Below, piece by piece: positions 1 through 64,000 of a stretch of 64,000 bases of DNA. Numbering within the stretch: position 1 is the first letter of the stretch; each line of letters opens with the position of its first letter. Made by a program: the position numbers and the translations under genes. This stretch comes from an uncultured Candidatus Saccharibacteria bacterium. GTDB taxonomy: Bacteria; Patescibacteriota; Minisyncoccia; Phycocordibacterales; CAIZLB01. The notes beneath the pieces are model-generated. The model was not told where the DNA came from and made no database searches. It was given only the letters and a program-made list of their open reading frames with translations. The stretch spans positions 7,477-71,476 of the forward strand of contig CAZSLF010000004.1 of assembly GCA_964607805.1 (NCBI GenBank), read 5' to 3'.

Positions 1-259
1 AGCTCTGGACAACCAAGGAAAACATTCTTGGGCGATTTTCTGTGTCTGCAAATAATGCAGGCCCAATCAATATTTCGCTTATCTCGAGCCAAGGCAGTTG
101 TAGTGTGATTATGTAACAGCAAACTCCTTAATATCCTTTAAAAAGGCCCTGGCTCGATAAAAGCCATGCTTTTTTTCGTGCAAAAACACCAAAAAATCAG
201 AAAACCTAAAATCTCAGAAACTCAGTTAACTCAGTATTAGTTCTTTACCACAATTAAAA

Positions 260-1495
260 ATGAAAACCGCAATCGATTCGCAAATCGACAGTAAGAACGA
301 ATCTAAATTCGATCCAAAGCTTGAACGCAACCTAAAGCTTATGATGGTGCATTCGATTTTTCTTGAACCACTTTTTTGGGGTTCAATATTAATCCTCGCA
401 ATGCAAAAGTTGGCACACATGAGTCTTTCTGAAATTTATTTTCAGGAAGCTGTAGTTGTAGTTCTATGTTTAATCATAGATATTCCAACTGGGGCACTCG
501 CAGATATTATTGGCAGAAAGAAAATGATCGTAATCGGACAAATATTCTTATTTTTCGATTTCCTTGTTTTTGCCTTCATGTCAGAACCTTGGCATGTATG
601 GGTTGCAAATATTCTTTGGGCAATTGGAGTTGCTTTCAGATCAGGTGCTGACAAAGCCTTGATCCAAGAAAGCTGCTTAGGAATTGGCAAAGGGAGAGGA
701 TACTATCGTAAATATTCTGGCAAAGCCCAGGGTTTGCGCATGCTTCTCTTTGCAATTTGCGCACCAGCTACAAGCTGGGTCGCAACATATGATTTGCGAT
801 GGCCGATGTTTATGTCTATACCATTTCTAATTATCCCGCTCGTAACAGTATTCATGCTTACCGAGCCACCAAGGGATGATGTGAAAAAGTTAACAACGCG
901 TGAACATATCTCGCAGATGAAGGAAGGTGTTTTAGATATTATCAGAGATAAAAGAATCTTTTGGATAATGTTATACACTTGCATAATCACAGCTGTGCTA
1001 AAGATTTGGTTCTTTGCATATAATCCATATTTCGAACGTGTCAGCTTGCCGCTAATATGGTTCGGATGGATATTTGCTGGATTGAACGTAATTGGCTGGA
1101 TCAGCAGCCAATGGGGATTTAAAGTTGAAAAAAAGTTAGGGGACAAGGTGACACTTTTGTTACTGATTCCCATGATTGGTATTTCAGTAATCCTTATGGG
1201 ACTATTTCCTATTAAATACATGGTGGGAATGGTTTTCTTCGCAAGTATTGTGAGAGGAATGTATATCCCTTTCTTCGACAGCATGTCGGAGCACTATCTT
1301 CGTAATAGTACGAGGGCAACTGTACTTTCTGTGCAATCTTCCGTATCAAGTGCTGTGGGGTCAATTGGACTTCTTGGATTTAGCTTTTTAGTTAAGTACA
1401 CCAGTCTCCTGACTTCATTAATAGTACTTGGAATTACCGCACTTGTTTGTCATCTCTTGTTAATGAGTACATGGAACAAACATTTTAAGGTTTAA
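260..1495 (+). CDS. MFS-type transporter
   Basis: 411-aa ORF, hydrophobic throughout. The loop motif GALADIIGRKKM matches the MFS TM2-TM3 signature G-x-L-A-D-R-x-G-R-K. Confidence 0.75.
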   Translation: MKTAIDSQIDSKNESKFDPKLERNLKLMMVHSIFLEPLFWGSILILAMQKLAHMSLSEIYFQEAVVVVLCLIIDIPTGALADIIGRKKMIVIGQIFLFFDFLVFAFMSEPWHVWVANILWAIGVAFRSGADKALIQESCLGIGKGRGYYRKYSGKAQGLRMLLFAICAPATSWVATYDLRWPMFMSIPFLIIPLVTVFMLTEPPRDDVKKLTTREHISQMKEGVLDIIRDKRIFWIMLYTCIITAVLKIWFFAYNPYFERVSLPLIWFGWIFAGLNVIGWISSQWGFKVEKKLGDKVTLLLLIPMIGISVILMGLFPIKYMVGMVFFASIVRGMYIPFFDSMSEHYLRNSTRATVLSVQSSVSSAVGSIGLLGFSFLVKYTSLLTSLIVLGITALVCHLLLMSTWNKHFKV

Positions 1496-1599
1496 TTTGT
1501 TGTTTAGTTCGTTCGGATTCTGCGAAAGCAAACCCAAAATTCAAAAAGAGCTCGTCAGAAGACGGGCTCTTTTCTTTTGATTTCTGCTATACTAATTTT

Positions 1600-2997
1600 A
1601 TGCACCTTCTCTTGATTAGTCATAATAAAAACATATTTAAAGAAGATGACCCTGCACATAAAGAATTTCTGGCTTGCTCAAAGTTAATTGATCAATTACA
1701 TATTATTGTTTTTACAGATAAAAAAACGGACTCAAATCTGCAGCCAAAAAATATTGAAAACAAGCTTTTCATTTACCCAACTAATTCAAAAAATCGCCTG
1801 GCGTACTATTCTGACGCTTTAAAAGTTGCCAAGTCTCAGCTTGTAATTAAATTTAAATTTCCAATTGATTTGATTAGTTGTGAAGACCTTTATCTATGCG
1901 CACTTGTTGCTTACGCTATTGCCAAAAAGTATAAAAGAAATTTTATTATAAATATTTATACTAATATTTTCTCACCGGACCTCGAGGAGGGCTTTTTCAA
2001 AAAGATTGTTATGCATGATTGGTATAATTTTATTTTCAGGCGAGCGACAGGTATTAGAGTCTTATCTCAATTAGTAGGGGAAGTTTTGTATTCAAGGGAT
2101 ATAAGGCTCCAAAACAAGATTTATATTTTGCCTTTCTTGGCCGAGATTGAAAAGCTGCAGAAATTACAGTCGACTGTAGATATTCATAAATTATATCCGA
2201 AGTTTAATATTATTTTCATTCACATAGCAAAACATATTCAGTTTAAAACTGTTTTGCGGTTGCGAAATATTATGAGATTGGTTAAAAAGAGATATCCTCT
2301 TGCTGGTCTAATTATTGTCGGAAAAGTGAAAAAGCGCTTTTGGCACCCTTGGTTTTATTCTCATATGCCAGAAAATATTGTTTTTGAGAAAATGAGCCTT
2401 GCAAATACTAATAGTGTAAGTGACAATAATACAAATAAAATTCTGTCATATTATAAGACAGCGAACGTATTTCTAGATACTGCATCTCAGAGTTACCCAG
2501 GTGAATCCCTGACTGAAGCGACTTTGGTAGGTTGTCCTGTTGTTGCTTCTAAAACTAAAGCGAGTGAGGAAGCAATTAGGGATGGGGAAAATGGTTTCAT
2601 CGCAGACCCTAGAAACCCACTGGTATTCTTCCAGAAAATTGTAAGTATTTTGGAGACTCCGGGATTACGCGAGTCTATGAGGTATGCAAAGTTTGATATT
2701 GGAGATTCACTTTATGGCCGAACAAACGAGGAATACTATGTACGGCTTGTTGATATATGGAATTTGTGCAAAACAAACGAAGAGAGTTTGCAAGCACCAA
2801 TTAAGGCGGCGGTAAGTATTGACGTTGCTAAACCAAAATTAAAGCCATATCCTATTATCACTATGAATTTAATTAAAAAAGTTCAAGAAAAGATGGAGCA
2901 AAAGAGGGCAGTAAAAGTTGCGGAGTTTACAGATGAAAGTGTAAATCTAGATTCTGTGAAGTCGACTATGGAGGAGGTATTGGCAGAAATTAAATAG
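1600..2997 (+). CDS. GT-B fold glycosyltransferase (family 1/4-like)
   Basis: 465-aa ORF. The C-terminal block ESLTEATLVGCPVVASKTKASEEAIRDGENGFIADP matches the GT1/GT4 E-x7-E nucleotide-sugar binding region. Confidence 0.7.
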   Translation: MHLLLISHNKNIFKEDDPAHKEFLACSKLIDQLHIIVFTDKKTDSNLQPKNIENKLFIYPTNSKNRLAYYSDALKVAKSQLVIKFKFPIDLISCEDLYLCALVAYAIAKKYKRNFIINIYTNIFSPDLEEGFFKKIVMHDWYNFIFRRATGIRVLSQLVGEVLYSRDIRLQNKIYILPFLAEIEKLQKLQSTVDIHKLYPKFNIIFIHIAKHIQFKTVLRLRNIMRLVKKRYPLAGLIIVGKVKKRFWHPWFYSHMPENIVFEKMSLANTNSVSDNNTNKILSYYKTANVFLDTASQSYPGESLTEATLVGCPVVASKTKASEEAIRDGENGFIADPRNPLVFFQKIVSILETPGLRESMRYAKFDIGDSLYGRTNEEYYVRLVDIWNLCKTNEESLQAPIKAAVSIDVAKPKLKPYPIITMNLIKKVQEKMEQKRAVKVAEFTDESVNLDSVKSTMEEVLAEIK

Positions 2998-4045
2998 AGG
3001 CACTTTTCATTCTATTGTAGATGATAAGTGAATAGTCTTGTTGTATTTTTTCAAGGTCTGCGAAATCTTTACCTTCAATCATGATACAGAAAGAGTAAGA
3101 ATCTTCATTGTTATTCAAATATACTAGGCCACACTCATGTAACTGTCTTAGCATAACTTTTTTTGTAATTGGATCTTCTACGGTTCGCTCTGCAAACTTA
3201 TGGGCAACCTTTAGAGATGGTGGTAAGTGCTTCATTGCACCATTTCTATAATCAACTTTCGTTAAAGTCTCAAGAATTTCATTTGAATATTCTGCTGTTA
3301 AGTAAGATGTATTATAAAGTAGTCTAAACAAGTTTGCATATGTTCTCGGCGTAACCAGAATTTCATCTGAACCATCAGACAATTTATACTTTATTCCAAC
3401 CGCGTTTAAAATTAAATCAAAGTATCCAGGAGGTAGATTTTCGTATAAAATTTGAGCAGATATATTATCTGAGTATATAACTGATCTGTCTATTAACTCT
3501 TTAATTGTGTAAGTTACGCCAAGCACGAGCTTGTCACTAACCTCAATGCTTTGATTATCGTTTAGAGACGCTCCTCCGTCATATTTTATATTTTTTGCGA
3601 GTATTTCAGGTTATATCTCAGCTTGCTTATAGCTTGCGATAATTAAAGGTAATTTTAATAAACTAGCTCCATAGAAGGATTCGGTCTCGTTTACACCAGC
3701 AAAATGCGTTGAGCGTAAATCTCTAACTAAGACTCCAAGTCGTGTTGCATTTCCACTGGAGATATTTTTTTCTGTAAGGGCCTCTAACTCAGTTTCTAGT
3801 CTAGCCAATTCTGTTTTTTTTCTGCTATTGTACTCACAGTTAATATTTTGTCGTATAAACTGTAGGTTTGACGAACAACCTTCAACTTCATCAGTTATAT
3901 GGTATCGACTTGAAAATATTGCAGATGTAAAAAACCATCCAATTACAAAGCCAACTATTAGTACTGAGGCAACTAAAAAACAAATTGACCTTTTATTTTC
4001 CTTAAAGTTTAGGGAAGGCTTTTGAAGTAAGTCTTTGTATTTCAC
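2990..4045 (-). pseudogene. Class A beta-lactamase-like serine hydrolase interrupted by one in-frame TAA
   Basis: ORFs 3611..4045 and 2990..3526 are in the same frame. The N-terminal part has a TM segment and an SxxK motif (GASLLK). The C-terminal part has an SDN motif (YSDNISAQIL). My translation of 3527-3610 is open (PEILAKNIKYDGGASLNDNQSIEVSDKL), so the only break is the TAA at 3611-3613. Confidence 0.65.
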
Positions 4046-4069
4046 AATATTAATATCATACCACCAATT

Positions 4070-4528
4070 TTATTTTTTTCTAGACTCTAAGCACTTGGGA
4101 CATTTGCAGCCGTAGGGTTTTATGTGGTGATTCCAATACTCTTTGCCATAATCATATGTGATTTCTTCTCCTTCTTTTATATTTCTTTTAGACATAATAT
4201 AAATTCTTCCTTTGCGAATTTCAGGCTCAGCGTTCGGACGACAAGAGTGATTTATATACCTTGCAATATTTGTCTTTATTGTGCCGTCAATTGTTGTTTT
4301 TGAATTGATTTCGAAGAGATATTTGCTATTACTTGTATATTCTTCTTCGGGTGAAATTACACGGCCAAAGTATTCAATAATACAAACACCTTTTGGAATA
4401 GGGCTAAAGGTGAAAAGACCAATTCCGGCGCTAGATCTCTTTGGTTTAACATCGAAGTCCCCAGGTTCAAATTTACTCTTCTTTTTTGTTGGCTTTGAGG
4501 GCTGCTTTGCTGTTTTCTTAGCTATCAT
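4070..4528 (-). CDS. SET-domain protein-lysine methyltransferase-like protein
   Basis: 152 aa. It has the SET signatures NHSCRPNAE and ITYDYG, a post-SET-like CKCPKC, and a Lys-rich N-terminal tail. Confidence 0.8.
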   Translation of the reverse strand: MIAKKTAKQPSKPTKKKSKFEPGDFDVKPKRSSAGIGLFTFSPIPKGVCIIEYFGRVISPEEEYTSNSKYLFEINSKTTIDGTIKTNIARYINHSCRPNAEPEIRKGRIYIMSKRNIKEGEEITYDYGKEYWNHHIKPYGCKCPKCLESRKK

Positions 4529-4713
4529 GATTTCTGATTTATTATATTTGTTTGTATATTTGGTTGTTGATTAGCTTACATACTAACTTAAATACTTTTT
4601 TAATCCTATATAAATTTCGTTAAAAACAGTGGATTGTGCAGTTCACAAGGAAAAGAATTGTTTGACAAGGTGCGGACACGCAAAAAATAGTAGAAATTTG
4701 ATAGAATGAAAAC

Positions 4714-5370
4714 ATGAAGGATACTACACAGAAAAGAAAAATTGAAAGTAAAATCGAAAATATTAGAAAAAGTCTGACTAGTGAAGAGAAGGTCATTTTC
4801 CAAAAAATTAATACTCCAATTAAGATTCAAAATTTTCTAGATACTTTACCTTTTAATTTTGAAAAGGATGTTGAGACTTATTACTCGCCGCGTGAGGTTT
4901 TGAAGAATAAAAAAGCGCACTGTCTCGAAGGTGCGCTTTTGGCGGCGCTGGCACTTTGGCTTCACGGCGATCAGCCTTTGATTTTAGATCTCAAGGCTCC
5001 AAAGGAAATTGATCATGTTATTGCGATTTATTTTAGAAATGGTTTTTACGGTGCAATCAGCAAAACAAACCATGCATGCTTAAGATTTCGAGATCCTGTT
5101 TACAAAACTGTGCGTGAGCTGGTGCTTTCTTATTATCATGAATACTTTGATAACAAAACAGGAAAAAAATTATTGATGCAGTATTCCAATTCAATAAATC
5201 TTTCAAAACAAAAAATTGATTGGACTATCTCGGGCGAAAAATTGGATTGGATTGTGGACGTGATTGAAGATGCAAAACACTATAATATTGTTACGCCAAA
5301 AAATATGAAGCTGTTAAGGCCGGCGGATAAAGTTGAGAGGAAAGCGGGGGAGATTACGGAGTGGGATTAA
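4714..5370 (+). CDS. Hypothetical protein, possible transglutaminase-like Cys-His fold
   Basis: 218-aa ORF with candidate catalytic Cys (KKAHCLEGA) and His (EIDHVIAIY). The function is inferred only from this motif spacing. Confidence 0.5.
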   Translation: MKDTTQKRKIESKIENIRKSLTSEEKVIFQKINTPIKIQNFLDTLPFNFEKDVETYYSPREVLKNKKAHCLEGALLAALALWLHGDQPLILDLKAPKEIDHVIAIYFRNGFYGAISKTNHACLRFRDPVYKTVRELVLSYYHEYFDNKTGKKLLMQYSNSINLSKQKIDWTISGEKLDWIVDVIEDAKHYNIVTPKNMKLLRPADKVERKAGEITEWD

Positions 5371-5447
5371 AAAGCGGCTGACGAAATTTTTCAAAACGTA
5401 AGCCCCTTCGAAGTCGTAACTTGAAGGGGTGAAAGGTTGTTGTGGAA

Positions 5448-5912
5448 TTATTCTGGAACCTCGCTTGTTTTGGAAACTATTATGAATAGATCTGTTCTAT
5501 TCATTGTTACCGCTGAGCATTTTGTTGTGGTAAAATAGTCGCCAGCGACTATAGTTGTGCACGTACAGTGTTTCAAAGGTTCTGTGTGTTTTTTCACTAA
5601 AATTGTAGGGTGATAACATGTTGTAAAAAATTTTAGCCTCAATCCATTTGCTAAAAAATATTCTTCACAATAGGTTATCAATTCTTTTGAGGATTGATCG
5701 GAAATACCAACAATTACCTCGTTATTAGGGTTTTCTTCAAGCTCTGCCCTTTGGCGTAAGATATCACTCAAATTTGTTCTTTCGAGTAGACTCCATCCGT
5801 CTGCTTGAGAGTAAAAAGAGACTTTAGGAAGTTTTCTGTGAAGATATGCAGTCAGTGTCCTATCTCTCGACTGCAACAAAACAGTTGGAGTGTTCATGGT
5901 AGTAGGGTGCAA
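5448..5912 (-). CDS. Hypothetical protein
   Basis: 154-aa ORF followed by a hairpin (ccccttc/gaagggg) at about 5400-5436. An alternative start at MNTPT (5897) is possible. Confidence 0.45.
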   Translation of the reverse strand: MHPTTMNTPTVLLQSRDRTLTAYLHRKLPKVSFYSQADGWSLLERTNLSDILRQRAELEENPNNEVIVGISDQSSKELITYCEEYFLANGLRLKFFTTCYHPTILVKKHTEPLKHCTCTTIVAGDYFTTTKCSAVTMNRTDLFIIVSKTSEVPE

Positions 5913-6018
5913 TGGGTGGGTGGTTTACAGAATTTGGGAGTATTTCAGAATTCCTGACCGGCAGAAAAATCCGTCAAAAATAGTATCAGAAACCCTTAAT
6001 TTAAGCTACAATTATAAA

Positions 6019-6621
6019 ATGATTGATTTTTTGTCGCAGGCAAACTATCTACCTCTAATTATAGGGTTGTTTTTTGGCGGTACACCAGCTCTGGTTGGAG
6101 CCATGCTCTTGGCAGTGGGTGGAAAGCTAGATATGGGTATTCTCATGATAATTACAATTACTTGTACCTTGGTTTGGGATGCGATTTGGTACGGAATAGG
6201 TAGATTTATTCCAATTGAAAAAGTTGAGCAATGGTCTTTTCTAAAAAGCAGACAAGCCATGTACAAAAGATTTTATTCACAGTATGCAAATCATAAACAT
6301 AAATTACTTTTCATTTCTAGATTTGTTTATGGAATGAACAGTTTGTTTTCAGTCGTCTGTGGAATTATGAGAATGAGACCTTATGTTTTTTTGAGCTTAA
6401 GCGCCGTCAGTATGACTGTTTGGTTTATAGTAATTTACATAATTAGTTTTGTTTTCCAGACTAATGCCGAAATCGCCGGCATATCTGATAACTTAAAAAT
6501 ATTTATTCCATTTACTTTAATTACAATGCTTGCAATATTGTGGGGAATAAAAAAGCTTGCATTTAAGTACTTTATTACGCAAGATGATATGATTGATGAA
6601 GTTGAGGAAGATAATATTTAG
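6019..6621 (+). CDS. DedA/SNARE-associated family membrane protein
   Basis: I used the ATG at 6019 (MIDFLSQANYLP...), which removes the overlap with the divergent gene. The protein is multi-TM with a DedA-like FISRFVYGMNS segment. Confidence 0.6.
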   Translation: MIDFLSQANYLPLIIGLFFGGTPALVGAMLLAVGGKLDMGILMIITITCTLVWDAIWYGIGRFIPIEKVEQWSFLKSRQAMYKRFYSQYANHKHKLLFISRFVYGMNSLFSVVCGIMRMRPYVFLSLSAVSMTVWFIVIYIISFVFQTNAEIAGISDNLKIFIPFTLITMLAILWGIKKLAFKYFITQDDMIDEVEEDNI

Positions 6622-6658
6622 ATAATGTATAAAGTGTTGGCAACAAATAATATTTAAT

Positions 6659-7387
6659 ATGACAAAAATTTCTTGTATTATTCCTGCGGGCAATGAAGCA
6701 AAATTTATTAAGCATGCAATTGATTCTCTTCAGAAATCTGCAAAGTATGCAGATGCCACTTTTGATAAAGATGATCTTGAGGTTATTGTAGTGTGCAACG
6801 GTACAACAGACGGAACAGCTTCAATTGCAGAAGCTGCGGGCGCGACAGTGATTACCCGACCAGCAGGGATAGGGGTGAGTCGCGCCCGCAATATCGGAGC
6901 ATGGCTTGCAAACTCGGAACATGAAATACTAATTTTTTTGGATGCTGATAGTTTTGTTGACGAGCAAGCGATTTCAGAAATTATTGAAAAATTTAAACCA
7001 TACTCATACGGAACTGTACTCGGCCAGCCAGACACTCAAAGCTTTTTATATTCATTTTTCTTTTTTATAAAAAACACTGTGCACCGATTAGGTTTATATA
7101 AAGGTGCACTAGGAGGTCTAATGTTCTTCGACAAACAGCTTTTCCACGATATCGGAGGTTACGCAGAAAATATGGCAGTAGATGAAATATATGAAATTAG
7201 TCGACGTGCCAGAGCGAACGGAGCTAAATATATTTTAGTTAAAGATTCATTTGCCTACACTTCTATGCGACGTTTTGAGAAATATGGCCCGATAAATATG
7301 CTCATGTTTTGGCTAAAAGCTCGATATATGAATATTTTTAAGAAAAAAGTTCCAGGTGCGAATGACTACAAGGCTATCCGCGACTAA
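6659..7387 (+). CDS. Family 2 glycosyltransferase
   Basis: 242 aa. It has an N-terminal SCIIPAGNE motif and an FLDADSF (DxD) motif typical of GT-A/GT2. Confidence 0.8.
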   Translation: MTKISCIIPAGNEAKFIKHAIDSLQKSAKYADATFDKDDLEVIVVCNGTTDGTASIAEAAGATVITRPAGIGVSRARNIGAWLANSEHEILIFLDADSFVDEQAISEIIEKFKPYSYGTVLGQPDTQSFLYSFFFFIKNTVHRLGLYKGALGGLMFFDKQLFHDIGGYAENMAVDEIYEISRRARANGAKYILVKDSFAYTSMRRFEKYGPINMLMFWLKARYMNIFKKKVPGANDYKAIRD

Positions 7388-7402
7388 GTCGCAAAGTTAA
7401 AA

Positions 7403-8698
7403 TTAAAAAGGCTTAACAATTGTAATCTCTACAATTTCACTAACTGTTCCAAATCTTTGAGGCGGTCCCCATGAGCCTGCGCCGCTCGTTGTAAGAACTT
7501 GCATCTTCTTTGCTGGTGCACGCAAGTCGGGAACAGGTATGGTATTTTTCCAATAACCTGAAAAAGTTTTCAATCCGTAGTCATATCCTTTATATATCTT
7601 TTTAGTAATTATTGAAAATGGCCACATCTGCCCACGATGCGCATGTCCTGAAAGTTGGACCGCCATGCCTGCATCTGCTGCGACATCTAAGAGCAAAGGT
7701 GTATGCTTCAAAAAAATAATTGGAGCGTCAGAAACTTCTTTTGATTTTACTTCTGCTAACATCTGATCAGGTTCGCTTGCATATGCTTGATTTTTATCAG
7801 CATTGATCTCCGCACGAATCTTTTTCATAGCTTCTCTTTGTTTTTCAGCTGTTGTTCCATCCGCATAGCTTATTCCTGCAATACGAAGACCTCGAACAAG
7901 TACTGAATTGCTATCCAGGATTTTTACTCCAATATTTCGAAGTGGTGCTAGATACATTTCCTTATCCTGATATTCCTCGTGATTGCCTGTTACAAAAAAT
8001 ACACCTTCAGGAGTTGATTTAACTAAAGGCTCGAAAACTTGTGCCACCTCGTCAAAATTAATTTTAGGGCCATCAAAGAAATCACCTGAGATTAAAATTA
8101 TATCAGGATCCATTTTTTCAATCTTCTCAACAATTCTTTGTGCAGCATTTACATTCCAAATATTTCCAAAATGCGTATCAGCGATAAAAACAATCTTTCT
8201 ATTCCACCAAGTCTCAGGAATATTAGGAATTACAATATTATATTTTGTTGTGCGAATAAATTGTGCATTTATTACTCCATAAACATTTATTGCTAAAACA
8301 ATTGTCAACAAAATCAAACCAAAACTTTGCCGCGTATGAATCTGGCCTAGATATGTTGAAATTGCAGGGAATACATTGCCCAGAATATTCCCAAAAATAT
8401 ACTCAAAAGAAAACCATAGAAGAGAACCAATAACCGCCATAGAAAAAAGCCAAAACAGAACACCGAGCCAGATAGCGGCAACCGTGTAAACACTTCGCCC
8501 AATCAGAGAATATCCTTGAGCGGTAATAATTGACCCAATCATGAAAAAAATGGACAGACCAAGGAAACTTAGCTTTGTCACAAGTGCAGCTTTCCCGTCA
8601 ATATTGCCAAAAAACAGCACAGCTTTGTATACGACAAAGTGGGCTAAGAAAAGTATGCCTTGGACTATGCCAATAAAGAGTATAAGACCTGAATTCAT
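7403..8698 (-). CDS. Membrane-anchored metallophosphoesterase
   Basis: 431 aa. The N-terminal part is multi-TM. Calcineurin-like motifs are present: IADTHFG, SGDFFDG, GNHE and GHAHRGQ. Confidence 0.85.
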   Translation of the reverse strand: MNSGLILFIGIVQGILFLAHFVVYKAVLFFGNIDGKAALVTKLSFLGLSIFFMIGSIITAQGYSLIGRSVYTVAAIWLGVLFWLFSMAVIGSLLWFSFEYIFGNILGNVFPAISTYLGQIHTRQSFGLILLTIVLAINVYGVINAQFIRTTKYNIVIPNIPETWWNRKIVFIADTHFGNIWNVNAAQRIVEKIEKMDPDIILISGDFFDGPKINFDEVAQVFEPLVKSTPEGVFFVTGNHEEYQDKEMYLAPLRNIGVKILDSNSVLVRGLRIAGISYADGTTAEKQREAMKKIRAEINADKNQAYASEPDQMLAEVKSKEVSDAPIIFLKHTPLLLDVAADAGMAVQLSGHAHRGQMWPFSIITKKIYKGYDYGLKTFSGYWKNTIPVPDLRAPAKKMQVLTTSGAGSWGPPQRFGTVSEIVEITIVKPF

Positions 8699-8910
8699 GA
8701 GCTTTTTATCAGTATATCACCTATATACCGCCCGGATAGGACCATGATACTGCCCGTCTGCACTTTATCTCATTTTACTAGGCAAATACGCATATGCGTG
8801 GTACGCTGGTATATAAGGGTTTTCGCACTATTGCTTCGTAAAGAGTAATTTTCGTTCCCTTGTTATTAAATTACTTAGATGAAAGGGCCTCTCAAGAGGC
8901 CAGAAATTAA

Positions 8911-9327
8911 ATGAATAAAAAGTTATATGTAGGTGGTTTGCCTTACGCAACTACTGAAGACGCATTACGAGCAGCATTTTCACAGGCAGGTACTGTGGAC
9001 GCAGCTCAGATTATTATGGACAAGATGACAGGCCGATCAAAAGGTTTCGGATTCGTAGAAATGTCAACAGATGAGGAAGCTCAGGCTGCTATTGATATGT
9101 ATCACGGAAAGGATTTTGAAGGACGAACTCTTACTGTAAACGTAGCTCGACCAAAGGAAGAAGGCGCACCGCGACGATCTTTCGGAGGTGGAGGTAACCG
9201 TGGAGGTGGAGGCTTCGGTGGTGGCCGTGGAGGCGACCGAGGTGGATTCGGAGGTGGTGATCGTGGCGGCCGAGATTTCGGTGGCAACGGTGGCGGAGGC
9301 GACTTCGGTGGCCGACGTTCTTGGTAA
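8911..9327 (+). CDS. RRM-type RNA-binding protein with Gly/Arg-rich tail
   Basis: RNP-2 (LYVGGL) and RNP-1 (KGFGFVEM) motifs, followed by about 50 aa of RGG/GGF repeats. Confidence 0.9.
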   Translation: MNKKLYVGGLPYATTEDALRAAFSQAGTVDAAQIIMDKMTGRSKGFGFVEMSTDEEAQAAIDMYHGKDFEGRTLTVNVARPKEEGAPRRSFGGGGNRGGGGFGGGRGGDRGGFGGGDRGGRDFGGNGGGGDFGGRRSW

Positions 9328-9451
9328 TATTACCCGGAAATCATTCCAACTATCTCAACTAATTTAGTCTCAAACTATAATTAGCTAAGAAAAGAAAAGA
9401 CCGGCTCGCAAGAGTCGGTTTTTTCTTTTGTTTATTTTACATACCTACTGC

Positions 9452-9697
9452 CTAGAGAATCAATCTAGCGAGAGCGATCAATATAATTGATCCAATAACA
9501 GCTACAACAAGACTATAGAGGTTAAATCCATCTACACCTGCTTTGCCAAAATACTGCATAACATATCCTCCAATTACTGCACCTATAATACCTGTGATTA
9601 TTGTGCTTAGCATACCCTGACTTGCTTCTGTACCCATAAAGATAGAGGCAATCCATCCTGCAATACCTCCAAATACGATCCAAATTAGTATGTTCAT
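9452..9697 (-). CDS. GlsB/YeaQ/YmgE family small membrane protein
   Basis: 81 aa with three Gly-zipper-rich TM segments (GGIAGWIAS, GIIGAVIGG). Confidence 0.75.
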   Translation of the reverse strand: MNILIWIVFGGIAGWIASIFMGTEASQGMLSTIITGIIGAVIGGYVMQYFGKAGVDGFNLYSLVVAVIGSIILIALARLIL

Positions 9698-9844
9698 ATT
9701 TTTTATAGTTACTTAATAAGTATTAAGCTCAAAAATTCTTAAGAGCTTGGGTTAACTGGTAATGCTTTAATTATAGCACTTTTTAAGGCATGTCAATCAA
9801 TGATATAATAAAGGTATTAGCAGAGAATAATTTAAAGTAAAGCC

Positions 9845-10198
9845 ATGAAAATAATTGTCAAAGGTTCACATATTGAAATAACTGAGGCGATTCACGAGTA
9901 TCTTGAAAAAAAGGTACAAGGAATTGAAAAGTTTTTAGGTGAAGAATCAATTGTTGAAGCTGATTTAGGTAAAACTACGAATCATCATAAACACGGAGAC
10001 ATTTTCAGAGCGGAACTTAATATCTCGAATAATGGGGACTATACAAGGGTTGTAGCAGAAAGTGGGGATTTATATTCTGCTATTGATATGGTGAAAGACG
10101 AAGCACATAACGCACTAAGTTCTAAGAAAGATAAAAAGCATTCTTTGTTCAAAAAGGGTGCTGCCAAGATTAAGAATTTGTTTAGGAAGGGGGAGTAG
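9845..10198 (+). CDS. hpf: Ribosome hibernation promoting factor (short HPF/RaiA)
   Basis: 117 aa. The N-terminus MKIIVKGSHIEITEAIHEYLEKKV is typical of the S30AE/HPF family. Confidence 0.85.
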   Translation: MKIIVKGSHIEITEAIHEYLEKKVQGIEKFLGEESIVEADLGKTTNHHKHGDIFRAELNISNNGDYTRVVAESGDLYSAIDMVKDEAHNALSSKKDKKHSLFKKGAAKIKNLFRKGE

Positions 10199-10285
10199 AG
10201 GTCAGTGGCAAAAGTTTAGGCTGGGGTTTATTTTCTCGATTTTATATTTGAGAATGGTTTTTGGTTTGCACAAATTATATCAGTA

Positions 10286-10313
10286 TTGACAAAACTATAA
10301 AAAAGTGTATAAT
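10286..10313 (+). promoter_or_regulatory. Near-consensus sigma70-type promoter of orphan unit A
   Basis: TTGACA (10286-10291), a 16-nt spacer, then TATAAT (10308-10313). It lies about 165 nt upstream of the ATG at 10478. Confidence 0.6.
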
Positions 10314-10359
10314 ACTGTGTGATAGTACATTGTAATGACTTGTTCTAGATATTGTTTTT

Positions 10360-10409
10360 CGCCACATTAGAGGTTGTATGTATTTATACACATAACCTCT
10401 ACTGTGGCG
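10360..10409 (+). other. 16-bp leader hairpin in the 5' UTR of unit A
   Basis: cgccacattagaggtt (10360-10375) pairs with aacctctactgtggcg (10394-10409) with one mismatch and an 18-nt AT-rich loop. Confidence 0.6.
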
Positions 10410-10477
10410 AAGAGTCCAGTGAAAACAATCGAGCAAACTGAGTAGTCAGTAAACTCATAACCAAAATAGATCACACT

Positions 10478-11116
10478 ATGAAAAGTGACCTTTCGTTAAG
10501 GCAAAGCACTGTTGAATCGACTGTGCAACCTCCAACTGATTGGACTGTTGATTGTATGGGCAATATCCGCTTCACGCTAATCTCGAATGGTTTTACCTGC
10601 GAACAGTGGGAACAACATCTAGAGCGGCGTGGTTGGAAAATCGACGGCATTGTACGTCAGATTCTGCGCATGGCGAGCGCTGAGCCTACCAATGGCGTCA
10701 CTTACAACATTGTTGTACGCCGAAATGCAAGCAAAAGCGACCGTATCACAAAGAAGATTTATGCTTCTGGTGAGTATTATGGTTGGGTCAAACCTCATTG
10801 GGAGGTTGCCTGTTTAATACGTGATACTTTCACAGACGAGCAGTTGGAAAAAATGCGTCTGTGGTATATCGTCACAATGCACGAACCTATCGAGAGTTTC
10901 GACGATCAGTTGTGTTTGCTAGTCTCGAACAGGAGAAATGACGGTCGTTGGATCAACGCCTGCTCAGGCAGGCCTGACGATTACTGGGGCGATGGTGATG
11001 GTGGTGGATTCACTTTCGAAGTCCCTCATCAGCCGGTGGCTGAGGTTTTAAAACCTAATACTCACAGGACATCGATCTTGAGAAACTTAGCTATTTGGCT
11101 GAAAACAAGGTTCTAA
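10478..11116 (+). CDS. Hypothetical protein, paralog family member A
   Basis: 212-aa ORF, visibly more G+C-rich than its neighbours. The C-terminal block LWYIVTMHEP..LCLLVS..DGRW aligns with the proteins at 18305 and 35478. Confidence 0.7.
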   Translation: MKSDLSLRQSTVESTVQPPTDWTVDCMGNIRFTLISNGFTCEQWEQHLERRGWKIDGIVRQILRMASAEPTNGVTYNIVVRRNASKSDRITKKIYASGEYYGWVKPHWEVACLIRDTFTDEQLEKMRLWYIVTMHEPIESFDDQLCLLVSNRRNDGRWINACSGRPDDYWGDGDGGGFTFEVPHQPVAEVLKPNTHRTSILRNLAIWLKTRF

Positions 11117-11129
11117 CCTAACCTCTCGA

Positions 11130-11155
11130 CCCCGATGCAACCGCATCGGGGTTTT
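11130..11155 (+). terminator. Intrinsic terminator (CCCCGATGC/GCATCGGGG type)
   Basis: A 9-bp GC-rich stem with a 4-nt loop and a TTTT tract. The same stem recurs at 18948 and 36219. Confidence 0.8.
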
Positions 11156-11186
11156 ACTATTGAAAAATAAATACAAGTGTAAAAAA

Positions 11187-12107
11187 TTAAGTCCTCTTCA
11201 AAAACTCTGAATATTCAACCTCCTTCTGTCCCTCAGGAATTACTTTTAAAATCTTCATAGTATTTTCCTCTGCAGACCAAATTGCGTCTGTGATTTTTAC
11301 ACGCATCGGCGTAACCGTCGCATCGCCCCCGTGCATCTTATCAACAAAAAAGAAACATGTTGGCCAAGTGTGAAAAGCATTGAACTTTAAGAATTGTTTG
11401 TAGCCTTCGTCGGCACCGAGCTTATTAATATGAATTAAACCATCAGGTTTTTGAATCTTTTTTGTAAATGTCGCTTCAGCATGATTCTGTTCAACTGGCA
11501 CAATTTCGCCGCTTAAAATTTTATCAATATTTTGGCCGAGAATATTTGCAGCTTGAACTGCTAATTCTTCTTCGAGATCATCGTATTTTTTTGGCCAGCT
11601 TAAACCTGGAACTCCAGCAATATCAATTCTTTTTTCTTGAATGAGAACAGGTCCATGATCCATCTTTGCGTCCATTAACATAATTGTTATTCCGGTATTT
11701 TTTTCATCATCTAAAATTGCTTGTTGAATTGGTGTGGCTCCTCTATATTTTGGAAGAAGTGATGGATGTATATTTAAAGTGCCAAATTTTGGAATATCCA
11801 AAACCGCTTGAGGAATAATCAGACCGTATGAAGCGACGAGAAAAAAATCTATAATACTCGGCCCACAAATACTTTTAATTTTATCTATCGCATCGCTATC
11901 TAATTTTTCAAATTGTAAAACAGGAATATTTTGTTTATCGCCGTAAATTTTTGTTAATGGGGGAGTGAGAATTAATTTTCTTCCTTTAGGTCGGTCAGGT
12001 GAAGTGATAATTGCTTTTGGAATCAGGCCGTGAATAGCAAGTGTTTCAAGAACTATAACTGAGAGTCGAGAAGTTCCAAAAAAGATAAATGATGATCGCA
12101 GTGACAT
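11187..12107 (-). CDS. fmt: Methionyl-tRNA formyltransferase
   Basis: 306 aa with the NIHPSLLPKYRGATPIQ motif. It is adjacent to def. Confidence 0.92.
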   Translation of the reverse strand: MSLRSSFIFFGTSRLSVIVLETLAIHGLIPKAIITSPDRPKGRKLILTPPLTKIYGDKQNIPVLQFEKLDSDAIDKIKSICGPSIIDFFLVASYGLIIPQAVLDIPKFGTLNIHPSLLPKYRGATPIQQAILDDEKNTGITIMLMDAKMDHGPVLIQEKRIDIAGVPGLSWPKKYDDLEEELAVQAANILGQNIDKILSGEIVPVEQNHAEATFTKKIQKPDGLIHINKLGADEGYKQFLKFNAFHTWPTCFFFVDKMHGGDATVTPMRVKITDAIWSAEENTMKILKVIPEGQKEVEYSEFLKRT

Positions 12108-12126
12108 AAAGATTAATATTTAGTAT

Positions 12127-12885
12127 TTAGCGATTATCTCGATCTAGTTTTGCTTTTCTAGCATCTTCTTTAATTTCTTCTGGATCAAATTCCTGAATAT
12201 CTTTTGCTTTTTCAATAAAAAGAATACCGTCTAGATGATCAACTTCATGCTGGAATATGTGAGCCAAGATTCCACTGGCACCTCGCTCTACAATTTCGCC
12301 CTTTTCATTGTATGCACGAAGGGTTACACGGGTTGAGCGACGTACTTTTCCATATAGCCAGCGAACTGAGAGGCATCCTTCGCCATCCATCCACTTTTTC
12401 TCTTTAGATTCTTTTACTATTACAGGATTGATAAAAATTTGATGAGGACTTTTGGTTGCGGCTGCGCCTTTTGATTTTAAGCTAGTCTTATTATTCTCGT
12501 CATTTAAATGCGTTTCTTCTGAAATAATATTTTCATGTTCATTTTCATGATGATCATCTTCGTTATTCTCGTTGCTCGCACCACCACTAATATCTTTCTG
12601 TGATGCCTTAAGTGCTCTCTCCTCCGCGCGCTCTTCGGCGCGCTTAATCCTGTCAAAAATAAACCCGGCAACAACAAAAATTCTAAGTGATACGCCGATT
12701 TGTGGCGCAGCAAGTCCTACACCGTCTTCTTGAGATTCAAGCGAAGCTACCATGTCCGCTATAACCTTCTGAACCTTTGCACTTTTTATTTCAGAGAAAA
12801 TAACCTCCTTAGCAGGGGTGTGGAGGGCAGGGTGTCCAGCCTGGACAATTTCAGAGATATTCTCTTTAGGATTATGTTTAGCCAT
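12127..12885 (-). CDS. def: Peptide deformylase with an acidic/His-rich insertion
   Basis: Motifs GLAAPQIG, EGCLS and HEVDHLDG are present. About 60-70 extra low-complexity residues sit between motifs 1 and 2. Confidence 0.92.
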   Translation of the reverse strand: MAKHNPKENISEIVQAGHPALHTPAKEVIFSEIKSAKVQKVIADMVASLESQEDGVGLAAPQIGVSLRIFVVAGFIFDRIKRAEERAEERALKASQKDISGGASNENNEDDHHENEHENIISEETHLNDENNKTSLKSKGAAATKSPHQIFINPVIVKESKEKKWMDGEGCLSVRWLYGKVRRSTRVTLRAYNEKGEIVERGASGILAHIFQHEVDHLDGILFIEKAKDIQEFDPEEIKEDARKAKLDRDNR

Positions 12886-12995
12886 GTTTTTCTATGTATT
12901 GTCAATCTAATATAGCTCTTTTTAGGCCTAATATCCACTGGTTGGCCGTCCACAGTCATTTCCATGATAATTCTAATTGTGCCATAATTGGGGAC

Positions 12996-13697
12996 ATGAA
13001 TACATATCACCACAAATCAGGCAAAGCTGCTGTCGGACCGATTATCGGAATCGTCATCGCTCTTGCTCTAATTATTAGCGCATCGGTTGTTCAATCAAGT
13101 TCAGCGCCAGCTGGAGCGATCGATGTCGAAGTTCCTGCGATCAGTTCTGCTGATCATGTAAGAGGAAACGCAGATGCTCCAGTTAAAGTAATTGAATATT
13201 CAGATTTAGAATGTCCATACTGTAAAAATTTCCACGAAACTATGTTACGAGTATTTACTGAATATGGTCCAACAGGAAAGATTCAGTGGGTATATAGACA
13301 TTTTCCGCTTACACAACTTCATAAGCAAGCAAGAGGTGAAGCAATTGCAACTGAGTGTGCGGCAAAAGCTGGTGGAGAAGATGGTAATCAAGTTTTCTGG
13401 ACAATGGTTGATAATATTTTCATGACAACTAAAGCAAATGACGGTCTCGATCTAACAACTCTTCCAGCTCTTGCTGAACAGGCTGGTGCAAACCGAGCTG
13501 AATTTATCAAGTGTTACAACGCCGCTGAAACTGCTGCAAAGGTAGACGCTGACGCTGCTGGTGGAGCTGCAGCTGGTGGTGAAGGAACTCCTTACACACT
13601 TGTAATCTCTGCTAAAGGGAATATTTTCCCAATCAATGGCGCCTATCCATATGAAGAGGTAAAGGCTACTATTGAGAAGGCGCTTGCTGATAACTAA
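12996..13697 (+). CDS. DsbA-family thiol:disulfide oxidoreductase
   Basis: I used the ATG at 12996. The protein has an N-terminal TM anchor and a CPYC active site (DLECPYCKNFH). Confidence 0.8.
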   Translation: MNTYHHKSGKAAVGPIIGIVIALALIISASVVQSSSAPAGAIDVEVPAISSADHVRGNADAPVKVIEYSDLECPYCKNFHETMLRVFTEYGPTGKIQWVYRHFPLTQLHKQARGEAIATECAAKAGGEDGNQVFWTMVDNIFMTTKANDGLDLTTLPALAEQAGANRAEFIKCYNAAETAAKVDADAAGGAAAGGEGTPYTLVISAKGNIFPINGAYPYEEVKATIEKALADN

Positions 13698-13727
13698 TAG
13701 ATACTGCGCGCAACAATTGGCGCGAAA

Positions 13728-15794
13728 CTAAATAAATGATTCAGGATTAATCTGAATCGGCGCAACTTCCGAGACGACGCTGAGTTTTTTCCAAAGCTCA
13801 TGCGTCGTTCTTGTTTCTTTATTCCAAATTTCGGTTGGAAGTGTAAATGTAATATTAATTATTGAACCTTTGCCACGAGGGGCCGGGATCATTGCAGGGA
13901 AAACGAGGGGTTCATAATCTTTTAGTGCAACTTCAATTTTCTTTGCTTGCCTTGTAATTGAATCACTTGGACCCATTAGACTAACTTTGCCCATGATTGT
14001 ATATGGGGGATAGTTGAGTGCTTGGCGAAGGTCCATTTCTTCCTTAACAAAATCTGCTAAAGTCTTTGCGGAAATTGCTTTGATAATTGGAGTCTCTGCG
14101 TTTCTCGTTTGAATTAAAAGATATGATTCAGCAATATCAATTAGTCGCAACAAAATATGTGCGATGCGTTCGTTGATTCGGAAATCCGGAATTGAAAAGA
14201 GGGAATCCATAGATGCGATACTTACCAACTTAACTTTCTCAATATATGAAAGAGCAGTTTCCGTGCCGATTAGAACTGCACCATTTTCCTTTTGAAAATC
14301 GGCTGCAATCTTTTTGGCTTCTTTGTCGTTTTTTGCACTATCTTTATCAATTTTATAAATGGCCAAATCTGGAAACCTTTTCTCAATTTCTTCATAAACA
14401 GTATCCGTGCCAATTCCGAGCGTCACTAAATTCCAGCTTTCGCATTTTACACAAGCCTCAAGTGCACCACGCTCACGTCCACAGTGATGACAGAGGAAAA
14501 ATCTGTCGTGGTTTATGCCTCCCAGACTGCTCGCGCCACCCGAAGTGCCGCCTTTTTCCGCAGACTTGTCAGCACCAGCTGCCGCGCCCTTTTTCGAAGT
14601 ATGCAGCACCACAGGCGCACTACATGTTTTACAAATAACAGTATTTCCGCAATCCCCACAAACAATTTGAGGAGAGAGCCCGCGACGTGATGCAAAGATA
14701 AACATATTCTGTTTTTTCTTTTGAGCATATTCGATCATTGAAACTAATTCTTCGCTCAAAACTTCGAATTTACTTGTTTTTCTTTTGTTCTCAATCATGT
14801 CCACAACAATTGTTTCAGTTTCTTGTTGGATACGATATGAGACAGGAAAAATTTCATTTATCTCAAAGTTTTCAATTCTATGAAGTGCTTCGAAACTCAA
14901 AAGTTGGTCACCATAAACTAATTTACAATGCAATTCTCTCGCATAATTTTCTGCAATTCTTCGCCAATCATAATATGGCACATGAAAAGTTCGGTATGCG
15001 CGCGATGATTCCATTTCCAAAATAATTGTTTCAATATCTTTGCGAGGGACTGAAAGAAATTGTGGAGTTACAATTATGACGACGTTTTTTTCTTGCTCAA
15101 TCGCTTGTTTCCAGGCTTCGTCAATTTTCTTTTTTGTTAAGCCTCCGTGGATCATAATCACAACATGTTCAATGCCTTTTTTTATCGCCTCATACAGCAT
15201 CTCAGTCGTGCGAGTTGTCGGCGCAATCATGAGCACAGATTTTTTTCTAGCCAGCTCTTCACGAATCATACTTTTATATGAGCTCATGCGATCTTCTGTA
15301 TTTACGGAAATTGCTACGAGGTCGAAAGGTTTTGTTTTGGTTAATGAAGTCGATGCCGAAGTCTGCGCCCCGCTCAATGATTTTGCAGGAATTTTCTCTG
15401 TGTCAGAATCTTCAATTGCGCCGTCCAATTTCACTTCGTATTTTTCCGAACTAGTGGGACTATACGAAAAAGCACAAGCTGGAATTGCGCTACGTAACAT
15501 TGCCCCAAAATTCTGTACAAAATATGAAGATGTATTTTGCACTGCCCGAATATATTCTGGTCGAACAATATGCAAGACGTGAGAGGAATTTATTTTTCGA
15601 GTTTTAAATTCTGCATCTTTAATTAAAGCTTTGGCTTCACTAAGTGGTACAGACGAAAAGACCAAGGCAGGAATACTTTTGCCTCGAAGGGGAGTTTTGA
15701 TAATAGATCCAGGAGCAATATGCGTCGCTGACCAGTATTGGAGTTCGGTTGCCCAGTTTCCCTTTATGATTGGGTATACACTAATTACATACAC
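13728..15794 (-). CDS. priA: Primosomal protein N' (PriA helicase)
   Basis: 688 aa with helicase motifs and a Cys-rich zinc-binding region (CGDCGNTVICKTCSAPVVLH ... CHHCG ... CVKC). Confidence 0.88.
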   Translation of the reverse strand: MYVISVYPIIKGNWATELQYWSATHIAPGSIIKTPLRGKSIPALVFSSVPLSEAKALIKDAEFKTRKINSSHVLHIVRPEYIRAVQNTSSYFVQNFGAMLRSAIPACAFSYSPTSSEKYEVKLDGAIEDSDTEKIPAKSLSGAQTSASTSLTKTKPFDLVAISVNTEDRMSSYKSMIREELARKKSVLMIAPTTRTTEMLYEAIKKGIEHVVIMIHGGLTKKKIDEAWKQAIEQEKNVVIIVTPQFLSVPRKDIETIILEMESSRAYRTFHVPYYDWRRIAENYARELHCKLVYGDQLLSFEALHRIENFEINEIFPVSYRIQQETETIVVDMIENKRKTSKFEVLSEELVSMIEYAQKKKQNMFIFASRRGLSPQIVCGDCGNTVICKTCSAPVVLHTSKKGAAAGADKSAEKGGTSGGASSLGGINHDRFFLCHHCGRERGALEACVKCESWNLVTLGIGTDTVYEEIEKRFPDLAIYKIDKDSAKNDKEAKKIAADFQKENGAVLIGTETALSYIEKVKLVSIASMDSLFSIPDFRINERIAHILLRLIDIAESYLLIQTRNAETPIIKAISAKTLADFVKEEMDLRQALNYPPYTIMGKVSLMGPSDSITRQAKKIEVALKDYEPLVFPAMIPAPRGKGSIINITFTLPTEIWNKETRTTHELWKKLSVVSEVAPIQINPESFI

Positions 15795-15921
15795 ACTATA
15801 ATATTGGCAGACTTAAGAGGGGAATGGAATACTTGACAGGTGCACAATTGAACGCGGAATGTTGCCGACCAATTATAAATTTAAGATTGTTTTAAAGCCT
15901 AAAAAAGAGTAATATAGCGCC

Positions 15922-16935
15922 ATGGCATTTTTCTCTAAGAAGCTTGGAATTGACCTTGGAACAGCGAACACCCTCGTGTTTTTGCCTGGCAAAGGAATTA
16001 TCTTAAATGAGCCTTCAGTAGTTGCTGTTTCTGAACAAGACAATCGAATTTTGGCTGTAGGAATTGAAGCAAAAGATATGATTGGAAAAACCCCAGATAG
16101 TATTATTGCGTATCGACCTATGCGTGACGGTGTTATCGCAGATTATCGTGTGACTGAAGCCATGCTTCGTTATTTTATTAATAAAGCACTTGGAAAATGG
16201 AATATCTGGAAACCCGAAGTTATGATTTCCGTTCCAGCGGGAGTTACATCGACCGAGCGCCGCGCCGTAATCGAGGCAGCAATTAAGGCCGGTGCCAAGC
16301 AGGCATATGTTGTGAAGGAACCGATTCTTGCGGCAATTGGTGCCGGTATTTCAATACAGGAAGCTGTGGGGCATATGATTGTTGATATCGGAGGTGGCAC
16401 GACAGACGTTGCGGTGATTTCGCTGGGCGGCATCGTGGCATGTACTTCGGTTAAGTGCGCCGGAAATCGAATCGATGCTGCCATTGCAGACTATATAAAG
16501 AAAACATATAACCTGGCGATTGGTGATAGAACTTCTGAAGATATTAAAATTCAAGTTGGTTCTGCTGTTCCACTTGAAGAAGAATTGACGATGACAATCA
16601 AGGGTCGAGATTTTCTAACCGGTCTTCCACGCTCAGTTGAAATCAAGTCGAATGAAATTGTTAAGGCCATTTCCAAAGAACTTCGCGAGATGATCAAGGC
16701 TATTAAAGATGTGCTTCAAGAAACTCCTCCAGAACTTGCGAGTGATATTATTGATAATGGAATAACGATGACAGGCGGATCATCGCAGCTTCGAAATCTC
16801 ACTGAACTCGTATATCGCCGAACAGGTGTAAAAGCCAATCTCGCAAATGACGCCCTATACTGTGTAGTTAAAGGAACTGGGGAAGCACTAAATCACTTGG
16901 ATACTTACAAGAAGACGATTATTAGTAAGCGGTAA
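15922..16935 (+). CDS. mreB: Rod shape-determining protein MreB (paralog 1)
   Basis: 337 aa with actin-fold phosphate motifs GIDLGTANT and DIGGGTTD. Confidence 0.93.
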   Translation: MAFFSKKLGIDLGTANTLVFLPGKGIILNEPSVVAVSEQDNRILAVGIEAKDMIGKTPDSIIAYRPMRDGVIADYRVTEAMLRYFINKALGKWNIWKPEVMISVPAGVTSTERRAVIEAAIKAGAKQAYVVKEPILAAIGAGISIQEAVGHMIVDIGGGTTDVAVISLGGIVACTSVKCAGNRIDAAIADYIKKTYNLAIGDRTSEDIKIQVGSAVPLEEELTMTIKGRDFLTGLPRSVEIKSNEIVKAISKELREMIKAIKDVLQETPPELASDIIDNGITMTGGSSQLRNLTELVYRRTGVKANLANDALYCVVKGTGEALNHLDTYKKTIISKR

Positions 16936-16942
16936 TTAAAAT

Positions 16943-17446
16943 ATGTTAAAAATTAATTTTTTTCCTGACTCCGATAAGCTGGATATAAGTAGTCATGTAA
17001 ATGAATATGAAAATATTTGGAATGAATTCGGTGAGAAAATTGTCAAAGCTTTTGAAAAATACTCAGGTTTAAAATTTAATGAGACATATGTAAATGCACT
17101 GGTTTTTGGAGCAGGAAATTTGAGTCAGTCGCACCCACTATGCTTAAGAGCAAATTGTGAAACTGACGAAAAAAAATCCTTACTCATACATGAACTTGCA
17201 CATAGAATAATTTATCGAAAAAGAAAACTTCCAAATATCGAGGATAACAAGGATGGTACTTTACTTCATTTCCATATGAACTTATTTTTGTTTGACGTTT
17301 GGAAAGAAGTTTTTGGAAATGAATTCGCTTTACAATCAATTGAAAGAGAAAAACTATATGCTGAAAAGTATAAAAATGCTTGGGAGAAATTTGAACAAAA
17401 TACAGAAGAACAGCGTCAACAAATTTTAAAAGAAATATTACTTTAA
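16943..17446 (+). CDS. Hypothetical protein with HExxH motif
   Basis: 167-aa ORF containing LIHELAHR. There is no other recognisable similarity. Confidence 0.5.
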   Translation: MLKINFFPDSDKLDISSHVNEYENIWNEFGEKIVKAFEKYSGLKFNETYVNALVFGAGNLSQSHPLCLRANCETDEKKSLLIHELAHRIIYRKRKLPNIEDNKDGTLLHFHMNLFLFDVWKEVFGNEFALQSIEREKLYAEKYKNAWEKFEQNTEEQRQQILKEILL

Positions 17447-17455
17447 GGATTTAGA

Positions 17456-18139
17456 ATGCTCCATCATCACGCACAATTAATAGAAGGGGATATAGAATCA
17501 TATAATCGTATTCTTGTTGATCTTGAATCCAAATTTGGCCTTCATAAAAATCATCCCGACCTAAATGCTTTTTCTTTTATTCATGAGAAACTCGGTATAG
17601 ATGATGCGCATAAAATTCATCATGTTATGTTGCGAAATCCTGCCTCTTCGCCTCAAACCGTCACAATTATTTACGCACATACTTTAACTGAAACCGCGCA
17701 AAACGCACTTCTTAAAATTTTTGAAGAACCACCACAGAACTCATATATTTTTCTAATAACAAATTTCTTACCTCACTTGCTTCCAACTTTGAGATCTAGG
17801 TTTGTGATGTATAAAAGTGAGAAAAGTGGTGCGTTTAGCGAAAAAAATAATAAGGTAGATAATTCAGATTTACTTCCAATCCTTTCAGTTCAAACTTTTA
17901 TAAAAAGTGGCATAGAAAAAAGATTAGCAATCGTAAAAGATATTCATTCGGCACTTGATAAAGAGAATATTTCAATTGGAGATGTTTGGAATTTTGCAAA
18001 TGAACTTGAAGCAGTCGCCAGACAAAATGCAAAAGGTGATATTGATACACTTGATGCACTCGTACGAACTCAACAATATATGCATGTTCCAGGGAATTCA
18101 GTGAAGATGTTGTTAGAGTATTTGGCGGTGCGAATTTAA
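17456..18139 (+). CDS. holB: DNA polymerase III delta'-like subunit (truncated clamp-loader AAA+)
   Basis: The block AQNALLKIFEEPP ... LLPTLRSR matches sensor-1/SRC-region motifs of HolB. Confidence 0.7.
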   Translation: MLHHHAQLIEGDIESYNRILVDLESKFGLHKNHPDLNAFSFIHEKLGIDDAHKIHHVMLRNPASSPQTVTIIYAHTLTETAQNALLKIFEEPPQNSYIFLITNFLPHLLPTLRSRFVMYKSEKSGAFSEKNNKVDNSDLLPILSVQTFIKSGIEKRLAIVKDIHSALDKENISIGDVWNFANELEAVARQNAKGDIDTLDALVRTQQYMHVPGNSVKMLLEYLAVRI

Positions 18140-18304
18140 GAGGGTATAGACAAGTATCCAATTTTAATGCATAGTGTGTTTAAATAGCACTTTGATTTCG
18201 GTTCTAACTTTTGCCTTGGCATATAGCGGTTAATAGATAATTCACCTTTATATGCTGTGGCGAACGTTAGTACCCACACATTCACAACGAAAACAAAACT
18301 GACC

Positions 18305-18871
18305 ATGAATACCATGCTTAGTGGCGCTTTGGAGATTATCTCCGGACCGCTCAAAAACCTGCTCGATCAGCTTGCTGGCGAGAAAAACGAGATTTGGGTA
18401 AAAATTCTGAATCTCATGTCTCGATTCAAGCCTGAGGAAATTCTGTATAGGCTGATGAAAAAAATCGACTTGATCGATCTAGGGGTCACTCCTTTTAATC
18501 CATATGGCTGGAGAGTTGAGGAACATACAACGGGTGGATTGGTTGAGTGGAACCCGGGAAATGTCGCACTCTACTTATCTGTCAGTCAGTCCGACGGAAA
18601 GTCAATCGTTGGCAGAGAACTCCGTAGGGAGCTTACAGGAAGACCTGTCTTCAACGCCAACCTTCTGGACTACCTTCACGAGAATCCAAATCTCATACCT
18701 GAGGAGTGGAAAGGACAGAGGATATTCTTTTGGGGGACAATATACAGTAACGCTGCAGGTCGCTTATGTGTTCGTTGCCTCGTCTGGGACGGGGCCAGGT
18801 GGCGCTGGAACTATGAATGGCTTGAAGGTCGGTTGGACAGCGGCAGTCCGGCTGCTATGGCTGCAAATTAG
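18305..18871 (+). CDS. Hypothetical protein, paralog family member B
   Basis: I used the ATG at 18305. The upstream ctgtggcgaa is non-coding leader in unit A. The C-terminal block RIFFWGTIY..GRLCVRCLVWDGARW aligns with members A and C. Confidence 0.65.
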   Translation: MNTMLSGALEIISGPLKNLLDQLAGEKNEIWVKILNLMSRFKPEEILYRLMKKIDLIDLGVTPFNPYGWRVEEHTTGGLVEWNPGNVALYLSVSQSDGKSIVGRELRRELTGRPVFNANLLDYLHENPNLIPEEWKGQRIFFWGTIYSNAAGRLCVRCLVWDGARWRWNYEWLEGRLDSGSPAAMAAN

Positions 18872-18947
18872 TCCTGGGTTCTAGTTCACTTTGGACACTT
18901 TGAACTTTGCTCTTCGGCTACAAAAAAGTTCTAACCAAACCTCACGA

Positions 18948-18972
18948 CCCCGATGCATCCGCATCGGGGTTC
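18948..18972 (+). terminator. Intrinsic terminator (CCCCGATGC/GCATCGGGG type)
   Basis: It has the same 9-bp stem as 11130-11151, but the T tract is weaker (ttctc). Confidence 0.65.
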
Positions 18973-19061
18973 TCACTTACCTAAATTTTCCCGCCCCTGC
19001 CCATTTTCCAAATTAATAAAAGTTTTCAAACCTTAAAACTATGCTAGAATACCACCCATAT

Positions 19062-19613
19062 ATGGCATACAACTTCACGCAATTTCAATCAAAATTAAAA
19101 GGAACAGAGGAGTGGCTCGCAAAAGAGTTATCGGGTATTCGAACTGGCCGAGCTTCGGTGACTTTCCTAGACAATATCAAAGTAGAATCGTATGGATCAG
19201 AGATGGCGATTTCAGCAGTTGCATCGATAAACACTGAAGATCCAAAAACACTTCGAATCACTCCTTGGGACAATTCACAAATTAGAAATATCGAAAAAGC
19301 AATTTCAATTAGTAATCTTGGCGTATCAGTTGTGGTGGACGATAAAGGTTTGCGTGTAATTTTCCCAGAACTAACAGGTGAGAGACGACAGCAACTAGCA
19401 AAAATTGCAAAAGAAAAATTAGAAGATGCACGTGTTGGACTTCGACGAGAGCGAAACGAAGTTATGTCTGATATTGAAAAGAAGCAAAAGGAAGGGGAAA
19501 TGGGTGAAGATGAAATGAAACGCAACAAAGAGCAAGTTGAAAAGTACATGCAGGAAGCAAACCGAAAACTAGATGAAATTTTCGCCAAGAAAGAAGCAGA
19601 AATCATTAACTAA
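19062..19613 (+). CDS. frr: Ribosome recycling factor
   Basis: ELSGIRTGRASVTFLDNIKVESYG and the overall length match Frr. An alternative start lies at 19041. Confidence 0.93.
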   Translation: MAYNFTQFQSKLKGTEEWLAKELSGIRTGRASVTFLDNIKVESYGSEMAISAVASINTEDPKTLRITPWDNSQIRNIEKAISISNLGVSVVVDDKGLRVIFPELTGERRQQLAKIAKEKLEDARVGLRRERNEVMSDIEKKQKEGEMGEDEMKRNKEQVEKYMQEANRKLDEIFAKKEAEIIN

Positions 19614-19658
19614 AAAATTGCTAAAAGCCGCGCGCAATAAATAATTCAAAATTTTTAA

Positions 19659-20792
19659 ATGGTAACAACAATAATTTTTCTACTAGTTCTAACCCTTCTT
19701 GTTTTTATACATGAACTGGGGCATTTTTCTGCTGCCCGATACTTTAAAATCCGAGTAGATGAATTTGCAATTGGTTTTCCTCCAAGAATTTGGAGCTTTA
19801 TGCGGAAGGGAACAAGGTTCGCTATTAATATAATTCCTCTTGGCGGATATGTAAAAATTCATGGTGAAAGCGAAACAGATGAATTAACTCCTGATAGTAT
19901 TCTTGCGAAACCAAGATGGCAGCAGGCAATTGTTTTAGTTGCTGGTGTTACTTTCAATATTGTTTTAACTTGGCTTCTTCTTTCTCTTGCTTTCATGATT
20001 GGTGCAAAATCAATGAGTGAAGGTTTTCCTGCTGACAAAGTGCAAGATAAAGGAATTGAGGTTATGTATGTGGCACCAGAAACTCCAGCAAGTGAAGTTG
20101 GGCTTAAGAGGGGAGATGAAATTATTTCAATCTCTACATCGAATACATATTTAGCAACAAGCACTTTGCAAGTTCCTGCAATTCAAGAAACTATTCGAAA
20201 TAGCAGTGGAACAATTATTCTAGAAATAAAACCAGCAACTGATAAAGCTGGAATCGGTCAATCTTCAACAACTACATCACTAACAATTCAACCAAAAGAA
20301 GGCGTTGTGCCAGGATATCGTGCAATTGGAATCTCCATGAGCGAAGTAGGCATAGTTAAGTTAGGATTCTTCGAATCTTTCTACTACGGTGCAAAAAACA
20401 CGGTAGTCATGACTCAAAATATTGCAGTCGGACTTTGGGATTTCTTTGGTGGAATATTTAAATCTGGTACTGGAGCCAAAGAGGCACTTAAAAGTGTGGC
20501 TGGACCCGTTGGAATTGCCGTTGAAGTTGGGGACTCTGCTAAACGAGGCTTCTCATCTCTCCTTGTTATCACTGCAATAATTTCCGCTAACCTTGCTGTG
20601 CTCAATCTCGCTCCTTTTCCGGCACTCGACGGAGGACGTCTAGTAGTTGTTGTAATTGAAAGTGTAATTCGCCGCCGTCTCAATCCAAAAGTTGTAGGGT
20701 ATATAAATATTGCAGGATTTCTTTTCTTGATAACTCTTATGTTGGTTGTAACAGGAAAAGATATTTGGGTTTTGATAAGTAAGTTTTTTTAA
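19659..20792 (+). CDS. rseP: RIP metalloprotease RseP (site-2 protease, M50)
   Basis: HELGHF motif, a central PDZ-like region, and NLAVLNLAPFPALDGG. Confidence 0.9.
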   Translation: MVTTIIFLLVLTLLVFIHELGHFSAARYFKIRVDEFAIGFPPRIWSFMRKGTRFAINIIPLGGYVKIHGESETDELTPDSILAKPRWQQAIVLVAGVTFNIVLTWLLLSLAFMIGAKSMSEGFPADKVQDKGIEVMYVAPETPASEVGLKRGDEIISISTSNTYLATSTLQVPAIQETIRNSSGTIILEIKPATDKAGIGQSSTTTSLTIQPKEGVVPGYRAIGISMSEVGIVKLGFFESFYYGAKNTVVMTQNIAVGLWDFFGGIFKSGTGAKEALKSVAGPVGIAVEVGDSAKRGFSSLLVITAIISANLAVLNLAPFPALDGGRLVVVVIESVIRRRLNPKVVGYINIAGFLFLITLMLVVTGKDIWVLISKFF

Positions 20793-20821
20793 TGGTGGAG
20801 GGGTGCGCATAATATAAAGTA

Positions 20822-20860
20822 AAAAAAAGAGGACTCACCGACACGAGGTCGGTGAGTCCC
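20822..20860 (-). terminator. Intrinsic terminator of the orphan gene at 20924-21505
   Basis: A perfect 12-bp stem, ggactcaccgac/gtcggtgagtcc (20832-20860). On the minus strand it is followed by T8 (A-run at 20822-20829). Confidence 0.8.
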
Positions 20861-20923
20861 TGCAACCATCAGACCCTGGATGCACAAGTCTGTTTGGTGA
20901 GGACGCATCCTTTAACCCTTAGG

Positions 20924-21505
20924 TTACTGGTAACGTGGTTGCAAATCTTTAGGTGGCGAGCTCCAAAGGCTTTGAAGATGCTTTCTCCGTCTATCATTTT
21001 CTGGAATATTGAGAGTCGCTACAAACAAGTTGGCCATATCATCCAGACGGCTATCGAACTGTCTTTTGGTGACAATAATTGTATTGAAGTCAACCATCCT
21101 CCTCCAAGTCAGCCTGAGATCAAAGGGTACAGCGGACTTGGTTGGCCAATCTTCATATGCCAAAAATCCATCTGCACAATAACCGATATCCAAGTGGCTT
21201 CCAGCTGCGCAGTAGATTCGCAATCGACTAGATTGAGAGCCGGGCAATTTTCGCATAATAGCTCCGAAGAGTATAAGCGCGGAACCCCGCGGATGTTTCG
21301 GATCCCAGTGCAAAGCTTCCTGAGATTTGATCACTTCTGACAAAGCATCTTCATACTTTGGTGGATCCTCATCGAATCCCACGACTGGGACAAAATTTGC
21401 TCTCAGAAAAAAATCACGTTGCCACTGGATACCTTCGGGTGTTTTCAAACCTCTCCGACTTGGTGCCGGTATAAGATTTGGATGTGGATGTAGGATTCGG
21501 CTCAT
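20924..21505 (-). CDS. Hypothetical protein (G+C-richer orphan with canonical SD)
   Basis: I chose the ATG at 21505 because AAGGAGG (complement of 21510-21516) lies 4 nt upstream (21506-21509). The ORF has its own terminator. Confidence 0.6.
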   Translation of the reverse strand: MSRILHPHPNLIPAPSRRGLKTPEGIQWQRDFFLRANFVPVVGFDEDPPKYEDALSEVIKSQEALHWDPKHPRGSALILFGAIMRKLPGSQSSRLRIYCAAGSHLDIGYCADGFLAYEDWPTKSAVPFDLRLTWRRMVDFNTIIVTKRQFDSRLDDMANLFVATLNIPENDRRRKHLQSLWSSPPKDLQPRYQ

Positions 21506-21777
21506 ATTGCCTCCTTCGTTTTTGTGTATGTGAAGTTTGTTTGAGGGCCAGGGGTGACCCTTTGAAACCAATATAATCCTTATCACATTTTTAAGGATCA
21601 ACTGTTATTACATTTACAATAATTAAAGGTTTTGTCAACTCTAGCAGAAATTCTGAGGAAGTTTTAGTAGAATTGCATGAAAATTGGCAGAAATTGGCCA
21701 GAAAGTCCATTTTCCTATAAAATAGCCCCAACCAACCTCACAACAACCCTTTATAAATCTCAAATAAATCACATAAT

Positions 21778-23079
21778 ATGCGCCAATCACATCTTTTCAC
21801 AAAAACTAGAAGGGAAGCCCCAAAAGACGAAACTTCAAAAAACGCGGAGCTTTTAATTCGTGCTGGGTATATTCATAAGATGCAGGCAGGAGTTTATGCA
21901 ATTTTACCTTTGGGGGAAAAAGTAATTTCAAAAATAACAAATATTGTTCGATTGGAGATGAATAGTATTGGCGGACAAGAATTAGAATTGACTGCCCTTC
22001 AAGATAAAGAAACATGGCAGAAAACTGGGCGGTGGGACGATGCAGTTGTTGATAATTGGTTTAAGACAAAGTTAAAAAACGATACAGAGGTTGGACTAGC
22101 ATTTACTCATGAAGAACCACTTACTTTACTTATGCGAGATCATATTCGGTCTTTTCGAGATTTGCCTGTTTATGTTTATCAATTTCAGAAAAAATTTAGA
22201 AATGAAAAACGTGCTAAGAGCGGAATTTTGCGTGGACGAGAATTTTTGATGAAAGATTTATATTCATTCTCTCGAACTAATGAAGAACATGCAGAGTTTT
22301 ATGAAAAAGCAAAGGTTGCATATATGAATATTTTCAAGAAAGTAGGTATTGGAGAGAAAACATTTATTACATATGCATCGGGTGGATCTTTCTCAGCTTT
22401 TTCAGACGAATTTCAGATGTTAACAGATGCTGGCGAAGATACAATTTTCGTAGACACTGCAACAGGATTCTCTGTAAACCAAGAAGTTATGGACTCAATA
22501 TCAGATGAAGAAATTGCGAAGAATAAATCAAGTCGCGAAGATTTGGTTGAACAAAAAGCTGTTGAGGTTGGAAATATATTTAGTTTGGGCACAAAATTCT
22601 CAGAACCACTTGAATTAAATTTTAAGAACGAGGCAGGAGAAAATACTCCAGTAATTATGGGTTCATATGGAATAGGTGTTTCAAGACTTATGGGTGCGGT
22701 AGTTGAAGCACTTTCAGATGAAAAGGGAATTGTTTGGCCAGAATCTGTTGCTCCTTTTAAAGTACACCTAATTCAGATAGGTGGCACAGAAGCTGGTGAG
22801 CGAGCAGAAAAGCTATATAAAGATTTGACTGCAAAGGGAATTGAAGTAATCTTCGACGATCGGGACGCTCGTCCAGGAGAAAAGTTTGCAGATGCAGATT
22901 TAATTGGAATTCCATATCGGGTGATAATTGGCGATAAAGTGCCAGAAGGAAGTGTTGAATTTAAAATGCGAACAGATTCAGATGCCGAAATAATTTCGAT
23001 TGATGAATTTTTTGAAAAAGTTCAGACTGGTGGCGCGGGTCCAGGAGTGAGTGCAAATGCGCCGCACAAAGCAGCATAA
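21778..23079 (+). CDS. proS: Prolyl-tRNA synthetase
   Basis: 433 aa. It has class II motif 2 (FRNEKRAKSGILRGREFLMKD) and a ProRS-type N-terminus. Confidence 0.92.
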   Translation: MRQSHLFTKTRREAPKDETSKNAELLIRAGYIHKMQAGVYAILPLGEKVISKITNIVRLEMNSIGGQELELTALQDKETWQKTGRWDDAVVDNWFKTKLKNDTEVGLAFTHEEPLTLLMRDHIRSFRDLPVYVYQFQKKFRNEKRAKSGILRGREFLMKDLYSFSRTNEEHAEFYEKAKVAYMNIFKKVGIGEKTFITYASGGSFSAFSDEFQMLTDAGEDTIFVDTATGFSVNQEVMDSISDEEIAKNKSSREDLVEQKAVEVGNIFSLGTKFSEPLELNFKNEAGENTPVIMGSYGIGVSRLMGAVVEALSDEKGIVWPESVAPFKVHLIQIGGTEAGERAEKLYKDLTAKGIEVIFDDRDARPGEKFADADLIGIPYRVIIGDKVPEGSVEFKMRTDSDAEIISIDEFFEKVQTGGAGPGVSANAPHKAA

Positions 23080-23084
23080 TAACA

Positions 23085-24152
23085 ATGTTAAAAAACCTCA
23101 AACATAAATTTCATAAGATGACATCAAATGAGATCGGTATCGATCTTGGCACGGCTAATACCCTTGTATATGTTTCAGGTCGTGGTGTTGTTATAAACGA
23201 ACCATCAGTAGTTGCAGTTAATCAAAAGACTGGACGTGTAGTTGCTGTAGGAACTCAAGCAAAAGATATGTTAGGTAGAACGCCTTCACATATTGTTGCT
23301 GTGCGACCACTTGTTGACGGGGTAATTTCAGATTTTGAAATTACTCAGGAGATGCTCTCATATTTAATACGAAAAGCAGAAGGTATTTCAAAAAAGATGT
23401 TTGGTCCAAAAGTTGTAGTTGGTGTGCCATATGGTGTTACAAACGTAGAGCGAAGAGCTGTTCGAGATGCTGCAAGAAACGCGGGTGCTCGAGAAGTTCA
23501 TATTGTTGAAGAACCTATGTCAGCAGCAATTGGAATTAGACTTCCAATCCATGAAGCGACGGGAAGTATGATAATTGATATCGGAGGTGGCACAACTGAT
23601 ATTGCGGTGATTTCACTTGGTGGAATTGTTCGAGCTAAAAATTTGAAAGTGGCGGGGGACAAGATGAATTCAGATATCATTTCATATATTAGAAATGAAT
23701 TTAAGATTTTAATTGGAGAAAAAACAGCAGAAGAAATTAAAATTGCAGTTGCAAGCGTGATTCCTATGAGCCCACCACTTGAAGCTACAATTCGAGGACG
23801 AGATTTAGTTACGGGTCTTCCGCGTGAAGTAGTTGTAACAGACGCTGATATTCGCGAAGCAATAGGTGCTTCGATTGATACTATTTTAGATGCAGTAAAA
23901 GAAGTTTTGGAAACAACGCCACCAGAAATTCTCTCAGACACTATGAAGAACGGAATATATGTGACGGGTGGAGGCGCACTAATTAGAGGTTTTGCAGAAG
24001 TACTTCACGAGTATGTTGGAATCCCTGTTCATATTGCGGACGATCCATTGACGGCTGTTGCGCGAGGGGCGGGGATTATTCTTGAGGATCTTAATCGTTT
24101 TGCTGATATACTAATCCAAAACGAAGATGAATTACCTAGATCGCGCCAGTAA
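23085..24152 (+). CDS. mreB: Rod shape-determining protein MreB (paralog 2)
   Basis: GIDLGTANT and DIGGGTTD motifs. It heads the mreC-mreD-mrdA cluster. The start may be the ATG at 23118. Confidence 0.93.
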   Translation: MLKNLKHKFHKMTSNEIGIDLGTANTLVYVSGRGVVINEPSVVAVNQKTGRVVAVGTQAKDMLGRTPSHIVAVRPLVDGVISDFEITQEMLSYLIRKAEGISKKMFGPKVVVGVPYGVTNVERRAVRDAARNAGAREVHIVEEPMSAAIGIRLPIHEATGSMIIDIGGGTTDIAVISLGGIVRAKNLKVAGDKMNSDIISYIRNEFKILIGEKTAEEIKIAVASVIPMSPPLEATIRGRDLVTGLPREVVVTDADIREAIGASIDTILDAVKEVLETTPPEILSDTMKNGIYVTGGGALIRGFAEVLHEYVGIPVHIADDPLTAVARGAGIILEDLNRFADILIQNEDELPRSRQ

Positions 24153-25074
24153 ACATATAGTTTCTTCACATCATTTAAAGGGTAGAAAAAAGCCTTTAAG
24201 TTTTTTTCATATTCTTTTAATTTTTTTGGTAATGGTTCTCATCTTTTTCATTGCTCGTAGTTTTATTGGAGATTTACTTTTTAGTATCCGAGGTTTAGTA
24301 CTACCAAATGCTCAGTCTGAAATAACTTTGCTTAGTGGTGCCTTCGAATCAAATACAAAAGCTCTTGAAGTTGAAAACGCTCGATTAAAACTTCTGCTTG
24401 AAAAATCAGGTATACGAGTTCCAAATTTTAATTCTGATGTAAATCTTGATGAGGTAGATTTTACTGCCCCTAATGACAATTCTTATGAAGATTTTAGTAC
24501 AAGTACTGCCTCAACGACTTCAACAACAGGATCAACAAGTTCAAATACTAGTTCAAATACTAGAGTCGTTAAACAAGGTGAGGGGCCATTATCAAGAAAA
24601 ATAAAATTAGCTGATGGAGATGTAATTTCAACTGTTCTAATTAGACCACCTCAAAGTCCTTACGATGTAATAGTAATTGATCGCGGACAGGATATTGGAA
24701 TTTCAGAAGGGGATCAAGTCTATGTTTGGGAAGGATTTCCAATTGGAGAGGTTGTTACCGTGCATAAAAATAGATCGATTGTAAAACTTTTGTCCGCACC
24801 GGGAAATAAAGTGGAAGTATATATTGGAACAAGTACGACGGCAGTAATTGCGGAAGGAAAGGGTGGAGGAAATTTTTTCCTAAAATTGCCAAAGGTTAGT
24901 GATATTAAAAATGGCGATTTAGTTGCTAGAAATTTTTTGCCACCTGAAGTTTTTTCAACAATTGAATCGGTCGATTCAAACGATGGTGAAGCATATACAT
25001 ATGCGTATTTCAAATTACCCATTAACCTAAATAATCTTGTCTATGTCTTGGTTAAAAAGAATACTGCTCAATAG
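24127..25074 (+). CDS. mreC: Rod shape-determining protein MreC
   Basis: N-terminal TM, a coiled-coil (ALEVENARLKLLLEKSG) and a beta-rich C-terminus. Its position after mreB supports the call. Confidence 0.8.
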   Translation: MNYLDRASKHIVSSHHLKGRKKPLSFFHILLIFLVMVLIFFIARSFIGDLLFSIRGLVLPNAQSEITLLSGAFESNTKALEVENARLKLLLEKSGIRVPNFNSDVNLDEVDFTAPNDNSYEDFSTSTASTTSTTGSTSSNTSSNTRVVKQGEGPLSRKIKLADGDVISTVLIRPPQSPYDVIVIDRGQDIGISEGDQVYVWEGFPIGEVVTVHKNRSIVKLLSAPGNKVEVYIGTSTTAVIAEGKGGGNFFLKLPKVSDIKNGDLVARNFLPPEVFSTIESVDSNDGEAYTYAYFKLPINLNNLVYVLVKKNTAQ

Positions 25075-25348
25075 TCTTTTGCTTGTTTGCATACTTTTCT
25101 TGCCTTGGTGGGTAAGTGCTATTTTGATTCTTTGGTATATATGGAAATTTGATATGTTAGAAGTGATTTTTTATGCCATGTTAATGGATATCCTATATGC
25201 ATCATATGAGTCCCTCAGTGCAATACATTATCCGCTATTATTTGGATTAGGATTTGGTTTGGAAGTACCTCCATTTCCAATATTTACCTTAATTACTGCA
25301 CTAATTGTCTATATTTTGAGTTTAGTCAAAAAGCGTATAAGATTCTAG
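25037..25348 (+). CDS. mreD: Small multi-TM protein in the MreD position
   Basis: 103-aa hydrophobic ORF between mreC and mrdA. The assignment is positional only. Confidence 0.45.
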   Translation: MSMSWLKRILLNSLLLVCILFLPWWVSAILILWYIWKFDMLEVIFYAMLMDILYASYESLSAIHYPLLFGLGFGLEVPPFPIFTLITALIVYILSLVKKRIRF

Positions 25349-25351
25349 CTA

Positions 25352-27301
25352 ATGAATCTTTTCAGAAGAAATAATAAATTATTAAAAGGTAGCGCTTTGC
25401 CAAGTTATAGAATATCTTGGTTTAAAAAGATATTTAATAAATTTACTTCTCGTGGCCGAAAACAAGGTGATATTGGAAATTTTGGTGGCTTTGGCGGCGG
25501 AGGTGGTAGTAGTTATGTCGGCTACAGTGGTATGGGCGGAGCAAATGGCGAAATAAATCCTGAAGAAATTTTTATTGATTCTAAGAATCTGCCCCAATTT
25601 GACACGGATCAGTTCGAGGGAAGAATTGAAAAGCCAATTTCTGCTAGAACTGTATATTTTTTAGCCACTTTATTTGTTCTAATTGGGATTGTATATGCTG
25701 GGCAAGCTTTTAAACTGCAAGGTGTTGAAGGTTCTTCTTGGAAAGAGAGAGCAGAAAATAATCGGTTGAATCATAGTTTAATTTTTGCTGAGCGAGGTGT
25801 TATTCAAGATAGAAATGGAATTTTGCTGGCTTGGAATCAAACTGCCGACGCTCAAAATGATTTTCCACTTCGAAGATATCGCTCTGAACCTGGGACACAT
25901 AATTTAATTGGTTATGCGCGTTATCCTAAAAAGGATAAATCCGGGTTTTACTACAATACGGATTACGCCGGCGCCGACGGCGTGGAGGAGTATTTTGACC
26001 ACGTTCTGAAGGGCGGCGCCGGCGTCAAACTAACCGAAACAGATGTTAAAGGTGACATAATCTCGGAAAGCGTTATGCGGCCAGCACTTAAGGGGACAAA
26101 TATCACTTTAACAATTGACGCGCGGATCCAAGAATATTTATATAAATCGATCGAAGAGGTTGCAAACCGATCAGGATTTATTGGCGGAGGTGGAATTATT
26201 ATGGATATAGAAACAGGAGAAGTTTTGGCAAGCGTCTCATATCCAGAATATGATTCAAGTATTTTGACAGCAGGAACAAGTACAGAAATTATAAATGCAT
26301 ATTTTAAGGATCCAGGAAAGCCATTTCTCGATAGAGTTACACAAGGACTCTATACTCCAGGATCAATTATTAAACCATTTTTAGCTTTCGCAGCTCTACA
26401 AGAAAAAGTTATTACTCCTGAAAAATCAATTGAGAGTACGGGAGAATTACGATTGCCAAATCCTTTTAAACCTGGAGAATATTCAATATTTAAAGACTGG
26501 AAGGCTCATGGATTTACCGATATGCGTCGGGCCATCGCCGTTTCGTCCGATGTTTACTTCTATCAAGTCGGAGGAGGATTTCTAAATCAACAAAGAGGAC
26601 TTGGAATTACAAATATAGAAAAGTATGCAAGATTTTTCGGTTTAGGCGAGCCGGTTGCTGAAGGTTTTTTCAAAAGTAAAGCAGGAGTTATTCCAAATCC
26701 CGAGTGGAAAGCTAAAAATTTCCAAGGAGATATTTGGAGAGTTGGAGATACATATAACACATCCATCGGTCAGTACGGTTTTCAATTAACTTTGACTCAA
26801 GCAGTTAGAGGTATGGCAGCTTTGGCAAATGGCGGCAAAGTAATCGATCCACATATTTTCAAATCAATTGGAGTAAATCAAGAAAATCTAGATGCAATCG
26901 CAAAAAACGCGAGCACAAGTGCAGGAATTAATAGCACGTCTATTCCAGAAGATAAAATTGAACCAAAGGCTCCTGCACGAACAATACTTGCTGATAATCC
27001 TTCATATTTTAAGGTGGTCCAAGAAGGTATGCGTATGACTGTTACTGATGGAACTATGACAAGTCTAAACGTTCCATATGTAGCACTTGCAGGAAAAACA
27101 GGAACAGCTCAGCAAGGTGTGAACAATGAATTTATCAACTCTTGGGTATCAGGATATTTTCCATATGATAAGCCAAAATATGCCTTTGTTGTGATGATGG
27201 AGCGAAGTCCGGCCAGCGCCACTTACGGTGCCTCAGCCGCTTGGAGGGAGCTAATAGAGAAGATGAACCTATATGCTCCAGAATACTTCAGGGCGGAATA
27301 A
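25352..27301 (+). CDS. mrdA: Penicillin-binding protein 2 (elongasome transpeptidase)
   Basis: SxxK (GSIIKP), SxD (SSDVYF) and KTGTA motifs. The cytoplasmic N-terminus is Gly-rich (GNFGGFGGGGGSSYVGYSGMGG). Confidence 0.9.
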   Translation: MNLFRRNNKLLKGSALPSYRISWFKKIFNKFTSRGRKQGDIGNFGGFGGGGGSSYVGYSGMGGANGEINPEEIFIDSKNLPQFDTDQFEGRIEKPISARTVYFLATLFVLIGIVYAGQAFKLQGVEGSSWKERAENNRLNHSLIFAERGVIQDRNGILLAWNQTADAQNDFPLRRYRSEPGTHNLIGYARYPKKDKSGFYYNTDYAGADGVEEYFDHVLKGGAGVKLTETDVKGDIISESVMRPALKGTNITLTIDARIQEYLYKSIEEVANRSGFIGGGGIIMDIETGEVLASVSYPEYDSSILTAGTSTEIINAYFKDPGKPFLDRVTQGLYTPGSIIKPFLAFAALQEKVITPEKSIESTGELRLPNPFKPGEYSIFKDWKAHGFTDMRRAIAVSSDVYFYQVGGGFLNQQRGLGITNIEKYARFFGLGEPVAEGFFKSKAGVIPNPEWKAKNFQGDIWRVGDTYNTSIGQYGFQLTLTQAVRGMAALANGGKVIDPHIFKSIGVNQENLDAIAKNASTSAGINSTSIPEDKIEPKAPARTILADNPSYFKVVQEGMRMTVTDGTMTSLNVPYVALAGKTGTAQQGVNNEFINSWVSGYFPYDKPKYAFVVMMERSPASATYGASAAWRELIEKMNLYAPEYFRAE

Positions 27302-27411
27302 CTATTGACCTGGGGCCAATTTGAGCCTTGGAAATGCCAAAGAATGGCCATTCCCATAATAAATAGCCGAAATTTGCCAAAACCCTTAAAACAGGCTATG
27401 ATTTCCCGCAT

Positions 27412-27876
27412 ATGGCAGCAAAAGAATATCTAACAAAAGAAAAATTTAAGGAACTAACTGAGGAGCTAAATGTCCTTAAAACAGAAAAGCGAACTAAAAT
27501 CGCAGCTGAACTTGAATATGCAAAGTCTCTTGGAGATCTTTCAGAGAACGCTGAATACCACGAAGCACGAGAAGAGCAGGGTGCACTCGAAGATCGAATC
27601 TCACAGCTTGAAACTATTCTTGCATCTGCAGAAATTGTTGAAGTACACCATAGTAATACTATTGAAATTGGATCAAAAGCAACTGTTACTAAGAAAGGAT
27701 CAAAAGATTCTCGAGTATTTACAATTGTAGGATCTGAAGAAATCAATACTGAGGCTGGTAAAATCTCATTCAAATCTCCACTAGGAAGCGCTCTTCTTGG
27801 AAAGAAGAAGGGTGAGGAGTTTTCACTAAAAACTCCCGGAGGTGATGTTACATATACAGTTGTATCTATCGCTTAG
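27412..27876 (+). CDS. greA: Transcription elongation factor GreA
   Basis: 154 aa. It has the coiled-coil motif GDLSENAEYHEAREEQ and a C-terminal FKBP-like domain. Confidence 0.93.
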   Translation: MAAKEYLTKEKFKELTEELNVLKTEKRTKIAAELEYAKSLGDLSENAEYHEAREEQGALEDRISQLETILASAEIVEVHHSNTIEIGSKATVTKKGSKDSRVFTIVGSEEINTEAGKISFKSPLGSALLGKKKGEEFSLKTPGGDVTYTVVSIA

Positions 27877-27949
27877 CTTGTAGAATATATTTGCTATAAT
27901 TTAGCAGATAATCATTTCTATAATAATTTCTAATATTTAACTAATTTTT

Positions 27950-29542
27950 ATGTACTGGGTTGATAAAACGGTTGAGGAAATTTCGGCTGCATATGCAAAA
28001 GAAATCGAGAGCAAAGAAACTCTTATTATTCGTGATGAGAAAACAGCCTCTGGCCGAGTTCATGTAGGCTCTTTAAGGGGTGTAGCAATTCACGGTCTTG
28101 TTGCCGACGTTTTAAAAGAAAAAGGAGTTGCTTGCAAGTATCTTTTTGAGATAAATGACTATGATCCTATGGACGGACTTCCTGTCTACCTCGATCAGGA
28201 AACTTTTTCGCCATATATGGGTAGATTACTTTGTGATGTCCCATCACCAGACGGTAAAGCTGCTAATTTTGCAGAATTTTATGGAATGGAATTTGCAGAA
28301 GTTATAAAAGAAATTGGTTTCGAACCAGAATATTATCGATCTTCAACTTTATATAAAAACGGCTCATACAACGACGCAATCCGCATGGCTCTAGAGGGTG
28401 CTGATAAAATCCGAGAAATATATAAAAGAGTTTCAGGAGCTGATAAAGCAGCTGGATGGTTGCCGCTAAACGTCGTTTGCGAAAATTGTGGCAAAGTAAG
28501 TACAACAAAAGCAACAGATTTCGATGGCGAGACAGTAGCATATGCTTGCTATGATTTAGATTGGACAAAAGGTTGCGGACATAAGGCGAGAATTTCACCT
28601 TTCAATGGAACAGGAAAGTTGCCATGGAAAGTAGAGTGGGCAGCAAAGTTCAAAATCTTAGGAGTTCATATTGAGGGAGGAGGAAAGGATCATTCTACAA
28701 AAGGTGGATCACGCGAAGTGGCTGAAGCAATTTCTCGTGAGGTTTTTATGCATGAGCCACCCTTCAATATTCCTTATGAATTCTTGCAAGTTGGTGGAAA
28801 GAAGATGTCTTCTTCAAAAGGTAAAGGATCTTCGTCTCGAGATATGGCAGATCTGCTTCCGCCGGAGATGCTACGACTTCTTTTACTACAAAAAGATCCA
28901 ATGCGTGTAATTGAATTCGATCCAGAAGGAGATACTATGCCAGTTTTATATGATTCTTACGATAAATTTGCAGTAAATTATTTTTCTGGAAATACGGACG
29001 ACTATAGTCGCATGTTTAAACTTATTCACATGCCTGAAGATAGAGAATCTATTGTGCAAAGACACTTACCGCGATTTTCTATCGTTGCTTTCTTGGCACA
29101 GATGCCTCACTTAGACACAATTAAAGAAGTTGAACATATTGTTGGAGCAACTTTAGGTGAAGAAGATAAAAAAGAACTAACAAAGCGACTTCATCATGCG
29201 AAAATTTGGATAGATACATATGCACCAGAGGATTATAAATATGAGATGCGCGAAACTTTGCCAGAAAATGCAAAAGATTTTTCTGATTTGCAGAAAAAAG
29301 CATTGAAAGATATTTTGAATTTTATTGAAGAGAAAACGAAGGGCGGAAAAACTATAGATGGTCAAGAATTTCACTCTGAACTTCACGAAATGAAAGAGAG
29401 ACTCGGAATTGAACCAAAAGAATTATTCGAAGCAATTTATCTTTCTATTTTAGGTAAAAAAAGCGGTCCAAAAGCGGGTTGGTTTTTAAGTGTTATTGAT
29501 ACAGAGTGGTTGAAAAAGCGACTGGAAGAGGCTTCGGCATAG
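27950..29542 (+). CDS. lysS: Class I lysyl-tRNA synthetase
   Basis: 530 aa. It has a HIGH-like SGRVHVGSLRG and a KMSKS-like KMSSSKG, with class I LysRS architecture. Confidence 0.88.
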   Translation: MYWVDKTVEEISAAYAKEIESKETLIIRDEKTASGRVHVGSLRGVAIHGLVADVLKEKGVACKYLFEINDYDPMDGLPVYLDQETFSPYMGRLLCDVPSPDGKAANFAEFYGMEFAEVIKEIGFEPEYYRSSTLYKNGSYNDAIRMALEGADKIREIYKRVSGADKAAGWLPLNVVCENCGKVSTTKATDFDGETVAYACYDLDWTKGCGHKARISPFNGTGKLPWKVEWAAKFKILGVHIEGGGKDHSTKGGSREVAEAISREVFMHEPPFNIPYEFLQVGGKKMSSSKGKGSSSRDMADLLPPEMLRLLLLQKDPMRVIEFDPEGDTMPVLYDSYDKFAVNYFSGNTDDYSRMFKLIHMPEDRESIVQRHLPRFSIVAFLAQMPHLDTIKEVEHIVGATLGEEDKKELTKRLHHAKIWIDTYAPEDYKYEMRETLPENAKDFSDLQKKALKDILNFIEEKTKGGKTIDGQEFHSELHEMKERLGIEPKELFEAIYLSILGKKSGPKAGWFLSVIDTEWLKKRLEEASA

Positions 29543-29616
29543 ATATTGATTTAGTATAATTATTGTGGTATTGTGCACCGAATTCAGAATACCGAAACTC
29601 AACCCGAAATCATATT

Positions 29617-30771
29617 ATGTTCGTTACAAAAAGCGCGCATGAGGAAGCGTTGGTCAAAATTTCTCAACTTGAGAGCGATCTCAAGAATGAACGTTCACTT
29701 CGTGAGGAGCTTGAAAAACAGCGCTCTTTCCAGAATGACCAGTACTCACTTGAGTTTGCTGCCTTAAGGCTTGCTATCTCAAAACACAAACCACTTGATC
29801 CTGCTTCACAGCTGGCATCAATCGGAAGATACGGAAAAAGGAAGATTTTGCTTCTCGTCGAAGACTCTTGGAGGAATCTGATGGAGGCACGAAATACTGT
29901 CTTAGGTATTCACGTCTCATTAAAAACGGATATCCCTGATATTTTGCTCGCAATGGATATTGAGGATGCCTTACTTTTCATTGAATCTGGAAAAGTTGAC
30001 ATGGTTATCACTGATCTAGGGCTTCATCGACGCGGGATCAGTATTGAACCTAAAAGCATCCTAGGTGGCGGTGAAGTATTACTGGAGAATGTTAATTCAA
30101 TTGAAGAGTTTGTCGTAGGACAAACGATTAGGGGGCATAAAATTGATATCCTAGCAAACTGTCACGTTATTGAAGTTTTACTTTATTCTATTGCGAAGAG
30201 CACATGGAAATCTGTACGGGCTTTCAGGGGAAGTTTGCTCTGGGAAGATATGGCGACTCCGACCCTTGATGGACTGTCGTTGCTTAAACCGCTTGATCCT
30301 GGAGTTCATGGCACAACTCCGGTTTCAGACAAAGAAGCTGTTTACAGTCTACTGTGCGAGGCGCTTGTTGAAGGTCTTCATGGGTACAGCCTTGAACATC
30401 GTCAAGTTGACACCGCTACGCTTAGAAATGAAGTTCTCACCAGAGCCGATAATGGTATAAGCTGGGAAGCTGTTCCTTGTGCAATGGGTCTCCTAATTGT
30501 TAAGGAGTGCGATAGGAGAAATATCCCTGTCGTATATCACAGTGCACTCAGTCACTCCGAAAGTAGCCTCCTGGTTCCAGTCGTAGTTGGTGACGCCGAC
30601 AAGGAAGAGATTCTGCAGATCCATGCAAAGTCGAGACGTAAGAGTCAAGAAGAAGGAGGACAACTTATCTCACTTGAGACTAAACGAGGACTGCTGGTAC
30701 TGGATAAAAGTCCTTATTGGTGGATTAAAGCATGGGAAAAGCTTGAATCCTTGTTACCTTCTGTTATATAA
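29617..30771 (+). CDS. Hypothetical protein with receiver (CheY)-like motifs split by a large insert
   Basis: I used the ATG at 29617. The N-terminus is coiled-coil. KILLLVEDS and VDMVITDLGL resemble receiver beta1 and beta3. IPVVYHSALS and LVLDKSPY could be beta4 and beta5. Confidence 0.55.
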   Translation: MFVTKSAHEEALVKISQLESDLKNERSLREELEKQRSFQNDQYSLEFAALRLAISKHKPLDPASQLASIGRYGKRKILLLVEDSWRNLMEARNTVLGIHVSLKTDIPDILLAMDIEDALLFIESGKVDMVITDLGLHRRGISIEPKSILGGGEVLLENVNSIEEFVVGQTIRGHKIDILANCHVIEVLLYSIAKSTWKSVRAFRGSLLWEDMATPTLDGLSLLKPLDPGVHGTTPVSDKEAVYSLLCEALVEGLHGYSLEHRQVDTATLRNEVLTRADNGISWEAVPCAMGLLIVKECDRRNIPVVYHSALSHSESSLLVPVVVGDADKEEILQIHAKSRRKSQEEGGQLISLETKRGLLVLDKSPYWWIKAWEKLESLLPSVI

Positions 30772-30788
30772 ATTAAATTTTTCCTTCG

Positions 30789-30819
30789 AACCCCGAGACC
30801 ATTATGGTTTCGGGGTTTT
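30789..30819 (+). terminator. Intrinsic terminator
   Basis: aaccccgagacc/ggtttcggggtt stem followed by tttta. The trailing cggggttttactatt is identical to 11147-11161. Confidence 0.8.
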
Positions 30820-31183
30820 ACTATTAGTTATTTTCTAAATAATTTTATTAATGTATTAAAATCAAGTTGACTGAGTTTGATAAATATTAAATAAATTTAA
30901 GGAAAAACTGAACGAATTATGAAGGAAAAATGAAATTCCCTCTTGACTTTTATTTTTATTTTTTAAAGCGCGTAGAAGACCAAAATTAGGGCTATTTTAG
31001 GGGTGTGGTTGACGATTTTTTGCACATGTTTTATTTAGTGTTTTTTGGGCATTTTTAGGCTGTTATCCACACTCAAAAGCGCAGCTCCGGCGTATAATTC
31101 AAAGCATAAAAGTCAGTCAGGAAGTTGGTCTTGCACCTACTTGTACCCAATTTAAAAATCATTAATTTACCCATAATAAAGTC

Positions 31184-34100
31184 ATGGATCTTTCAATCAC
31201 TAAGAGTAACGGAACACGTGTCCCTTTTAACGCTGATCTAATCAATAAATCGATCGAGCGAGCCTGTGAAGGACTGATGGATCCGGTATCTATGGTGGTA
31301 CAGATTGCGACTGAAACTAGATTGACTCTCTACGATGGTATTACGACTGAAGAACTCGATCAGGCAACTATAAACGCAGCTCTTCAGAACGTAAAAGAAG
31401 ATATTGCATATGATACTGTTGCTACTCGACTTTTGCTTAAGACTATTTATCGTCATGTTTTGAAAGAATGGGACAAAGAAGACCGAGACGATCTAATCGA
31501 AAAGCACCGAGATGGCTTTGAAGGATATATCACTCGTGCTGTAGCTGAAGGAAAGCTTGAAAACCGTATGATTGAAAAGTTTGATTTGAAAGAATTGTCT
31601 CGAGTACTTGATATTAGCCGAGATGAGCTTTTTCAGTATGCTGGACTTTCAACATATCTAAGCCGATATGCACTAAAGAATATGGATCAGACTCCACGTG
31701 AGACTCCTCAGTATTTTTTCATGCGTGTTGCTATGGGTCTTTCATTCAATGAGGAAAACCCTACACTTTGGGCAAAGAAATTCTATGAAAAGATGTCTCG
31801 TTTTGAATATATCGCTGGAGGATCAACAAATCTAGGTGCCGGAACAGTAAACCCTGCGCTCTCGAACTGTTTTCTTCTAGAAGTACACGACGATATGGCA
31901 CATATCGCAAAATCAGTGTCTGACGTCATGCTCCTGTCAAAAGGTTCAGGAGGACTTGGTGTTTCTATGACAAAACTTCGAGCCTCAGGATCACCGCTTA
32001 AGTCAAACAATGGCTCTTCAACTGGCCCTACGCCATTTGCAAAAATTATGGACACTGCTATACGAGCAATCCAGAGAGGAGGCAAGAAAAAAGGTGCAAT
32101 GGCTTTCTATATGGAACCTTGGCATATTGATTTCCCAGAATTTATCGATTGGAAGCAAAACTCTGGAGACGACTATATGCGTATGCGAACTGCAAATACT
32201 GCCGCATATATTCCAGATGAATTTATGAAGAGAATTAAGACAGGACAGGAGTGGTATCTTTTTGATCCAGCAGAAACTCCTGATCTTTGTGAATTATATG
32301 GAAGCGCTTTCAGTAAGAGATATGCAGAATATGTTCATATGGCAAATGAAGGCCTGCTTCGAGTATTCCACAAGATGCCAGCAACAGAATTGTATAAAAA
32401 GATGTTAGTTTCTTTGCAAACAACAGCTCATCCTTGGATTACATGGAAGGACACTATTAATTTGCGTGCCTTGAACAATAATACTGGTACGATTCACATG
32501 TCGAATCTTTGTACTGAAATTTGTTTGCCACAGGACAGGGACAACGTAGCGGTTTGTAATCTTGCATCTCTTAACCTTGCTGCTCATATCGTAAACAAAG
32601 AAGTATTGTGGGGAAGACTTGAATCTTCAGTTCGTCTCGCAATCCGACAATTGGACAATCTTGTTGATATAAACGTTCTTCCAATTCCAGAAGCCGCTAA
32701 ATCTGATAAAGAAAATAGAGCAGTAGGTTTAGGGGTAATGGGCCTCGCTGATGCACTAGAGAAAATGGGACTAGCATATGAAAGTGAAGCTGCATATGAC
32801 TTTACTGATCGTATCTTTGAATTCGTAAGTTATATGGCATATGACGAAAGTGCGAACTTGGCACAGGTTCGTGGAAGTTATACTCACTTTGAAGGGTCTG
32901 AGTGGTCAAAAGGCTTAGTTCCTTTCGATACAATCGACCGTGTTGAACAAGATCGAGGTGTGAAAGTAACTGTAACTCGAGAGAGTAAGCACAAGGGTCT
33001 TAATTGGGATATTTTGCGAGGTAAAGTTAAGAACGGTATGAGAAATGCCACACTCCTTGCAACCGCACCAAACGCCAATATCGGTCTAGTAGCTGCTACA
33101 ACTCCAGGTATGGATCCACGATTCGCTCAAGTATTCTCAAGAAATAAAATTTCAGGAAAATATTTGGACCTAAATCACAATCTCGTAAAAGATTTAAAGA
33201 ATCTTGGTCTATGGGAAAGTGTGAAAGGAGATTTGATTGAGCATCAAGGAGATATTTCAGAGATTGCAGCTATTCCTCAACACCTGAAAGCTATTTATAA
33301 AACTTCTTTCAGTACTTCTCCATATGCCTTTATCGAAGTTGCAGCAAGAGCACAAAAGTGGATGGACCAAGGTATCTCTAGAAACATGTATCTCGAAACT
33401 CGAGATATAAATGAAATCATGGATATCTATACAACTGCTTGGGAAAAGGGTGTGAAGACTACATATTATCTTCACATGAAGCCTTTGCACACAGCTGAGC
33501 AGAGTACGGTAAACGTAAACAAGTCAGCTAAGATGGGCAAGCTTGGCTTCGGTGCACTAAAGAGTAATTCAGCTAGTGCGGCCGCTGCTGGTGCGGTTTC
33601 AGGTGCTACTATTGGTGGAGTTCAAACTTCTCCAATTGAATCATATGAACCAATTCCATCTCCAATCCAAGTTGCCCCAAGTCCTGCGCAAATCGTAACT
33701 GAGATTGTTCAGGAGATGGCTGATGCAGAAATTAAACAAACATCTATTTTCGGAGGAACAGTTCCTGCTTCACAAATTGCTGTGCAAGAAATTCCTGTTG
33801 TCAGCATGCCAAGTGGGGCAACACAAATTGTAGAAGAACCAGTGAAGAGAGGATTCGCTGCAGTTACAAACGGAGGAAGTAATAGCTTGAGTAGTACTAT
33901 AGTTTCAAATTCTAGTTCAACTACGCCAAATGTTTCGGCAACTGCATCTGCACCAAGTACTTCAAATTCTTCAGCACAAATTTCAAGTGCCTCAGCGGCG
34001 TCTCATACAGCAACCGCAACTCTCACAAAGCCGAAATACCAATCACTTTCGGAATTAAAAGTTGCGCCTCAGGTTACTACTCAAGCTCAAGCGCAACCAA

Positions 34101-34249
34101 TTATGCAGACACAAACATATGCAGCGCCCGTCTCTGCACCTGTGGCCGCACCTGCACCTGCGCCTGCACGACCAAAAGTTATCATGTCGAGTAACAAGAC
34201 CTGTCCAACAGATCCGGCGGAGCTCGCACAGTGTGACTCATGTCAATAA
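31184..34249 (+). CDS. nrdA: Class I ribonucleotide reductase alpha subunit with ATP-cone and long low-complexity C-terminal tail
   Basis: ATP-cone (ITKSNGTRVPFNADLINKSI) and catalytic motifs NLCTEI and CNLASLNL. About 250 aa of S/T/A/P/Q-rich tail end in QCDSCQ. Confidence 0.93.
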   Translation: MDLSITKSNGTRVPFNADLINKSIERACEGLMDPVSMVVQIATETRLTLYDGITTEELDQATINAALQNVKEDIAYDTVATRLLLKTIYRHVLKEWDKEDRDDLIEKHRDGFEGYITRAVAEGKLENRMIEKFDLKELSRVLDISRDELFQYAGLSTYLSRYALKNMDQTPRETPQYFFMRVAMGLSFNEENPTLWAKKFYEKMSRFEYIAGGSTNLGAGTVNPALSNCFLLEVHDDMAHIAKSVSDVMLLSKGSGGLGVSMTKLRASGSPLKSNNGSSTGPTPFAKIMDTAIRAIQRGGKKKGAMAFYMEPWHIDFPEFIDWKQNSGDDYMRMRTANTAAYIPDEFMKRIKTGQEWYLFDPAETPDLCELYGSAFSKRYAEYVHMANEGLLRVFHKMPATELYKKMLVSLQTTAHPWITWKDTINLRALNNNTGTIHMSNLCTEICLPQDRDNVAVCNLASLNLAAHIVNKEVLWGRLESSVRLAIRQLDNLVDINVLPIPEAAKSDKENRAVGLGVMGLADALEKMGLAYESEAAYDFTDRIFEFVSYMAYDESANLAQVRGSYTHFEGSEWSKGLVPFDTIDRVEQDRGVKVTVTRESKHKGLNWDILRGKVKNGMRNATLLATAPNANIGLVAATTPGMDPRFAQVFSRNKISGKYLDLNHNLVKDLKNLGLWESVKGDLIEHQGDISEIAAIPQHLKAIYKTSFSTSPYAFIEVAARAQKWMDQGISRNMYLETRDINEIMDIYTTAWEKGVKTTYYLHMKPLHTAEQSTVNVNKSAKMGKLGFGALKSNSASAAAAGAVSGATIGGVQTSPIESYEPIPSPIQVAPSPAQIVTEIVQEMADAEIKQTSIFGGTVPASQIAVQEIPVVSMPSGATQIVEEPVKRGFAAVTNGGSNSLSSTIVSNSSSTTPNVSATASAPSTSNSSAQISSASAASHTATATLTKPKYQSLSELKVAPQVTTQAQAQPIMQTQTYAAPVSAPVAAPAPAPARPKVIMSSNKTCPTDPAELAQCDSCQ

Positions 34250-34312
34250 AAAGGATACAATAGCCATCCAAAACCATTAACCAGAAATAAACCCTTAAAA
34301 TAAACTAAAACT

Positions 34313-35335
34313 ATGTCACTCATCGGAAAAGCAACACCAGACGATATGAATCTTCACCCAATCAAGTATCAGTGGGCATATGATTTGTACAATCAGGCCG
34401 TAAGAAATACTTGGTTTCCTTTTGAAATCGCTCTCGGAGAGGATTTAGCAGATTGGGCCAAGATGACTGACGAAGAAAAGCATGCCGTTTCTTTCCTTAT
34501 GGCTTTCTTCAATCCTGCTGAACTAATTGTAAATAGATCTCTTGCTCTTGGTGTTTATCGATACGTAAAAGCCCCTGAGTGTCACTTATATCTAGCGAGA
34601 CAAATGTTCGAGGAAGCAAATCATTGTGTATCTTTTGAATATGTTTTGGAGACTTTTCCATTTGATAAAGACAAAATCTATAACGTTCACCTTGAAGTCG
34701 CTTCTATGCAAGCAAAGGAGGAATATATTATGAAGTATATGAGACGAATGACTGAAGATAGTCTCGATATCGACTCTGTAGAAGGGAAGAAGGATTTTAT
34801 TCGAAATCTAGTTGCAACTAACATAGTTATGGAAGGTATTTGGTTCTATTCTGGCTTTATGGTGGCGCTTTCTTTCCGTCAGAGAAATCAGTTGAGGAAT
34901 TTTGGGTCAATGATCAACTGGGTGCTTAGAGATGAAAGCCTTCATCTTAAGTTCGGAATCAATTTAATACAAACAATTTTGGAGGAAGAGCAAGAACTTT
35001 TGACTGAAGATTTTGCAAATGAAATCCGCAATATAATCATCGAAGGTGTAGACAAAGAAGTGGCATATAACCGTGATCTTTTCCCGAACGGTATTCTTGG
35101 ACTAAACGCTGACTATGTAAATCAATATGTTCAGTACGTAGCTGATCGAAGACTTGAAGAACTAGGTCTCGAAAAGCACTACGATGTAACAAATCCAGCT
35201 AAGTGGATGAGTACAGCAACAGATGTACATGAACTTGTAAACTTCTTCGAACAGCAAAACACTAGTTATGAAGTAAATGCTAAGGCGACTAGTACAGCTC
35301 CTAAGGCTGAGGCTACTGTGAGTACAGAGGCCTAA
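34313..35335 (+). CDS. nrdB: Class I ribonucleotide reductase beta subunit
   Basis: Ferritin-like di-metal ligand motifs (EEANHCVSFEY, DESLHLKF) and a radical-site region GIWFYSGF. Confidence 0.92.
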   Translation: MSLIGKATPDDMNLHPIKYQWAYDLYNQAVRNTWFPFEIALGEDLADWAKMTDEEKHAVSFLMAFFNPAELIVNRSLALGVYRYVKAPECHLYLARQMFEEANHCVSFEYVLETFPFDKDKIYNVHLEVASMQAKEEYIMKYMRRMTEDSLDIDSVEGKKDFIRNLVATNIVMEGIWFYSGFMVALSFRQRNQLRNFGSMINWVLRDESLHLKFGINLIQTILEEEQELLTEDFANEIRNIIIEGVDKEVAYNRDLFPNGILGLNADYVNQYVQYVADRRLEELGLEKHYDVTNPAKWMSTATDVHELVNFFEQQNTSYEVNAKATSTAPKAEATVSTEA

Positions 35336-35355
35336 TCTAGACTAGACGGTAATAT

Positions 35356-35384
35356 TTGACCCCTTCAATATCTAAAGATATAGT
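35356..35384 (+). promoter_or_regulatory. Sigma70-type promoter of orphan unit C
   Basis: TTGACC (35356-35361), a 17-nt spacer, then TATAGT (35379-35384). Confidence 0.55.
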
Positions 35385-35477
35385 GTTCTTGGACAGTATT
35401 CACCCGAAATCAAATATAGCCTGCCTTTGGTACCGACATGTGTCGGCGCTTTAGGGAAGCTACAACCAAATAATATT

Positions 35478-36191
35478 ATGAGCTCTTATAAGCCCGTAAC
35501 TTCTGCACAAGCTGAGTGCTTGCGTAAGATGGCTATTGAAAAAGGAATTAGTCGTGCACTATTCCAGAGTGCACTCGATGGCGGACAATTTGCTCGATAT
35601 CTTGATTCACTCAAAAAGAACCCACTTAAAAAGGATTGTGACTCCGTTCGCTATATCCCTTTCAGTAGGTTCCGAATTGCAGAGATAGAAAGGAAGGCGG
35701 CATCAGAAGGTGCACGAATTTATGTGATTCGTCGAGTTCACATATTGCAAGATCGAGAGTGGCAGGAAGTGATCAATCAGGGAGGGCCAAACACTCCGAG
35801 TGACTACATTGTACGTAAACCTGAAGTTAGTGCGATGTATCCGCCGATCTGTCAAGCATCAGGCGTGAAAGATATCATTCTCCTCAATTATCCAAAGGCA
35901 GGCCAACACTGGGGAGAGGACGGAGGATGGGAAAAGGCTATTGCATTTGGCAAGTCAACTTCAATGGTAGTCACAAATCCTCGTGAAGTATCAGCTATCG
36001 GCGAACAGAATCCTAACCTTCACAATATTCTCGGTCAAGATCCAGTGTTTGTTGCATCGACAACAGAATGTCGATTTGGCGCTAAACGGCAGGTGTTCTA
36101 TGTCTGTTGGGCTGGCTTTGGTCGCAGGGTGAGATTGGGTTCATTCGACAGTTTAAATACTTCCAGCGACTGGTTTGCATTCAGTAATTAG
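35478..36191 (+). CDS. Hypothetical protein, paralog family member C
   Basis: I used the ATG at 35478. NPNLHNIL..PVFVASTTE..KRQVFYVCWAGFGRR aligns with NPNLIPEE..RIFFWGTIY..GRLCVRCLVWDGARW of member B. Confidence 0.65.
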   Translation: MSSYKPVTSAQAECLRKMAIEKGISRALFQSALDGGQFARYLDSLKKNPLKKDCDSVRYIPFSRFRIAEIERKAASEGARIYVIRRVHILQDREWQEVINQGGPNTPSDYIVRKPEVSAMYPPICQASGVKDIILLNYPKAGQHWGEDGGWEKAIAFGKSTSMVVTNPREVSAIGEQNPNLHNILGQDPVFVASTTECRFGAKRQVFYVCWAGFGRRVRLGSFDSLNTSSDWFAFSN

Positions 36192-36218
36192 TTATCTTGT
36201 TTATTTGTTTCGATACGG

Positions 36219-36244
36219 CCCCGATGCGCACGCATCGGGGTTTT
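36219..36244 (+). terminator. Intrinsic terminator (CCCCGATGC/GCATCGGGG type)
   Basis: Identical 9-bp stem to 11130 and 18948, followed by a TTTT tract. Confidence 0.8.
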
Positions 36245-36327
36245 GCTATAAAAATTTTTACAACATATTATTTTCAAAAATCTACCTGTGCATAACTATG
36301 GGTTTTTGTGTTTGCGAAGGGGAAGTG

Positions 36328-36362
36328 AGTGGTATAAAATGGTTGTTAGTGGGACAAAGTGG
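36328..36362 (+). promoter_or_regulatory. Four 10-nt-phased A(G/A)TGG repeats, candidate MraZ operator
   Basis: AGTGG at 36328, AATGG at 36338, AGTGG at 36348 and AGTGG at 36358. They lie between a TTGCTA-17-TATTAT promoter (36243-36271) and mraZ. Confidence 0.5.
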
Positions 36363-36443
36363 TAAATTTCTGAAAACATTTTAAAAATGAAATTCGCAAA
36401 TAAGCCTTATTTATAGCCCCACAAATCAGCTACCACAAATCAA

Positions 36444-36878
36444 ATGCTCATCGGCGAATATACACATACACAAGATGAGAAAAAACGAATATCGCTACCT
36501 GCGAAATTTCGAAAAGAGCTCGGGAAGAAAGTGGTAATAACTCGAGGTCTCGATAATTGTCTGTTCATGTATACGATGAAAAATTGGGAGGTTGTAGCTG
36601 AAAAACTTGGTTCTCTTTCTATGGGTGCGTCTGATACAAGAGGATTCAACCGATTTATGCTCGCCGGAGCGGTAGAACTCGAAATAGATTCAAACGGTAG
36701 AATCCTTATTCCAGAATTTTTACGAGATTATGCAGGACTTTCTCGCAACGTGGTGTTCGCAGGAGTTCACAGTCGAGTAGAAGTATGGAACGAAGACAAA
36801 TGGCGTGAGTATCAGTCTAAAATACTTAAATCAGCTGATAGCCTCGCTGAAAAGCTTGGTGAGATCGGAGTAATTTAA
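36444..36878 (+). CDS. mraZ: Transcriptional regulator MraZ
   Basis: 144 aa with duplicated SpoVT/AbrB-like halves (DEKKRISLPAKFRKEL and DSNGRILIPEFLRDY). Confidence 0.93.
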   Translation: MLIGEYTHTQDEKKRISLPAKFRKELGKKVVITRGLDNCLFMYTMKNWEVVAEKLGSLSMGASDTRGFNRFMLAGAVELEIDSNGRILIPEFLRDYAGLSRNVVFAGVHSRVEVWNEDKWREYQSKILKSADSLAEKLGEIGVI

Positions 36879-36898
36879 GAATACTGAAGAATACCGAA

Positions 36899-37861
36899 AT
36901 GACTGATGAAAAAAACATACCATTGCCCAAAGGAGAAAGACATAAACCAGTTCTTTTAAATGAAATATTGGACATTTTCGCCCTGACAGAAGGAGCAGTC
37001 GTGGTGGATTGCAACTTAGGAGATGGTGGCCACAGCGAAGCCATCATCAAGAAATTAAACGGAAATGTCCACATACTAGGATTTGATCTCGATAATGAAG
37101 CGATTGAACGCACATCGCATTATTTAAATTCTTTAACCGAAAAATCTTTCGATTCAAAAATTTTGTCGAAAAAAAGTTTGAAAACTGGATTAACTCCAAT
37201 TCAAGCGAATTTCAGTGAGATGGATGTGAAGTTAAAGGAGTATGGATATGGCGATAATAGTGTTGATGCAATTCTTTTTGATCTAGGGCTTAGTACGCAT
37301 GATCTGATTAGTTCAGGAAAAGGTTTTACATTTAAAAATGACGAACCTCTACTTATGACTTTCGGGCCTGCGTCCTCATATGCCTTTACAGCCAGCGACA
37401 TAGTCAACGGTTGGGATGAAGAGGATATAGCCAATGTAATTTATGCATATGGCGAAGAACATGCATCACGCCGAATAGCGCGCATGATTGTCAATTATCG
37501 AAAAACTAAGAGGATTGAGACAAGTAAAGAATTAGCCGACCTGATTTCAGGAGGTAAACACTTTAAAATTCATCCAGCTACAAAAACATTTCAAGCCTTA
37601 AGAATAGCGGTAAACGGCGAGTTAGAACACTTAAAAACTGCTCTACAAAAAGCCCTAATCGCACTTAAGCCTGGAGGAAAGATGGCTGTCATCTCATACC
37701 ACAGTTTAGAAGATCGAATCGTAAAACAGTTTGTTAAACAATGGGCAAAAGATGAGGAAGTCATAGAAGTTACAAAAAAGCCGACGGTGCCATCTCCAGA
37801 TGAAATTTCTATAAATCCACGTTCTCGAAGCGCAAAGTTGAGGGTCATTATCAAAAAATAG
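36899..37861 (+). CDS. rsmH: 16S rRNA (cytosine1402-N4)-methyltransferase RsmH
   Basis: HKPVLLNEILD and DCNLGDGGHS motifs. It has the conserved dcw position. Confidence 0.93.
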   Translation: MTDEKNIPLPKGERHKPVLLNEILDIFALTEGAVVVDCNLGDGGHSEAIIKKLNGNVHILGFDLDNEAIERTSHYLNSLTEKSFDSKILSKKSLKTGLTPIQANFSEMDVKLKEYGYGDNSVDAILFDLGLSTHDLISSGKGFTFKNDEPLLMTFGPASSYAFTASDIVNGWDEEDIANVIYAYGEEHASRRIARMIVNYRKTKRIETSKELADLISGGKHFKIHPATKTFQALRIAVNGELEHLKTALQKALIALKPGGKMAVISYHSLEDRIVKQFVKQWAKDEEVIEVTKKPTVPSPDEISINPRSRSAKLRVIIKK

Positions 37862-37897
37862 TTCGTTCCGTTAAACCATAGTACAAAAAAATAGAAT

Positions 37898-38221
37898 ATG
37901 AAGCACGCACATACAGCAATCAGAAAGATCGAAAGACTTTCCCAATTTATTTTTATAAGTTTATTTGTGTTGACAATACTATTTTCTTGCACATATATCT
38001 TTTTGGTTAATAAAACTGTACTAAACGCGGTAGCAAAGGAGAAAATCGAACATGAAATCGCTTCAATCAATTCAGATTTGAGCGAAAAAGAATTTCAATA
38101 CATAAGTTCAAAGGGAAGTGTGACTAGAGACCTTGCTACAAATATGGGTTTTGTTTCTGCTGAAGACAAAACATCATTTGTAACAGTTTTCAAGCCAAAT
38201 GCGAGTGTAGCTATTCGATAG
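37898..38221 (+). CDS. ftsL: FtsL-like single-pass division protein
   Basis: 107 aa with one TM followed by a short coiled-coil. The call rests on its position between rsmH and ftsI. Confidence 0.5.
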   Translation: MKHAHTAIRKIERLSQFIFISLFVLTILFSCTYIFLVNKTVLNAVAKEKIEHEIASINSDLSEKEFQYISSKGSVTRDLATNMGFVSAEDKTSFVTVFKPNASVAIR

Positions 38222-38321
38222 TTTAGCAAGGTTAAGAGCAAATATGGGCGGATCTTATAATTTAGCGCGAAACTTTAAAAACTCTCGGATTTTTCTAACT
38301 AAAGTGCTAAAATAAGTAGAC

Positions 38322-40040
38322 ATGAATACGCCTAAAGGACGGATTAGATTTTTATCAATTTGTATTTTGCTTGTGGCAATGGTTTTAGTAGCAAAATTAT
38401 ATTCCGTTCAAATAATTCATGGCGGAGATTTTGCTGAGCGTGCTGACAGACAATATCAAAGGCCAAGCGGAAATATTTTTAGTCGTGGAACAATATATTT
38501 TACTGAAAAAGGTGGTAACTTTATCTCTGCAGCCACAGTAAAAACTGGTTTTGTTCTTTCAATCAATCCGAAACTTGTTCAAAAAGCGGGTGTTGAGGTT
38601 GTATATGAAAAACTGAAAGAAAAAGTGCCCGATATCACATATGAAGATTTTGCTGCAAAAGCAAATAAGCAGGACGATACATATGAAGAGCTTAAAAAGA
38701 AGGTTGATGAAAAGTTGGGAACTGAAATTGCAGCTCTAAAAATTCCTGGAGTAAGTCTGTATAAGGATAAGTGGCGATACTATCCTGGAGGATCTCTCGC
38801 ATCTCACTCTTTAGGCCTTATGGGATTTGATAAAGATGATAATTTCGCAGGGAGATACGGTTTGGAGCGAAGTTTCGAAGAAACCTTGGGTCGTGATGCT
38901 GAAAGTGTCTATGTGAATTTTTTCGCTGAGCTGTTTTCAAATATTAAGAAGACTGTTGTTAATGGCGAAAAGCTAGAAGGCGACATAGTCACTACAATTG
39001 AACCAGACACACAACAATATATAGAGCGTATGCTTGAGCAAATTAGGAACACATATAGTTCTGAAAGTGCTGGGGCGATAATTGTTGATCCATTGACCGG
39101 ACAAATTGTCGCTATGGCCATGGATCCAAATTTTGATGCAAATAATTTAAAGGAGGTTAAGGATCCAGCCATTTTCTCAAATAATTTAGTTGAAAGTGTA
39201 TATGAAATGGGTTCCGTAGTTAAACCCCTAACCATGGCTGTTGGAATTGACACAGGAAAAGTAACAGCAAACACTGTATACAACGACAAAGGATCAGTGA
39301 CACTAAACAACAAGACAATGTATAACTTCGACAAAAAAGGTCGAGGAGATATCACACTTCAATATGCTCTTTCAAAATCTCTAAACACTGGTTTTGTTCA
39401 TGTTGCGCGTACTGTTGGCAATGAACAATTCGGAAAATACTTCTTGGACTTTGGAATAGGAGAAAAGACAGGTATTGATTTGCCAAATGAAGCATCTGGT
39501 CTTGTCAAAAACTTAAGTACAAATCGAGATGTAGAATATGCGACAGCCTCTTTCGGACAAGGAATTGCTATGACACCTCTTGAACTAGTTCGTGCCTACT
39601 CCGCGATCGCAAACCAACAAGGAAAATTAGTTTCGCCATATGTTGTAAAGCAAATTAATTATCGAATTGGCACAACAAAAAAGATTGAAAAAGATTTGGG
39701 CAAACAAGTGATAAAACCTGAGACTGCGCGAGCGGTTACGGATATGATGGTTTATAACGTGGACAATTCACTTCTAGATGGCAATGCTAAAAACGAAAGA
39801 TATGCAGTTGCCGCAAAGACAGGAACTGCTCAGATGGCTTTGAAGGAGGGGGGATATTCGGAGGATAAATATTTGCACTCATTCGTAGGGTTCTTACCCG
39901 CATATAATCCGAAATTCTTGGTATTTATTTACACAGTGAATCCAAGAGGGGTTAGCTATGCATCGGAGACCTTGGCGAAGCCATTTATCGAGCTAACAAA
40001 GTTTTTGATCAATCACTTTGAGTTGCCGCCGGATAGATAG
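38322..40040 (+). CDS. ftsI: Division transpeptidase FtsI (PBP3-like)
   Basis: N-terminal TM, SxxK (GSVVKP), SxN (SKSLN) and KTGTA motifs, in dcw context. Confidence 0.9.
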   Translation: MNTPKGRIRFLSICILLVAMVLVAKLYSVQIIHGGDFAERADRQYQRPSGNIFSRGTIYFTEKGGNFISAATVKTGFVLSINPKLVQKAGVEVVYEKLKEKVPDITYEDFAAKANKQDDTYEELKKKVDEKLGTEIAALKIPGVSLYKDKWRYYPGGSLASHSLGLMGFDKDDNFAGRYGLERSFEETLGRDAESVYVNFFAELFSNIKKTVVNGEKLEGDIVTTIEPDTQQYIERMLEQIRNTYSSESAGAIIVDPLTGQIVAMAMDPNFDANNLKEVKDPAIFSNNLVESVYEMGSVVKPLTMAVGIDTGKVTANTVYNDKGSVTLNNKTMYNFDKKGRGDITLQYALSKSLNTGFVHVARTVGNEQFGKYFLDFGIGEKTGIDLPNEASGLVKNLSTNRDVEYATASFGQGIAMTPLELVRAYSAIANQQGKLVSPYVVKQINYRIGTTKKIEKDLGKQVIKPETARAVTDMMVYNVDNSLLDGNAKNERYAVAAKTGTAQMALKEGGYSEDKYLHSFVGFLPAYNPKFLVFIYTVNPRGVSYASETLAKPFIELTKFLINHFELPPDR

Positions 40041-40200
40041 TTGAATAATGGTCAATGGGAAATTAAAAAACCGCTCTTGACGGAGTTGTTTTTGCATTTA
40101 TGAATGCTAAATTCATAAATATTTTATGGAAAGTTATCAAAAATTTAATGTCAGGTGAGTAATATTACATCGAACATAAACAGTGGTTAGTTTATGTTGT

Positions 40201-40269
40201 TGGCACGCCAGTGGTTGGAGCTTTGAGCTTACCATTCAAGGCTTGCGGGTTCGATTCCCGTCGTGTCCA
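40201..40269 (+). tRNA. Atypical D-arm-less tRNA-like gene (TAC at the anticodon position, G3:U70)
   Basis: Canonical T-arm GCGGG-TTCGATT-CCCGT. The acceptor TGGCACG/CGTGTCC has 6 pairs including G3:T70 and a 1:72 mismatch. The 7-bp anticodon stem has loop CTTACCA. Only 37 nt lie between the acceptor and the T-arm, and no D-stem forms. Confidence 0.35.
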
Positions 40270-40328
40270 CATGTATATTTACAGGTAAATACCTTGACAC
40301 TAATTTAAATTATAATATTATTGAAATT

Positions 40329-40371
40329 GGTAAGCTCAAGGCTCCTAAACCGCACGTAACTGTGCGGTTTT
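40329..40371 (+). ncRNA. Candidate small RNA antisense to the tRNA-like anticodon arm
   Basis: TTGACA (40294-40299), 16 nt, then TATTAT (40316-40321) predicts a TSS near 40329. ggtaagctcaaggctcc (40329-40345) is the reverse complement of 40217-40233 with one G:U position. The terminator hairpin at 40347-40371 follows immediately. Confidence 0.3.
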
Positions 40372-40425
40372 GGCGTTTAAGAGATACATGGTAAAGCGAC
40401 GAAAGAAGAGGAGGTTTTCTTATTT

Positions 40426-41625
40426 CTATTTATAAACTTCCAAAGTTTTCTCAACCATATTCTCTACAGAAAACTCTTTACTCACTCGCGCACATGCAGC
40501 ATCCGCATATTTATTAGCTAATTCCGGATTATCAATATAATTATAAATTGCATCTTCAATTGCTTTTGGATTTTGGCTTGGAATTAGTTTTCCTTCCAAG
40601 TTAGTTTCGATAATTTCGGGAATACCGCCGACGTTTGAGGCGATTATTGGAAGATTTGCAAAAGCTGCTTCAATAACCGCATAGCTTAGACCTTCAGAAA
40701 GAGAAGGGAAGAGATATAAATCAAAGGCCTTCAGATAATTAGAAGCATCAAGAATACTTCCAACTAAAAATACATGTGATTCAAGGCTAAGTCTTTTTAT
40801 TTCAGCATTTAGAAAATGTCGAATATCACCATCGCCGATAATTACGTATATGAAATTTAGCTCGGGTCGGTTTTTCAAAATCTGCGCAAAAGCTTCAAGT
40901 GCGAACACGTGACCTTTTATAGGGTGGAGCTCGCCAACACTTCCAATCCAAATTGTATTCGCAGATTTTTTGGAAGTTTCTGAAATTGCTTCGAAAATTG
41001 CAGGTGTAGTATGTGAAATTTTTTCACGTGCCTCTTCTTTTGTTAAGAAGTTTGGCGAATGAATGCCATTTCTAATAACAGAAAATTTATTTTTATTTAT
41101 TGACCAATCTTTAATTTGATTTATCATGTTCTCTGACACACCAATAATCTTGTGAGCTGAAAGCATGGTGATCCAGTACAAAAATTTGATTATGGATTTA
41201 GATGCATAGGATCTGTCCTCATTGAAAGCCCAGCCATGGGCTGTGAAAATTATCTTTTTTACGCCTAGCGCACGGCCAATCACAGAGCCGAGGCCACTAA
41301 TCTTTGTACTGTTTAAGTGTAAAATATCTGGCTTTTCTTTTCGAATGATTTCGAAGGTGTCTATCAGGGCGAGAAGGTCATTTTTAAAACTAATATCACG
41401 CTCTAAACCGTTTACCTCAATAACATGAATACCTTTTTCTCGAAGCCGAGTAGCTAGGGGGCCGTCGCCGCCGAGCGCAACCTTCACTTCATATTTGTCT
41501 TTTGGCAGACTTGTGGCCAAATCAAATACATATTTTTGAGCACCACCCCAGTTGGACTTGGTTATTAGATAGAGGACTTTTTGCTTTTTTTTACCAGTTA
41601 GTGCTTGATTTTCAGCTTCTGTCAT
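40426..41625 (-). CDS. Family 4 (GT-B) glycosyltransferase
   Basis: 399 aa. EGLSYAVIEAAFANLPIIASNVGGIPEII matches the GT4 EX7E region. Confidence 0.85.
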   Translation of the reverse strand: MTEAENQALTGKKKQKVLYLITKSNWGGAQKYVFDLATSLPKDKYEVKVALGGDGPLATRLREKGIHVIEVNGLERDISFKNDLLALIDTFEIIRKEKPDILHLNSTKISGLGSVIGRALGVKKIIFTAHGWAFNEDRSYASKSIIKFLYWITMLSAHKIIGVSENMINQIKDWSINKNKFSVIRNGIHSPNFLTKEEAREKISHTTPAIFEAISETSKKSANTIWIGSVGELHPIKGHVFALEAFAQILKNRPELNFIYVIIGDGDIRHFLNAEIKRLSLESHVFLVGSILDASNYLKAFDLYLFPSLSEGLSYAVIEAAFANLPIIASNVGGIPEIIETNLEGKLIPSQNPKAIEDAIYNYIDNPELANKYADAACARVSKEFSVENMVEKTLEVYK

Positions 41626-41770
41626 ATGGGGAAAAGTATAGCATATTAAATTCTCATCAATTTCTCATAAATTTTAGGTCAAGTTTTCATTAAATCTTCC
41701 TCAAATTTAGTGGCTTTTTTACCAAATATGAATACAATAGAGGTGACGACTTATATATTGTTAAATATCA

Positions 41771-43135
41771 ATGGCCGCCGTACCAAAAATTGTATATAGA
41801 GAAAAAGCCATCCTACTTTTCGGGGATATTTTTGTATTATTGGCATCCCTTTGGTTGACGATTGCAGTTCGAAGGTTGACTATCCCATCGACAGCGGACT
41901 TTTTGGATTTTACAAGTTCATTTTCAGTCATATTTATAGTTTGGATTATTGTTTTCTTTATCTCAGGCATGTATGAGGCGCAGACTTTGCTTACAAAAAG
42001 TAGAGTGCCGCGTATTGTAATTAGTACCCAAACAATAAACGTAATTGCAGCCGTCGTATTCTTTTATTTATTTTCTGAATTTCAAAAGTTCGGCATAACT
42101 CCTAAGACTAACCTTTTAATATATTGTGTAATTTCAACTTCTCTAATTGTTGCTTGGCGATTGTTTCTATATGACAAGATTTCTGGCAGTAAAAGGACTA
42201 GTGCGATTTTAATTAGTTCTGGCGATGAGATGAGAGAGTTAAAAGATGAGGTAAATGGAAATAATCGTTATCCATTTCATTTTAATACCGTAATTGATTT
42301 GGATAGCGAAGCGGACTGCCTAAAGCTTCGAGAAATCACTAAGAGTGGGGCGGACGAGTATGGGGTGATTGTGCTCGATGTAAGTCACCAGAGTGCTAGC
42401 CCAATACTTTCTGATTTTTATAGCCTCATGTTTTTGGGAGAAGGAAAGACATGTATAGAATTTGTGAAATTGTACGAAGAAATATTTAGAAGGATTCCGC
42501 TCTCGTCACTTAATCATCAGTGGCTACTTCAAAATATGACAATCACTCGTAAAACTATTTACGATATTATTAAAAGAATAATGGACTTGGTTTTGTCAGG
42601 TGTGCTGTCAATTCCATTTTTCATAATTTACCCTTTTGTAGCACTGGCAATTAAATTAGAAGACAAAGGCGAAGTTTTGATCGCACAAGATAGAGTAGGG
42701 GAACATGGACAATTAATTCGACTTCTAAAATTTAGATCTATGACGGGGAACGAAGATGGAAAATGGGTTTCAGAAGGCACAGTTCGAGTTACAAAAGTCG
42801 GAATGTTTTTGCGAAAAAGTCGAATCGACGAATTGCCGCAATTAATTGCTGTTTTTAAAGGTGATATTTCTTTGATTGGACCAAGACCGGATATAAAGGG
42901 ACTTAGCGATAGATTAAGAGAAGAAATTCCATATTATGAAGTGCGAACAATTGTTAAACCAGGACTTTCCGGTTGGGCACAAATTACACAAGAGGGCAGA
43001 CCACCTCAAACAGTGGACGAAACAAAACTCCGTCTATCATATGACTTCTATTATATAAAGCATAGATCGGCATGGCTTGATTTAGCGATTGCACTAAAGA
43101 CTATTAAGACTTTGATTATGAGGGTAGGGGTTTAA
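41771..43135 (+). CDS. Polyprenyl-phosphate sugar phosphotransferase (WbaP/bacterial sugar transferase family)
   Basis: 454 aa. The N-terminus is multi-TM. The C-terminal domain has KFRSM and DELPQLIAVFKGDISLIGPRP motifs. Confidence 0.88.
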   Translation: MAAVPKIVYREKAILLFGDIFVLLASLWLTIAVRRLTIPSTADFLDFTSSFSVIFIVWIIVFFISGMYEAQTLLTKSRVPRIVISTQTINVIAAVVFFYLFSEFQKFGITPKTNLLIYCVISTSLIVAWRLFLYDKISGSKRTSAILISSGDEMRELKDEVNGNNRYPFHFNTVIDLDSEADCLKLREITKSGADEYGVIVLDVSHQSASPILSDFYSLMFLGEGKTCIEFVKLYEEIFRRIPLSSLNHQWLLQNMTITRKTIYDIIKRIMDLVLSGVLSIPFFIIYPFVALAIKLEDKGEVLIAQDRVGEHGQLIRLLKFRSMTGNEDGKWVSEGTVRVTKVGMFLRKSRIDELPQLIAVFKGDISLIGPRPDIKGLSDRLREEIPYYEVRTIVKPGLSGWAQITQEGRPPQTVDETKLRLSYDFYYIKHRSAWLDLAIALKTIKTLIMRVGV

Positions 43136-43154
43136 AGCTTAACTTGATTCAAAA

Positions 43155-43212
43155 GCAAAAATCGGAAAAAGAAAAAGCCCCGCGCATGGTGGTGGGGCTT
43201 TCGGTTGGAGGG
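43155..43212. repeat. 58-nt repeat copy 1 (bidirectional terminator-containing 3' flank)
   Basis: gcaaaaatcggaaaaagaaaaagccccgcgcatggtggtggggctttcggttggaggg. It matches 43736-43793 at 57 of 58 positions. Confidence 0.9.
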
Positions 43213-43241
43213 TAATCTGAGATATATTACTTCAGGCTCGA

Positions 43242-43601
43242 TTAATCATCCTTTAATCGAAGCATCTCCTTTTTCTCGAGGGCGTAATCGAGTTCTTTGA
43301 ATTTAGGTTGCCAACTTCTTCGAATAGTACCCAAGGCGGCCGTCGAAATCATTAATACGGAAAGGAGCGAAGTAAGTGTATATTTTGATAATGGATTGCT
43401 GAAAGTAAGATAGGATAATCCAATCACAATAAAAAGATAAAGTATTGGAAGTGAATAAACTCTGATGTAGAACTGATAGATATTTTTTGATTTCAGGACA
43501 TAATTTTCATACACTGGAATCAAGCGATACAATATGATCGCTATGATCAGTGGAGGAATTGTCGACAAAAGGACTTCCATAGAAGTAAGAGGTAATTTCA
43601 T
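43242..43601 (-). CDS. Small membrane protein (tandem pair member 1)
   Basis: 119 aa with 3 predicted TM segments and a charged C-terminal tail. Confidence 0.6.
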   Translation of the reverse strand: MKLPLTSMEVLLSTIPPLIIAIILYRLIPVYENYVLKSKNIYQFYIRVYSLPILYLFIVIGLSYLTFSNPLSKYTLTSLLSVLMISTAALGTIRRSWQPKFKELDYALEKKEMLRLKDD

Positions 43602-43735
43602 TGGATTTTCGGAGTGTGGGTTGGAACTGACAGAGAGCTGGGACTGATAATATGTTTATAATATCGTACACATATTGTCAAACTAATATGTAAATTAATA
43701 CTTTGTTAATGTTAATGATTGAGGGGGTATGTCCG

Positions 43736-43793
43736 GCAAAAATCGGAAAAAGAAAAAGCCCTGCGCATGGTGGTGGGGCTTTCGGTTGGAGGG
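43736..43793. repeat. 58-nt repeat copy 2
   Basis: Matches 43155-43212 except for one C/T difference. It lies just 3' of the minus-strand gene 43815-44186. Confidence 0.9.
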
Positions 43794-43814
43794 GACAGTG
43801 CTAGAATTGTTCCC

Positions 43815-44186
43815 TCAGATATAAGGATTCATGTGCCAATTTTTCCTTTGTAGATAAATTCTCAGTGCCATGATCTCTACTTTTCGCAGGCGTGTATACA
43901 CCCAAACGAAATAGGTCGCTATCCAGAGTGGGACAATAATCGTGAATATTGCCGTTCTCACAGGAACTGGAAGTAAGTGCAAATAGTAAAATGGAATTGC
44001 GCCCACAATACACATTACAATCAAAGGGAAAGTGTACAGTTTGAAATAAAATCCTCCTATCGTATTTGAACGCTCGAGGATTTTGACATGGAGTTTAAGG
44101 AAGAAGTCGGCTGTATACAAGCTTAGCAATCCAGCTACAGCACTACCGAGCAATGATAATAGAAATGATTGGAGCAATTGTTGCAT
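43815..44186 (-). CDS. Small membrane protein (tandem pair member 2)
   Basis: 123 aa with the same TM and charged-tail architecture as 43242-43601, but little sequence identity. Confidence 0.6.
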   Translation of the reverse strand: MQQLLQSFLLSLLGSAVAGLLSLYTADFFLKLHVKILERSNTIGGFYFKLYTFPLIVMCIVGAIPFYYLHLLPVPVRTAIFTIIVPLWIATYFVWVYTRLRKVEIMALRIYLQRKNWHMNPYI

Positions 44187-44449
44187 CTGAGTATTTGGTT
44201 AAGCGAGGGAATCATTCCAACGCATCTTGGATTGTACATATGCAAAATTAGACTCGAATGAGTATTAATTAATATACAATTTAAGATGTGTTGGAATCCT
44301 TACTACATGTTGGTATAGAGCAAAATCTGGTTATATTTGTATAACATTATATTAGATATGTCAAGTTTCCGTTCTGCATTTACAATTGTTTACAATACCC
44401 GGAAAAAACCTCTACCTCATTTTCATAAATTAAGATATAATCTTGCAAT

Positions 44450-45577
44450 ATGGAATCAATCAAAGAATCACCTATGGAATCACCAAAACACACACTTTTT
44501 ATCACAGGAGCAGCCGGATATGTAGGCACCATGCTTGTTCATCAGTTCTCAAAACGGGCCGATGTGGATCATATGATTTGTATTGATAAAGAGCCTTTGC
44601 CAGAGATGATTAAGGAATTGGTAGACGCTTCCAAATATACTTGGATAAATGCAAATATGAGTGACGATGGTTGGCAGGAAAAAGTTGCTGCAAAAAATCC
44701 TGATATTGTAATTCACACTGCATGGCAAATTCGTGAGATGTATGGAGATCAAAAAACTCAGTGGAAATGGAATGTAACAGGCACAGACATGGTTTTTGAT
44801 TTTGCATTTAATACTCCTTCGGTTAAGCGATTGATTCATTTTTCAACTGTAGCTTCGTATGCTGCATATGCAGACAATACTATTGATCACTTCTTTACTG
44901 AAGCAGAACCTTTTAGGGAGAGTGATTATTTATATGCAATTGAAAAAGATGCATCGGAAAAACATCTTGAAGAAAAATATCAGTTGGCGATTGAAGCTAA
45001 AAGAAAAGCTGGTGTGTCAGATCCTGAAAAAGCAATTCCACAAGTTGCGATTATTCGTCCTGCCGCAATTACAGGGCCTCGTGGACGATATACAAGAATT
45101 CGATTTGGTTTGCAGTCAGCGCTTTCTGGGCAGCTTAATAAATCAAATCTATCGCATAGAATAGTTTCAAAATTAGTTTCTTGGGTGCCGATTACTCCAA
45201 AGTGGTGTCGCCAGTTTATTCACGAGGACGATATTACAAATATCACTGAGATTTTGGCTTTTGATAATTACGAGGATAGATACGAAGCGTACAATGCTTG
45301 TCCTCCAGGTGAAGTAGTTCTTGGAAAGGATATGGCATCAGCTGTAGGGAAGAAAGCTTTGCCTGTTCACCCATGGTTAATTCGAATTGTATTTTTCTTT
45401 GCATGGCACTTGTCGCAAGGCGCAATTCCAACTTCAAGAGGTGGATGGAAAAGTTATTCATATCCAATTGTTGTAGATGGTTCAAAATTCTCTCGCAAGT
45501 TTAATTATAAATATTTCATGGCTCCAAAAGAAGCATTTGTAAAAAAAGAGGGAAGGTATATGGAGTTTGTTAAGTAG
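44450..45577 (+). CDS. NAD-dependent epimerase/dehydratase family protein
   Basis: Rossmann motif ITGAAGYVGTML and SDR-like length. The start may be the ATG at 44471. Confidence 0.8.
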   Translation: MESIKESPMESPKHTLFITGAAGYVGTMLVHQFSKRADVDHMICIDKEPLPEMIKELVDASKYTWINANMSDDGWQEKVAAKNPDIVIHTAWQIREMYGDQKTQWKWNVTGTDMVFDFAFNTPSVKRLIHFSTVASYAAYADNTIDHFFTEAEPFRESDYLYAIEKDASEKHLEEKYQLAIEAKRKAGVSDPEKAIPQVAIIRPAAITGPRGRYTRIRFGLQSALSGQLNKSNLSHRIVSKLVSWVPITPKWCRQFIHEDDITNITEILAFDNYEDRYEAYNACPPGEVVLGKDMASAVGKKALPVHPWLIRIVFFFAWHLSQGAIPTSRGGWKSYSYPIVVDGSKFSRKFNYKYFMAPKEAFVKKEGRYMEFVK

Positions 45578-45719
45578 TTTAGAAGTAGTTTGAGGAGTGG
45601 TTTGTGAAGCGCAGGATTTTGTATATACTATTTGAGTCTAGGTCTTTCTTTAATTTAGTCAACTTCACCCGATCTGTCAGACCCGCCAACTCGAAACCAC
45701 TGAACCAAACTGTAATCCT

Positions 45720-45932
45720 ATGAAGACTGAACATATTGTATTTTTCGCACTGACTATTGTCGGTTTGCATATTGGATATGTGTGGAGGAATGGTTTTGAT
45801 CGATACAGACGTTCCTATCTCGATACTGATCCAAGAGTAAAGCGCAACGGTCAGATTCTACAATTCCTTGGGATCTTCTGTATCTATGAATCCTGCCTCG
45901 CAGCAGTCTATCTCGGGGCGAATTTATTCTAA
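45720..45932 (+). CDS. Small two-TM hypothetical protein
   Basis: 70-aa ORF ending in ttctaacc, followed by the hairpin aaaacccc..gggggtttt at about 45955-45990. Confidence 0.45.
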   Translation: MKTEHIVFFALTIVGLHIGYVWRNGFDRYRRSYLDTDPRVKRNGQILQFLGIFCIYESCLAAVYLGANLF

Positions 45933-46087
45933 CCCTCCTGTCCATGCGACAAATTTAAAACCCCTTGACCAATTGGTCGGGGGTTTTGTGTTTGGGATTT
46001 GTAGAGGGTAATGAATATTAGGGAATTATCCAATATATTTCAGCATAGCTTTATTTTTTAAGGAAAATATGTACAATTGCTGGTAAT

Positions 46088-46159
46088 GGCCCTATCGTCT
46101 AACGGTTAGGACGAAGCGTTCTCAATGCTTAAATCAGAGTTCGATTCTCTGTAGGGTCA
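46088..46159 (+). tRNA. tRNA-Glu (anticodon CTC), CCA not encoded
   Basis: Hand-folded cloverleaf. Acceptor GGCCCTA/TAGGGTC, D-arm GTC-TAACGGTTAG-GAC, anticodon arm AAGCG-TTCTCAA-TGCTT, T-arm CAGAG-TTCGATT-CTCTG, discriminator A. Confidence 0.9.
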
Positions 46160-46188
46160 CAGCGGGAGCAAACGGAGTGCAGCGACAA

Positions 46189-46237
46189 GCTGTGACCCTA
46201 AGCAAGCAAACTGCTTTGCTTGCGTCAGAGAATCGAA
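46189..46237 (+). other. Antisense copy of the tRNA-Glu 3' end, split by a 25-nt insert containing a 9-bp hairpin
   Basis: gctgtgacccta (46189-46200) and cagagaatcgaa (46226-46237) together are the exact reverse complement of 46140-46163. The insert at 46201-46225 contains the 9-bp hairpin gcaagcaaa-ctgc-tttgcttgc. Confidence 0.85.
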
Positions 46238-46307
46238 AAGCTTTTCTATGTTTTGAGAATCTTTGATTCGATAAAACAAGAAAAGGTGTACAGCCCCTGT
46301 AAGGGGA

Positions 46308-46327
46308 GATTCTCTGTAGGGTCACCA
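46308..46327 (+). repeat. Second sense copy of the tRNA-Glu 3' end, carrying CCA
   Basis: gattctctgtagggtcac (46308-46325) is identical to 46143-46160. Here it continues as ..TCACCA. Confidence 0.9.
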
Positions 46328-46353
46328 TTTAGGACCAGCACGATAATAATCAC

Positions 46354-47166
46354 ATGCCGAACATAAAATATAAAACAGCTCTAGAAAGATTAATTAATAA
46401 TTTTAAGAATGACTTTTTGGGTTTTTCAAGAGAACAGTATACTTCTGATGGTAAACTTATACATCCAGGTGAATTTGGAGCATCAAGAGAGATTATTTCT
46501 AAAAAATTTATTGAAGACGTAGTTCCTATTTCCAAAAAAATTATAACTAAGGGATTTATTTTAAACTCAAATAACGAAACAACCACTGAGCAAGATTTAA
46601 TTATTTACAGTACTAATGATACACCTGTTCTTACTTTAGAAAATACAAGCTTTCTTCCGGTCGAAACAGTAGTTTCAGTGGGACAGGTAAAGTCAGTGAT
46701 ACAGTCAAAAAAAGATCTTAAAAAAATATTAGATAATTTAGTTAAAGTAAAAATGGTTAGAGATAATATGGGACACAGCTCAGTAATTTGGAGGAATCAT
46801 GAGCTATTTAACGGTAGCTATGGGTACTATAAAGATAATGCTTTTGATCAGGTTTTTACATTCGTTATTTGTGAAAAACTTAATTTTACTATTACACCAG
46901 ATGAAATAGATAAGTTGTATGATAGCGGCACTAAGGAATATTTAAAACATAATTTAATTTTAGACATAAGTAACGGTTTGTACGGTTATCAAATTAAAGA
47001 AGGGGATCCTTTTTTAGCGATACCATATACTATACACGGAAATAGTACACCAATACTCGTTGGTACCGAGAACGAATGGCACTTTAAACAATTTTTGACC
47101 AATATACACATTCATACTTCATCGAATACAGTTTTTCATCCAAATATGGGTAAATACATAAATTAG
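46354..47166 (+). CDS. DUF6602-like protein with restriction-endonuclease (PD-(D/E)xK)-type motif pattern
   Basis: 270 aa, AT-rich. GEFGASREIISKKFIEDVVP ... TEQDLIIYS ... LPVETVVSVGQVKS follows the G-x-x-RE / Q-D-hhh-Y / E-x-hhh-(E/Q)-V-K pattern that I recall for DUF6602. Confidence 0.6.
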   Translation: MPNIKYKTALERLINNFKNDFLGFSREQYTSDGKLIHPGEFGASREIISKKFIEDVVPISKKIITKGFILNSNNETTTEQDLIIYSTNDTPVLTLENTSFLPVETVVSVGQVKSVIQSKKDLKKILDNLVKVKMVRDNMGHSSVIWRNHELFNGSYGYYKDNAFDQVFTFVICEKLNFTITPDEIDKLYDSGTKEYLKHNLILDISNGLYGYQIKEGDPFLAIPYTIHGNSTPILVGTENEWHFKQFLTNIHIHTSSNTVFHPNMGKYIN

Positions 47167-47356
47167 ATAGTCGCACAAGAATGGTTGTTGTGATAAGGAA
47201 AAAATATTAGAAATGATCTAACAGGATAAGGTACCAATAAGTTCTATCTCGAGAAGGCTCACTAGAGAGTAAAATTCAAACTGCTTTGAATTATCCGTGA
47301 CCACAATTTAAACCCCTGTATTCATTAATTTATACAAAAAGTGCTAAAATGAATTT

Positions 47357-47938
47357 ATGGAAATTAAATTTCTCCTAGGAATTATCTCTACAGCAATTGC
47401 AGTCATTTGTTTCATTCCATACATAAAAGATATTCTTCGAAGGAAGACTGAGCCCCACACCTATTCTTGGCTCATATGGACAATACTTCAAACAGTAGGA
47501 GTAATGGCCCAGTTGAAAGAAGGGGCAGGTTACGGTGCATGGGCTTTAGGTGTGGGTGCATTATTCTGCTTCACTATATTCTTATTCTCCTTTAAATACG
47601 GAACAAAAAATATTTCAAAGTTTGATTTACTTTGCTTGATTGCCTCACTGTGCGCAATTGCAATTTATCTTTTTATAGAAAATCCTGTTTATGCAATTGT
47701 CGCAGTAGCACTTATCGATTTTGTTGGTTTCTTACCAACATTTAGAAAAGGATTTGAGGAACCGTTTACAGAAACAGTGAGCACATTCATTTTGAGTGCT
47801 ATGGCAAATGTTTTAAGTATTCTAGCACTTCAAAACTATACGGTTACAACTGTACTTTATATAGCAACCCTTTTCTTTACTAACTCTTCTTTTGCAACCA
47901 TGATCTTGGTTCGTAGAAAGTTTTTGCGAAAGAAGTAA
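47357..47938 (+). CDS. PQ-loop-like 6-TM membrane protein (paralog 1 of 3)
   Basis: 193 aa. The N-terminal FIPYIKDILRRKTEPHTYSW resembles a PQ-loop motif. Paralogs lie at 53080 and 53824. Confidence 0.6.
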   Translation: MEIKFLLGIISTAIAVICFIPYIKDILRRKTEPHTYSWLIWTILQTVGVMAQLKEGAGYGAWALGVGALFCFTIFLFSFKYGTKNISKFDLLCLIASLCAIAIYLFIENPVYAIVAVALIDFVGFLPTFRKGFEEPFTETVSTFILSAMANVLSILALQNYTVTTVLYIATLFFTNSSFATMILVRRKFLRKK

Positions 47939-48064
47939 TTTAGAGATTATTAAAAAAACCCAACCCCTTGACTTTTACAACCAAGTGTTGTATCTTATTT
48001 CCGCTGATCAGGAATGCACTAGGCCCAGTAAGCCTTAGCAACACCCCTGGCAGCAAACGCAGAC

Positions 48065-48742
48065 ATGTCCATTAACATACTACTCGACGAACAAAAGCTC
48101 CGGGAAGCCCCGGGGTTCAGTGATACTACTCGAACAGACGGTGGCGGCGGGATGATACTTGATAATACTCGTATTCCTGTCTCAGTCGACAACCTTGGCC
48201 GAATTTATATTACACTCAGCGATCACGCGAGCTTGGCCCCTTCGATCGAACCTTTTGTTACTGAGGTTTCCTTTTTTGTGTATGTTTCCGCTCAGCGGAC
48301 GCATCGTGAACTGGGTATCTATCGCCATGCAAGTGCAGAAGGCGAGGTTGATCTCCAAGAGGGAAGAGACAGTACTCAGTACTGGATCAAAGTAAGTGCC
48401 AAGAAGCTTGAGGATGCTCGTGAGCTGGTCAGACTATTTAAGATCGGCTCGATTCGTCCCGCCGACAGCTTCGAAGGGAGGCAGCAAGGCGAATCGAAAG
48501 AAGAGCTTGAAGCAAGACTTCGAACTGTTCTGGAAGAACTTGAGAGTTTGAAAGGGGAAAACGCTCTAAATGAGACTAACCTCGAGCATACAAGAGGCAT
48601 GCTGGATATAAGCCTTGACCGTGTTCGTGAGGTTTTCAAATTATCGGCAGCGCTCAGCAATCGACGTCTCAAGTGGCCCTGGTGTTCCAAACAAAAAGTT
48701 GCGTTGCTAATCAACTGTGCACTTAACAGAGAAGGTAAGTAG
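48065..48742 (+). CDS. Hypothetical protein with C-terminal coiled-coil
   Basis: 225-aa G+C-richer ORF with a TTGACT-type promoter about 90 nt upstream. The terminator cgacccaagcc..ggcttgggtttttttt lies at about 48783-48812. Confidence 0.6.
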   Translation: MSINILLDEQKLREAPGFSDTTRTDGGGGMILDNTRIPVSVDNLGRIYITLSDHASLAPSIEPFVTEVSFFVYVSAQRTHRELGIYRHASAEGEVDLQEGRDSTQYWIKVSAKKLEDARELVRLFKIGSIRPADSFEGRQQGESKEELEARLRTVLEELESLKGENALNETNLEHTRGMLDISLDRVREVFKLSAALSNRRLKWPWCSKQKVALLINCALNREGK

Positions 48743-48889
48743 CTAGTCTACAGTTTAGTTCCAAGAGTTTATTCTTTAAACTCCGACCCAAGCCATCCGG
48801 CTTGGGTTTTTTTTATTTAAGCCAAATTTTTGGTGAATGGTTGTTTGCACCCATTTGCCCACACATCTTTTATATAAGATAATACCCAC

Positions 48890-49705
48890 ATGAACAAATC
48901 TTTTCTTAAAACTCTCGCAATCTCACTTTTGCTATTGAGCATTTTTATCGGAAACACAGCGGACGCTTGCAGAGTTAAATCGTATCCATGGTTCATAACT
49001 AATACAACTATTGATACGAGTACATTACCTCCTGGTATAACTTTTGTAAGTCACACTCTAAATCATGAATATGGACCAGATGGAAAATTTACAAGCACTA
49101 CAACTACACCATTTTATCTTCTACGACCAGAATCTGATAGAAAAAATGAAGCAGCAATTATTGACGGAGGTTACACTGAATTACCAGCACATGAAATACC
49201 ATTGTATAAATTAGTGGGAGGTGATCAATATTATTGGGATGGAGAAGATGGATGGAGTACGTATTACTGGTATGGAACAACTTCAAAGAAAGAGATGGAT
49301 CTTGTACTTAGAAATTCTGATGTAGGAATTAAGAATAAATTTGGAGGAAAACGACCAAAAAATGTAGAAGTTCCCGAACCTCATGATATTTCTTTTAAAG
49401 CGTACTATGGCTCCGAACCAATTTATATTAAGGGTAGGATGGAATATGCTTTAAACGAGGGTTTTTACCCAACAAATCCAAATGGTTGTAATAATATTTA
49501 CGGATCTTTGACTGGTTTGATAGTTGGATTAGGAGTTCAATTGTTGATAATCGGAGCAATCATATTTAGTCCAATTTTATTGTATAAGTTCTTAAGAAAA
49601 AGAATTTCAAGTGCGGTTACATCAAAAATAATAGTTGCAATTTATTTATTGTTAGTAATAGTTATCGTCTACGGTTTATTGCATTTATTCGGGTTTGTAT
49701 ATTAG
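48890..49705 (+). CDS. Secreted/membrane-anchored hypothetical protein
   Basis: Signal-peptide-like N-terminus (LLLLSIFIGNTADAC) and two C-terminal TM helices. Confidence 0.6.
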   Translation: MNKSFLKTLAISLLLLSIFIGNTADACRVKSYPWFITNTTIDTSTLPPGITFVSHTLNHEYGPDGKFTSTTTTPFYLLRPESDRKNEAAIIDGGYTELPAHEIPLYKLVGGDQYYWDGEDGWSTYYWYGTTSKKEMDLVLRNSDVGIKNKFGGKRPKNVEVPEPHDISFKAYYGSEPIYIKGRMEYALNEGFYPTNPNGCNNIYGSLTGLIVGLGVQLLIIGAIIFSPILLYKFLRKRISSAVTSKIIVAIYLLLVIVIVYGLLHLFGFVY

Positions 49706-49840
49706 ATGAAACTCTTATCACTAAAATTGCAAAAATGAGAGTAAAAGAATTGAAGGAGATGGATGCAAAGTGGATGTAATGAAAAACCCGCCAGAACCTA
49801 AGTTCTGGCGGCGTTCGTTTTCGGCTAGTGTTAACTAGCG

Positions 49841-50338
49841 TCAGGGGTCAGGAAGATCATAGTCACCCCTGTTGCGGCACATCCGCTCTGCCTCTCTCTC
49901 AGCCCTTTCACTTGAATAAAATGCATATGATGAAAGAGGTTGGTTTGAGTCTGGATGCAAAATACTCGCATCCTTAATATCATGGCGTCTCGCAGCTTCA
50001 TGCTCTATAGCTTCCTCTTCATCTTGGAGACTTTTTATTAGCTTTTCTTTCTTTCGCCCCAAGGTAGCGGCCCTCTTCACACCTATTAAAACTTGTTTGA
50101 AGTACTCTTGAGCGAGGGCGACTTGGTAGGGTTCTAGGGCGGCCTTTCCCTCATTTCTCCTATTTTCCTTTATTATCTCTGCCAGGCATGCGGCTTTTTT
50201 TGCTTTGAGAACCGCCCCTCTGTTCTTAAAGCGTTTTTCCACGACACGTAAATCACGCTGTGCTTTATCGATCATATCTATTGTGATGTAGATCTTAAAA
50301 TCGATTTCAGGCCCATCTTCACCTTTCTTCATTTTCAT
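49841..50338 (-). CDS. Hypothetical highly charged helical protein
   Basis: I used the ATG at 50338 (MKMKKGEDG...). The terminator aaaaacccgccagaac..gttctggcgg lies at about 49783-49812. Confidence 0.5.
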   Translation of the reverse strand: MKMKKGEDGPEIDFKIYITIDMIDKAQRDLRVVEKRFKNRGAVLKAKKAACLAEIIKENRRNEGKAALEPYQVALAQEYFKQVLIGVKRAATLGRKKEKLIKSLQDEEEAIEHEAARRHDIKDASILHPDSNQPLSSYAFYSSERAEREAERMCRNRGDYDLPDP

Positions 50339-50522
50339 AACAAATCGAGGTTGAAACAAACTAGTAGGGAGCTGTCACCATGCAAAAAGCACGATGTTTC
50401 CGAAATATAGAGTACAACACGTAGATGCTAGTCGTCAAATTTAACAAAAAAAAGAGACGAAATAAAAAGCCCTGCTGTTCACGCTTTTTAGGCGTTACTT
50501 AGCAGGGCTTCGAGATTAGGTC

Positions 50523-51083
50523 TTAGAGGAGACCCCATCGTTGGTGTCGGCTTTCGGCAAAGCGGATTTCAGCTTTATCTCGGTGGATAAAAATCTCCAC
50601 CGTGAGACCGTCGTCTGTCTTGCACAGCTCCACCCATGTCCCTTCTCGAGTTTCTTCGGGAAGAATAAGATATCCGACAGGTACTCCGGGAAAAAAAGTT
50701 TCTCCCTCGGGGTTTTTTCCAGGCTGATACAAGGTTTTGGTAAGAAGGTAACGGCCTGGACCGATTCCTGGCAGCCATCGAGAGATAGTGATATCTCCCC
50801 CGAAGCCCCCGGCAGAACCGGAGAATTTTAAAATAAATTTCTCCGGTTCTCCGCTGCTTACCGTTCGGCTGGCATAATTCTGTGTCGAAGTATCACCGGC
50901 ACTGCCAGCAATACTAGCCGATTGATGACCAAGGGAGTAGAACCCTACTTCATTTTTCCAGTTGCACTTGGACAGATTGTTGTTCGTGATCATTGGATGG
51001 TAATATTTTAGGTTGATTTGTTTGGAAAGATTCTCTTTCAGACAGTGCCTTTCGGCTATGCTGTTTTTAGGTCTACTTTCCAT
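50523..51083 (-). CDS. Hypothetical protein
   Basis: 186-aa ORF. The ATG at 51083 is the first one downstream of a consensus promoter. The terminator agccctgct..agcagggct lies at about 50469-50508. Confidence 0.55.
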   Translation of the reverse strand: MESRPKNSIAERHCLKENLSKQINLKYYHPMITNNNLSKCNWKNEVGFYSLGHQSASIAGSAGDTSTQNYASRTVSSGEPEKFILKFSGSAGGFGGDITISRWLPGIGPGRYLLTKTLYQPGKNPEGETFFPGVPVGYLILPEETREGTWVELCKTDDGLTVEIFIHRDKAEIRFAESRHQRWGLL

Positions 51084-51175
51084 TTCAGACCCAGCTTTAT
51101 GAATACAAATTAGTTATATTTATACGTATAAAGCTAGGCCTAAACAACCCCTATATTCAATGTACTTATGGATAT

Positions 51176-51203
51176 ATTATATCATAGTATAACTATTTGT
51201 CAA
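51176..51203 (-). promoter_or_regulatory. Consensus sigma70-type promoter
   Basis: On the minus strand: TTGACA (complement of 51198-51203), a 16-nt spacer, then TATAAT (complement of 51176-51181). Confidence 0.6.
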
Positions 51204-51268
51204 GTTTGAAAAGTAACATAAAAATCGTTCAGTCATGTCAAAATGAGGGCTAATATTTTATAAAAAAC

Positions 51269-51721
51269 CTAAAACAGCGAATCAACAACCTCCTTCACAT
51301 CCATACCATCCGCTTTACCTTTCAAATCTTTCATAAGAGCACCAGTCAAAATACCAGCCTTAGCCTTATCAGTTACACCAAGCTCGGCTTTCTTAGCTTC
51401 AGCAAGTGCCCGAATTTCATCACGAGACATCATTTGAGGTAAATATGTTTCAAGAACAGTTAGTTCAGCTTGCTCAGATTCAGCAAGATCTGATCGTCCA
51501 GCTGTTGTAAATTGAGCAATAGAATCCTTTCGTTGTTTAACACCACGGCGTATTAGAGTGAGCACCTCTTCGTCTTCTAGCTCAGACTGAGGAGTGCGGC
51601 TAGTGGCAACCAATTCGTTCGTCATAGCACTCATAAGACCACGGATAACAGATAATTTAACAGCATCCTTAGCCATCATTGCTTCTTTTAATTGAGATTT
51701 AAGATCGTTTTGTAGTGACAT
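51269..51721 (-). CDS. yqeY: GatB/YqeY domain protein
   Basis: I used the ATG at 51721. LKEAMMAKDAVKLSVIRGLMSAMTNE is typical of YqeY. Confidence 0.85.
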   Translation of the reverse strand: MSLQNDLKSQLKEAMMAKDAVKLSVIRGLMSAMTNELVATSRTPQSELEDEEVLTLIRRGVKQRKDSIAQFTTAGRSDLAESEQAELTVLETYLPQMMSRDEIRALAEAKKAELGVTDKAKAGILTGALMKDLKGKADGMDVKEVVDSLF

Positions 51722-51853
51722 GGTAGTTAAAGTTGGTATTTTTGGGCTTTTAGATTTGCCGCTTATTAATTTTGATAATGGGATTGTAGCATAAAATTGG
51801 CATAAATCTCCATAAATTCTCAAAATTTCAGTACCCTGATATACTCAATACAT

Positions 51854-53020
51854 ATGGACCAAAACCTACTCATCATATTAATTGTTATCCTGGCACTTAT
51901 CGTCATCGGACTGGCTATAGCCATTTTCATAATTTTTAAAAAGTTTAATAGTCAAAATGGCGATGCAACCGGAAACGCTAATTCTGCCTCTCAAGAACTA
52001 CAATCTTCGATTGGTCTTGTCATGCAGCATATTTCGGAGCTTGGGCGAACTTTCGATAATAAAATATCTGGCATGGAGCGGGCAGTGGGGGATAAATTGT
52101 CATATTCTGCGAAGGAGATGAACGAGAATATGCGTCATCAAACTTCTGAATCTTTCAAAGTACTTCGGGATGTGACTGAGAGACTGACAAAGCTCGATGA
52201 GACGAATAAGCAAGTGATTTCATTTACAGATCAATTGCAAAGTCTTCAGGATATTTTGAAGAATCCGAAGCAGAGAGGGATTTTAGGTGAATATTATTTG
52301 GAAACTCTTTTGAAAAATGTATTACCGCCAGGATCCTTCGAGATGCAACATAAATTAGGGCAAGATGAGAACGGTGCTGATTTAATTCCCGATGCTGTAG
52401 TTTTTGTGCGAGATAAAATTGTGCCAATCGATTCTAAATTCTCACTTGAAAACTATAATCGTATTATTGGCGAGCGTGATCCCGTCGAAAAAGAAAAATT
52501 GGAAAAACTTTTTGTTAGTAATTTGAAAGATAGAATTACTGAAACATCTAAATATATTAAACCATCACTCGGAACTGTTGATTTCGCTTTTATGTTTATT
52601 CCGCATGAAGCAATTTATTATGATCTATTGATAAATAAGATTGGAGTGCTTAAAGAAGATAGTGAAAGCCTGATCCAGCGTGCCGCTTCTAAGTATCATG
52701 TGATTATTGTCTCGCCAACTTCTTTCTTGGCATATTTGCAAACTGTTCTGCAAGGTTTGAAGGCGCTTCAGATTGAGGAACAGGCTAAGGATATTGTGAA
52801 GAGAGTAGGGGAACTGACGCTCCATCTAAAGAAGTATGCTGAGCACCAGGATAAATTAGGACGATCAATTAGCACCGTTGTAAATCAGTACAATGATTCA
52901 AGCCGCGAATTCAAAAAAATCGATAAAGATATTATGCGTTTGACGGAGAAGGAACAATCGCTTGAATATGAGATGCAATTGATTGATAAGACAGGAGATG
53001 ATGCCGAGGGTATGAAATAA
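51854..53020 (+). CDS. rmuC: DNA recombination protein RmuC
   Basis: N-terminal TM, a long coiled-coil and an RmuC motif NPKQRGILGEYYLETLL. Confidence 0.88.
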   Translation: MDQNLLIILIVILALIVIGLAIAIFIIFKKFNSQNGDATGNANSASQELQSSIGLVMQHISELGRTFDNKISGMERAVGDKLSYSAKEMNENMRHQTSESFKVLRDVTERLTKLDETNKQVISFTDQLQSLQDILKNPKQRGILGEYYLETLLKNVLPPGSFEMQHKLGQDENGADLIPDAVVFVRDKIVPIDSKFSLENYNRIIGERDPVEKEKLEKLFVSNLKDRITETSKYIKPSLGTVDFAFMFIPHEAIYYDLLINKIGVLKEDSESLIQRAASKYHVIIVSPTSFLAYLQTVLQGLKALQIEEQAKDIVKRVGELTLHLKKYAEHQDKLGRSISTVVNQYNDSSREFKKIDKDIMRLTEKEQSLEYEMQLIDKTGDDAEGMK

Positions 53021-53031
53021 TTTCAGTAATG

Positions 53032-53067
53032 AAAAAAGCCCCCAACCGAAGTTGTGGGCTTTCGAAA
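53032..53067. terminator. 36-nt terminator repeat copy 1
   Basis: aaaaaagcccccaaccgaagttgtgggctttcgaaa, identical to 53757-53792. The hairpin gcccccaac/gttgtgggc is flanked by A6 on one side and by ttt on the other. Confidence 0.85.
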
Positions 53068-53079
53068 TTTGCACTGATA

Positions 53080-53652
53080 CTATCTGATTGCAATCAAAGC
53101 AACGACAAGATGTGTCCATGTGCAATTTATTGGATAGGCCAGATCACGTGCCTGACCTTTCCATCGTAGTAGCACCACGATAATTTGAACTGCAGATGAG
53201 ATCGTCCACATGAACCAGCAGACGGGAATCTCGCTATCGGGTCTGGCCCATACACTTTGGAAAGTGGGTATGAAACCAACTGCTATTGCCACCTGAAGCA
53301 TCATGTTGGTTATCGTCGGAGATTTTAGACTCCACCACAAGTAGCTTGCGGTAAGTCCTATTGACATGACTACGTAATCGCTACCTACAAACCCTTTGAA
53401 CTTACCCTGAAATAAGGCGAGAACTAGAGTAAGGATGCATAGAAGACTACTTATTGTTGGGAGGATACTCTTCATCCAATCCTTACTCATCGCCCTGTAA
53501 GAGGTGAAGTTAAGAATGGTAATAAAGCTCCATATTGCCCACGATGTGATGTTTGGATTCGCATTTCCTGCAAAAATTTCCGTATTGTAGATTCCAAACG
53601 CAATGATATTGAGAATTCCTGCTACAGCGCTCAGGATAATATCCAGTTTCAA
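53080..53652 (-). CDS. PQ-loop-like 6-TM membrane protein (paralog 2 of 3)
   Basis: 190 aa. It has a TTG start at 53652, with AAGGAGG (complement of 53658-53664) 5 nt upstream (53653-53657). Confidence 0.6.
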   Translation of the reverse strand: MKLDIILSAVAGILNIIAFGIYNTEIFAGNANPNITSWAIWSFITILNFTSYRAMSKDWMKSILPTISSLLCILTLVLALFQGKFKGFVGSDYVVMSIGLTASYLWWSLKSPTITNMMLQVAIAVGFIPTFQSVWARPDSEIPVCWFMWTISSAVQIIVVLLRWKGQARDLAYPINCTWTHLVVALIAIR

Positions 53653-53756
53653 AATAACCTCCTTGGTTTTGACCAGCGGGATTACCGATCTAAATATATA
53701 GTGACATGAATATGGAAAATGTCAAATCATTACAATAGACTTAGTAAATAAGCAAC

Positions 53757-53792
53757 AAAAAAGCCCCCAACCGAAGTTGTGGGCTTTCGAAA
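53757..53792. terminator. 36-nt terminator repeat copy 2
   Basis: Identical to 53032-53067. It lies 3' of the minus-strand gene 53824-54429. Confidence 0.85.
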
Positions 53793-53823
53793 ACGATGGC
53801 GAGCGACTTTGAGGTTCGCTTGC

Positions 53824-54429
53824 TTACGTGAACTTGTAACTGGACAAGTCACTAAAGTCGGGGACCAGCACTGGCTTTTGGAGCCAGAACTTTCTCATCG
53901 CTATGAGTACAAGTACTCCACAGTAGACTGCACAGCAAGAAGGGTAGAATGCCTCCTCGATTGACCAATCTTCGGCACCGATTACACTGAGAATGTTTGC
54001 CACAAAAAAGCCAAAGTAGACAGGGAGCGGCGCAGACCAGGGGTCTTTAGCAGTGTCTCTCAACTGGGGTTCACCGGCTATTACCACTGCAATCGAACTC
54101 AAAATTGTGGCAGTCCTAGGACCGGATAGGATCCAGCCAATAAGACATATAACAACCATAATGGTCACTCTTGTCTCGACTTTAGTCCAGGAAAAATTTC
54201 CGGATTTTGCGATGTATATGGTAATCCAGAAGCTACCGAGTGTGTAGGCGGCTACCATCAGAAAATTTCCTTGTTGGATAATTAGTGAGATGACAGCAAT
54301 AGCATCGAGTGTTGCCCACAAGAGCCAGGTGGCAAGATTTTGCTTGGTTTGCCCTTTGCGTATTTGATTACGGAGCACGAAATACAAGTAGATCGCTAAG
54401 CAGGCACTCAAAATGGTGTAAATATTCAT
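53824..54429 (-). CDS. PQ-loop-like 6-TM membrane protein (paralog 3 of 3)
   Basis: 201 aa. Its minus-strand promoter is TTGACA-17-TATTAT at about 54478-54506. Confidence 0.6.
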   Translation of the reverse strand: MNIYTILSACLAIYLYFVLRNQIRKGQTKQNLATWLLWATLDAIAVISLIIQQGNFLMVAAYTLGSFWITIYIAKSGNFSWTKVETRVTIMVVICLIGWILSGPRTATILSSIAVVIAGEPQLRDTAKDPWSAPLPVYFGFFVANILSVIGAEDWSIEEAFYPSCCAVYCGVLVLIAMRKFWLQKPVLVPDFSDLSSYKFT

Positions 54430-54525
54430 TAGGGAGTCGGGTTGGTAGGGAACAAGGTTTCAGAAGTGAATTCTGCATATATAATATGACAGATATAGGG
54501 GTTTGTCAATGTGGCTATTACAGCA

Positions 54526-54553
54526 TTGACTTTTCCACCATTTAATGTATATT
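54526..54553 (+). promoter_or_regulatory. Sigma70-type promoter of the small ORF
   Basis: TTGACT (54526-54531), a 16-nt spacer, then TATATT (54548-54553). The predicted TSS is only a few nt before the ATG at 54564. Confidence 0.5.
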
Positions 54554-54563
54554 ATTAACCACT

Positions 54564-54695
54564 ATGAAATCAACACGTAGTCAATTCAATAAACGAAATA
54601 ACGGCCGAACAGGCTTTGCCTTTTCTGTTGCCTCACTTATTTCGTATGACTCTGCAAATAAGACAGGGTTCTGGCGCTGTGTTCAAAGATTTTAA
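54564..54695 (+). CDS. Unannotated 43-codon ORF (candidate exported or precursor peptide)
   Basis: My translation is MKSTRSQFNKRNNGRTGFAFSVASLISYDSANKTGFWRCVQRF. It is absent from the ORF track, presumably because the track lists nothing shorter than 60 aa. It is bracketed by a promoter and a terminator and lies just upstream of an ABC exporter. Confidence 0.4.
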   Translation: MKSTRSQFNKRNNGRTGFAFSVASLISYDSANKTGFWRCVQRF

Positions 54696-54720
54696 AGATA
54701 TCTACTCTTTTAGGACTTTG

Positions 54721-54746
54721 AACGCCGCGTCAATCGCGGCGTTTTT
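54721..54746 (+). terminator. Intrinsic terminator between the small ORF and the ABC gene
   Basis: aacgccgcg-tcaat-cgcggcgtt stem-loop followed by a T tract. Confidence 0.8.
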
Positions 54747-54801
54747 AGTTCTTTAGCTCATTACAATTCAACAACCAACCAAATAAAGAGGAAGACATGT
54801 T

Positions 54802-56598
54802 ATGTCAGATCCAAAAATCAGCAGAAGTCAGGGAGGAAATCCATTGACCTACTTGTTCGCCAAGACATGGCAATATTCAATCGGAAATAGAATTAAACTC
54901 GGGATTTGCTGGGCGATGTTTATCTTCGCCGAAACTATCCAGGTTTTAGTCTACCCACTTATCTGGGCAAGGATAATGAACGTAGTACAAGTGGAAGGTA
55001 TTACAAAGGAAAGCATCAGCTCTCTTTTGTGGATGCTTGGCGCTTTGCTGCTAGCAACAATTACCTTCTGGTGTATTCATGGTCCAGCAAGGTTGCTTGA
55101 GAGGTCGAACGCATTTAAGGTGCGGTTGAACTATCGAAAGTATTTATTGCGTGGCGTTATGACATATCCCATGGACTGGCACTCGAATAATCAGTCAGGA
55201 GACACGATTGATAAAGTTGAGAAAGGAACTTCAGGATTGTATAGCTTCTCAGAAGAAACATTCGAGGTGATCTATTCAATTGTGAGATTGTTGATCAGCT
55301 ATTGTATGCTGTTTTACTTCTTCTCGCATTCTTCGTACATCGTGTTAGCCATGATGATAGTGATGTTTTTTATTGTCACAAGATTCGACAGGGTGCTTAT
55401 CAAGCAATACAAGGAATTGAATAAAAATGAAAATCAGGTTACTGCTAAAGTATTCGATTCCATTAGCAATATTACAACCGTAATTATTTTGCGAGTTGAG
55501 AAGCTTGTGTTCGACGCAATCATAAAAAAAGCGGAGGAGCCGTATAAACTCTTTATTAGAAATAATAATCTAAATGAGCTTAAGTGGTTTCTGACTTCAG
55601 TTTGTTGCACAACCACAGTTATTGTCGTCATGGGCGCATACTTTGTGTCCAATATAGGTGTAGCCGGCGGGGTATTAATTGGAAATGTCTGGCTGCTGTA
55701 TCGGTATCTTGGAAATATTACCGAAATATTCTCACGATTCACTCATATGTACGGTGGCATAGTTAAGCATCGTGCACGTGTGGCTAATTCTGAAGAGTTG
55801 ATGGAACAATCGACGAATGAAAGTTTTTCGAATCATGTTCTGCCGACTAATTGGAAAGAGCTTAGGGTCCAAAATCTTAACTTCACATATGGTGAGGGTA
55901 CGGATCTAAACCTGAAAAATATTGAGCTTACTTTGAAGCGAGGCGAAAAAATCGCTTTCATCGGAAAGAGTGGTAGTGGAAAAACCACATGCTTAAGGGT
56001 GATGCGAGATTTGTACCATCCTCAAAGTCTAAGTCTATATGTCGATGGAGTGAAAATTGATCAAGGTTTCGACGGAATATCCAGAGCAATAGCTTTGGTG
56101 CCGCAGAGCCCTGAGATCTTCGCCTCAACTATATTGGAAAACCTTACGCTTGGCGCAGAATACTCAGAAGAGTTTATTCTTCGATTTACTAACATGGCAT
56201 GCTTCACTGAAGTTGCTCTGGCTTTGCCAAATAAGTTTGATTCCACAATCAATGAAAAGGGAGTCAATCTAAGTGGTGGTCAGCAGCAAAGGTTAGCTCT
56301 CGCAAGAGGGTTAATTGCTTCAAGTGATAAAGATATAGTCCTTCTGGATGAACCAACCAGTAGTTTGGATGCAGATACGGAACGGAGGATTTACGAAAAT
56401 CTTCTTCGAGAATTCGGAGATAAGACAATTGTTTCTTCGGTACACCGTCTGCATCTTCTTCCTCTCTTCGATCGTATTGTTATGTTCGATGATGGAAGAA
56501 TTGTCGGCTCTGGGACTTTCGAAGAAATGTCCTCGGGCTGTACAGAATTCCAAGACCTCTGGAGAAGATATGAAGGAGGGTCGGGAATGGTTGATTGA
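54802..56598 (+). CDS. ABC exporter (fused TMD-NBD half transporter)
   Basis: 598 aa. It has a 6-TM N-terminal domain, Walker A GKSGSGKTT, signature LSGGQQQRLALARG and Walker B IVLLDEPTS. Confidence 0.9.
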   Translation: MSDPKISRSQGGNPLTYLFAKTWQYSIGNRIKLGICWAMFIFAETIQVLVYPLIWARIMNVVQVEGITKESISSLLWMLGALLLATITFWCIHGPARLLERSNAFKVRLNYRKYLLRGVMTYPMDWHSNNQSGDTIDKVEKGTSGLYSFSEETFEVIYSIVRLLISYCMLFYFFSHSSYIVLAMMIVMFFIVTRFDRVLIKQYKELNKNENQVTAKVFDSISNITTVIILRVEKLVFDAIIKKAEEPYKLFIRNNNLNELKWFLTSVCCTTTVIVVMGAYFVSNIGVAGGVLIGNVWLLYRYLGNITEIFSRFTHMYGGIVKHRARVANSEELMEQSTNESFSNHVLPTNWKELRVQNLNFTYGEGTDLNLKNIELTLKRGEKIAFIGKSGSGKTTCLRVMRDLYHPQSLSLYVDGVKIDQGFDGISRAIALVPQSPEIFASTILENLTLGAEYSEEFILRFTNMACFTEVALALPNKFDSTINEKGVNLSGGQQQRLALARGLIASSDKDIVLLDEPTSSLDADTERRIYENLLREFGDKTIVSSVHRLHLLPLFDRIVMFDDGRIVGSGTFEEMSSGCTEFQDLWRRYEGGSGMVD

Positions 56599-56854
56599 TA
56601 CCTAAGGGTATTAGAAAGCGCTCTGGAGAATAGCGTAAAAACTCCTCGCTCCAAACCAAACGGTTTGGAGTTTTACTTTTTCTTTTTTTTCGTGATTGAC
56701 AATCTCAAACCCAAAGCGCACCATATTACCATCGGCATGTTAATAACTGTCGGGCTGTCAATGTTGCTCTACTCGAGCGCTTATTGCGAGGGTGATGTTT
56801 CGCCCATGCAATGCATAATGCTGATAGGAACCTGTCCTTAAGGAGGATTGGAAA

Positions 56855-57397
56855 ATGAGTGCATACAAAATAGAAGGAACCTTGGATCCGTCCGCTATGA
56901 CCAACCGTGTTGCTCATGCGATCGGTAAACGAGGCATAGATCATTTAAAGAGTCTATTTGAACCAAAAATCAATACTGGACGAGGGGTAGATATTAAGAA
57001 TGTTACAAGTAGAGTTTTAAATTCATATTTTCCCTTAATTCAAAAATATCTCTTGGAGTTTGGTCCATCAATGTTGGGAACTATCTCAGCGCATCTGGTG
57101 GAGACTCCATATCATCCTCTTGGCTTCAGTCTCATGTTCCATGACCCTGAATCCGTTCTCGGAGTAACGGTCAGTAGGGCTACGACATGGGATTTTCATC
57201 ATAACGATTTAAAATTTATGGACCGGGCTCATAATCGTGAGATGGCTGGTCTGTCTCAACTGCGCTTTCTTGCAGCCTTGGCAATGGTAAACGGCTGCGC
57301 TGACGTCGCCTTGCAAGAACAGTATAGGTGCCAGGAACGCCAATATGTTGCCAATGCGCGTGCAAGGTTAGCTAGGGGTGACAGTTTAATTCCTTAG
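56855..57397 (+). CDS. Hypothetical protein (orphan with canonical SD)
   Basis: 180-aa ORF. AAGGAGG (56840-56846) lies 8 nt upstream of the ATG. The terminator gcgggccgtc..gacggcccgc lies at about 57415-57441. Confidence 0.6.
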   Translation: MSAYKIEGTLDPSAMTNRVAHAIGKRGIDHLKSLFEPKINTGRGVDIKNVTSRVLNSYFPLIQKYLLEFGPSMLGTISAHLVETPYHPLGFSLMFHDPESVLGVTVSRATTWDFHHNDLKFMDRAHNREMAGLSQLRFLAALAMVNGCADVALQEQYRCQERQYVANARARLARGDSLIP

Positions 57398-57572
57398 TTC
57401 TTTAGCTTTTTCAAGCGGGCCGTCGTCAGACGGCCCGCTCTTTCATACCCTGACTTTCATACCTAATAAATATCAAATTAGCACTAATTTACACCCAGAT
57501 TTACTCGCTTTGACCTGCCTTCAGGCACCCCATTGCATTATCCAAAAAAATTGGTATTATATGACCCTATAT

Positions 57573-57938
57573 ATGGCAACAACACTTACACCTGCAAAAG
57601 CAAAGAAAGCGGCAAATACCGACTCTTTTGTTGTATTTAAAACTGGCGGAAAGCAGTATCGTGCTGCCGTTGGTGATTTAATTAAAATTGAGAAGATTAA
57701 GGGCGAGCATAATATCGGTGATAAAATCGAATTCAATGAAGTCCTTCTAGCTGAAAAGGGTGGAAACACTACTATTGGTGCTCCAACTATTGCTGGCGCT
57801 AAAGTTACAGCTGAAATCAAGGATATCGCACGAGCAAAGAAGGTAATCGCTATGCGATATATTCAGAAGAGTCGATCAGGACCAAAGAAGAACGGTCATC
57901 GACAGCCTTATTTCCAGGTTGAGATTCTTTCAATCTAA
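57573..57938 (+). CDS. rplU: 50S ribosomal protein L21
   Basis: I used the ATG at 57573. FVVFKTGGKQYRAAVGDLIKIEKI matches the L21 N-terminal core. No rpmA follows it. Confidence 0.9.
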   Translation: MATTLTPAKAKKAANTDSFVVFKTGGKQYRAAVGDLIKIEKIKGEHNIGDKIEFNEVLLAEKGGNTTIGAPTIAGAKVTAEIKDIARAKKVIAMRYIQKSRSGPKKNGHRQPYFQVEILSI

Positions 57939-58124
57939 ATTTTCTAAGATTTCTAGGTTTTAAATTTTGAAAATGAACCGCAAAAGCATCCATTACCCTG
58001 GGTGTTTTTGTTTTAATATGTCTGAAATGTTGACTGACAACACTTAGTATATTAGTCTTTTTTTGGACTAGGATTAATCCTAATGCGGTCCTGCATCAAA
58101 TTAGATATAAAAGGAGGGTTTTAT

Positions 58125-58391
58125 ATGCCCAGAACAAGAGAAGGAGTTATAAAACAACCAAATGGTGTCGAGGAACATCTGACACCAAATAACCGTGCAC
58201 TTGCTGAGAAATATTACTCAGATGCAGGTCTAGGGCCTACTGCTGAGGAACGTTATGAGCATTTCAAAACAGACCCTGTTCTGTCCAGGAGCTGCTATTA
58301 CAATATCAATTACGATCCCGAAACCGAGGAAGATGTTTCCCGTCTTTCGGTGCTAGAATGGTTTGCCTGGCAATGGGATGGGGCCTGCTAA
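58125..58391 (+). CDS. Hypothetical small protein (orphan with canonical SD)
   Basis: I used the ATG at 58125, with AAGGAGG (58111-58117) 7 nt upstream. The terminator ctgcgc..gcgcag plus T6 lies at about 58424-58450. Confidence 0.55.
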   Translation: MPRTREGVIKQPNGVEEHLTPNNRALAEKYYSDAGLGPTAEERYEHFKTDPVLSRSCYYNINYDPETEEDVSRLSVLEWFAWQWDGAC

Positions 58392-58536
58392 TTCGTTTTA
58401 GCGGATCCTAAAAATGAAAAAACTGCGCACCCGAGGGGCGCAGTTTTTTGTTTTCTGTAATTTTTTACTTTTGACACATAAAAGATATTAGATATACTAC
58501 TTTCGGCAATTTTGCCATAAAAAGGAGGTGAATTAA

Positions 58537-58875
58537 TTGATACCAATAAGCTCTTGTCTTTTTTTGTTAGGAGGATGCGCCTTGGGTGTATTGCTCATGT
58601 GCATGTCTCCTTTTTTTCCAGCCATTGCAACTTTTTGGTCACGACTGAAGGGTTATTGTGGAAAGTGGAAAATGGTACCAGGATTGGTCGTCCGTGTGGG
58701 CGCGGCAGCTTCCACAGTATGGCTTTTGTACCATGTCAGGCCGGTGCGATGTAGTGATGATGTGGCGCTGCAGAAGATTCAGAAGACAGTTCCATTCGTT
58801 GCGAAGATCACAGCCAAAATGCCAGTGACACAAGGTTGCTGTCCTTCCACCGGTCATCATGCTAATACAAAATAG
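58537..58875 (+). CDS. Small Cys-rich membrane protein (orphan with canonical SD)
   Basis: TTG start at 58537, with AAGGAGG (58522-58528) 8 nt upstream. A TTGACA-16-TATACT promoter lies at about 58473-58500. Confidence 0.5.
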   Translation: MIPISSCLFLLGGCALGVLLMCMSPFFPAIATFWSRLKGYCGKWKMVPGLVVRVGAAASTVWLLYHVRPVRCSDDVALQKIQKTVPFVAKITAKMPVTQGCCPSTGHHANTK

Positions 58876-58972
58876 TCTGTGTTAGCAGAGTCTCAAAATA
58901 GGCTCAAGTAAAAACCATCTGTCAGATAATTTCCAGGGTTCTGGATAATGCTGGGGTGGTTTATTTTTTTAA

Positions 58973-59608
58973 TTACCTCCTATTCTCCAATGCACTCTTA
59001 AGCGTCTCAGCATCTGAATACTCCAATTCCGTCCCTGTAGAAAGACCTCGGCCAAGTGTCGTAATTCGGACACTGGAAGGTGCTTGGGAGGCCAAAATTT
59101 GGCTTTTAAGGAAGGTTTTAGCTATTTCCGCAGTATGTTCGCCCTCGGTATTAGCATTCATTGCTAGGATGATTTCTTTGACTTCTTTTCGCTCCGGAAT
59201 TTCACCCTCAAATTGCTTTTTTAGATCATATAGGCGGGGAAGCTCGGCAGGATCAGTTGATGAAAGTTCAATATTTTTGCCGAGGATAAAGTAGAGACCA
59301 TTGTAAATTCTTCTTTGTTCAATGGCCGAAATATCCGTATCCTGCGTCAGTAACATAAGGATTTGTCGATCGCGATTTTGATCCGTGCAAAGCGAGCATC
59401 TTGTTTGATTTTCAAATCGGGGAGCAAAAAAACGAAAACATAAATCGCAACTTTGAATTCCAGTTTTTAGTTTTTTAATTAAGTCACTGAGTTGCAGGGC
59501 ATTTTCGGGGGATTCATTTAGAATATGATATGCAAAACGCCTCGCTTGCCGCGGTCCAATTCCAGGAAATTTTTTAAATGCTTCTACGAGTTTTTCGAGG
59601 GTGTCCAT
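58973..59608 (-). CDS. recR: Recombination protein RecR
   Basis: HhH motif FPGIGPRQARRFAYHIL, a Cys4 zinc finger (CDLC...CSLC) and a Toprim region. Confidence 0.93.
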   Translation of the reverse strand: MDTLEKLVEAFKKFPGIGPRQARRFAYHILNESPENALQLSDLIKKLKTGIQSCDLCFRFFAPRFENQTRCSLCTDQNRDRQILMLLTQDTDISAIEQRRIYNGLYFILGKNIELSSTDPAELPRLYDLKKQFEGEIPERKEVKEIILAMNANTEGEHTAEIAKTFLKSQILASQAPSSVRITTLGRGLSTGTELEYSDAETLKSALENRR

Positions 59609-59661
59609 GTGATATTAAAGTAGGGGATATAGGGGTATTAAGCGTATGATATCATAATTAT

Positions 59662-59895
59662 ATGAAGCTCAATCCTTTACATCCAACTGAACAAATAGTG
59701 CAAATTCGCAATTTTGAGGAGGAGCAAAAGATTAAACATCAGGCAGAAGCCTTGGTTCGAGTTTGGTTTGATATAAAAAATAATCCTGACCCGGTAGCTA
59801 GAGAAATTTTAGATTTTATGGATAAATTAAAGGTGGATGCGCGGGTGATTGAGGAGGCGTATAAGTTGTTGGCGGTGGAGTTGAATAAGAAGTAA
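59662..59895 (+). CDS. Hypothetical small helical protein
   Basis: 77-aa ORF. I recognise no motif. Confidence 0.4.
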   Translation: MKLNPLHPTEQIVQIRNFEEEQKIKHQAEALVRVWFDIKNNPDPVAREILDFMDKLKVDARVIEEAYKLLAVELNKK

Positions 59896-60013
59896 GTGGT
59901 GCTGATTGGTTTTTTCAATTTATAATTAGCAGACGAAAAATTGACATTTTACAAAAAAGTCTTATTATTTTTTTGGAACTAATTTTTCCTCATTCAGAGG
60001 CAGTGATAAACGC

Positions 60014-60466
60014 TTGTCTACACAGGCACTTGTGGACTATTTGAACATTGTCCGAAAAGTGTGTTCCTTTTGTGTTATGAATTACAAAATTAAATTTCGT
60101 TTTGACTGTAGTAGCAAAGGTGCAGGCGGCTTCAGTGCGCTTTTTGAAGCTGATATGGCATCTGATCCTATGCCTAGTTCCGGGAATACGATTGTAGTAT
60201 CGAGAACTAACCGTACATCTTTGAAGGTAATGGATATTATTTATTCTGGACACGGGGCTCCTGGTATTATTACTCCCGCTCTAGTTCTTTCCAGGCTGCT
60301 TGACGAGAGTTATTTCGGATTCAATGGGTCTGATGCTGATGCATACGAAGCTGCTGTTAAAAAATTTTTTGAGGTTCAAAAGATTGATTTTGAACGTAAT
60401 GGCTACATGATGAAATACTTCTTTAAGTGGCCAACAAATGAAGTTCAAGAGCTTGCTCTTGAATAA
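60014..60466 (+). CDS. Hypothetical protein
   Basis: ORF downstream of a TTGACA-16-TATTAT promoter at about 59950-59977. The start is ambiguous: TTG at 60014 or ATG at 60077. Confidence 0.45.
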   Translation: MSTQALVDYLNIVRKVCSFCVMNYKIKFRFDCSSKGAGGFSALFEADMASDPMPSSGNTIVVSRTNRTSLKVMDIIYSGHGAPGIITPALVLSRLLDESYFGFNGSDADAYEAAVKKFFEVQKIDFERNGYMMKYFFKWPTNEVQELALE

Positions 60467-60543
60467 GTTGTTCGAAATCACACATTGTATTGTTAAGAAA
60501 AAAAACGACGCACCGACTCTCTCGAGCACGGGCGTTTTTCTTT

Positions 60544-61977
60544 TTATAAATGCCCCTCAAAATCCCCGAAGTCACTCTTCTCAAGTGACAAGAAAGTTGT
60601 GTGTTGACCGTCGAACTTAAGCTGTGCAACACCTGTTGGACCATTTCTATGCTTTTCAATTAAGATCTCTGCGATACCGTCTTTTTCATTTTGATCTTTG
60701 TAGCGATCTTCACGGTGAATGAACATAACCACATCGGCATCCTGCTCGATTGAACCTGAATCTCGAAGGTCAGATAGTCGAGGGCGACCTCCACGTTTTT
60801 CAACTTCTCGGGATAGCTGTGAAAGTGCTAGAACTGGTACATCGAGTTCTCGAGCAAGATTTTTTAGTGATCGTGAAATTTCAGTAACTTGTTGCACCAT
60901 ATTGTCACTGCCTTTTGATTGAACAGGGGCCATAAGTTGCAAGTAGTCCACAACAATTAGACCAAGACCTTTTTCCATTTTCAATTTTCTTGCAAAACTT
61001 CTCATCTTTAAAATATTACTTCCAGGTTGATCGTCAATATATATCGGTGCGTCAGAAAGGCGACCGATACCGTCTTGAATAAATCGGAAGTCGTTGTCGT
61101 TCAAACCTTTTGAAGTACGTAATTTCCAAGCATCAACTCTAGATTCAGAAGATAGCATACGCTGGGCTAATTGCGCTGAGCTCATTTCCAAAGAGAAAAT
61201 ACAAACTGGAATCTTATGATCAACAGCAGCATGCCTTGCAATATCAAGTGCGAAAGTTGTTTTTCCCATCGAAGGTCGAGCGGCAAGAATAATTAAATCT
61301 GATTTTTGTAAGCCGGCTAATTTATCGTCGAGTGCTTTAAATCCTGTTGGCACACCTCGCATGGCGTCACCGGCCTGGTGAAGACGATCAATTGTTTCCC
61401 AAGTCTCGATCAAAGCCGCTTTGATATCTGTAAATTTATGTTTATGACCTTTTCCTGTAATTTCAAAAATACTTTTTTCAGCTTGATCCAAAATTTCTTC
61501 AAGCGCACCTTCTTCGTTGTATCCTAAATGATTAATATGCTCAGATGCTGCGATCAAAGTACGCATTGCAAACTTTTTCTGAACAATTTCGGCATAATAT
61601 TGTGAGTTTGAAGCAGAGGGAACTGAGTTTACAAGTTCAGCAAGATAACTAGAACCACCAATTGTGTCCAGATTCTGTTCTTCTTCTAGTTGAGTTTTAA
61701 GTGAAAGGAGGTCGATAGGGCTAAGTGCAGTGTGCAACTTCATAATTGCTCGATAAATAATTTTATGTCGTTCACTGTAAAAGACTTCATCCGCAATTAC
61801 ATCCATGAGGTCATTCAAAATATCAGAACGAAGCATGATCGAACCAAGCACAGCTTGCTCAGCGTCTATGCTATGTGGAGGAATACGAAGCTCACGACGA
61901 TTCATATCGCCACTACCAATTGAAGAATTAGAAAAATTTCCTTTTGTATATGGAGATTTCTTTTTTCCTGTGTTCAT
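60544..61977 (-). CDS. dnaB: Replicative DNA helicase DnaB
   Basis: I chose the ATG at 61977 because GAGGAA lies 6 nt upstream. Walker A ARPSMGKTTFAL, Walker B LIVVDYLQLM, and a DnaB N-terminal domain are present. Confidence 0.93.
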   Translation of the reverse strand: MNTGKKKSPYTKGNFSNSSIGSGDMNRRELRIPPHSIDAEQAVLGSIMLRSDILNDLMDVIADEVFYSERHKIIYRAIMKLHTALSPIDLLSLKTQLEEEQNLDTIGGSSYLAELVNSVPSASNSQYYAEIVQKKFAMRTLIAASEHINHLGYNEEGALEEILDQAEKSIFEITGKGHKHKFTDIKAALIETWETIDRLHQAGDAMRGVPTGFKALDDKLAGLQKSDLIILAARPSMGKTTFALDIARHAAVDHKIPVCIFSLEMSSAQLAQRMLSSESRVDAWKLRTSKGLNDNDFRFIQDGIGRLSDAPIYIDDQPGSNILKMRSFARKLKMEKGLGLIVVDYLQLMAPVQSKGSDNMVQQVTEISRSLKNLARELDVPVLALSQLSREVEKRGGRPRLSDLRDSGSIEQDADVVMFIHREDRYKDQNEKDGIAEILIEKHRNGPTGVAQLKFDGQHTTFLSLEKSDFGDFEGHL

Positions 61978-62226
61978 AGTTTGTTCCTCAGCGTATTGCA
62001 TGTAAAGATTATATATTATGAATCTAGATAAGAAGAATTTTGACAATGTCGTACCGTGGCTAAGAATATAGAATCAAAAATTTTTTCGCCAAAAACTGTG
62101 CACAAGGTGTTGATAGGTAATATTGACAAATTGTGATTTAGTTGTATTCTGTCTGCTGGGAAATGATTCCCGAAAAAACAAGCTCAAAGCTCAAAACTCA
62201 GAACTCAGAAAATTCAGCAACAACAT

Positions 62227-62748
62227 TTGAATATGCAAACAGAACCAGCAAATAGAAAAGTACTTTGTGTCTGCACTCGCGATACTAGCCGTGCCCCGAT
62301 GATTTCATTTGTTCTCAGTCAATATCTCGCAACCTGTGGGATGAATGATGTGGAGATCAAAAGCGCAGGAGTCCGCCCGAACTGTGGTGGCCAACCAGCC
62401 AATGAAATGGCCACCGAATGCATGGTGATGGAAGGTGAAAAGTATGGCGATTTCATGCGCAATCATGAATCGACTTTCATCGATGATCTTGTCCTTGGCA
62501 ATTACGATTTTTTCATCGTCGCCGACAGGAAGGTGAGAAAAGAGTTGCTGGAAATGCGTCCTGCGATTAATCTTGAAACCATCCATGTCATTGGAGGCAG
62601 CAAAGGGATCATGGACCCGTTTGGACTCGGCGCGAGAGCATACCAAGTGTGTCTCGTCCAGATCAAAACTGCAATGCCGGCAATCGCTGATTTTGTCTCG
62701 CGGGGCATCCTCGACGTCGCCGTCAGTGCTGAACTTGTACACGTATAA
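62227..62748 (+). CDS. Low-molecular-weight phosphotyrosine phosphatase/ArsC-like protein (divergent)
   Basis: CX5R P-loop (VCVCTRDTSRAP) near the N-terminus and a DP general-acid loop (GIMDPFG). Confidence 0.55.
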   Translation: MNMQTEPANRKVLCVCTRDTSRAPMISFVLSQYLATCGMNDVEIKSAGVRPNCGGQPANEMATECMVMEGEKYGDFMRNHESTFIDDLVLGNYDFFIVADRKVRKELLEMRPAINLETIHVIGGSKGIMDPFGLGARAYQVCLVQIKTAMPAIADFVSRGILDVAVSAELVHV

Positions 62749-62878
62749 CTTCTGCGTGAATTAGTACTGGGCTGATATGCCCGAAATCAAACCCGCGGAC
62801 CCTTCTTGGGCTCGCGGGTTTTCCATTTTTATAAAAACACTTAAAAATTAACAATTTTTTCTCCGCTTTTTAAATTCG

Positions 62879-63448
62879 CTACTTACCTCTCCGATGCAAA
62901 ACTTTATTCTTAAGCAACATGAAAAACCAACTAGCTACAAGACATACTGCAATATATGTAAGAATTGTGGCACTGAAACCAAAGTTCGATGCAGTTCTGT
63001 CAAAAGCAGCAGAAGTGATTAGAATAATAAAGCCCCAAGAAACCATTGAAGTTATACATGTACCCACCAAACTATTTGAATGTTCAACAAAAGAATCCGA
63101 TAGATGTCCATATGTATGTTGGTGTCGGATTAGGGCAGGGAGGTGCATTTGCCTAATTAAAAGAGCACAGAAAAGTACAGTGATTTCGATAAGTAATTTT
63201 GCAACTGTTACGCCGAGAAAGGAATCAAGTGAGAAGTTTTGGATTTGGAAAGAGAAAAATACAATTTCGCAGAGAATTACCCATACAATCAAGAAAACCT
63301 GAATATTATTTAATTGTTTAAGGATTACTATCTCATGTCTTTTTAGAACATGATGCTTAAGTGAGATAATAAAGAAAAGATCATTTATAAAAGCTGCGCC
63401 CGCACCAATTGATATTGCAATTAGATATGTAGCAAATAAAGTTAACAT
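62879..63448 (-). CDS. Multi-TM hypothetical membrane protein
   Basis: 189-aa hydrophobic ORF. Confidence 0.55.
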   Translation of the reverse strand: MLTLFATYLIAISIGAGAAFINDLFFIISLKHHVLKRHEIVILKQLNNIQVFLIVWVILCEIVFFSFQIQNFSLDSFLGVTVAKLLIEITVLFCALLIRQMHLPALIRHQHTYGHLSDSFVEHSNSLVGTCITSMVSWGFIILITSAAFDRTASNFGFSATILTYIAVCLVASWFFMLLKNKVLHRRGK

Positions 63449-63508
63449 ATAAATATTATATCAAATATTTATAAAGAATATGTGAAGAATGGTCGAATTA
63501 AAGGTGAA

Positions 63509-64000
63509 TTAAATAGTTTTAGAAATTGTATAGCTATTTTCTTCATCTTTAATTTCAAATCCCTTCATCTTAATTTCATCACGGATCTGATCCGACTCAG
63601 CCCAATTTTTTTCTTGTCTAGCAAGAAGTCTTTTTTCAGCCAGTTGGCGAATTTCTTCAGGAATTGGAGTATTTTCAGCTGCTTCAAGAATTTTTGCTTT
63701 CTCAGTTGCAATCATAATTAATTCAAGACCAAAAACTTGATCAAAACTTTCAATTAATTTTATCTTTGTCGATGCTTCAAGTTCAGGATTCTTAAGCATG
63801 GTGTGGAAAACTGCTAATCCACTTGCTGTGTCCAGGTCATTGTTAATTGCTTGAGTAAAATTTTCTGTCCAATGATCAATGTGCACGGCCTCCTGAACCG
63901 AATCGTCAATATGTTCAAAACCTTCTGTGCCATCTGCTACTTCGTCTGATCCTTCAATTTCATCTTCTTGTCGAATTATTAGCGCGATTTTATCAATTAA
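63509..64000 (-). CDS. cysS: Cysteinyl-tRNA synthetase, C-terminal part (5' end beyond the window)
   Basis: The frame stays open to position 64000. AINNDLDTASGLAVFHTML matches the CysRS DALR-2 region. The C-terminal RLLARQEKNWAESDQIRDEIKMKGFEIKD matches the CysRS tail. Confidence 0.85.
   Translation of the reverse strand, partial: LIDKIALIIRQEDEIEGSDEVADGTEGFEHIDDSVQEAVHIDHWTENFTQAINNDLDTASGLAVFHTMLKNPELEASTKIKLIESFDQVFGLELIMIATEKAKILEAAENTPIPEEIRQLAEKRLLARQEKNWAESDQIRDEIKMKGFEIKDEENSYTISKTI

Follow-up and report, generated by a model that had tools for sequence, protein, structure and literature searches.

In the genome of a Patescibacteria (CPR) bacterium, the spacer between ftsI and GT4 contains an element that looks like a tRNA gene without a D-arm, carries a G3:U70 pair and is followed by a very short transcription unit antisense to its anticodon arm. 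The question raised by this locus is whether the element is a decayed tRNA or a tRNA-like RNA that works together with an antisense RNA of its own. We hold, with moderate confidence, that 40201-40269 is a dead extra copy of tRNA-Val(UAC) and that 40294-40380 is a conserved unit, combining the ftsI terminator with a probable small-RNA gene and derived from an inverted fragment of tRNA-Val. The pseudo-tRNA and the neighbouring unit are adjoining elements of different age and status, and of the two the unit is most likely the one that matters. The features are collected in Table 1, in coordinates of the window, by which we mean the whole 64-kb stretch of DNA that was analysed.

Table 1. Features found or predicted in the ftsI/GT4 spacer, in window coordinates
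Feature	Position	Strand	Remarks
Lineage-specific block from the ftsI stop to the conserved promoter, with three hairpins and the pseudo-tRNA	40041..40292		Absent in relatives
Weak terminator-like hairpin just past ftsI; A-tract and U-tract flank GCTC...GAGT	40066..40093	+	-9.4 kcal/mol, z = -1.7
Perfect 10-bp AT-rich hairpin, ATTTATGAAT/ATTCATAAAT	40096..40120		Inverted-repeat scan
Perfect 9-bp hairpin with D-loop-like loop AGTGGTTA	40173..40198	+	Arms 40173-40181/40190-40198
tRNA-Val(UAC) pseudogene	40201..40269	+	Six acceptor pairs; 5' D-stem strand missing; ARAGORN call after GCTC re-insertion
ACGCCA, complementary to TGGCGT (40371-40376) beyond the terminator hairpin; outer fold-back helix	40205..40210		
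Left arm of inverted repeat: D-stem 3' strand, anticodon stem and loop of the pseudo-tRNA	40217..40239		
Small hairpin TATTTAC-AG-GTAAATA near the palindrome centre	40276..40291	+	Missing in relative
Conserved unit: promoter, predicted small RNA, terminator	40294..40380	+	85/87 identical to relative
Near-consensus sigma-70-type promoter, TTGACA-16-TATTAT	40294..40321	+	11/12 match; 28/28 identical in relative
Right arm of inverted repeat; from ~40328 the single-stranded 5' part of the predicted small RNA	40321..40345		
Predicted ~50-nt RNA: 18-nt 5' antisense tail, terminator hairpin (40347-40370), U-tract	40328..40378	+	Start and end predicted from promoter and fold

Structure of the tRNA-like element

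Much of a tRNA is retained in the element. The T-arm (40245-40261, GCGGG-TTCGATT-CCCGT) is canonical, as the original prediction had it, and the acceptor stem consists of six pairs (40202-40207 with 40262-40267), one of them a G40203.T40266 wobble. This wobble takes the predicted number 3:70 only when the register is set from the T-arm and the T40201xC40268 mismatch is counted as 1:72, in which case the discriminator A73 is A40269. Compared with a canonical tRNA, the acceptor stem therefore shows six pairs and a U1xC72 mismatch, next to a perfect T-arm. The claimed absence of a D-stem was confirmed, since the 37 nt between the 5' acceptor strand and the T-arm (40208-40244) contain no 5' D-stem strand and read C8C9 followed by AGTGGTTG-GAGC. 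The anticodon arm (40223-40239) has the loop CTTACCA, with TAC at 40230-40232 and C37; the anticodon was correctly identified, but the stem, described as 7 bp long, has 5 bp in the canonical register and is extendable to 9-10 bp. The D-loop with GAGC, the CTTACNA loop, the T-arm and the variable loop of 5 nt (GGCTT) are all canonical, and no CCA is encoded.

Re-inserting the four bases GCTC of the 5' D-stem strand is enough for standard ARAGORN to call tRNA-Val(tac). At the native element no tRNA is called in bacterial mode, even at -ps, and Rfam reports nothing at gathering threshold, the tRNA score lying below 14.1 bits against a gathering score of 29 and the best score in the clan being that of tmRNA (14.1 bits). 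ARAGORN in metazoan-mitochondrial mode does draw a 'D-loop mtRNA-Val(tac)' at 40202-40268; this mode is unspecific, with 10 calls in 64 kb, eight of which, besides the element and the true tRNA-Glu, fall in listed long ORFs. The proposed ARAGORN check was hence negative in bacterial mode and positive, in this unspecific manner, in mitochondrial mode. The one true tRNA of the window is Glu-CUC.

The four-arm cloverleaf, 3-4 bp D-stem and above-threshold score of a canonical bacterial tRNA are not seen here. What is seen is the clear derivation and the disabling lesions of a tRNA pseudogene, with neither orthologous conservation nor homologues in the loci and collections searched. Apart from the deletion, the lesions are U1xC72, G3.U70, C8C9 with loss of U8, and C37. 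The suggestion of a decayed tRNA has thus held up, as a 4-nt deletion and a few point changes separate the element from a detectable tRNA-Val(UAC), no homologue was found and related loci lack it. Folded by itself, the element is not unusually stable (z = -1.3), and no promoter can be recognised for it. Relatives must encode tRNA-Val elsewhere, which makes the element an extra copy; we regard it as non-functional, assuming that this genome has an intact tRNA-Val(UAC) at another place. Its T-arm and acceptor stem remain GC-rich and well paired within an AT-rich spacer, and the copy must therefore be either young or under some constraint.

AlaRS charges minihelices bearing G3:U70, and this pair had been put forward as an identity signal for alanine. 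The simplest account is a C70>U change in a decaying acceptor stem, beside the broken 1:72 pair. One could still picture a functional D-arm-less tRNA or minihelix that is processed by RNase P, tailed with CCA and charged with Ala (through G3:U70) or Val (through A35/C36/A73), to serve in translation or, encoded as it is beside ftsI and the glycosyltransferases, to donate its amino acid to cell-envelope synthesis. The intact, coaxial acceptor stem and T-arm with G3.U70 and A73, the charging of minihelices by AlaRS and the D-replacement-loop tRNA-Val drawn in mitochondrial mode are in keeping with such a molecule. It is nevertheless extremely improbable, given that no relative conserves it, that 1:72 is mismatched, U8 lost and position 37 a C, that it lacks its own promoter and is an extra copy, that the mitochondrial mode makes ten calls in the window, and that a FemXAB-type transferase, SmpB and a special EF-Tu were not found in the Pfam-scanned ORFs. 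The D-arm-lacking tRNAs of metazoan mitochondria, which resemble the element in their cloverleaf with a D-replacement loop and in the fit of the ARAGORN mitochondrial model, are sole and conserved and have co-adapted factors such as a special EF-Tu (PMC4394434, PMC1636415), whereas here a bacterium has an extra copy that is not conserved.

The tRNA-like domain of tmRNA (RF00023) shares with the element a G3.U70 acceptor, A73, a T-arm, the lack of a D-stem and, where the anticodon stem would be, a long helix. However, the score is 14.1 against 47 bits, and the alignment, which spans 72 nt, takes in nothing of the model but its two ends. An mRNA-like domain, a tag ORF and pseudoknots are absent at the element, and the ARAGORN tmRNA search was empty. 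Identity with tmRNA, two-piece tmRNA or YrlA was rejected, as all scores are far below threshold and neither SmpB nor Rsr was found in the scanned ORFs. Group I intron-split tRNAs have been reported in Patescibacteria (PMC13011429); this identity was likewise discarded, the exon being contiguous with only 4-6 nt missing and no intron matching in Rfam.

Comparison of ftsI/GT4 loci

The block of ~250 bp that holds the pseudo-tRNA is missing from every related ftsI/GT4 locus recovered. In the nearest relative (loci L018, L019 and L020; samples SRR21621038-44) the ftsI stop TAG is followed by TCATATA and then by TTGACA; single contigs from three samples show ftsI and the promoter without the block in between, and the relative's spacer consists of two Logan contigs joined over only a 25-nt overlap. 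The block is also absent in L011, L013, L014 and L016, which keep convergent ftsI and GT4 with a spacer of 0-70 nt, and in L015+L010, with ~325 nt of unrelated sequence. In more distant relatives tRNA-Glu lies directly downstream of ftsI. The spacer is hypervariable in the clade, the observed states being an overlap, 14, 70, ~134, ~325 and 385 nt. The proposed comparison of this intergenic region therefore gave a divided answer: relatives have no tRNA-like element at the locus, but the antisense unit is kept in the nearest of them.

No homologue of the block was found by nhmmer in 23 loci totalling 195 kb. A metagenome pattern scan for the D-armless junction gave no match, scans of viral contigs with patterns from the element gave nothing but one match inside a coding region, which we read as chance, and blastn against phages and plasmids gave matches at the level of the T-arm only. 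Translations of the spurious ORFs that cross the element had no match in protein databases. A small protein or type I toxin was rejected as well, since the block is absent in the relative and its short ORFs are accordingly not conserved.

The perfect 9-bp hairpin with a D-loop-like loop, described upstream of the element, is present. The weak hairpin just past ftsI resembles the terminator region further downstream, the two forming a direct repeat of 72% similarity (alignment p ~0.016).

The promoter-RNA-terminator unit

The described TTGACA-16-TATTAT promoter is found downstream of the block. Matches of this quality number only six in 64 kb, where 2.9 would be expected, and the other five are all intergenic and upstream of an ORF on the same strand. 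The terminator has the stem AAACCGCAC/GTGCGGTTT (40347-40355/40362-40370), followed by TGGCGTTT, and a folding energy of -19.7 kcal/mol (z = -3.1). It follows directly, as stated, but the word "strong" was somewhat generous, as a simple consensus scan is narrowly missed; the terminator pattern had no match in viral contigs. There is no plausible ORF between promoter and terminator. The unit thus has the organisation of a small-RNA gene, with its own promoter and an intrinsic terminator around a short non-coding stretch, and, by comparison with one diverged relative, it is conserved above the neighbouring sequence. From promoter and fold we infer where the transcript would start and end.

Between the two genomes 85 of the 87 positions are identical, the differences being G40323T and C40337T, and the 17-mer of the original prediction reads GGTAAGCT(C/T)AAGGCTCC across the pair. 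The same two genomes share 85.6% nucleotide identity in ftsI and 85.7% in GT4, with 64% at third codon positions, and the spacer adjoining the unit (40381-40425) is 64% identical. For this single diverged relative, at most two differences in 87 positions have a probability of 1.6e-4 at ftsI divergence and 3e-14 at third-position divergence. The mini-transcription unit proposed earlier accordingly appears to be real, its promoter, 17-mer and terminator being far better preserved than flanking genes that are only ~86% identical. The unit is also identical in two further samples (L012 and L023). An appearance of selection on the unit could also stem from local recombination or a recent transfer, as mraZ too is 98% identical between the two genomes. 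The two substitutions were considered as a compensatory pair and rejected, since they are not compensatory in register.

In the relative the unit begins 7 nt past the ftsI stop, without any tRNA-like element, and the notion of an antisense RNA "dedicated" to the tRNA-like RNA had to be abandoned on this ground. The presence of the unit without a partner at the locus points to a conserved role that is independent of the neighbouring pseudo-tRNA.

Inverted repeat and predicted RNA pairing

The complementarity to the anticodon arm was confirmed and proved far beyond chance. It covers 18 nt (40217-40234 with 40328-40345), with one mismatch that is a G.U pair in RNA; 200 dinucleotide-shuffled versions of the spacer gave repeats of at most 14 nt. 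It extends to 23 bp between 40217-40239 and 40321-40345 with a 2-nt bulge, and a gapped alignment of the reverse complement of 40205-40239 with 40321-40376 scores 39, against 13.2 +/- 2.2 for shuffles. In RNAduplex the right arm pairs with the pseudo-tRNA region at -33.9 kcal/mol, compared with a window-wide mean of -8.6 +/- 3.1. The pseudo-tRNA is the only strong in silico partner of the small RNA in 64 kb, no other site coming close, and no mRNA target of the 18-mer inside the window rises above background. Any pairing in vivo, like any regulatory outcome, is something we infer from sequence.

Such figures could suggest a working regulatory pair, in which the tRNA-like RNA in the ftsI 3'-UTR is the target or the decoy (sponge) of the ~50-nt RNA and tunes ftsI mRNA stability or small-RNA availability. 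The 18-23 nt complement begins at about the predicted transcription start, the duplex energy is unmatched across 64 kb, the unit is conserved, and selected tRNA-antisense pairing does exist in the clade, in the tRNA-Glu trailer of the same genome. We consider the pair unlikely, however, because the locus of the nearest relative carries the unit but no tRNA-like partner, homologues of the block were not found elsewhere and the pseudo-tRNA lacks its own promoter. Moreover, the homology exceeds the transcribed seed, reaching into promoter-proximal DNA and past the terminator, which indicates a duplication at the DNA level and not merely a selected seed.

The two arms also form a fold-back structure of -78.1 kcal/mol (z = -6.5), and the stretch 40168-40380 may be imagined as one long structured RNA, a folded ftsI 3' end or a Y-RNA-like molecule, with the T-arm and hairpins branching from the closing helix. 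The best Rfam match, YrlA (20.6 bits, E = 0.11), covers the T-arm, a hairpin and the D-like hairpin. This is very unlikely to be the right description, as the score is far under the gathering value of 69, the near-consensus promoter would fall within the supposed RNA and the left half is missing in the relative. Bacterial Y RNAs such as YrlA are encoded next to rsr, the Ro60/TROVE gene (PMC4201824; Rfam RF02553), and resemble the stretch in having a T-arm, further tRNA-mimic hairpins and a long closing stem; here, by contrast, only positions 23-88 of the 114 in the model are matched, which leaves out the Ro60-binding stem, and no rsr/TROVE gene was found near the element in the Pfam-scanned ORFs (nearly all ORFs of at least 110 aa).

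The locus might also be a scar of mobile or rearranged DNA that has no function at the RNA level, the arms being remnants of terminal inverted repeats or of a template-switch (quasi-palindrome) event that involved a tRNA-Val fragment, and the unit having been recently acquired or exchanged. The hypervariable spacer, a weak direct repeat of the terminator region, found at either end of the block, the Logan contigs of independent samples that break at the unit edge or inside it, and the local 98% identity of mraZ would all suit this explanation. We find it decidedly doubtful, since no integrase or transposase occurs in the Pfam-scanned ORFs (nearly all ORFs of at least 110 aa), neither the tRNA 3' end nor the unit has a second copy in the window, viral contigs, phages and plasmids gave no match, and the promoter consensus is predictive in this genome.

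Two related identities were rejected. An island boundary or att site does not agree with the lack of a second copy of the 3' 22 nt of the tRNA (up to 3 mismatches allowed) and of an integrase in the Pfam-scanned ORFs, and the GT4-Bac_transf-epimerase block is ancestral in relatives without the element. An inverton was considered, as the repeats do flank a promoter, but the relative keeps the promoter with the right arm only, no recombinase was found and the contig breaks differ from the inner edges of the repeats.

Proposed origin and possible role

Returning to the reading of a dead tRNA copy beside a conserved unit, the unit looks like an inverted partial copy of the 5' half of tRNA-Val. The copied region may reach from the acceptor/D junction to the anticodon stem, the terminator hairpin taking the place of the D-loop. 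The antisense match of the first 18 nt of the RNA to the D/anticodon arm would be explained by such an origin. The pseudo-tRNA would have lost its 5' D-stem strand and gained its point lesions within a hairpin-rich block restricted to this strain lineage. Lacking a recognisable promoter, it would depend for its transcription on read-through from ftsI.

The hairpin and U-tract of the unit would end the transcripts of ftsI (mraZ-rsmH-ftsL-ftsI), and the internal near-consensus promoter would make a ~50-nt RNA ending at the same terminator, a layout like that of 3'-UTR-type small RNAs. In this strain the ftsI read-through RNA could pair over up to 23 bp with the small RNA or fold back on itself, and such a duplex would probably invite cleavage by double-strand-specific nucleases or stand in the way of 3' exonucleases. 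In the relative, where the locus offers no partner, the role of the unit would have to be termination and/or pairing with another RNA, for which the genuine tRNA-Val or its precursor would be the obvious candidate.

A more speculative version makes the ~50-nt RNA an "anti-tRNA" that pairs with the D/anticodon arm of tRNA-Val or its precursor and affects folding, maturation or availability, with the crippled copy in the ftsI 3'-UTR as a decoy that titrates the small RNA; we regard this as rather improbable. If it were true, it would, together with the tRNA-Glu trailer, make tRNA-antisense RNAs a regulatory theme in Patescibacteria.

Relation to known systems

Helpful comparisons can be made with several characterised RNAs. 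DapZ and MicL are small RNAs of the 3'-UTR type, transcribed from an internal promoter and ending at a terminator shared with the mRNA. The unit resembles this type in its promoter at or just past the end of the upstream gene, the shared terminator and the single-stranded 5' seed; it differs in that the seed is an inverted tRNA fragment and conservation is seen in two lineages only. Likewise, 3'ETS-leuZ is a sponge that derives from a tRNA precursor, pairs with RyhB/RybB and belongs to a conserved spacer of a functional tRNA operon. Here too a tRNA-linked segment could base-pair with a separately encoded small RNA, but the segment is a dead tRNA body that is missing in the nearest relative, unlike the 3'ETS-leuZ sponge discussed in PMC6191717 and 10.1101/2021.04.25.441314.

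Another tRNA-derived molecule off the cloverleaf path that is not expected to work in translation is tRNA-Other of Bacillus cereus, for which expression, weak charging and a phenotype on deletion have been reported (PMC3399842). The pseudo-tRNA likewise departs from the cloverleaf and would not be expected to act in translation; it is, on the other hand, a sequence found in one lineage, and shows a specific loss of the 4-nt D-stem strand.

As a dead copy the pseudo-tRNA has little importance by itself, except as a reminder that a tRNA gene can come by decay to show G3:U70 and a cloverleaf without a D-arm. Of more use is the finding of the promoter-RNA-terminator unit of 87 bp, which would end the cell-division (mraZ-ftsI) operon and is conserved well above background. 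To our knowledge, Patescibacteria have reduced genomes in which regulators are scarce, and candidate small regulatory RNAs are very few. If transcribed, the unit would be one of these few and an example of a small-RNA gene born from a tRNA.

The tRNA-Glu locus had been cited as a second tRNA-plus-antisense arrangement. The arrangement is real, as the conserved trailer is antisense to the 3' half of its own tRNA and such tRNA-antisense segments are clearly under selection; yet it is a different element, and no sequence similarity was found between it and the region of the pseudo-tRNA and the unit. The trailer is a well-conserved, structured element with strong covariation support and, noticed in passing, may be the more significant new RNA of the window.

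Genomic setting of the locus

The window derives from a Patescibacteria (CPR) genome, and the closest relatives of its PBP/FtsI gene belong to Paceibacterota, Parcubacteria and 'Saccharibacteria' MAGs. ftsI is the last gene of a mraZ-rsmH-ftsL-ftsI cluster and converges on a GT4 glycosyltransferase gene, beyond which lie a sugar transferase, an epimerase and tRNA-Glu(CUC). The 385-nt ftsI/GT4 spacer holds a tRNA-like element, a ~250-bp block containing it and a small promoter-terminator unit.

Features of the ftsI/GT4 spacer and other loci discussed in the text
Feature	Position	Strand	Details
Beta-lactamase2 ORF pair	2990-4045	-	178 aa + 144 aa
SET-domain protein	4070-4528	-	
RRM_1 protein	8911-9327	+	
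ftsL/ftsI spacer	38222-38321		100 nt
PBP/FtsI gene	38322-40040		
Block	40041-40292		
Weak hairpin	40066-40093		
9-bp hairpin	40173-40198		loop AGTGGTTA
tRNA-like element	40201-40269		
tRNA plan, 5' part			acceptor TGGCACG; CC = positions 8-9; D-stem 5' strand absent; D-loop AGTGGTTG
tRNA plan, middle			D-stem 3' strand GAGC; T26; anticodon arm TTGAG-CTTACCA-TTCAA; 5-nt variable loop GGCTT
tRNA plan, 3' part			T-arm (40245-40261); acceptor 3' strand; A73
Unit	40294-40380		promoter 40294-40321; terminator hairpin 40347-40370
GT4 glycosyltransferase	40426-41625	opposite to ftsI	downstream of ftsI
tRNA-Glu(CUC)	46088-46160		
tRNA-Glu insert	46143-46327		also L001 5826-6022, L003, L004, L007
ORFs after tRNA-Glu	46354-51083		DUF6602 protein at 46354-47166
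ftsI/GT4 spacer, next-closest relative	L015 5771-6008; L010 3683-3798	reverse (L010)	two hairpin copies, core AAATGCAACTCAGTTGCATTT

A decayed tRNA-Val gene

All features named in the original prediction are present in the window where it placed them, including the 9-bp hairpin, the 6-bp acceptor helix with its G40203.T40266 wobble stacked on a textbook T-arm, the 37 nt between the acceptor 5' strand and the T-arm with the 5' D-stem strand missing, and the anticodon loop CTTACCA. Its suggestion of a decayed tRNA is borne out. When GCTC alone is put back after CC, standard ARAGORN calls a 74-nt tRNA-Val(tac), and the element is therefore read as a tRNA-Val(UAC) gene that has undergone a small deletion and carries further lesions (1:72 mismatch, loss of U8, C37 and C70>U). 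Counted back from the T-arm, the wobble falls at 3:70 only if the T40201xC40268 mismatch is taken as pair 1:72; the apparent 'G3:U70' is most simply the product of the C70>U change in a lesion-bearing tRNA-Val copy, and its reading as an AlaRS identity pair is not upheld.

The native element is called neither by the bacterial mode of ARAGORN nor by Rfam at gathering thresholds. The mitochondrial mode does return a D-replacement-loop tRNA-Val(tac) at 40202-40268; however, this mode is unspecific (10 calls in the window), and since the eight calls other than the pseudo-tRNA and the true tRNA-Glu coincide with long ORFs, it carries little weight. Sub-threshold look-alikes in Rfam are tmRNA (14.1 vs 47 bits), of which the model's two ends alone align to the element, and YrlA in the region of the element (20.6 vs 69 bits). 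A single Y-RNA-like RNA is unlikely, being below the Rfam threshold, with no rsr gene nearby among the Pfam-scanned ORFs and with a promoter inside the supposed RNA. By itself the tRNA-like part folds unremarkably (z = -1.3), and no promoter of its own was found. A functional D-arm-less tRNA or Ala-minihelix is unlikely, as the element is unconserved, has multiple lesions and lacks a promoter, and the ORFs scanned with Pfam include no partner protein.

A conserved unit related to the tRNA

The predicted TTGACA-16-TATTAT promoter is in place, with an 11/12 match. Only six sites of this quality occur in 64 kb; the other five are all intergenic and lie ahead of an ORF on the same strand, which makes the consensus predictive in this genome. 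The predicted antisense complementarity likewise proved real, as an inverted repeat of 18 nt with one mismatch (longest repeat in 200 shuffles, 14 nt), extendable to a 23-bp helix and 6 bp further, past the terminator hairpin; for the whole of 40168-40380 the folding energy is -78.1 kcal/mol (z = -6.5). The reverse complement of 40205-40239, TTGAATGGTAAGCTCAAAGCTCC-AACCAC-TGGCGT, can be aligned with 40321-40376 so that the terminator hairpin falls at the D-loop, scoring 39 vs 13.2 +/- 2.2 in shuffles. Judged by this alignment, the unit is a partial, inverted copy of the tRNA-Val 5' half, and since the homology extends beyond the terminator on one side and into promoter-proximal DNA on the other, it points to DNA-level duplication beyond a mere selected seed.

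The nearest relative, found through cluster members at >=90% identity, shares 96% amino acid identity in FtsI, 85.6% nucleotide identity in ftsI and 64% at third codon positions. In three samples its ftsI stop is followed by TCATATA and at once by TTGACA-ctaatttaaattataa-TATTAT-ttaaattGGTAA, and its GT4-side contigs continue with GGTAAGCTTAAGGCTCC and an identical terminator, giving a 134-nt spacer (two contigs joined) without the tRNA-like element. The unit is identical at 85/87 positions, against 64% in the spacer just past it and ~86% in the flanking genes (P(<=2 differences in 87) = 1.6e-4 at ftsI divergence), and the window's version is unchanged in two further samples. Conservation thus falls on the mini-transcription unit, and the promoter-17mer-terminator arrangement probably gives rise to a real mini-transcript; the proposed dedicated tRNA/antisense pair is not sustained, as the nearest relative keeps one without the other.

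Distribution and history

Comparison of the ftsI/GT4 spacer across relatives found the unit kept in the nearest relative and the pseudo-tRNA absent from every locus recovered. Amongst more distant relatives (L001-L004, L006-L008), tRNA-Glu with a conserved promoter lies right after ftsI or one gene later. Closer relatives keep the ftsI/GT4 pair, with overlapping genes (L011, L016), gaps of 14 nt (L014) and 70 nt (L013), or a ~325-nt unrelated spacer (L015+L010). This last, from the next-closest relative, contains two hairpin copies, at which its assembly break also sits; the ftsI/GT4 spacer thus appears to be a recurrent site of hairpin-rich insertions. No pseudo-tRNA homologue emerged from pattern scanning of metagenomes, from scans of viral contigs, from blastn against phages and plasmids, from searching protein databases with translated ORFs that span it, or from nhmmer on 195 kb of fetched related loci; by these comparisons the tRNA-like element is not conserved.

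The block is accordingly an insertion/deletion difference between two lineages. Outgroups have neither unit nor block, and two simplest histories are equally parsimonious: both were gained and the block then lost in the nearest relative, or the unit was gained before the block. The former is favoured because unit and pseudo-tRNA would share an origin.

The locus may also be a scar of mobile DNA in which the unit was recently exchanged. The spacer is hypervariable, a weak terminator-like direct repeat is present (p ~0.016), and the breaks in Logan contigs of independent samples fall exactly at the unit or within it, the contigs of the window type (two samples) beginning at 40293 and those of the relative (L018-L022, several samples) ending or beginning within the promoter with a 25-nt overlap. 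Local nucleotide identity of 98% also occurs between the two genomes in mraZ; however, there was no recombinase among the ORFs scanned with Pfam, no second copy in the window and no mobile-element match among viral contigs, phages and plasmids. The shared break points suggest that populations are polymorphic upstream of the unit, or that the unit also occurs in a second sequence context. Divergence across the mraZ-ftsI cluster is very uneven, and 75 nt of the ftsL/ftsI spacer are gapped, i.e. mostly missing, in the nearest relative.

Possible function

The unit's terminator would stop ftsI-operon transcripts, and in the nearest relative it is the sole terminator after ftsI. Transcription from its internal promoter would probably yield an RNA of ~50 nt whose 5' 18-mer is free. 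The pseudo-tRNA of the window strain, without its own promoter, would occur only on ftsI read-through RNA extending past the weak hairpin, which could pair with the small RNA (predicted at -33.9 kcal/mol, with nothing else in the window close) or fold back on itself. Since the relative keeps the unit without the tRNA-like element, conservation of the unit is independent of the pseudo-tRNA, and an authentic tRNA-Val or its precursor would be the obvious alternative partner. That the RNA is an anti-tRNA small RNA with the pseudo-tRNA as decoy seems improbable. The locus combines familiar kinds of element, a tRNA pseudogene and, beside it, a small RNA/terminator unit, and the single unusual point is the apparent derivation of the unit from an inverted tRNA fragment.

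The tRNA-Glu insert and other observations

The tRNA-Glu locus had been advanced as a second tRNA-antisense case. A structured sequence of ~165 nt is inserted after C74 of tRNA-Glu(CUC), flanked by exact 18-nt direct repeats GATTCTCTGTAGGGTCAC, with L008 providing the empty site. Its first two segments, with a hairpin between them, are antisense to the acceptor-3' and T-loop/T-stem-3' strands; they follow the T-stem of each species, and the second repeat copy decays. Amongst four genomes, compensatory changes occur at 23/59 pairs, and 94.5% of cells are paired vs 81.6% in shuffles (0/500 shuffles reach the observed values; slid controls collapse). The arrangement therefore stands; however, this is a different element, having no sequence in common with the 40.2-kb element and no Rfam match, and it lends modest support to the use of tRNA-antisense pairing in this clade without establishing a function for the Val pair. 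It appears to be a structured RNA or a mini-insertion that has not been described before.

Between tRNA-Glu and yqeY/rmuC, the ORFs have no Pfam match save one DUF6602 protein, and since they vary among related genomes the region looks like a variable island. Elsewhere, two adjacent ORFs match the Beta-lactamase2 family, one its C-terminal and the other its N-terminal part, and look like one gene broken by a frameshift or stop; this small CPR genome encodes a SET-domain protein and one with RRM_1, a eukaryote-type RNA recognition motif.

Follow-up and report, generated by a model that had tools for sequence, protein, structure and literature searches.

How does a tRNA gene come to be followed by both an antisense and a sense copy of its own 3′ end? 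In the 64,000-nt stretch of DNA analyzed here (the window), the tRNA-Glu(CTC) gene occupies positions 46088–46159 of the forward strand, to which all features below also belong; it is called as Glu(ctc) by ARAGORN and matches the Rfam model RF00005 at 58.6 bits (threshold 29). A73 and C74 map to 46159 and 46160, placing the gene end at 46159/60, and since the sequence reads ...TCAC followed by AGC, no CCA is encoded. The last 18 nt, corresponding to tRNA nt 57–74 (GATTCTCTGTAGGGTCAC, 46143–46160), recur with an 18/18 match at 46308–46325, the two copies lying 165 nt apart, and the second one runs on as TCACCA and is followed after 26 nt by an ATG at 46354. Between them lies an antisense copy in two arms, with 46140–46151 complementary to 46226–46237 and 46152–46163 to 46189–46200 (12/12 in each case); the split falls between G65 (46151) and U66 (46152), i.e., at the T-stem/acceptor junction, and a 25-nt insert with a perfect 9-bp hairpin (loop CTGC) separates the arms. 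A first-pass annotation had listed these very features, and all of them are indeed present. Folding of 46088–46353 as RNA, a check proposed in that annotation, yields z = −7.45, and a 21-mer search allowing up to three mismatches returned two sense copies vs. 0.00 expected in shuffles. The tRNA call covers 46088–46159 only and the unit at 46192–46328 receives none; a search of the window for further core copies or cassette boundaries found none either. Both flanks are matched exactly by two contigs from a separate Logan assembly of run SRR12762304, which may not be the window’s sample; as these contigs end at 46116 and start at 46199, positions 46117–46198 are left uncovered. The repeats after tRNA-Glu are neither a chance occurrence nor a one-off scar, and the earlier scenario of extra copies confined to this assembly was not seen: the element is one copy of a previously undescribed, protein-less, folded insert family that resides at Patescibacteria tRNA 3′ ends and is found at many loci.

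The history of the locus is best read from two empty orthologous sites (L283 and L284), where tRNA-Glu-CCA is followed by a 22-nt trailer and then, 24–25 nt after the tRNA, by the ATG of a DUF6602 gene with 80% and 77% identity, respectively, to the one found here. Because these sites share the trailer that in the window follows the second sense copy (hereafter S2, 46308–46327, comprising tRNA nt 57–74 plus C75 and A76), the window carries a 165-nt insertion at 46161–46325, in agreement with the 165-nt repeat spacing; owing to the flanking repeat, 46143–46307 are equivalent insertion coordinates. The segment downstream of S2, composed of the ancestral tRNA-Glu trailer and the DUF6602 leader (TTTAGGACCAGCACGATAATAATCAC, 46328–46353), is homologous to the post-CCA sequence in L283, L284, and eight metagenome loci, and the trailer motif stands directly 3′ of the tRNA in eight element-free loci and 3′ of S2 in the window and in L094. 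These comparisons show that the functional tRNA now terminates in ...TCAC, after which the module’s own trailer begins, with the old CCA, trailer, and DUF6602 gene displaced behind S2; S2 itself can be either the displaced tRNA 3′ end or the element’s right end abutting the original CA. The direct repeat thus marks an insertion into a tRNA 3′ end, as had been surmised, and the suggested search of related genomes for an empty site proved productive; in turn, the idea that the downstream copy supplies the missing CCA to the gene did not hold up, for this copy carries the ancestral CCA and trailer instead. The same junction is occupied by a different element in L285 and by a 1.7-kb island in L287, and flanking tRNA-3′-end repeats recur in L074, L132, L160, L161, and L005. 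Additional comparisons were less informative: none of 53 related genome loci carried tRNA-Glu after the upstream epimerase gene, L001 and L005 being drawn from the loci fetched through that gene, and of the strain pairs matched by their upstream flank only L071/L074 qualified, where L071 holds a different filler and no empty site. No excised or circular form of the element was seen; an empty-site junction would be expected to read ...GTAGGGTCAC joined to CATTTAGGACC right after the tRNA body, and a circle junction ...CCCCTGTAAGGGGAGATTCTCTGTAGGGTCAC joined to AGCGGGAGC in a molecule without the tRNA 5′ part.

The displaced gene (46354–47166) encodes a DUF6602 protein of the PD-(D/E)xK, NucC-like type (Pfam PF20247, 3.9e-18; PADLOC PD_DExK/NucC) and is the ancestral neighbor of tRNA-Glu, located outside the element. 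It had been proposed that the repeats form a cis-acting leader RNA that would make expression of this gene depend on the condition of the tRNA-Glu 3′ end, and the position of S2, which ends 26 nt before the ATG, would indeed allow the structure to hide or expose the leader. We consider this extremely unlikely: DUF6602 orthologues in other genomes adjoin tRNA-Glu without any element, at a distance of 24–25 nt, whereas the element sits before many unrelated genes or other elements and is also found behind tRNA-Ile, tRNA-Leu, and tRNA-Arg. No consistent association with DUF6602, as expected of a riboswitch or T-box-like leader, was observed, and neighborhood clustering revealed no protein family enriched or consistently placed 3′ of the element. 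As unrelated genes follow the element elsewhere, it does not serve to regulate the nuclease-like gene, and control of DUF6602 would not be part of the module’s function.

The insertion itself has a modular layout, with the tRNA followed in order by a trailer hairpin (usually a terminator), A1, P2, A2, P3, P4, and S2, and contains no real ORF. The trailer (46161–46191) connects the tRNA to A1, and its ends, AGC and GCT, lengthen the helix formed by the arms; it lacks a U-tract terminator, a terminator scan having detected no intrinsic terminator (GC-rich hairpin plus U tract) in it, and in this the window copy is an exception, given that 14 of 18 family members feature terminator-like trailers. 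Antisense arm A1 (GTGACCCTA, 46192–46200) is the complement of the acceptor 3′ strand together with A73 and C74, and arm A2 (CAGAGAATCGAA, 46226–46237) that of the T-loop and T-stem 3′ strand (nt 54–65), so that A1 and A2 pair at 21/21 positions with tRNA nt 54–74 (T-loop, T-stem 3′ strand, acceptor 3′ strand, A73, and C74; 46140–46160), a pairing also present in the minimum free energy (MFE) folds. The three additional pairs seen in the window (AGC/GCT) belong to the trailer stem, and the family-wide antisense thus spans 21 nt. The arms are split by the perfect 9-bp hairpin P2 (46202–46223, with 46202–46210 paired to 46215–46223 around the CTGC loop). Downstream of A2 come P3, a long imperfect hairpin recognizable as an inverted repeat (46241–46285), a conserved, unpaired GUAC linker (GGTGTACAG, 46285–46293; family consensus GGTGTACWG or GGGTACTG in the alignments) that is also found in the 5′-type relatives, and the compact hairpin P4 (CCCC TGTAA GGGG, 46294–46306) with an invariant GTA in its loop.

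This architecture is found in about 20 metagenome tRNA-Glu loci, and A1 and A2 at constant spacing were counted in 18 of 115; a covariance model further retrieved copies behind tRNA-Ile (L005) and behind tRNA-Leu and tRNA-Arg (both L001), with family members ranging from about 150 to 330 bp in size and the window copy measuring 165 bp. Across 23 elements, 93.8% of cells are paired vs. 73% in shuffles, compensatory changes occur in 33 of 39 pairs, and slide controls reach 36–48%, figures to be read with the caveat that an alignment derived from a covariance model is biased toward the modeled structure. Covariation is strong in P2 (6 of 7 modeled pairs with compensatory changes in the same 23 elements), P3 (9 of 9), and P4 (5 of 5); helix P1 is under-sampled for variation because all tRNA-Glu loci were recruited by an exact 18-mer. 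Pair counts in P2–P4 include 33 G.U vs. 6 A.C, an excess that points to the tRNA-sense strand as the one that folds; a minus-strand RNA was rejected on these counts. Together, covariation and G.U excess fit RNA and folded single-stranded DNA alike and cannot distinguish between them. A pseudoknot between the GUA of the P4 loop and the GUAC linker was also considered and rejected, the covariation assessed by eye being inconsistent.

The arms of the family follow the adjacent tRNA. A1 is kept in about 20 tRNA-Glu loci and differs with tRNA identity in L001 and L005, and A2 likewise takes the form CTAGGGGTCGAA next to tRNA-Ile, GAGAGACTTGAA next to tRNA-Leu, and GCGGGAATCGAA next to tRNA-Arg. Pairing of A1 and A2 with the upstream tRNA reaches 20–21 of 21 positions in 15 elements, and the match amounts to 20/21 for Ile, 15/16 for Leu, and 15 plus one G.U of 18 for Arg. 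Of the 23 elements, 19 have a tRNA immediately 5′, and in all of these the arms fit that tRNA better than they fit S2, which is frequently decayed or truncated. The three-way junction put forward in the first-pass annotation is the predicted MFE fold for the Glu, Ile, Leu, and Arg elements (z −7.4 to −11.3) and therefore recurs behind four different tRNAs; its helix is continuous from tRNA nt 54 through the trailer, given that the trailer flanks are complementary though different between elements, and P2 splits the antisense exactly at the place from which, in a genuine tRNA, the D and anticodon arms branch off the acceptor/T stack. The antisense copy, for which simple integration had been judged an insufficient explanation, is a conserved, tRNA-matched part of the element.

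An improbable account would have the antisense arise as a nonfunctional by-product of DNA mechanics, namely a terminator-centered inverted duplication (through fold-back priming or template switching) corrected to the tRNA arm, with S2 left as an att scar. The trailer hairpin is the symmetry center, the complementarity passes seamlessly into the tRNA end, the tRNA arm, being under selection, would act as the master copy, and correction by template switching is a well-documented source of mutation at quasi-palindromes. Such correction, however, ought to erase the 25-nt P2 segment, and yet its position is conserved and its pairs covary; furthermore, the antisense always reaches its limit at nt 54 in four different tRNAs, P3 and P4 are conserved by covariation outside the palindrome, and homologous scaffolds are shared across different tRNAs and genomes.

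Could the module instead act as an RNA? We regard this as rather unlikely. In such a scenario, A1-P2-A2 together with S2 in read-through transcripts would mimic an acceptor/T-stem ending in ACCA and form a tRNA-like noncoding RNA or processing signal; cleavage by RNase P on the 5′ side of A1, and the action at S2 of either RNase Z or the CCA enzyme, would set free a discrete ~135-nt RNA and give the downstream mRNA a defined 5′ end. In another version, the arms would toggle between two partners, S2 and the 3′ half of the tRNA, for quality control or as a decoy, and in either case the insertion history would be incidental. RNAalifold sets A1 and A2 against S2 in a junction with the topology of the tRNA acceptor/T stack, S2 is intact (18/18) in 5 of 8 short forms despite divergence of P2–P4, and in the window it ends in ACCA. 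The G.U excess falls on the transcribed-sense strand, the unpaired GUAC linker and GUA loop resemble RNA tertiary or protein contacts, the two alternative folds (−101.9 vs. −90.7) lie within about 11 kcal/mol, and the related units in L285 are probably co-transcribed, since they follow tRNA-Phe without a terminator in between. Three conserved hairpins and conserved unpaired motifs are also more elaborate than known folded att sites, which would be in keeping with a functional RNA. In the opposite direction, a canonical terminator stands 0–3 nt before A1 in 14 of 18 copies, too close for a promoter to fit in between, and this argues against strong transcription in most copies, the window’s being without one. 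The arms also stay perfect where S2 is truncated (L064, L134, L114, and L171) and the upstream tRNA is their better partner, the helix carries on through the trailer for the tRNA-proximal copy only, and, if co-transcribed, the stablest fold opens the tRNA’s own T arm and acceptor stem.

Likewise RNA-based, and very improbable in our judgment, is an intron-like scenario in which the 165 nt, inserted at 56/57 (in the T-loop) or 74/75 (before CA), would be removed at the RNA level and the tRNA body joined to S2-CCA. In its favor, the MFE structure of 46088–46328 is a cloverleaf of the tRNA body with S2, with the first 3′ end held by A1/A2; the topology is that of a tRNA with a T-loop insertion, the arms pair just upstream in the manner of a group I/II intron internal guide, and related scaffolds sit within partial tRNA copies. 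Patescibacteria are, moreover, rich in tRNA introns, including group I introns in the anticodon loop (PMC13011429). The upstream copy, however, already forms a complete tRNA for which splicing is not needed, most copies harbor a terminator inside the would-be intron, and S2 has decayed at many loci with an intact tRNA. Neither RF00028 nor RF00029, the group I and II models, matched within the window region (E ≤ 1) or within three related loci (E ≤ 5), and intron models at the gathering threshold found no match in 14 loci; a group I intron was thus rejected on the lack of a model match, the completeness of the upstream tRNA, and size, 165 nt without a group I core being too small judging by known intron sizes. 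Other candidates were discarded as well: a retroviral-type primer-binding site (the arms are split and include no complement of CCA), an H/ACA-like bipartite guide (no unpaired nucleotides at the junction), and an archaeal intron, with no bulge-helix-bulge evident.

Several observations point to mobility. Tandem arrays exist, some with cargo genes such as the Fic/DOC gene in L119, and in strains L124 and L156 the first unit is 97% identical while later units differ. P3 of the window copy is ~93% identical to that of the L001 tRNA-Leu element and 20 of the 22 positions of its P2 agree with P2 of the L001 tRNA-Arg element, one pair having changed in a compensatory manner, showing that P2 and P3 are common to elements at different tRNAs in mosaic fashion. 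The genes upstream of tRNA-Glu encode a Mur ligase and a penicillin-binding protein (PBP) and not an integrase, the 14 ORFs of 46.3–56.6 kb and 38–46 kb contain no recombinase domains, and a serine recombinase tblastn against the window gave no match, in line with the earlier remark that no integrase lies nearby. Neither within ~8 kb in the window nor at the other loci was a recombinase, transposase, or reverse transcriptase found linked to the element, and it is consequently from insertion polymorphism, arrays, and mosaicism alone that mobility is argued. Database searches with the element itself returned tRNA matches only in Rfam (gathering and E-value thresholds), a single chance match of the 17-mer core inside a coding region in IMG/VR, 106 matches of the scaffold motif in the same resource with P4 pairing kept in only one, in an unrelated context, and no BLAST match in phages or plasmids; no larger parent element with the same scaffold was detected in 288 loci, IMG/VR, phages, and plasmids, and literature searches retrieved no description of the element.

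Among known systems, integrative elements and CIMEs (cis-mobilizable elements, remnants without an integrase that derive by deletion from an ICE or IME) at tRNA 3′ ends share with the family insertion into the tRNA 3′ end with a direct repeat of nt 57–74, the supply by the element of a new tRNA end and in most cases of a terminator, the existence of both occupied and empty sites, and tandem accretion with other elements and serine-recombinase islands; like CIMEs, the element is att-flanked and free of recombination genes. In contrast to such elements, however, it measures only 165 bp, with no gene and, in the collections searched, no homologous larger parent, it contains a hairpin-split antisense of the att core and covarying hairpins, and a single scaffold serves several tRNAs with matching arms. 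The folded attC sites of integrons and the CTX-phage attP offer a second parallel, whereby structure is conserved and sequence variable, a duplex recombination site is restored when two inverted segments fold, asymmetry comes from an extrahelical feature (P2 in the present family), only one of the strands folds, and units are arrayed at a constant place on the chromosome, in some cases with cargo genes interspersed. Here, though, the rebuilt duplex copies a tRNA gene end, and nothing comparable to P3, P4, or the unpaired motifs is present in those sites; nor did we find a GTTRRRY/RYYYAAC core (the alignment consensus shows GTG...CAC helix ends), dif-like XerCD sites, or an IntI nearby.

IS200/IS605 transposons, which move by single-strand peel-and-paste transposition, and their non-autonomous PATE derivatives, which can be tiny and protein-less, likewise feature strand-specific folding and placement of the element 3′ of a sequence complementary to an internal guide near a hairpin, and excision after both CAC triplets would restore the empty site exactly. 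Their guides are 4–5 nt long with noncanonical pairing, whereas the element’s guide forms 21 Watson-Crick pairs; those transposons have no long direct repeat, whereas one of 18 nt is present here, and no TnpA was found within ~8 kb in the window or at the other loci. Guide sequences of introns (IGS/EBS) and the IS110 bridge RNA provide a further analogy, namely a conserved, structured scaffold with bipartite programmable segments that are complementary to the flanking target and differ by target; the family departs from both in having no intron match and no adjacent recombinase or reverse-transcriptase gene, and from the bridge RNA, which is encoded next to a DEDD/Tnp recombinase gene and has two internal loops that recognize both strands of target and donor, in that it has no adjacent ORF family and its arms both bind the same strand of a single, contiguous 21-nt target, of which a duplicate lies at the far end. 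Finally, as in tRNA-like structures and RNase P external guides, A1-P2-A2 stands in for the 5′ three-quarters of a tRNA and, combined with a tRNA 3′ strand that has ACCA at its end, restores the coaxial stack of acceptor and T stems; the T-loop, however, is paired rather than free and no elbow can therefore form.

The reading that we consider best, and to which we would give an even chance, is that of a tiny non-autonomous mobile module whose folded single strand would form a tRNA-like three-way junction, either by pairing with its tRNA target or by mimicking it. The module would be, or would until recently have been, moved by a recombinase or transposase encoded elsewhere, and its arms would serve as the target-recognition device: single-stranded, in DNA or in an RNA copy, they could pair with the element’s own tRNA-end copy or with the strand of a target tRNA gene and thereby rebuild a tRNA-gene-like duplex as a three-way junction, marking the exchange point just after C74, where the repeat ends (after C72-A73-C74) in all family members. 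The logic would be the same as for the folded integron attC, the CTX-phage attP, and the IS200/IS605 end guides. Retargeting would require A1, A2, and S2 all to be changed, for which we propose re-templating or quasi-palindrome correction. A bolder version of this mobile-module reading, which we put forward tentatively and consider doubtful on balance, is that of nucleic-acid-programmed mini mobile elements, in which a protein-less scaffold of ~150 nt would have its site chosen by the 21-bp bipartite pairing with the tRNA 3′ end, its arms re-templated on retargeting from one tRNA to another, and a host or distant enzyme acting on it in trans.

Under a conservative interpretation, the family represents a new structured motif specific to Patescibacteria, a group whose small genomes are believed to leave little space for dispensable DNA. 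It accounts for the repeated breaks in assemblies of such genomes and for their odd duplications of tRNA ends, and it presents tRNA-Glu as a multi-tenant integration hotspot beside a conserved nuclease-like gene. If the arms do direct insertion, the element would constitute a natural and compact form of programmable site choice, deriving 21 bp of specificity from ~150 nt with no linked protein, and could repay a search for the enzyme that acts on it; and should these elements prove to be programmed by their own nucleic acid, the smallest bacteria would harbor a new class of DNA insertion directed by guides.

In the window, the tRNA-Glu(CTC) gene (46088-46159/60; ARAGORN, 58.6 bits in Rfam) runs on as ...TCAC followed by AGC and encodes no CCA. 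Its 3' end recurs in antisense and in sense as the first-pass annotation had described: two perfect 12-nt inverted repeats pair 46140-46151 with 46226-46237 (arm 2) and 46152-46163 with 46189-46200 (arm 1), the antisense is split into its 12-mers between tRNA positions 65 and 66, at the junction of T stem and acceptor, and the 25 nt separating them hold a perfect 9-bp hairpin (P2). The repeat finder also returns an 18-nt direct repeat (46143-46160 = 46308-46325), whose downstream copy, S2, reads TCACCA, with 26 nt between its end and the ATG at 46354; sense copies of the 21-mer in the window are these two only, against 0.00 expected at up to three mismatches. The fold of 46088-46353, a check proposed by that annotation, has z = -7.45. 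Two contigs of a separate short-read assembly (Logan, SRR12762304) match both flanks base for base, one (L175) ending at 46116 inside the tRNA and the other (L176) starting at 46199 inside arm 1, so that 46117-46198 is a gap between them and the independent support covers the flanks only; a contig break is expected here because the locus is repeat-rich. Upstream, a terminator-like hairpin at 45958-45994 (CCCTTGACCAATTGGTCGGGGG then TTTTGTGTTT) closes a 70-aa ORF approximately 95 nt before the tRNA, which probably has its own promoter within 46000-46087, judging by this arrangement.

Empty sites, which the annotation had proposed seeking in related genomes, are present in two compared loci, L283 and L284, where a DUF6602 (PD-(D/E)xK NucC-like protein) gene starts 24-25 nt after tRNA-Glu-CCA and the trailer aligns with window 46326-46353. 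Compared with them, the window carries an insertion of 165 nt, which can be placed at 46161-46325 or, equivalently, at 46143-46307. In all cases C72-A73-C74 close the repeat, and insertion at this point splits the encoded CCA, which is why the tRNA lacks it and S2 carries it. In eight metagenome loci without the element the trailer motif (CCA, 5-6 nt, GCTAGCACGAG) likewise lies directly 3' of the tRNA, and it is placed after S2 in the window and in a further locus, L094; we consider insertion with displacement of both CCA and trailer highly probable. In L133 and in the second unit of L119, arm 2 agrees with S2 and not with the T stem of the resident tRNA, so that S2, at minimum in its T-stem portion, moves with the element, and exchange takes place at nt 66 or 3' of it. 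The earlier reading of the 18-nt repeat as an integration scar holds as regards insertion, but not as regards a mere scar: to judge from the sequences compared below, the repeats are a member of a conserved family rather than a one-off relic.

The DUF6602 gene itself (46354-47166 in the window) has homologues (80%, 77% and 69% identity) that likewise adjoin tRNA-Glu, and is an ancestral direct neighbor of this tRNA in several Patescibacteria, separated from it by 24-26 nt only (window 46326-47166; L283 2903-3810; L284 2903-3810). The conserved trailer holds the palindrome GCTAGC within GCTAGCACGAG, and the arrangement suggests co-transcription, shared control or a shared att site. The element as a leader of the nuclease-like gene, and with it the proposed cis-RNA coupling of that gene to the tRNA, is rejected: the gene adjoins tRNA-Glu in loci that lack the element, and elsewhere the element is followed by unrelated genes. 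G+C drops to 0.337 in 46001-48000 (tRNA, DUF6602 and next gene) from 0.38-0.41 around it, and neither Pfam nor PADLOC matches any of the three ORFs that follow (47357-47938, 48065-48742 and 48890-49705). Every relative of the upstream epimerase comes from a Patescibacteria MAG (Paceibacteria or Parcubacteria), and none exceeds 69% identity.

An 18-mer metagenome scan returned at least 120 loci, 114 of the 120 listed being tRNA-Glu genes. Among the matches listed, 18 of 115 loci, counting the window, have GTGACCCTA after the tRNA and then CAGAGAATC at an invariable spacing of 34 nt, many arm-bearing tRNA-Glu loci show the sense copy once more 145-190 nt further downstream, and 18-19 other loci carry a related class without long arms. 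RNAalifold on a MAFFT-based alignment (approximately 135 nt) of eight short forms gives the order arm 1, P2, arm 2, P3, P4, S2, with compensatory changes at 17 of 39 pairs. A covariance model built from these eight recovered 23 elements, in whose alignment 93.8% of cells pair, against 73.3% in shuffles (0/500 reaching 93.8%) and only 36-48% once partners are slid by 1-3 columns, and 33 of the 39 pairs show both-sided changes; it is important to note that this alignment was fitted to the model and is thus biased towards structure, and that the eight-sequence result agrees in direction. G.U pairs outnumber A.C pairs 33 to 6 in P2-P4, indicating that the folded strand is the tRNA-sense strand. 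The window feature belongs, with little room for doubt, to this family, for which we found no match in Rfam, no copy in phages, plasmids or IMG/VR, and no description in our literature search. Nor is the element a group I intron of the type that a recent study (PMC13011429) describes from tRNA genes of Patescibacteria.

Beyond tRNA-Glu, the model has three more hits, one directly behind tRNA-Ile(GAT) (L005) and two in L001, the closest related genome, behind tRNA-Arg(CCT) and tRNA-Leu(CAA), and in each case the arms follow the resident tRNA. Arm 2 pairs with the T-loop and T-stem 3' strand at 12/12 positions for Glu (CAGAGAATCGAA), Ile (CTAGGGGTCGAA) and Leu (GAGAGACTTGAA) and at 11 plus one G.U for Arg (GCGGGAATCGAA), and arm 1 tracks the acceptor 3' strand, A73 and C74 of each. 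The joined arms form 20-21 of 21 pairs with the upstream tRNA in 15 of 23 elements; in the 19 with a tRNA directly upstream they pair better with it than with S2 (9-20/21), which in many loci is mutated or truncated while the arms are intact. Folding of the segment that starts at tRNA nt 54 and runs through arm 2 gives the same three-way junction behind all four tRNAs (z -7.4 to -11.3). A hairpin makes up the trailer between tRNA and arm 1, and in 14 of 18 copies, though not in the window copy, it has the form of a canonical terminator; its flanks are mutually complementary yet vary in sequence among elements, which implies one continuous helix from tRNA nt 54 through the trailer, broken only by P2.

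The elements are also mosaic. Window P3 is approximately 93% identical to that of the L001 tRNA-Leu element, and its P2 agrees with the L001 tRNA-Arg P2 at 20/22 positions with one compensatory pair, whereas the arms have nothing in common; modules therefore swap between elements at different tRNAs in different genomes. Units form tandem arrays (L005, L059, L134, L161), and two strains share a 97% identical first unit and differ in the second and third. Genes lie between units in some arrays, and units alternate with cargo in L119 2564-4167 (-) (a Fic/DOC gene, 330 aa) and L140 3500-3741; the conserved right end of these two arrays, TAGTTCTGAAAGCCACGCAAT followed by (A/G)GG(G/T)TCAC, is that of another element, one reusing no more of the tRNA than its final 8-9 nt. 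Units also stand behind kilobase islands, as in L096 (12 kb, with serine-recombinase gene fragments; such fragments also occur in L122, L137, L149 and L165). Large serine recombinase genes directly adjoin tRNA-Glu in convergent orientation in L055 (2827-4545), L141 (211-1917) and L126 (8132-9736), and the last approximately 20 codons of the ORF are antisense of the tRNA-Glu 3' end, placing the attP of these islands inside the recombinase gene. The tRNA-Glu/DUF6602 junction is elsewhere occupied by an element without long arms (class 2, L285) or by a 1.7-kb island with two ORFs (L287 393-2158), whose flanking direct repeat of approximately 35 nt is the trailer motif itself (…GAGAGGTAGTTCGAGCACTCGAGAAGGGT), making the trailer a second att site.

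Class 2 elements follow tRNA-Glu in L059, L065, L070, L077, L092, L098, L105, L111, L120, L129, L132, L133, L138, L157, L162, L168, L172 and L285 (2764-2900). They comprise a trailer hairpin, GTGAAG and a conserved module (GGAGC..ATG hairpin ..GCGAG.CGGGGTCG.. ACTTAGTGACTTGTGACCAC) without an Rfam match, and end in P4 and S2 in some loci; a similar module is present in the long forms of the arm-bearing class 1. A sister scaffold (GUGAG, P2, CGCAAGACC, P3, AAGGUGUACWG, P4) lies upstream of intact tRNA-Glu, joined to duplicated tRNA 5' fragments ending near nt 26 or nt 34 (L161 1400-1760 (-); L165 190-420 (-); L172 9717-9960 (+)), and occurs with no tRNA nearby in L099 (9481-9593). In L285 (1330-1760), two 161-nt units stand in tandem behind tRNA-Phe(GAA), each composed of tRNA-Phe nt 23-40, sister scaffold and tRNA-Phe nt 43-73, with a terminator only at the array end and a different acceptor strand in the last copy.

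We read this inserted, folded element, with its tRNA-matched arms and its mosaic and array dynamics, as best explained by a non-autonomous mobile module whose arms would be a target-recognition or site-forming device; taken whole, the statement has about an even chance of being right, and a role of the arms in targeting is a more tentative proposal. In a single-stranded element the arms would pair with a copied stretch of the tRNA (nt 54-74) and P2 would exit at the very point at which nt 8-48 branch off the acceptor/T stack in the real tRNA; the duplex so formed would resemble a tRNA gene, carry its own asymmetry marker and have its exchange point after CAC. Folded attC and CTX attP sites share this logic, and IS200/IS605 ends carry comparable flank-complementary guides, but the defining sequence features of each are absent from the element. 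We found no partner enzyme: as the first-pass annotation had noted of integrases, ORFs tested between 38 and 56.6 kb have no recombinase domain, and the large serine recombinase of related loci finds no match in the window. The main rival, a rather unlikely one in our estimate, is an RNA-level role, as a tRNA-like molecule processed by RNase P/Z or an alternative-pairing switch. A conserved scaffold this elaborate speaks for an RNA or a protein-bound fold, whereas the terminator that most copies have immediately 5' of arm 1 speaks against strong transcription; in the window, where the trailer lacks one, tRNA and element may be co-transcribed. The most stable co-transcript fold (-101.9 kcal/mol) builds the tRNA body with S2 while the arms sequester the tRNA's own 3' end, compared with -90.7 kcal/mol for a conventional cloverleaf plus self-contained unit, and the evidence fits either RNA or single-stranded DNA as the folding molecule.

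The first-pass observation is therefore confirmed and its interpretation right in part: the repeats behind tRNA-Glu belong to a new family of structured insertion modules in Patescibacteria, which is conserved and matched to the tRNA. Such elements likely fragment Patescibacteria assemblies at tRNA genes, and are likely to be under-reported.

What the first reader, a model, noticed from the sequence alone, without database searches (positions are those of the whole stretch)
46202..47320. DUF6602-like nuclease-fold gene bracketed by two hairpins with an identical 12-nt core
The 270-aa AT-rich ORF (46354-47166) shows the G-x-x-RE ... Q-D-L-I-I-Y ... E-T-V-V-S-V-G-Q-V-K pattern of a PD-(D/E)xK-type DUF6602 domain. 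Members of this fold act as effectors in many anti-phage systems.

The gene is flanked by gcaagCAAACTGCTTTGcttgc (46202-46223) on the left and aattCAAACTGCTTTGaatt (47273-47292) on the right. Both are perfect hairpins sharing caaactgctttg. Each is followed by cccctgta (46294-46301 and 47313-47320).

A 12-nt exact match at both borders of a single gene beside a tRNA is unlikely by chance in 64 kb. It is reminiscent of the subterminal hairpins of IS200/IS605-type or PATE-like elements, although no transposase is present. Taken together, this is a candidate mobile single-gene defence cassette.
Basis: partly seen in the sequence, partly recalled or inferred. Interest (0 to 1): 0.6.

Follow-up and report, generated by a model that had tools for sequence, protein, structure and literature searches.

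The report
Nuclease cassette and inserts behind tRNA-Glu
A stand-alone NucC-like nuclease gene sits as a swappable single-gene cassette behind a tRNA-Glu gene of a Patescibacteria genome, and the two "bracketing" hairpins are modules of a widespread, apparently undescribed family of small folded elements that insert into tRNA genes.

Summary
The ORF 46354-47166 is a DUF6602 protein.

- **Left hairpin.** It lies inside a cargo-less 147-nt insert in the tRNA T-loop. The insert ends in GAAAAGGTGTACAG-NNNC-TGTAA-GNNN, so the left "cccctgta" is half of a hairpin. This core occurs in more than 120 Patescibacteria loci and in no viral contig. It has no Rfam match and shows strong covariation. It often follows a tRNA whose 3' end it duplicates.
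- **Gene.** Its whole predicted fold matches NucC. In five genomes its close homologues follow a tRNA-Glu amid unrelated neighbours.
- **True cassette borders.** These are the tRNA 3'-end copy (46308-46328) and a decayed copy of it (47241-47262) inside a junction conserved across genomes. They are not the hairpins.
- **Right hairpin.** It lies outside that border. It is a variant of the same hairpin module without the rest of an element.

No recombinase was found, so the mobilising mechanism is inferred. A defence role is plausible because a DUF6602 integron cassette, "Damona", is a validated anti-phage gene.

The parts
46088..46160 (+). tRNA-Glu (anticodon CTC), intact. Its last 18 nt are direct-repeat copy 1 (46143-46160). 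It is followed by AGC, not CCA.
   Evidence: ARAGORN; Rfam tRNA, 58.6 bits; sequence.
46161..46307 (+). Cargo-less 147-nt structured insert (the 'B element') in the tRNA T-loop. The unit is 165 bp if one repeat copy is counted.
   Evidence: It lies between two exact 18-nt repeats. A covariance model built only from copies in other genomes finds 46192-46307 at E 4.9e-8. As RNA it closes on itself, z = -5.7.
46189..46200 (+). T'a (gctgtgacccta), the exact complement of the tRNA acceptor 3' strand plus its new trailer (tagggtcacagc).
   Evidence: Sequence; 12-nt exact complement against a control mean of 5.3; paired in the folds.
46202..46223 (+). This is the conserved 'hp' module CAAGCAAACTGCTTTGCTTG.
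   Evidence: Identical or near-identical hairpins occur in 11 further loci that lie in element context, and most of them sit between complements of the preceding tRNA 3' end.
46226..46237 (+). T'b (cagagaatcgaa), the complement of the tRNA T-loop and T-stem 3' strand (ttcgattctctg).
46241..46306 (+). B core. It comprises a closing stem CTTTTCT/AGAAAAG around an AT-rich hairpin, the near-invariant AAAAGGTGTACAG (46281-46293), and the terminal hairpin ccccTGTAAgggg (46294-46306).
   Evidence: More than 120 loci carry the core. The terminal stem has 25 variants and is 97% Watson-Crick paired. Compensatory changes were counted. One strand folds better in 89% of copies.
46308..46328 (+). Direct-repeat copy 2 of the tRNA-Glu 3' end, here followed by CCA. 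It is the ancestral tRNA end and the left border of the nuclease cassette.
   Evidence: The same ...GTAGGGTCACCATT leader precedes the gene in L002 and L003 and follows the tRNA in L007.
46354..47166 (+). DUF6602 / NucC-like PD-(D/E)xK nuclease gene, 270 aa, about 30% GC.
   Evidence: Pfam; PADLOC PD_DExK 1e-22 and NucC 6e-15; invariant E40, R45, E46, D81, E104 and K113, with Q111 conserved in 18 of 19; AlphaFold2 pLDDT 83; Foldseek match to NucC at TM 0.65-0.74, E 1e-12; GC profile.
47167..47262 (+). Conserved cassette junction. It starts with TCGCACAAGAATGG (47171-47184). It ends with GTTCTATCTCGAGAAGGCTCAC (47241-47262), a decayed copy of the tRNA-Glu 3' end that forms the right border of the cassette.
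   Evidence: It aligns with the sequence after the gene in L002 and L007 and with two other cassette junctions in L007. It also aligns with tRNA-Glu 3' ends.
47273..47292 (+). It lies outside the cassette border and lacks target-complementary flanks.
   Evidence: The surrounding region has no significant fold, z = 0.24. The covariance model does not detect it.
47297..47304 (+). GTGACCAC. It matches the 3' terminus of a second element type (C-type: CGAGCCGGGGTCGC...GTGACCAC) that follows hp in L023 and L209. It may be the end of an internally deleted copy. This is weak evidence from an 8-nt match.
   Evidence: L023, L209, also L020 and L135; inference.
47313..47320 (+). The right-hand CCCCTGTA. 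Nothing here shows it to be more than a chance 8-mer; no GGTGTACAG precedes it and no pairing partner follows it.
47357..47938 (+). Next gene, a 193-aa membrane protein with no family match. Its relatives very often start 3-40 nt after tRNA genes of many kinds, so it is probably a further tRNA-tail cassette.

Best explanation
**What is there.** The tail of the tRNA-Glu gene is an insertion hotspot, and at least two independent small elements have piled up there.

1. **A 147-nt non-coding structured element.**
   - It entered the T-loop and brought its own copy of the tRNA 3' end. That copy keeps the tRNA intact and pushed the original 3' end, with its CCA, 165 bp downstream.
   - It also carries the complement of that 3' end, split by the conserved hairpin CAAGCAAACTGCTTTGCTTG. 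Its conserved core ends in GGTGTACAG plus a small TGTAA-loop hairpin.
2. **A cassette of about 940 bp with a single gene.**
   - It sits directly behind the displaced tRNA end. Its borders are that tRNA end and a decayed copy of it, inside a junction of about 100 nt that is conserved between genomes.
   - The gene encodes a stand-alone NucC-like PD-(D/E)xK DNA endonuclease.

**What is shown.** The anatomy is shown. So are the family-wide conservation and covariation of the small element, the linkage of the gene to tRNA-Glu in several genomes, and a different gene in the equivalent slot in one other genome.

**What is inferred.**
- Both elements are moved by site-specific recombination at the tRNA loop, catalysed in trans by an enzyme encoded elsewhere.
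- One strand of the small element folds so that its tRNA-end copy and the complement form a duplex replica of the target. This would resemble the folded attachment sites of integron cassettes or of the CTX phage.
- The nuclease serves as a single-gene anti-phage effector.
For: **Anatomy**
- The 18-nt repeat is exact.
- Copy 2 keeps the CCA and the leader seen in L002, L003 and L007, whereas copy 1 is followed by new sequence.
- The 12 + 12 nt complements flank the hairpin.
- The RNA fold closes on itself, z = -5.7.

**The small-element family**
- More than 120 Patescibacteria loci carry the core, with several copies per genome. No viral contig carries it, and it has no Rfam match.
- About 30% of extracted copies have a tRNA within 260 nt. 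Most of these tRNAs lie upstream on the same strand, and many tRNA types are represented.
- In about 35 of 117 copies, a direct repeat of at least 10 nt of the upstream gene end follows the element. The repeats are 10-33 nt, reaching from the T-loop or anticodon loop to the tRNA end.
- Stems co-vary: 97% pairing over 25 stem variants, and 22-34 of 60 sequences are changed on both sides at six of seven co-varying pairs.
- One strand folds better in 89% of copies, p about 1e-12.
- An independent covariance model finds the window copy at E 5e-8.
- The element can carry cargo: in L123, a tRNA-Gln is followed by two ORFs, then the core, then the repeat.

**The cassette**
- Homologues at 58-80% identity follow a tRNA-Glu in L002, L003, L004 and L007, amid unrelated neighbours.
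- The junction is conserved across genomes and across three cassettes in L007.
- L025 has tRNA-Glu, the same element subfamily, a different 188-aa ORF, and then a homologue of the window's next gene.
- The gene is about 30% GC against 37-40% in the flanks.

**The protein**
- A DUF6602 integron cassette, 'Damona', is among the anti-phage systems described from Vibrio (bioRxiv 10.1101/2024.07.02.601686).
Against: - **No recombinase, integrase or transposase was found.**
  - None lies next to the roughly 130 element copies.
  - None was recognised in the 64-kb window. Thirty-five ORFs were scanned with Pfam, the other ORF translations were only read by eye, and a tyrosine-recombinase motif search found nothing.
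  - No excised or empty form was observed.
- **The comparison genome is distant.** L025 is only 36% identical in the flanking gene, so no strict empty-site comparison exists.
- **Remote homologues sit elsewhere.** Those at 44-54% identity lie behind protein genes without a tRNA or a clear repeat.
- **RNA and single-stranded DNA are not distinguished.** Tandem G-A motifs and G-U pairs would also fit an RNA-level function.
- **The nuclease may need an activator.** NucC needs a cyclic trinucleotide; no activator is known for this protein, and no cyclase was found in the eleven neighbouring ORFs scanned (41771-53020).
- **Activity and defence are untested here.**
Confidence: 0.6

Rival explanations
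1. The small element works as RNA rather than as mobile DNA.
- It would be a structured, tRNA-linked non-coding RNA. Its 5' complement and 3' tRNA-end copy pair into an acceptor/T-arm-like minihelix ending in CCA.
- It could serve as a processing signal ('tRNA punctuation') that releases the downstream cassette mRNA, or as an RNA guide for tRNA genes.
- On this view the repeats are kept by selection and are not left over from insertion.
For: - Folding is strand-specific, with 65 G-U pairs on one strand against 26 on the other.
- UGAG...CGAA motifs, which could form tandem G-A pairs, recur inside the variable hairpins.
- The element lies on the same strand as the upstream tRNA in most tRNA-linked copies.
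- The window copy folds into a closed three-way structure whose 3' end is ...GGGUCACCA.
- Cassette ORFs begin only 3-40 nt after tRNA ends.
Against: - There is no transcript evidence and no promoter or terminator call for it.
- Tandem copies (L004), multiple copies per genome, and different tRNA targets each with a matching complement all look like insertion events.
- L002 and L003 express the same gene layout without the element.
Confidence: 0.25
2. One reading: a single mobile unit of the IS200/IS605 or PATE type, whose two subterminal hairpins bracket the nuclease gene as cargo.
For: Two perfect hairpins with the same 12-nt core flank the ORF. No other copy exists in the window.
Against: - The left hairpin sits inside a unit bounded by its own 18-bp direct repeat, upstream of the tRNA-end copy that precedes the gene in all relatives.
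- Homologous cassettes in L002, L003 and L007 have neither hairpin.
- In other genomes the hairpin occurs with no DUF6602 gene nearby; tblastn found none in 120 element loci.
- IS200/IS605 elements make no target duplication, and no TnpA or TnpB was found.
Confidence: 0.04
3. The nuclease is a homing-type endonuclease that cuts tRNA-Glu tails lacking it and so spreads its own gene. It would not be a defence gene.
For: All five close homologues (58-100% identity) lie behind a tRNA-Glu, of either anticodon but with the same 3' end. PD-(D/E)xK homing endonucleases are known, which is general knowledge.
Against: - Unrelated ORFs use the same junction in L007.
- Unrelated genes, namely the membrane protein family and the L025 and L123 cargo, also sit behind tRNAs.
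- Remote homologues are not at tRNAs.
- The whole fold is that of NucC, an immune effector.
Confidence: 0.08
4. The hairpins are ordinary intrinsic terminators, and the shared 12-mer is coincidence.
For: Both lie in intergenic DNA downstream of genes. A 12-mer repeat alone is not significant.
Against: - Neither hairpin has a T-tract, and the terminator scan finds only the hairpin at 45962-45983.
- The same hairpin sequence is conserved across many genomes in a fixed context.
Confidence: 0.03

Closest known systems
NucC, the cA3-activated DNA endonuclease effector of type III CBASS and some type III CRISPR systems (PDB 6q1h, 6p7p, 7zgv)
   Same: The whole-length fold matches (TM 0.65-0.74, E 1e-12). 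A sequence profile matches over residues 33-136 (E 8e-11). The catalytic D...(E/Q)xK residues align.
   Different: Identity is only 12-17%. The eleven neighbouring ORFs scanned include no cyclase or CRISPR partner. The motif is QxK in 18 of 19 family members. Trimer formation and cA3 binding were not tested.
'Damona', a single-gene DUF6602 anti-phage cassette of the Vibrio cholerae chromosomal integron (bioRxiv 10.1101/2024.07.02.601686)
   Same: It has the same Pfam domain and the same secondary matches to Cas PD_DExK and the CBASS endonuclease. It is also a single-gene cassette in an array of cassettes.
   Different: The host phylum differs, and so does the cassette system: attC and IntI there, tRNA-Glu tail and tRNA-like junction here. 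Sequence similarity to Damona itself was not measured.
tRNA-targeting integrative islands and their integrase-less derivatives (CIME-type elements, tandem accretion at tRNA 3' ends)
   Same: Insertion is in the T-loop or anticodon loop. The element supplies a replacement tRNA 3' end. The direct repeat runs from the crossover to the tRNA end. Insertions are stacked in tandem.
   Different: The elements are only 110-170 nt, or about 1 kb with one gene. No integrase was found anywhere nearby. The core is a conserved, folded, strand-specific structure, and a complement of the target is carried inside the element.
Integron gene cassettes with attC sites, and the folded single-strand attP of the CTX phage
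   Same: The arrays hold promoter-less single-gene cassettes separated by structured recombination-site-like repeats of about 100 nt, and they contain defence genes. Stem sequences vary while pairing is conserved. An inverted pair could fold into a duplex copy of the target.
   Different: There is no IntI, attI or R'/R'' core. The anchor is a tRNA gene. Recombination of a folded strand is only inferred.
REP/REPIN elements mobilised in trans by RAYT transposases
   Same: These are short, multi-copy, hairpin-forming intergenic elements at gene 3' ends with no gene of their own.
   Different: B elements have a core of about 45 nt conserved across the phylum, they duplicate their target, and they carry target-matched segments. 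Whether a RAYT-like gene exists in these genomes was not tested.
Group I introns in Patescibacteria tRNA genes (mSystems 2026, PMC13011429)
   Same: These are insertions in tRNA genes of the same phylum that standard tools overlook.
   Different: According to the paper's abstract, those introns lie at position 35/36 in the anticodon loop and self-splice. Here, removing the element does not rebuild a tRNA (1 of about 130 copies). An intact tRNA is present, and no Rfam family other than tRNA, tmRNA and chance-level hits matches.

Membership tests
Pfam DUF6602 (PF20247) | Profile match above the gathering score | tested here: met
   E 3.9e-18, 65.7 bits against a cut-off of 27, residues 34-133. 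All 19 homologues carry PF20247.
PD-(D/E)xK nuclease superfamily | Restriction-endonuclease-like core fold with conserved acidic residues and lysine | tested here: met
   D81, E104 and K113 are invariant. Q111 is conserved in 18 of 19 and is E in the remaining one. Q111-V-K113 aligns with E-V-K of NucC. After NucC, the next fold matches are BbvCI and NgoMIV.
NucC (CBASS / type III CRISPR effector) | Whole-protein NucC fold | tested here: met
   Foldseek TM 0.65-0.74 over about 267 columns, E 1e-12, using a model with pLDDT 83 and pTM 0.86.
NucC (CBASS / type III CRISPR effector) | Encoded with a CD-NTase or a type III CRISPR locus that makes its cA3 activator | tested here: not met
   None of the five flanking ORFs scanned matches a PADLOC model. 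No cyclase or Cas domain appears in the ten ORFs of 41771-53020 scanned with Pfam. No such genes are called near the homologues.
NucC (CBASS / type III CRISPR effector) | Homotrimer with a cA3-binding pocket | not testable with these tools
   Only a monomer was modelled.
IS200/IS605 or PATE | Subterminal hairpins at both ends of one element, no target duplication, and TnpA/TnpB in autonomous copies | tested here: not met
   The hairpins belong to different units. An 18-bp direct repeat is present. No conserved neighbouring ORF exists.
Integron cassette | attC site with R''/L''-L'/R' cores, and an array next to intI/attI | tested here: not met
   The junctions are copies of the tRNA-Glu 3' end. 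No integrase was found in the window ORFs scanned with Pfam, the remaining translations were only read by eye, and a motif search found nothing.
tRNA-targeting integrative element (tyrosine-integrase type) | Direct repeat made of the tRNA 3' part, from the T-loop or anticodon loop to the end | tested here: met
   The window repeat is 18 nt, starting in the T-loop. Across the family the repeats are 10-33 nt.
tRNA-targeting integrative element (tyrosine-integrase type) | Integrase gene inside the element | tested here: not met
   The elements are 147 nt and about 940 bp with a single nuclease gene. No integrase was seen in the neighbourhoods.
Intrinsic terminator | GC-rich hairpin followed by a T-tract | tested here: not met
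   Only 45962-45983 is called. Neither hairpin is followed by Ts.
Any Rfam 15 family, including group I intron, ribozymes and IS605-associated RNAs | Covariance-model match | tested here: not met
   Only tRNA, tmRNA and chance-level hits, at E up to 1 in the window and E up to 0.5 in seven element loci.
tRNA intron | Removing the insert restores a tRNA that is otherwise interrupted | tested here: not met
   The tRNA-Glu is already intact. Excision in silico restores a tRNA in only 1 of about 130 copies.

The most novel reading that the evidence does not exclude
The GGTGTACAG-core elements and their relatives that share the CAAGCAAACTGCTTTGCTTG hairpin may be a new class of structure-defined, non-autonomous mobile element specific to Patescibacteria. 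Each copy would carry a segment complementary to its own target, which can be any of many tRNAs or a gene 3' end, and would choose that target by base-pairing. The folded single strand, DNA or RNA, would present a replica of the target to a recombinase acting in trans. The elements would ferry single-gene cassettes such as this nuclease, making a tRNA-anchored, integron-like gene-capture system in ultra-small genomes.
Probability: 0.2. Interest if true: 0.85.

Novelty: new variant of a known kind. Interest (0 to 1): 0.62.

Why it matters
Patescibacteria have tiny genomes, and little seems to be known about their mobile elements.

**tRNA tails as gene-capture sites.** This locus suggests that tRNA tails in the group act as places where single genes, including a NucC-like nuclease of a family with a validated anti-phage member, are stacked and exchanged.

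**The small folded element.** A phylum-wide small folded element is involved. It is absent from Rfam and from the viral contigs, and seven full-text searches found no description of it. Each copy carries a tRNA-end copy and its complement, matched to its own insertion site. That arrangement points to target choice by base-pairing, which would be of interest both for mobile-DNA biology and as a programmable insertion principle.

**Practical consequences.**
- The element creates duplicated tRNA ends. These break assemblies: the Logan contig L001 ends inside it.
- The duplicated ends can mislead tRNA and island annotation.

Tried and rejected
- **Chance.** The 12-mer alone is weak evidence. The hairpin context and its recurrence elsewhere rule chance out.
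- **Terminators.** Rejected.
- **Known RNA families.** Rfam gave nothing in the window or in seven loci.
- **tRNA intron, including the Patescibacteria group I introns.** Rejected.
- **Autonomous parent element.**
  - ORFs ending beside about 130 copies are unrelated housekeeping genes.
  - Clustering 1,316 neighbouring ORFs gave no transposase or integrase family, only occasional LAGLIDADG-like and GIY-YIG-like ORFs in four loci each, recognised by eye.
  - Long-range repeats were found in only four loci.
  - Viral contigs gave no hits for either the core or the hairpin.
- **Recombinase in the window.** Pfam on 35 ORFs, reading of all ORF translations, and an HxLRH[ST] motif search found nothing.
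- **Cargo functions.** The ORFs in L007, L025, L003 and L123 have no Pfam match.
- **More copies in the window.** The covariance model and mismatch searches find only the one copy.
- **Duplicated upstream gene ends around remote DUF6602 homologues.** None is convincing.
- **Literature.** Seven full-text searches found no description of these elements.
- **Ideas considered from the sequence and dropped.**
  - Hammerhead-like core: G5 and C3 are missing and there is no Rfam hit.
  - dif/Xer-like site: the arms are not symmetric once the co-varying stem is taken into account.
  - Retroviral-type primer-binding site: the complement covers the genomic trailer, not CCA.
Full report
**1. Checking the observation**

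The sequence is as described. The left hairpin gcaagcaaaCTGCtttgcttgc lies at 46202-46223. The right hairpin aattcaaaCTGCtttgaatt lies at 47273-47292. CCCCTGTA occurs at 46294 and 47313. Each motif occurs only at those two places in the 64 kb.

The ORF 46354-47166 matches Pfam DUF6602 at E 3.9e-18. By itself a 12-nt repeat is not significant. Two perfect hairpins built on it are. ARAGORN finds a single tRNA in the window, tRNA-Glu(CTC) at 46088-46160.

The last 18 nt of the tRNA, GATTCTCTGTAGGGTCAC, recur exactly at 46308-46325, just upstream of the ORF. Copy 2 is followed by CCA and copy 1 by AGC.

**2. The protein**

- PADLOC models PD_DExK (1e-22) and NucC (6e-15) match.
- The only homologues in 5.8 billion clusters are 19 proteins, all DUF6602.
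- Their alignment shows invariant G39-E-F-G42, R45-E46, D81, E104 and K113. Q111 is conserved in 18 of 19 sequences and is E in the remaining one.
- A profile search of solved structures finds only NucC, where Q111-V-K113 aligns with the catalytic E-V-K.
- An AlphaFold2 model (pLDDT 83, pTM 0.86) matches NucC over its full length (TM 0.65-0.74, E 1e-12). The restriction enzymes BbvCI and NgoMIV come next.
- No cyclase, Cas or other defence partner is present among the eleven neighbouring ORFs scanned.

The gene therefore encodes an orphan NucC-like PD-(D/E)xK nuclease. The one paper in the library that mentions DUF6602 describes 'Damona'. This is a DUF6602 cassette among the anti-phage systems of the Vibrio cholerae chromosomal integron, with the same secondary matches.

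**3. The gene as a tRNA-Glu tail cassette**

Contigs carrying homologues were fetched. The relatives at 58-80% identity all lie downstream of a tRNA-Glu, in unrelated neighbourhoods:

| Locus | Arrangement |
|---|---|
| L002 | tRNA-Glu(TTC), gene starts 24 nt later |
| L003 | tRNA-Glu(CTC), gene starts 25 nt later |
| L004 | tRNA-Glu, gene starts 237 nt later |
| L007 | tRNA-Glu nearly identical to the window's, then three single-ORF cassettes; the third is the DUF6602 gene |

The cassettes in L007 are separated by junctions of about 110-130 nt. The same junction follows the gene in the window and in L002. It starts with TCGCAC(A/G)AGAA(G/T)GG right after the stop codon. It ends with GGTTCTATCTCGAGAAGGCTCAC, which aligns with the tRNA-Glu end GGTTCGATTC(T/C)C(T/C)GTAGGGTCAC.

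In the window the cassette thus runs from the displaced tRNA end (46308-46328) to 47262. The ORF is about 30% GC against 37-40% around it.

L025 has tRNA-Glu(CTC), the same small element as the window, an unrelated 188-aa ORF, and then a homologue (36% identity) of the window's next gene. So the slot holds different genes in different genomes.

More remote homologues (44-54% identity) lie behind uvrA or trmD. One lies behind a tRNA-Gln plus a NOV_C gene. None has clear repeats.

**4. The left hairpin belongs to a separate, widespread element**

The 147 nt between the two tRNA-end copies contain the following parts:

- A spacer.
- gctgtgacccta, the complement of the acceptor 3' strand plus the new trailer.
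- The hairpin.
- cagagaatcgaa, the complement of the T-loop and T-stem.
- A long AT-rich hairpin closed by CTTTTCT/AGAAAAG.
- AAAAGGTGTACAG.
- ccccTGTAAgggg.

As RNA the piece closes on itself, with the complements pairing to the downstream tRNA-end copy (z = -5.7).

L004 carries two tandem 161-bp units of the same kind in a tRNA-Phe. All are Patescibacteria, and several genomes have two to four copies. A viral scan returned nothing.

About 30% of copies have a tRNA close by. Most of these tRNAs lie just upstream on the same strand, and they include Glu, Phe, Val, Gln, Gly, Ser, Leu, Ala, Pro, Asp, His, Trp, Ile and Cys. In about 35 of 117 copies the sequence right after the element repeats at least 10 nt of the upstream gene end. 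The repeats run from the T-loop or anticodon loop to the tRNA end and are 10-33 nt long. Some copies follow protein genes such as rplK.

Evidence that the element is a folded single strand:

- The terminal stem has 25 sequence variants and is 97% Watson-Crick paired.
- RNAalifold finds seven pairs with compensatory changes. At six of them, 22-34 of 60 sequences are changed on both sides.
- One strand folds better than the other in 89% of copies, p about 1e-12.

No Rfam family matches. Removing the element does not rebuild a tRNA, so it is not an intron of the kind recently described in this phylum.

A covariance model built without the window finds the window copy at E 4.9e-8 and nothing else in the 64 kb. 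It finds four copies in 585 kb of contigs that were chosen by protein similarity; two of these, in L004, were in the model's training set.

In L123 the element carries cargo. A tRNA-Gln is followed by two ORFs, then the complement/hairpin/core block, then the repeat. The whole insert is 1.1 kb.

**5. The hairpin is a module**

CAAGCAAACTGCTTTGCTTG or near variants occur in 11 other fetched loci in element context. The usual order is as follows:

- The tRNA 3' end.
- A terminator-like palindrome.
- The complement of the acceptor strand.
- The hairpin.
- The complement of the T-arm.
- A core.

The core is either the GGTGTACAG type or a second type, CGAGCCGGGGTCGC ... CTTAGTGATTyGTGACCAC. In 8 of 12 instances an 11-14-nt exact complement of the upstream sequence flanks the hairpin, against a control mean of 5.

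The window's right hairpin differs. It has three compensated stem changes but no complementary flanks, and there is no significant fold around it. It lies 10 nt beyond the cassette border. It is followed after 4 nt by GTGACCAC, the terminus of the second core type. I read it as a variant hp module left from, or belonging to, another small element between the nuclease cassette and the next gene. This is an inference from short matches. The right-hand CCCCTGTA has no support.

**6. The next gene**

A metagenome scan with the 193-aa membrane protein (47357-47938) gave 80 loci. In many of them the gene starts 3-40 nt after a tRNA, among them Ser, Gln, Trp, Glu and Asn. It therefore also behaves as a tRNA-tail cassette. 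Further downstream the base composition is mosaic; for example, 48065-48742 is about 49% GC.

**7. Mechanism**

Shown:

- The tRNA-restoring direct repeats.
- Tandem stacking.
- Target-matched complements inside the element.
- A conserved, strand-specific folded core.
- Variable cargo.

Not found:

- Any recombinase beside the elements.
- Any recombinase in the window.

My best reading has two parts. First, integration is site-specific, occurs at tRNA loops, and is catalysed in trans. Second, the element's own tRNA-end copy and its complement fold into a duplex replica of the target, as in integron attC sites or the CTX phage attachment site.

An RNA-level role remains a serious rival. In that case the element would form a tRNA-like minihelix used for processing, or would act as an RNA guide.

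The nuclease most likely acts as a stand-alone anti-phage DNase. Its trigger is unknown.

**8. Verdict**

The reading as a mobile single-gene nuclease cassette beside a tRNA is supported in substance. The hairpin-bracket, IS200-like model is not supported.

The gene is a new member of a known kind. The small element family and the tRNA-anchored cassette arrangement appear to be undescribed variants of tRNA-targeting integration. There is an open possibility that base-pairing guides the choice of target.

Noticed in passing
L004:4330-4716: A tRNA-Phe is followed by two tandem 161-bp units, each made of a partial tRNA copy plus a B element. The third tRNA 3' copy has a different acceptor strand (tctaggc) that cannot pair with the 5' end of the gene.
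   Followed up: partly
L033, L044, L062, L063, L093 (within about 110 nt upstream of the GGTGTACAG motif): In five genomes a complete tRNA-Ile(GAT) gene lies on the opposite strand just upstream of the GGTGTACAG motif. In L033, read by eye, it lies inside the variable hairpin loop of the B element.
   Followed up: no
L171:3300-3550: A decayed tRNA-Glu copy, split by a B element after the anticodon loop, lies just upstream of an intact tRNA-Glu(TTC). A relative of the window's membrane protein starts 3 nt after that tRNA.
   Followed up: partly
L135:2690-2900; L023, L020, L209, L004:5790-5900: A second conserved small element type (CGAGCCGGGGTCGC ... CTTAGTGATTyGTGACCAC) follows the same hairpin module. 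In L004 a copy lies between the tRNA-Glu and the DUF6602 gene.
   Followed up: partly
window 47357-47938, and 80 loci L135-L214: Relatives of this 193-aa membrane protein, which has no Pfam match, very often begin 3-40 nt after tRNA genes of many different kinds, as if leaderless behind the tRNA.
   Followed up: partly
L007:318-3140: A three-cassette array lies behind a tRNA-Glu. The ORFs are 239 aa, 174 aa and the DUF6602 gene, separated by junctions of about 110-130 nt that each hold up to three CTCGAGAAGG(G/C)T motifs. The two other ORFs have no Pfam match.
   Followed up: partly
L011:6575-8822: A tRNA-Gln is followed by a NOV_C-domain gene and then a DUF6602 homologue. This may be another tRNA-tail pair of nuclease-like genes.
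   Followed up: no
window 48065-48742: An ORF with about 49% GC in a region of about 37% GC, with no Pfam or PADLOC match. Together with 49841-51083 (44-50% GC) it gives the stretch downstream of the tRNA a mosaic composition.
   Followed up: no
window 51854-53020: An RmuC-family gene lies 5 kb downstream. The Damona paper calls DUF6602 distantly related to RmuC. It is probably the ordinary housekeeping copy, since homologues occur in L015, L028, L039 and L095.
   Followed up: no
L001 (Logan contig SRR12762304_1246699): A short-read assembly of the same sequence breaks at window position 46199, inside the inverted and direct tRNA-end repeats. These elements can fragment assemblies.
   Followed up: no
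L036, L104, L067, L099; L029, L038, L049, L097: ORFs that look like LAGLIDADG (four loci) and GIY-YIG (four loci) nucleases by eye lie within 4 kb of B elements, the nearest at 174-229 nt. This is too few to call an association.
   Followed up: no
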